From assembly GCF_003334335.1 (NCBI RefSeq), contig NZ_QOWQ01000192.1: a stretch of 420 bases of DNA. The stretch is one strand, 5' to 3'. Source of the DNA: Escherichia coli. GTDB lineage: Bacteria > Pseudomonadota > Gammaproteobacteria > Enterobacterales > Enterobacteriaceae. Shown here in pieces: positions 1 to 420 of the stretch. The notes under the pieces are model-generated. The model was not told where the DNA came from, did not search any database, and saw nothing but the letters and a program-made list of their open reading frames with translations. The number at the start of each line of letters is the position of its first letter. Positions within the stretch are counted from its first letter, which is position 1. Position numbers and translations under genes: made by a program.

Positions 1-137
1 ACAACGGATTTATCAGCAACGGAAATGGCCTGGAAGCTGTGGGAGCTTATGGGGGAGGTGTATTCGAACCGCTGGACCCAGAAGAACGGGGCCGCACCTT
101 CGAAGCTCTGGATTGCCCAGATTGGCGCGATGACTGA
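1..137 (+). CDS. 3' end (44 codons) of an upstream gene, 5'-partial; codon phase begins at nt 3, stop TGA 135-137. Product not recognised; by position ahead of a P-like loader it may be the replication initiator (lambda O-like), but that is inference from synteny only.
   Basis: Frame 3 is open from the window edge to TGA 135-137. Codons are mostly the common enteric ones (ctg, gaa, ccg, cgc, acc, ttc, ggc) and G-rich at first positions. The peptide is protein-like: a Gly-rich stretch followed by an acidic tail. The competing frame 2 is full of rare aga/agg/cga/cgg codons. Frame 1 over the same region has 4 Trp in 43 residues, all arising from frame-3 CTG-GAN or GTG-GGA pairs, which marks it as off-frame. 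Confidence 0.5.
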   Translation, partial: NGFISNGNGLEAVGAYGGGVFEPLDPEERGRTFEALDCPDWRDD

Positions 138-420
138 ACAGCAAATCCGGCTGGTCTGCCGTCAGTGCATGGACCGCTGCCGGGCGGGTGAAACGTGGCC
201 CCCGGACCTGGCTGAGTTTGTTGCGCTGATTTCGGAGAGTGGGGCAAATCCATTTGGTCTTACGGTGGATGCCGTGATGGAAGAGTACCGGCGCTGGCGC
301 AATGAATCCTGGCGATACGACGGGAGTGATAAATACCCGTGGCCTCAGCCTGTGCTGTACCACATCTGCCTCGAAATGCGTACCAGAGGGATTGAGCGCC
401 AGATGACGCAGGGTGAGTTA
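130..420 (+). CDS. Lambda P-family replication protein (DnaB helicase loader), 3'-partial; first 97 codons in window. Start ATG 130 is the preferred call, with an upstream start in the same frame as the alternative.
   Basis: Frame 1 is open to the window end. The translation matches recalled lambda P motifs in order: MTEQQ vs TMEQV, PPDLAEFVAL vs PSPGQFVAWC, VDAVMEEYRR vs VDMVYEYCRK, YDGSDKYPW..LYHI vs YPDAESYPW..HYWL, and TQGEL vs TDAEL. ATG 130-132 sits exactly where both other forward frames terminate (TGA 131-133 and TGA 135-137), typical of a coupled gene boundary. No clear Shine-Dalgarno precedes it. Confidence 0.75.
   Translation, partial: MTEQQIRLVCRQCMDRCRAGETWPPDLAEFVALISESGANPFGLTVDAVMEEYRRWRNESWRYDGSDKYPWPQPVLYHICLEMRTRGIERQMTQGEL

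Follow-up and report, generated by a model that had tools for sequence, protein, structure and literature searches.

The locus analyzed here raises the question of where the gene for a phage helicase loader begins, and of which protein is encoded by the DNA that this gene shares with its upstream neighbor. The window, that is, the whole stretch of 420 nucleotides from Escherichia coli that was analyzed, can be read in frame 1 of the plus strand without a stop codon across all 420 bases (140 codons). Stop codons are present in frames 2 and 3, and frame 3 is closed by the TGA at positions 135-137. Two genes are annotated here in RefSeq: a gene for a "DnaT-like ssDNA-binding domain-containing protein" in frame 3, ending at position 137, and a gene for "replication protein P" in frame 1. 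A first-pass annotation of the same DNA had confined the P-like feature to positions 130-420. These limits proved too narrow, since frame 1 is open throughout and both the family alignment and the purifying selection extend upstream of them, the latter from about nucleotide 9. The loader ORF fills the entire window; its start very probably lies 72 nt farther upstream, and the ATG at position 130 is interpreted as an internal Met68. It is quite probable that the window represents a lambda P family gene in a lambdoid, Rac-like prophage, that this gene encodes a long form of 220 amino acids (aa), and that its overlap with the upstream gene is divided in function.

Family of the encoded protein and its prophage

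Lambda P-type loaders of lambdoid prophages are textbook biology. The assignment of the window to a gene of this family, made by sequence and model comparisons, can be regarded as sound because of the profile matches in Pfam, PHROG, and PDB together with the lambda P matches found by Foldseek. The product of the 140 codons matched the Pfam family Phage_lambda_P (PF06992; E 2.1e-9; aa 32-139 aligned to model positions 29-137), as well as PHROG 109, "P-like helicase loader" (E 2.8e-42; aa 4-140 aligned to profile positions 32-173). For the 97-aa fragment alone, for which the first-pass annotation had expected the Pfam match, the corresponding E-values were 4.7e-9 and 3.9e-34. For the 220-aa long form, PHROG 109 was matched with an E-value of 6.6e-63, positions 18-236 of the 236 profile positions being covered. 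Precomputed PF06992 assignments were found in nearly all homologues. A profile built from 33 homologues found lambda P among the PDB sequences (8v9t_V, E 7.1e-7; profile positions 64-189 aligned to P residues 76-202), with no detectable similarity upstream of lambda P residue ~76.

Three lambda P motifs had been noticed in frame 1 from the sequence alone, and all of them are present: FVA at nucleotides 217-225, YPW at 334-342, and TxxEL, here TQGEL, at 406-420. When the full ORF was compared with lambda P by BLASTP (E 3e-6; 25% identity over 113 aa), EFVAL was paired with QFVAW, KYPWP with SYPWK, and MTQGEL with LTDAEL; for the N-terminal ~70 residues no similarity was detectable. The loader residues P186, Q191, P201, and K215 are also aligned with lambda P. 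The 97-aa fragment in BLASTP against lambda P gave only a misaligned and non-significant match (E 3.4), and a single-sequence phmmer search of PDB sequences with the window product gave no match, lambda P being reached by the family profile only. No match to NCBIfam was found for the window product or its parts, and none to AAA+ families in Pfam or PHROG was found for the window product.

In the Foldseek search of PDB with an AlphaFold model of moderate confidence (mean pLDDT 68), the top five matches were lambda P chains (9oa1 and 9oa2; E 4.6e-5 to 4e-3, probability 1.0). The matches to 9oa1 comprise 194-215 aligned columns; full-length TM-scores of the lambda P matches are only 0.35-0.43. 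Superposition of the model on the crystal structure of lambda P domain III (8v9s) gave a TM-score of 0.85 and an rmsd of 2.0 Å over 74 columns. Lambda P (PDB 9oa1, 9oa2, 8v9s, and 8v9t) and the loader belong to the same Pfam family, PF06992. Pfam, PHROG, the PDB profile match, Foldseek, and the RefSeq name all agree with the earlier proposal of a lambda P-like helicase loader. The remark that accompanied this proposal, namely that the gene is expected biology and not novel, is fair for the gene itself: its kind is known, and the exact protein is already named "replication protein P" in RefSeq.

The window is identical (100%) to positions 8001-8420 of a chromosomal prophage of E. coli JNEC-KY176, referred to below as L001. 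Sequences matching the window with at least 80% identity were found in 1253 of the 5426 complete E. coli genomes, that is, in about a quarter of them. The upstream part of L001 contains genes for an integrase, an excisionase, an exonuclease, DicB, and RelBE, followed by the repressor and cro-like HTH genes and YdaT. The genes following YdaT are those for the initiator, P, DUF1627, an Ea22-like protein, HokD, DUF968, RusA, and DUF1133. This locus is a lambdoid, Rac-like prophage replication module, with the initiator gene directly upstream of P and lambdoid and Rac-like prophage genes around the pair, as had been proposed for the window from its sequence.

The closest known counterpart is the Rac-type ydaU/ydaV pair of phage Rac-SA53 (KU052037) and of the PPompW prophages in Shiga-toxin E. 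coli, with ~91% nucleotide identity to the window. This pair shows the same gene order (repressor, cro-like, YdaT, initiator, P-like), the same long ORF, and an overlap of 212 nt; its annotation uses the short start and reads either "putative replication protein" or "phage replication protein." No experimental characterization of the ydaU/ydaV pair was found in the literature searched.

Several other features of the prophage were observed. The gene adjoining the initiator upstream (L001 6606-7031) is called "toxin YdaT family protein" in the annotation, and the PHROG family that it matches is 163, labeled "CII-like transcriptional activator" (E 2e-46); the two labels are in conflict. Toxin-antitoxin genes for RelE/RelB and HokD, as well as dicB, are located at L001 5239-5720, 12656-12811, and 3376-3564. 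Several genes of the prophage are frameshifted or partial, for instance those for DUF4752 and DUF551, and the prophage may therefore be partly defective. Many prophages of this kind are defective.

Start of the loader gene

In the identical genome, the loader ORF occupies L001 7929-8591 on the plus strand, starting 72 nt upstream of the window and ending 171 nt downstream of it, so that window positions 1-420 correspond to codons 25-164 of 220. The ATG at L001 7929 is preceded, at a distance of 6 nt, by AAGGGGGT, a Shine-Dalgarno site. Conservation of this start was analyzed in an alignment of 54 distinct relatives with 87-100% nucleotide identity. The ATG is kept in all 54; the G-run before it is invariant at four bases (7919-7922), with variation at the fifth confined to a single relative. 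A scan of viral contigs provided only relatives with at least 90% identity, usable for the polymorphism test and not for diversity, and more distant loci were therefore fetched singly. Nine diverse loci were compared, originating from Escherichia, Klebsiella, Salmonella, Enterobacter, Symbiopectobacterium, and metagenomes; in each of them, the long-form ATG follows a GGAGG-like site at a distance of 5-8 nt. In all nine, the loader lies in the same relative frame, and its overlap with the upstream ORF is 113-224 nt.

Substitutions among the 54 relatives show the frame-1 pattern well upstream of the annotated start. Of 24 substitutions in window positions 9-129, 20 affect a frame-1 third position (binomial p 6.6e-7); counted as synonymous to non-synonymous changes, they amount to 19:5 for frame 1 and to 3:21 for the initiator frame. 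For the non-overlapping part of P, the same measure gave 100:40 for frame 1 and 14:126 for the initiator frame, matching the pattern at positions 9-129. Conservation over larger distances points in the same direction. In 33 long-form homologues with 45-90% identity, W38, W49, K52, N53, G54, P57, and W61, all upstream of Met68, are invariant, and frame-1 identity across seven diverse loci is 0.61 upstream of Met68 vs. 0.60 in the rest of P. The P-family alignments also pass upstream of position 130, that of PHROG 109 beginning at window aa 4 and that of Pfam at aa 32. A minus-strand ORF at positions 13-363 (116 aa) was considered as coding and rejected: its codon boundaries coincide with those of frame 1, so the variable sites fall on its first positions.

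The domain layout can be compared with that of lambda P, in which domain I (residues 1-29) is a disordered lasso, domain II spans residues ~30-119, domain III residues ~120-192, and domain IV (193-233) forms a C-terminal lasso; it is domain II that keeps the pentameric loader ensemble assembled on DnaB (PMC12661323). In the AlphaFold model, residues 1-27 of the loader have a pLDDT below 50, and helices are predicted at residues 30-53, 59-66, 70-85, 94-106, 113-131, 141-157, and 161-180, followed by a terminal helix at 203-216. The region equivalent to domain II corresponds to window positions 16-258, as judged from these helices, the alignments, and the published domain limits (PMC12661323). 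It includes the WPPDLAEFVAL block, and its predicted helices are encoded by nucleotides 16-87, 103-126, 136-183, and 208-246. The first two-thirds of the domain III equivalent, including YPW and TQGEL, correspond to positions 259-420 according to the superposition on 8v9s and the profile alignment. In the model, the 220-aa form would thus reproduce the four-part layout of lambda P: a disordered N-terminus is followed by two helical domains, with a tail helix at the C-terminus. The two proteins are also similar in length (233 aa for lambda P and 220 aa for the loader) and share the predicted order of segments. Two of the predicted helices, 30-53 and 59-66, lie upstream of Met68, and a 153-aa form would therefore lack both of them, together with the domain I equivalent.

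Database entries for this loader family are inconsistent in their starts, giving proteins of 220-223, 189, 180/181, 153, and 146 aa, that is, at least five different versions; some NCBI entries with the 220/221-aa form already exist. Two further frame-1 ATG codons of the window were considered as starts. The ATG at positions 25-27, Met33 of the long form, is not a start, because it is replaced by ACG in 48 of the 54 relatives. The ATG at positions 49-51 is Met41 of the long form and the start of the 180/181-aa entries. A 180-aa loader beginning there, as annotated in Salmonella, Citrobacter, and Klebsiella, would reduce the overlap with the initiator gene to ~90 nt. Met41 is nearly invariant, GGGAG is found just upstream of it, and many database entries have chosen this start. 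Nevertheless, only 3 nt separate GGGAG from this ATG, and Met41 lies in the middle of the predicted helix 30-53. Moreover, constraint on frame 1 is already visible before this codon: 7 of the 9 variable sites in nucleotides 9-48 are frame-1 third positions, where changes are synonymous in frame 1, and W38 together with the AW..W block upstream of Met41 is conserved across genera. The long-form ATG with its Shine-Dalgarno site is kept in 9/9 diverse loci, and Met41 as the main start appears improbable. A minor isoform starting at this codon is possible.

The annotation of the window itself (WP_000139447.1) fares somewhat worse. It describes a 153-aa loader beginning with the ATG at positions 130-132, coupled to the initiator stop through an 8-nt overlap (ATGACTGA), with the upstream part of frame 1 left untranslated. 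The position of this ATG over the TGA at 135-137 is a classic coupling arrangement, and the codon is kept in 54 of 54 close relatives. However, no Shine-Dalgarno match was found upstream of position 130, and in most distant homologues Met68 is replaced by Leu and the initiator stop is located elsewhere. The selection signature of frame 1 reaches upstream to about nucleotide 9, in a region where the initiator frame has 21 non-synonymous vs. 3 synonymous substitutions, and the 153-aa product is without the domain I equivalent and without two domain II helices. We therefore consider this start very unlikely.

The loader most likely comprises 220 aa; its start, as we infer from sequence conservation, is the ATG that precedes the window by 72 nt. 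Translation of the first ~27 codons is deduced from the conservation of this ATG with its Shine-Dalgarno site and from the fact that no other start codon is conserved. These 27 codons, with 6 synonymous and 15 non-synonymous substitutions in the loader frame, are not under purifying selection there. The start choice of the NCBI pipeline, ATG 130 here and ATG 49 in other genera, also counts against the long form. The RefSeq model probably cuts one third of the protein, including helices equivalent to domain II, and the 220-aa form is the one to use for expression or modeling of the loader. Beyond the known gene, the inconsistent database starts and the conserved overlap constitute a modest addition.

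Division of the overlap between two reading frames

The initiator CDS (L001 7100-8137, plus strand) enters the window in frame 3 and ends with the TGA at 135-137, so that window positions 1-137 are read in two frames. With the long-form start, the out-of-frame overlap of the two genes comes to 209 nt, in which the first 67 codons of the loader share their DNA with the final 69 initiator codons, in the +1 frame. In lambda, the overlap of O and P is only 4 nt. Gene overlaps of more than 100 nt are frequently put down to faulty annotation. A literature search of incomplete coverage found no description of this long overlap or of replication pairs of the ydaU/ydaV type.

Within the overlap, selective constraint is transferred from the initiator frame to the loader frame at window positions 1-11 (about nucleotides 5-12), as seen from the per-site substitution table. 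Substitutions upstream of this point are synonymous when read in the initiator frame, and those downstream of it when read in the loader frame. Thus, in L001 7932-8008, which encodes the first 26 loader codons after the start, the ratio of synonymous to non-synonymous substitutions is 12:9 in the initiator frame and 6:15 in the loader frame, and 13 of the 21 substitutions are located at initiator third positions. Fisher tests comparing the two halves of the overlap gave p-values of 9.5e-4 and 3.5e-3. The hand-over coincides with the start of the first predicted loader helix (residue 30, nucleotide 16) and with the end of the low-confidence N-terminus (residues 1-27).

The tail of the initiator downstream of the hand-over was also considered as independently conserved, in particular its segment EPLD..DCPDW. 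This candidate was rejected, since its cross-genus and synonymous-codon identities match those of non-overlapping controls. Cross-genus identity of the last ~40 initiator residues (window positions 9-134, frame 3) is 0.36 vs. 0.30-0.34 for the non-coding frame elsewhere in P, and the identity of synonymous codons in the overlapping part of the loader is 0.45 vs. 0.41-0.43 in controls. EPLD..DCPDW is a frame-shifted shadow of RW..KNG..LWIAQIG in frame 1. In the Symbiopectobacterium prophage (L088, 1786-2613), the initiator ORF, of the DUF1376 type, has its stop codon 113 nt beyond the loader ATG, shortly past a conserved helix described below, and is without the ~40-residue tail found in the other loci.

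The overlap is divided as follows, in terms of its own substitution pattern. Its first ~80 nt are probably selected for the conserved C-terminal helix of the initiator, encoding the variable N-terminus of the loader only incidentally. Its last ~125 nt (window positions 9-129) are probably selected for the first two helices of the loader and encode, again only incidentally, an initiator tail that appears dispensable.

A sharp switch of constraint between frames would also be expected for a programmed +1 ribosomal frameshift near nucleotides 5-12 producing an initiator-loader fusion, and in PHROG 15931 (482 positions) the initiator indeed matches positions 1-347 and the loader positions 279-482; this explanation is nonetheless highly improbable, as the geometry requires +1 or -2 slippage instead of the common -1, no slippery or stalling motif was found at the switch, where the nucleotide sequence is not conserved between genera, neither the conserved ATG with its Shine-Dalgarno site nor the open loader frame over the preceding 25-30 codons in every lineage would be needed for a fusion, and the mixed PHROG is more simply explained by an artifact of clustering or by rearranged genes, P0106 for example, that bridge the two families.

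Two separate genes sharing a long segment read in two frames are the preferred reading. The overlap is a clean, testable, and real case of selection passing from one frame to the other midway. The corrected gene model and the well-supported long out-of-frame overlap are the modest added value of this analysis.

Initiator, origin, and loading of the host helicase

The first-pass annotation had placed the loader downstream of a presumed initiator. An initiator gene with iterons is indeed found directly upstream, in keeping with this proposal; the two genes overlap and are not simply adjacent. For the upstream CDS, the matches were PHROG 1408, "replication initiation protein" (E 1e-118), and the DNA-binding domain family DnaT of Pfam (E 1.7e-16). 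An O-like initiator had been anticipated, and the protein found is instead of the DUF1376/DnaT-domain type: no O-like initiator family was matched by it, the only matches being PHROG 1408, 3729, and 3992 and Pfam DnaT. O-like partners of the same loader subfamily are found elsewhere, namely in L004 (at the N-terminus) and in L089. Of the ren and nin-region genes expected downstream, ren is absent; the genes for DUF1627, an Ea22-like protein, HokD, DUF968, and RusA follow. Thus, in lambda the partner of P is O, whereas here it is a DUF1376/DnaT-domain protein and no ren gene follows.

The anticipated upstream iterons were found, and they lie within the initiator gene. Iteron-like direct repeats of the GTCACGAC type with 10-nt spacing are present there in nine copies on one strand. 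They form two clusters, one at L001 7228-7287, about 770 nt upstream of the window, and one at 7509-7557, about 450 nt upstream. Their density is nine copies in 330 nt, compared with 15 copies in the whole 16.4-kb locus. The GTCACGAC clusters are presumably the origin of the prophage, placed like the lambda ori inside O. The lambda P gene and the loader gene therefore share their position directly downstream of an initiator gene carrying origin iterons.

The segment of the initiator that is under selection within the overlap contains a helix-like sequence, SRAVQEIRAAREQWER, which recurs in all nine loci although their initiators are of differing families, among them the DUF1376/DnaT and HTH/O-like types. 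Helices of this type were found at the ends of PHROG 1408 and 3729 proteins with DnaT domains, of PHROG 1032 proteins with an O-like N-terminus, and of O-like PHROG 391 proteins. A motif (S/N)RAVQ.IRAAR..W.R is located at the end of the initiator at L001 7950-8005 and at the equivalent place in L004, L005, L006, and L088-L091. The C-terminal helix is a candidate contact for the loader that may be inherited together with it. Its constant company with this loader subfamily makes it a concrete candidate for an initiator-loader contact.

A tentative extension of these observations, for which we see a minority chance, is that the ~210-nt overlap is a conserved and functionally partitioned double-coding segment rather than an accident of annotation, that the C-terminal helix of the initiator docks the loader, and that the pair moves as one recombination module. 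If so, the overlap would weld the docking helix to the loader gene and keep the pair together during swaps of the DNA-binding domain of the initiator. The N-terminal "lasso" of the loader would then be encoded wholly within the codons of the docking helix.

By analogy with lambda, the initiator would bind the iterons within its own gene, and the loader would be recruited to the origin by contact with the initiator, for which the C-terminal helix is the candidate. The loader would bind the host DnaB hexamer through domain III as well as the C-terminal lasso, as suggested by homology to the lambda P structures (PMC12661323). It would then open the DnaB ring and deliver DnaB to the phage origin. 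This DnaB binding and origin loading, as well as release by DnaK/DnaJ/GrpE, are proposed from homology. The same job of opening and loading the DnaB hexamer is carried out by E. coli DnaC. DnaC, however, is an AAA+ ATPase unrelated in fold and sequence, whereas the P-family proteins have no nucleotide-binding domain. Lambda P and DnaC occupy overlapping sites on DnaB via lasso elements (PMC12661323).

Rearranged versions of the loader gene were also observed. P0106 (333 aa) is a DUF1376-P fusion that arose through a deletion reaching from the DnaT domain to mid-P; in P0032 (291 aa), DUF1627 is fused to P; and P0006 (184 aa) is a P protein with an internal deletion. These three are signs of prophage decay at the replication locus. 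PHROG 15931, annotated as "unknown function," appears to merge the two overlapping genes, probably via fused or frameshifted members. Finally, this E. coli-type replication module was found, with 91.6% nucleotide identity, at positions 9461-9878 of PP818812.1, a sequence named Actinobacillus phage vB_Apl-pPE4. This identity is unexpectedly close for a phage of Pasteurellaceae, and a mislabeled host, contamination, or a recent transfer are possible explanations.

Follow-up and report, generated by a model that had tools for sequence, protein, structure and literature searches.

In a 2025 cryo-EM study of DnaB bound to the phage loader lambda P, the loader was divided into domains I (residues 1-29), II (about 30-119), III (120-192) and IV (193-233), of which domain I is a disordered N-terminal lasso, domain IV is a C-terminal lasso, and domain II is compact, with its five copies forming the interface that stabilises the loader ensemble on DnaB (PMC12661323). 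In lambda itself, genes O and P share 4 nt. In Escherichia phage phiV10, a DnaT-domain initiator (gp43, DnaT-family) is paired with a P-like loader (gp44, replication protein P), and the annotated overlap of the two genes is likewise 4 nt, or 19 nt when counted from the first ATG in frame; the N-terminal domain of that loader is thus encoded by DNA read in one frame only, which hints at the form the locus takes without overlapping. Where viral genes do overlap out of frame over long distances, one of the frames usually encodes a disordered protein, as in the overlaps of phiX174 or in lambda Rz/Rz1.

The window analysed here, a stretch of 420 nt, is a 100% match to the E. coli prophage NZ_AP045172.1, and its positions 1-420 correspond to 4001-4420 on the + strand of the locus, here called L001. 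Copies at 80-100% identity were found in ~1250 complete E. coli genomes, in the Rac-SA53 phage and in PPompW phages. Two + strand genes are annotated across the window by RefSeq: one for a 'DnaT-like ssDNA-binding domain-containing protein' (L001 3100-4137), which is read in window frame 3 and ends at the TGA at 135-137, and one for a 153-aa 'replication protein P' (L001 4130-4591), whose annotated start is the ATG at window 130. The former is the replication initiator, a protein of 345 residues whose Pfam DnaT domain extends to residue 266. The genes of L001 are ordered as HTH repressor, Cro-like, YdaT-like, initiator and loader, an order shared by the relatives L084-L086, and the loader gene lies directly downstream of the initiator, as in the lambdoid early-right operon and in the replication module of lambda; its partner here is a DnaT-domain protein and not lambda O. 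Frame 3 is open from nt 3 to the TGA at 135-137, and frame 1 is stop-free over the entire window. The frame-1 ORF, recognized as lambda-P-like from the ORF listing, PHROG 109, PF06992 and an AF2 model, has 220 codons (L001 3929-4591, + strand), begins 72 nt before the window and ends 171 nt after it, the window itself holding codons 25-164. In this prophage it overlaps the initiator gene by 209 nt out of frame, over its first ~70 codons, compared with the 4 nt of lambda O/P.

Several features surround these genes. The immunity region 5' of the replication genes (L001 1239-1720 and 2346-3031) harbours a RelE/RelB toxin-antitoxin pair, an HTH-domain protein and a YdaT-family protein, and YdaS/YdaT-like genes occupy the matching position in L084-L086. 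Inside the initiator gene an iteron-like repeat of 10 nt, (A/C)TGTCACGAC, occurs in ~10 copies in total, arranged in two clusters (L001 3228-3290 and 3499-3565, 440-770 nt upstream of the window) with a spacing of 10-11 nt, and a short A/T-rich ACAGATAAAGA repeat comes after the second cluster; by analogy with lambda O, the clusters look like origin iterons. A replication module 91.6% identical at the nucleotide level to those of the E. coli prophages is present in Actinobacillus phage vB_Apl-pPE4 (PP818812.1, 9461-9878), whose recorded host, Actinobacillus pleuropneumoniae, is an unexpected attribution. On the minus strand, opposite the loader, lies an antisense ORF of 116 codons with a GTG start (window 13-363), which is probably just a side effect of sense-frame composition.

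Frame 1 of the window most likely encodes a full-length, 220-aa lambda-P-like DnaB helicase loader that starts at L001 3929, has the leader and domain II layout of lambda P, and contains ATG 130 as an internal codon, Met68; we put the probability of this reading at about 0.8. In such a protein, the variable and predicted-disordered residues 1 to ~30 would be a leader corresponding to the 'N-terminal lasso' of lambda P domain I, and window ~16-240 would encode a compact five-helix domain matching domain II. Loading of DnaB is the presumed activity of this loader, and any function of the initiator tail that overlaps it is likewise presumptive. A sequence-only reading of the window had preferred a short loader that starts at ATG 130 and is without the N-terminal segment of lambda P. 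The features from which it argued, namely ATGs at 130, 49-51 and 25-27, an open frame 1 and a frame-3 gene, are all present in the sequence. It was also right that the start could not be fixed from the window alone, that the matter had to be decided by homologue alignments and frame-specific substitution patterns, and that a long version entails an out-of-frame overlap of at least 113 nt; the real overlap is longer.

Affiliation of the 220-aa product was examined at the level of profiles and structure. Residues 14-220 matched positions 18-236 of the 236 of PHROG 109 'P-like helicase loader' (E = 6.6e-63), and residues 57-187 matched Pfam PF06992 (E = 1.7e-15), while no NCBIfam family was matched by the loader. 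Lambda P (PDB 9oa1, 8v9t, 6BBM) shares both families and is colinear with the product over the whole length (220 versus 233 aa), although identity is merely ~18%; the phiV10 loader aligns from residue 17 to the end with 26% identity. In a phmmer alignment Thr69 was paired with lambda P Thr81, in keeping with the earlier placement of ATG 130 near lambda P residue 80. The AF2 model of the 220-aa product has residues 1-27 disordered (pLDDT below 50), then helices at 30-45, 47-53, 59-66, 70-85 and 94-104 (pLDDT 85-91), a second helical domain at 113-180 and a C-terminal helix at 203-216. In a Foldseek search this model matched chains 9oa1_Y and 9oa1_Z of lambda P across 199-219 columns (E = 1.4e-6), and it repeats the four parts of lambda P, namely a disordered N-terminal lasso, a compact helical domain II, domain III and a C-terminal lasso helix. 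As far as profile, alignment and model comparisons tell, the loader is an ordinary full-length member of PF06992/PHROG 109 that retains the N-terminal region of lambda P. The family is already known, and the gene is one of a known kind with a mis-annotated start.

The coding frame across window 1-130 was examined by counting variable sites by codon phase among relatives: 80 close relatives from IMG/VR, which yielded 48 unique sequences, and a wider set of 128 unique loci reaching down to ~50% protein identity. Among the 48 unique close relatives, single-nucleotide changes in window 10-129 comprised 19 synonymous and 4 non-synonymous ones when read in frame 1, versus 3 and 20, respectively, when read in frame 3 (Fisher p = 4e-6). 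Frame 1 was indistinguishable there from a loader-only control (69/23 synonymous/non-synonymous), and frame 3 was indistinguishable from an out-of-frame control (12/80) and differed from the genuine initiator CDS (37/34; p = 0.001). Variable sites peaked at the initiator third position in the initiator-only region (40 vs 17 and 14), at the loader third position in the loader-only region (68 vs 14 and 10) and at the frame-1 third position in window 1-129 (19 vs 5 and 1), with the switch from initiator-type to loader-type variation located at about L001 4005-4015. In the set of 128 loci, frame 1 showed its third-position diversity signature from ~residue 33 to the stop, and the initiator frame dominated over residues 9-24, upstream of the window; in L001 3932-4009 there were 10 synonymous and 7 non-synonymous changes in the initiator frame versus 5 and 12 in the loader frame. 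Judged by these substitution patterns, frame 1 is under purifying selection in the window, and frame 3 behaves as unconstrained there. Upstream of nt 130, variation that leaves the frame-1 protein, but not the frame-3 protein, unchanged is what the sequence-only reading had itself named as evidence against its short version, which is hereby refuted; the long version that it had kept as a hedged alternative is upheld.

Frame 2 is stop-free as well, over 119 codons (L001 3777-4133, window 2-133), leaving all three forward frames open across window 1-130. A meaning for this third open frame was considered and dropped, the relatives L084, L085 and L168 reaching their first stop after 4-40 nt; to go by these sequences, its openness is probably a matter of chance in a G-rich stretch.

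Conservation of the residues encoded upstream of nt 130 points the same way as the frame-specific variation. Frame-1 residues ahead of Met68 are near-invariant down to ~37-50% identity. Over residues 34-66 this applies to homologues down to 43-50% identity, which keep A34, W35, W38, M41, R48, W49, K52, N53, G54, P57, W61 and G66 nearly or fully invariant, and every one of these residues precedes the annotated Met68. The tryptophans among them (W35, W38, W49 and W61) are the most strongly conserved and are invariant in 23/23 divergent lineages, which contradicts the earlier suggestion that the Trp content of this stretch is artefactual and counts against a long form; an argument of the same kind from codon usage was not supported. 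The faint upstream similarity to lambda P that had been noticed (LWIAQI vs QWVLAF) proved to be real, since W61 of LWIAQI stands in an invariant column that includes the Trp of QWVLAF. Residue 68, on the other hand, is Met in 12/23 lineages and Leu in 11/23 (and Leu in many database homologues), so Met68 cannot be the start for the whole family.

A start at ATG 130 (window 130-132, + strand) would yield a 153-aa loader without the N-terminal third of lambda P, with frame 1 upstream of it open by chance. Such a start has in its favour the ATGACTGA arrangement, a neat overlap of 8 nt between this start and the stop of the initiator gene, and its selection by PGAP in many E. coli genomes, yet it is opposed by the purifying selection on upstream frame 1 (and not on frame 3) and by the Leu alleles of residue 68, and no Shine-Dalgarno (SD) sequence was found upstream of ATG 130 in this sequence. 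Furthermore, the codon lies in the domain II equivalent, after helix 59-66 and before helix 70-85, and would bisect that domain when the AF2 model is set against the lambda P domains (PMC12661323). Three of the five helices of that domain, 30-45, 47-53 and 59-66, would be deleted by a start at Met68; they are placed in window 16-126 (+ strand) by model confidence (pLDDT 85-91) together with conservation, and W35, W38, W49, K52, N53, G54, P57 and W61, all invariant, fall within this stretch. A start at ATG 130 is thus extremely improbable, and it is essentially certain that the loader begins upstream of it.

Where upstream it begins was approached via the starts used by gene callers, which give products of ~220 aa (the upstream ATG), ~180 aa (ATG 49), 153 aa (ATG 130; PGAP in E. 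coli) and 140 aa (PPompW records). The shorter forms of 153, 140 and 180 aa are those chosen by PGAP, the RefSeq pipeline, and by several phage records, which runs counter to the long form. However, an ATG located 43-50 codons upstream of W49 and preceded at 4-7 nt by GGAGGT, GGGGGT or GAGGT is present in 132/132 unique loci, and the mean anti-SD duplex energy is −10.5 kcal/mol at this ATG versus −5.9 kcal/mol at the Met41 site (ATG 49). The initiator-frame residues over the upstream start vary (His, Asn or Tyr, followed by Ala), while the xAT-G itself is kept, so the conserved element is the start signal and not the initiator protein. With moderate-to-good confidence, based on this conservation, the loader start is placed at L001 3929, inside the initiator gene, and translation would most likely proceed from the SD and ATG there.

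The first part of the long form is less constrained than the rest. Residues 1-27 show no amino-acid-level constraint of their own, the initiator frame being the constrained one there, and because of this we infer their translation only from the conserved SD plus ATG and from the absence of better starts. Other potential upstream starts do exist, with an in-frame GTG at codon 24 in many close relatives and an ATG near codon 29 in some lineages. The argument that there is no in-frame start between codon 5 and W35 was discarded: it is true for a minority of sequences only, the present one among them, as most relatives have the GTG at codon 24. In the sequence of this prophage, the sole start between codon 5 and W35 is a minority ATG at codon 33.

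This ATG (Met33; window 25-27, + strand) stands just before the conserved AW.LWE helix, and two database homologues (P0035 and P0046) are called from the equivalent 'MAW', so that a start at this place in the present sequence may be considered. Window position 26, however, is T in 7 and C in 41 of the 48 unique close relatives, the codon being ACG (Thr) in most of them, which leaves it no general start for the family; no convincing SD was found upstream of it. We regard initiation at Met33 as quite unlikely.

A stronger candidate is the ATG at window 49-51 (+ strand), the codon of the conserved residue Met41, from which a 180-aa loader overlapping the initiator by 89 nt would be made. It is an ATG in 131/132 loci, GGGAG lies 3 nt upstream of it in this sequence, and many NCBI gene calls of 177-181 aa, among them the 180-aa calls in Salmonella, Klebsiella and Citrobacter, begin here. 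But the SD in question rests on Glu39, which is conserved in only 14/23 lineages, so that GGGAG is itself not conserved, and its duplex energy is the weaker one of the two sites. A34, W35 and W38, all upstream of Met41, are invariant or nearly so in 23 lineages; purifying selection on frame 1 is in force already from ~codon 33; and a start at Met41 would cut the predicted first helix (30-45, pLDDT ~90). Homologues from Vibrio phages and phiV10 align from residues 34 and 17, respectively. Met41 as the sole or an additional start is therefore improbable, though less so than Met33, and it may be kept as a possible secondary start beside the preferred one at L001 3929.

The loader N-terminal domain could also be made as an initiator-loader fusion, through a programmed frameshift from frame 3 into frame 1 close to where the window begins. 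At this place all frames are stop-free, a few fused proteins are found in databases, and one profile, phrog_15931 (482 positions), matches both proteins. Against such a fusion, the loader has its own conserved SD and ATG, a shift of +1 or −2 would be required, no pause site in the form of a stop or rare codon is apparent, and a search of L001 3800-4700 with Rfam at permissive thresholds gave no match. In two of the fused proteins, P0106 (333 aa) and P0032 (291 aa), the C-terminal half of the loader is attached to the initiator N-terminus or to the downstream DUF1627 protein. They are single-contig chimeras, apparently the products of deletion or rearrangement in decaying prophages, and the merging of initiator and loader sequences in phrog_15931 is probably due to chimeras of this kind. 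With P0106 and P0032 joined elsewhere than at the overlap, the case for programmed frameshifting from database fusions and phrog_15931 was rejected, and the mechanism is rated as very unlikely, close to the start at ATG 130 in this respect. Independent initiation of a 220-aa loader at L001 3929 remains the preferred reading.

With this start, the initiator gene would run on in frame 3 for 209 nt past the beginning of the loader, encoding the RAVQEIRAAREQWER helix and then a disordered Gly-rich tail. An overlap of 209-224 nt in constant relative phase was found in 131/132 unique loci, the exception being L085 with 113 nt; an apparent 73-nt overlap in another phase at two loci turned out to be artefacts (a contig end and an upstream frameshift), the initiator frame being open for 209 nt in both. 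The overlap is the same for initiators with differing N-terminal domains, which include DnaT-domain (annotated DnaT-like/DUF1376-like in close relatives), HTH/DnaT, DUF1376-only and Vibrio O-like types, and all of these share the same tail. The tail opens with a conserved helix, S-RAVQEIRAAREQWER (pLDDT 82-89), located over the disordered leader of the loader; its second part, encoded by window 1-137 (+ strand, frame 3), is a Gly-rich segment of ~45 aa that ends in LDCPDWRDD, is predicted to be disordered (pLDDT below 50) and lies over the conserved domain of the loader. The ordered segment of each frame is thus opposite the predicted disordered segment of the other. These confidence values for the tail come from an AF2 model of a fusion of loader, linker and initiator tail (per-residue confidence only).

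As in the phiX174 overlaps and lambda Rz/Rz1, two proteins are here drawn from one DNA in different frames, constraint alternates between them, and the less constrained frame is predicted to be disordered. Unlike embedded genes, this is a terminal overlap of two adjacent genes on the same strand, and the function of the initiator tail is putative. It also departs from phiV10, which likewise pairs a DnaT-domain initiator with a P-like loader, in the length of the overlap. Our literature search found no paper describing it.

A counterpart of the arrangement is in Vibrio phage D67 and its relatives, where a P-like ORF (219 aa) shares 212 nt, in the same phase, with the 3' end of an O-like initiator, and where the initiator tail of D67 consists of a helix-like SRVSAALEKQRAEF, a Gly/Ser-rich segment and the ending DLDNGDW. 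The D67 loader resembles that of the E. coli prophage over the domain II region only (37% identity, residues 34-131), the similarity starting exactly at residue 34, and its C-terminal half is not alignable; no clear SD was found before the first ATG of the D67 ORF. In the D67 record (OZ195694.1; L168), the loader ORF spans 1399-2058 and the annotated CDS only 1732-2058, a 108-aa 'hypothetical protein', and in many related Vibrio phages the loader is likewise annotated as a 108-aa 'hypothetical protein', so that the N-terminal truncation by annotation recurs in a distant group.

Maintenance of the open initiator frame was assessed by synonymous reshuffling of loader codons. In 22/23 lineages the initiator frame stays free of stops up to and including loader residue 66, compared with 5.9 expected, and 0 of 200,000 simulations reached 22; the lineages, which are <70% identical at third positions, are not fully independent. 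In single lineages the probability of openness was 0.09-0.19. This preservation across lineages is suggestive of selection on the initiator tail or on its end position. Codon choice in the loader gives weak hints in the same direction: Gln64 is CAG in 23/23 lineages, which yields Asp in the initiator frame (naive p = 2e-4, uncorrected), and at Ile62 ATC is avoided (1/22 vs 38/86 elsewhere) and ATA enriched. The C-terminal tip of the initiator may, on such codon patterns, be functional. In window 106-126 (LWIAQIG in the loader, LDCPDW in the initiator), loader codon choice seems biased towards preserving the acidic/aromatic end of the initiator.

A tentative proposal, which we hold to be possible but rather less than likely, is that the overlap is a selected dual-coding module, in which the C-terminal helix of the initiator and the disordered tail with its acidic tip would have a function, such as recruiting the loader or DnaB, and would be tied to the loader N-terminal domains by shared DNA. 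That initiators with unrelated N-terminal domains share both the tail and the overlap lends it support. If it is true, recombination among mosaic lambdoid phages would be unable to separate the two sides of a matched initiator-loader interface.

For the annotation of this family, the consequence is that the 153-aa 'replication protein P' of RefSeq, present on at least 1000 E. coli contigs, most likely lacks part of a folded domain, as most likely do the 140-aa and 180-aa calls in phages and in Salmonella/Klebsiella and the 'hypothetical proteins' of Vibrio phages. Expression or modelling from the annotated start would cost three helices of the domain by which, in lambda P, the loader ensemble is kept together on DnaB. 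Beyond this, the locus has one moderately interesting property, its long conserved out-of-frame overlap with the initiator gene. As a clean and widely conserved case of long same-strand overlap with order set over disorder, it could be used to study the origin of overlaps, and whether overlaps lock interacting replication proteins together.

Follow-up and report, generated by a model that had tools for sequence, protein, structure and literature searches.

A Gly-rich linker and acidic tail of a prophage replication initiator are encoded inside the gene for a lambda P-like helicase loader

In phage lambda, the replication initiator O binds the origin via its N-terminal half (PMC4488673), the N-terminal part of its partner P has been suggested to bind O (PMC4926192), and P itself comprises a disordered N-terminal 'lasso' and a domain II of residues ~30-119 (PMC12661323). 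The gene pair that we describe here, from an Escherichia coli prophage, resembles O/P in several respects: the initiator gene precedes the loader gene in a lambdoid early-right operon, the loader belongs to the Pfam family Phage_lambda_P, iteron-like repeats are located within the initiator gene, and the N-terminal part of the initiator is a putative origin-specific module followed by a C-terminal part that is the candidate loader contact. Moreover, lambda O ends in the short tip LDLTNTDWIYGVDL, which resembles the LDCPDWRDD end of the initiator studied here. The two systems differ, however, in that the O and P genes overlap by only 4 nt, as opposed to 209 nt out of frame here, in that our initiator carries a DnaT-type domain and not the Phage_rep_O domain of lambda O, and in the first ~90 residues of the loader, which are unlike those of lambda P.

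The gene order is shared with the Rac prophage of E. coli K-12, in which, as here, a repressor gene, ydaS/ydaT-like genes, an initiator gene (ydaU) and a loader gene (ydaV) are followed by ydaW-like genes; YdaV is annotated as a putative ATP-binding protein, and we take this partner of YdaU to be a DnaC-like loader. K-12 YdaU diverges after ...QGLFAP and ends with ...SLPDSAIPPGFRG, without the helix, linker or acidic tail described below, and ydaV begins 7 nt downstream of ydaU with no overlap. Some alleles carrying the exact tail described here have a DUF1376 N-terminus like that of Rac YdaU. Our literature search found nothing relevant on a described overlap of initiator and loader genes or on the biochemistry of YdaU/YdaV.

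Two features of the locus have known counterparts elsewhere. E. coli SSB, T7 gp2.5 and T4 gp32 are ssDNA-binding proteins in which a Gly-rich, disordered linker leads to a short end that is acidic and aromatic, and the tail described here is similar to theirs: AF2 gives a pLDDT below 50 at residues 304-345, and the protein ends with DCPDWRDD, as expected of an SSB-type tip. In contrast to those tails, it is not tied to an ssDNA-binding domain (10 of 27 bearers lack the DnaT domain), it has no hydrophobic IPF-like end, and its reading frame overlaps that of another gene. Long out-of-frame overlaps, in turn, are found in phiX174 (D/E and A/B) and in lambda (Rz/Rz1), where the constrained part of one protein is paired with a disordered, weakly constrained part of the other. 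The overlap that we report would likewise yield two proteins from one stretch of DNA, with constrained and disordered parts paired in the same way; unlike those overlaps, it joins an initiator to its loader, the two termini that it overprints being the likeliest sites of contact between the partners.

The initiator and loader genes of a Rac-like prophage

The whole stretch of DNA analysed (420 nt, hereafter the window) matches, at 100% identity, positions 6001-6420 of a locus (L001) in a chromosomal prophage of E. coli JNEC-KY176. The gene order of L001 (repressor, HTH protein, YdaT-like protein, 345-aa initiator, 'replication protein P', then DUF1627 and others) is that of a lambdoid early-right operon, and the window falls within the replication module of an E. 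coli prophage of the Rac-like lambdoid type. Related sequence is present in 1253 of 5426 complete E. coli genomes, as well as in the Rac-SA53 and 'PPompW' prophage records. Two further relatives bear organism labels that look doubtful: the 'Actinobacillus phage vB_Apl-pPE4' record (L003, PP818812.1), with 91.6% nucleotide identity to the enterobacterial Rac-type module, and a 560-bp contig labelled Vibrio sinaloensis (L103), with 77% protein identity to it. An Rfam scan of the window returned no match at E<=1 and gave no sign of an RNA element. A minus-strand ORF of 116 aa (window 13-363) covers most of the window and is most simply viewed as a shadow of the coding strand. The features of the window are the following:

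Window 1-420, plus strand: codons 25-164 of a lambda-P-like helicase-loader gene, frame 1 (open frame, Pfam, PHROG, Shine-Dalgarno sequence and ATG, conservation, AF2).
Window 3-137, plus strand: 3' end of a replication-initiator gene, frame 3 (translation, ORF list, RefSeq annotation, Pfam DnaT domain, PHROG replication-initiation families).
Window 15-62, plus strand: Gly-rich linker SNGNGLEAVGAYGGGV, initiator frame (6 Gly in 16 residues; Gly above the codon-permutation null; AF2 pLDDT below 50).
Window 63-89, plus strand: acidic cluster A, FEPLDPEER, initiator frame (alignment, wobble G, dip in loader synonymous variation).
Window 108-134, plus strand: acidic, aromatic C-terminal tip LDCPDWRDD, initiator frame (stop positions, alignment, comparison with other tips).
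Window 130-132, plus strand: loader start ATG of the RefSeq/PGAP annotation (153-aa model, L001 6130-6591), most likely the internal Met68.
Window 49-51, plus strand: ATG of Met41, the start in 180-aa annotations of relatives, probably internal too.

Frame 3 of the window translates as NGFISNGNGLEAVGAYGGGVFEPLDPEERGRTFEALDCPDWRDD and then meets a TGA stop at 135-137. Because this ORF reaches back to L001 5100 as an annotated CDS of 345 aa (L001 5100-6137), named 'DnaT-like ssDNA-binding domain-containing protein' in RefSeq, the peptide is the true C-terminus of a real upstream gene. That it might be an out-of-frame artefact, given that frame 1 is open and P-like, is ruled out by this full-length ORF with its DnaT domain (Pfam PF17948, residues 203-268, E=1.8e-16). 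The initiator also matches PHROG families of the 'replication initiation protein' and 'primosomal protein' types, and its score against the NCBIfam DnaT model NF002770 (93 bits) is below the equivalog cut-off of 201; by sequence, it is related to host DnaT, yet is not DnaT itself. The preliminary description of the window, which suggested that the tail of the upstream protein could recruit the loader, had left the family of that protein to a search of the full ORF, and this search places it among replication proteins. A Pfam search of the initiator gave no match to Phage_rep_O (PF04492); it may work like lambda O, but it does not belong to the lambda O family. Upstream of the window, the initiator gene holds two repeat clusters (L001 5228-5266 and 5509-5558), in which a 19-nt unit, itself a tandem GTCACGAC-type ~10-mer, recurs in register six times in all, with starts mostly 10 nt apart. 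These clusters resemble origin iterons, and lambda O likewise has such repeats within its gene.

The C-terminal part of the initiator consists of a helix, a linker and a tail. Residues 286-301 (L001 ~5950-6000, upstream of the window) form the conserved helix SRAVQEIRAAREQWER, which is encoded over loader codons ~8-24 and is common to most initiators preceding this loader subtype; it could be the actual loader contact, or act jointly with the tail. The gene does end, as the preliminary description had it, in a Gly-rich stretch followed by an acidic tail, and the peptide and the counts given there are exact: FEPLDPEERGRTFEALDCPDWRDD contains 9 acidic and 3 basic among its 24 residues. AF2 modelling of the initiator alone yielded a confident N-terminal domain (helix plus hairpin), a disordered linker and a confident DnaT-like domain, followed by the helix at pLDDT 56-73 and the tail (residues 304-345) at pLDDT below 50; the latter value supports the description of this segment as a flexible linker plus tail.

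Frame 1 has no stop anywhere in the window, and upstream it stays open as far as an ATG at L001 5929. The resulting loader ORF of 220 aa (L001 5929-6591) extends beyond the window by 72 nt on the 5' side and 171 nt on the 3' side. Its residues 57-187 match Pfam Phage_lambda_P (PF06992, E=1.7e-15), and residues 14-220 match the PHROG family 'P-like helicase loader' (phrog_109, E=6.6e-63). In a phmmer comparison, residues 69-192 aligned with residues 81-202 of lambda P (8v9t chain V) at E=0.0026, a weak but collinear match. BLASTP aligned the loader from residue 17 or 27 to 220 with the 258-261-aa P proteins of phiV10-type phage and RothD, whose P genes overlap the initiator gene by only 4 nt.

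The RefSeq model starts at Met68, which is Leu in 8 of 25 homologs and aligns with lambda P residue ~80, inside domain II; since loader residue 69 aligns with residue 81 of lambda P, the 153-aa model would cut into the equivalent of that domain. Many database entries for 'replication protein P' from several other genera are 180-181 aa long and start at Met41. However, W38, located upstream of Met41, is invariant, along with K52, N53, G54 and W61, in 25/25 non-redundant sequences, and the last base of its codon, which is the third position of a Val/Leu/Met codon in the initiator frame, is G in all 25; this indicates selection in the loader frame, so that Met41 is probably internal. In all 29 loci an ATG lies 43-53 codons upstream of the invariant KNG motif, preceded in nearly all of them, at about 4-10 nt, by a GGAGG/GAGGT-like Shine-Dalgarno sequence. 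Residues 34-67 are well conserved in an alignment of database homologs, which come from many genera and measure 180-223 aa. Collectively, these observations and the AF2 helices over residues 23-67 (see below) point to the 220-aa protein starting at L001 5929 as the real loader, rather than the 153-aa or 180-aa models. Its variable first ~30 residues would correspond to the N-terminal 'lasso' of lambda P (PMC12661323).

The same architecture and a similar under-annotation are seen in Vibrio phage D62 (L087), where a loader-like ORF at 1699-2358 is annotated only from 2032, as a 'hypothetical protein'; the homologous ORF from 1699 overlaps an O-like initiator gene by 212 nt. Degenerate copies occur as well, in Leclercia adecarboxylata (L105), with a frameshift at the start of the conserved region of the loader, and in Citrobacter sp. 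(L113), with a shortened loader ORF of which 129 codons are open.

Two-frame coding and selection on the tail

With the 220-aa loader, the initiator and loader genes overlap out of frame over L001 5929-6137, and window 3-137 codes in two frames. The preliminary description had placed the tail immediately before the loader; in fact it sits inside the loader gene, in the other frame, the loader starting 209 nt before the initiator stop. The tail is thus overprinted on the loader gene, and the overlapping part of the initiator frame corresponds to loader codons 2-70.

A search of viral contigs with the loader alignment gave only relatives of at least 92% identity, and genome contigs were used for divergence instead. 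These covered about 20 enterobacterial genera and, with two Vibrio phages added, made up a set of 25 non-redundant loci. Relative to the loader, the initiator ORF invariably occupies frame +2. Counted from the K of KNG, its stop is 20-80 nt downstream in 28 of the 29 loci, with +56 as the commonest position; the exception, with an early stop, is the Symbiopectobacterium copy. By sequence, the gene pair is dual-coding, with both ORFs kept in a fixed frame relationship across divergent lineages.

The Gly-rich, acidic tail is kept in homologs throughout these genera and in both Vibrio phages, and the conservation that the preliminary description had presupposed was therefore found. As there is no earlier stop in the initiator ORF, the tail is predicted to be translated. 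The linker SNGNGLEAVGAYGGGV overlaps the conserved AWxLWExMGE(V/I)Y of the loader. The FEPLDPEER cluster is kept in 24/25 loci and is lost only in Symbiopectobacterium (L006), where the initiator stops early, 14 nt after Met41, and hence lacks the entire tail. The LDCPDWRDD tip is not strictly conserved: its length differs among lineages with the position of the stop, W alternates with R, and it is missing in 5/25 loci (L006, L088, L109, L111, L112), three lineages being devoid of the whole tip and a fourth of its end, besides Symbiopectobacterium. The consensus of this tail type at the tip is (L/V/M)D-x-x-D-(W/R)-x-D-(D/E). Three Asp residues of the tail, D50, D62 and D69, are forced by W49, W61 and M68 of the loader.

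The two frames are not equally constrained along the overlap. In codons 41-69, loader codon positions 1/2/3 have nucleotide diversities of 0.34/0.27/0.54, versus 0.36/0.27/0.62 downstream of the overlap, and the third position of the initiator frame varies least; hence, the loader frame prevails in this part. The opposite holds for loader codons 2-32, where the initiator frame, encoding the helix SRAVQEIRAAREQWER, is dominant. Accordingly, loader synonymous sites reach only 0.56-0.67 of the expected variation in codons 2-26, as against 0.93 in codons 41-69 and a ratio near 1 elsewhere; within the tail overlap, the ratio dips to 0.82 at codons 46-54, which lie opposite FEPLDPEER. The mild reduction in the tail overlap (0.93) indicates selection on composition and openness of the initiator frame, not on a fixed sequence.

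Such selection was assessed by a null in which the loader protein and its codon usage were fixed, synonymous codons were permuted within each gene, and codons 41-69 were read in the initiator frame. Over the 25 loci, we counted 7 stops as compared with 31.1 ± 4.5 expected, 190 acidic residues versus 146, 58 basic residues versus 96, a net acidic charge of +132 versus +50 ± 10, and 94 Gly residues versus 65; the permutation P-values are approximate, since related sequences share ancestry and were treated as independent. When the set was thinned to below 62% identity (n=16), the deviation persisted (7 stops versus 21.1 ± 3.9; net charge +82 versus +28 ± 8). Five control windows downstream in the loader gene showed no comparable deviation, only an excess of stops just past the real stop. 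The wobble position contributes directly: before codons starting with A, wobble G was found in 65-66% of cases in the overlap as compared with 33-34% outside it (Fisher 2e-10 to 4e-15), whereas before other codons the values were 44-45% and 37-38%. Wobble G precedes loader codons N47, K52 and N53 in 19-20 of the 25 sequences, which creates Glu in the initiator frame, and K52 itself is AAG in 20/25 (elsewhere 101 AAG to 122 AAA), the AAG codon giving Glu, not Lys, in that frame. Given that the effect is large, specific to the overlap and survives thinning, we conclude that the tail is under selection and is not a by-product. A passive by-product of overprinting, which substitutions following the loader frame might suggest, is rejected by the codon-permutation tests.

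Initiator cores, C-terminal tips and loader subtypes

The initiators preceding this P subtype are diverse outside their C-terminus. The 29 loci include at least nine unrelated-looking types of N-terminal sequence, and among the 27 initiators that we aligned, Pfam recognised domains including HTH_36, DUF1376, DnaD_N, Phage_rep_O (in only one initiator) and DUF6291, while others had no match; the DnaT domain was found in only 17. An E. coli allele with a YdaU-like DUF1376 N-terminus has the same tail as the prophage described here. The sole segment common to the 27 proteins is the last ~65 aa, comprising the helix, the Gly-rich stretch and the acidic tail, and it coincides exactly with the portion that lies within the loader gene. 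A role of the tail limited to regulating the DnaT domain is made unlikely by the 10 tail-bearing initiators without that domain.

Co-inheritance of the tail with this P subtype follows automatically from the overlap and by itself cannot show an interaction. In systems with an overlap of 4-29 nt or none, the initiator tip tracks the N-terminal subtype of P, not the core domain of the initiator. The core NTDW(I/A)(Y/E)GV is common to lambda O (L120), phi80 gp15 (L121), HK639 gp54 (L124) and the DnaT-domain initiator of ZX5 (L123), all of which are partnered by P proteins with a lambda-like N-terminus; LD stands before the core in the first three, and ZX5 has ELDWNNTDWIEGV plus ten more residues after the motif. 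The initiators of phiV10-type phage, Tyrion, RothD and PdC23 (L089, L090, L091, L122), with DnaT, HTH or DUF4373 cores, are paired with a second P subtype and carry a PHWNS(P/R)E(A/G)W-type tip, e.g., PHWNSPEAWEDFL, finishing in EDFL, KDFI or EGVF. Judged by its residues, the Rac-type tip is a third variant, acidic and aromatic like the lambda-type and phiV10-type tips.

A candidate loader adaptor and competing explanations

Given this, along with the evidence for selection, we slightly favour the view that the tail is a disordered adaptor, encoded inside the loader gene, which contacts the loader or the loader-DnaB complex. The overlap itself falls into two parts. Loader codons 2-32 encode a disordered N-terminal segment, over which the initiator frame is dominant and gives the helix SRAVQEIRAAREQWER, while codons 33-70 encode the start of a folded domain matching domain II of lambda P, with the loader frame dominant and the initiator frame giving the linker and tail. 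The acidic residues other than the three forced Asp, the paucity of basic residues and the freedom from stops are kept by wobble G, and by avoidance of T, before codons starting with A. In the adaptor view, helix, linker and tail would together form the adaptor by which any upstream initiator contacts the loader or loader-DnaB, and this contact would, by analogy, mirror the engagement of P by the C-terminal part of lambda O. Structure prediction was also applied to a fusion of the last 85 initiator residues, a GS linker and the 220-aa loader, using a shallow paired alignment of 22 rows and pLDDT as the only readout. In this AF2 model, loader residues 23-67 formed helices at pLDDT 80-90 and residues 1-22 were disordered, whereas the tail gave no docking signal (pLDDT 34-43); the helix rose from pLDDT 56-73 alone to 75-89 in the fusion, a change that allows no interpretation from pLDDT without contacts. 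The proposal of the preliminary description, that the tail could recruit the loader, therefore stands in part: the initiator family, the conserved tail, the restriction of shared sequence to the last ~65 aa, the lack of the tail in K-12 YdaU with its DnaC-like partner, and the covariation of tips with P subtype speak for it, while the gene model on which it was based was wrong, the tip is only loosely conserved, loader synonymous variation is but mildly reduced opposite the tail, and the tail stays below pLDDT 50 in the fusion.

The main rival is that the tail works like the tips of SSB or T7 gp2.5, either as a DNA mimic masking the DNA-binding surface of the initiator itself or as a hook for partners such as DnaB, DnaK/DnaJ or SSB. 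We consider it rather unlikely, even though the layout (folded domain, disordered Gly-rich linker, acidic aromatic end) is the same and 17 of the 27 initiators have a DnaT-type ssDNA-binding domain, because the other 10 bear the tail without such a domain and the tips of non-overlapping systems track the P subtype, though all of these systems presumably use the same host DnaB. The finding that substitutions in the tail region follow the loader frame, together with the three forced Asp residues and the variable stop, which in one lineage falls 14 nt after Met41, might instead indicate a neutral by-product, in which the initiator ORF just continues through the loader gene as far as the first stop and takes its composition from conserved loader codons. 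Such a by-product, however, predicts about 31 stops and a net charge near +50, against the 7 and +132 seen in the overlap only, and it leaves unexplained why wobble G is doubled only before A-starting codons; we hence regard it as improbable.

The depletion of stops, as well as the position of the loader Shine-Dalgarno sequence and ATG inside the initiator coding sequence, would also be expected if the open frame served expression and not a peptide, i.e., if initiator ribosomes crossing the 5' region of the loader gene set its translation or the mRNA structure. This explanation leaves the surplus of acidic residues, the deficit of basic ones and the enrichment in Gly unaccounted for, and seems to us quite improbable; moreover, the initiator stop lies 209 nt past the loader start, and thus termination-reinitiation coupling cannot apply. 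A programmed +1 ribosomal frameshift producing an initiator-loader fusion, with the tail as the ending of the unshifted product, is hardly credible. It could be invoked because phrog_15931, with its 482 positions, aligns to the initiator over 1-347 and to the loader ORF over 279-482, and because fused proteins exist in the databases (P0032, P0106). Yet +1 ribosomal frameshifting is rare, the loader has its own conserved Shine-Dalgarno sequence and ATG, and the fused entries are single-member clusters; P0032 and P0106 are probably frameshifted or miscalled copies, and the frameshifted Leclercia copy shows that such copies occur.

Our results have consequences for annotation, since the loader is called as 153 or 180 aa in many RefSeq genomes, a systematic error in a module present in nearly a quarter of complete E. 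coli genomes, and the short models lose the first helices of the domain corresponding to domain II of lambda P. They also reveal that two partner genes of a replication module share a long and conserved stretch read in two frames, with a distinct selection signature in each; such overlaps are uncommon and usually dismissed as annotation artefacts. More tentatively, and with less confidence than in the adaptor itself, we speculate that P-family loaders are recruited by short acidic, aromatic initiator tips (LDxxNTDW in lambda, phi80 and relatives; PHWNSPEAWEDFL in the phiV10 type; LDCPDWRDD here), and that the Rac-type loader gene took the adaptor, together with the helix, into the second frame of its own 5' end. 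If so, both sides of the initiator-loader interface would lie in the same 209 bp, inseparable by recombination, and any origin-binding domain recombined upstream would automatically gain the matching docking peptide. The short C-terminal tips, including that of lambda O, are thereby candidate initiator-loader docking motifs. An adaptor written inside the loader gene would make origin-binding domains swappable by recombination, since the matching adaptor would always travel with the loader, and this offers a mechanism for the known mosaicism of lambdoid replication genes, in which origin-specific N-terminal domains would swap freely while the adaptor is carried by the loader gene.
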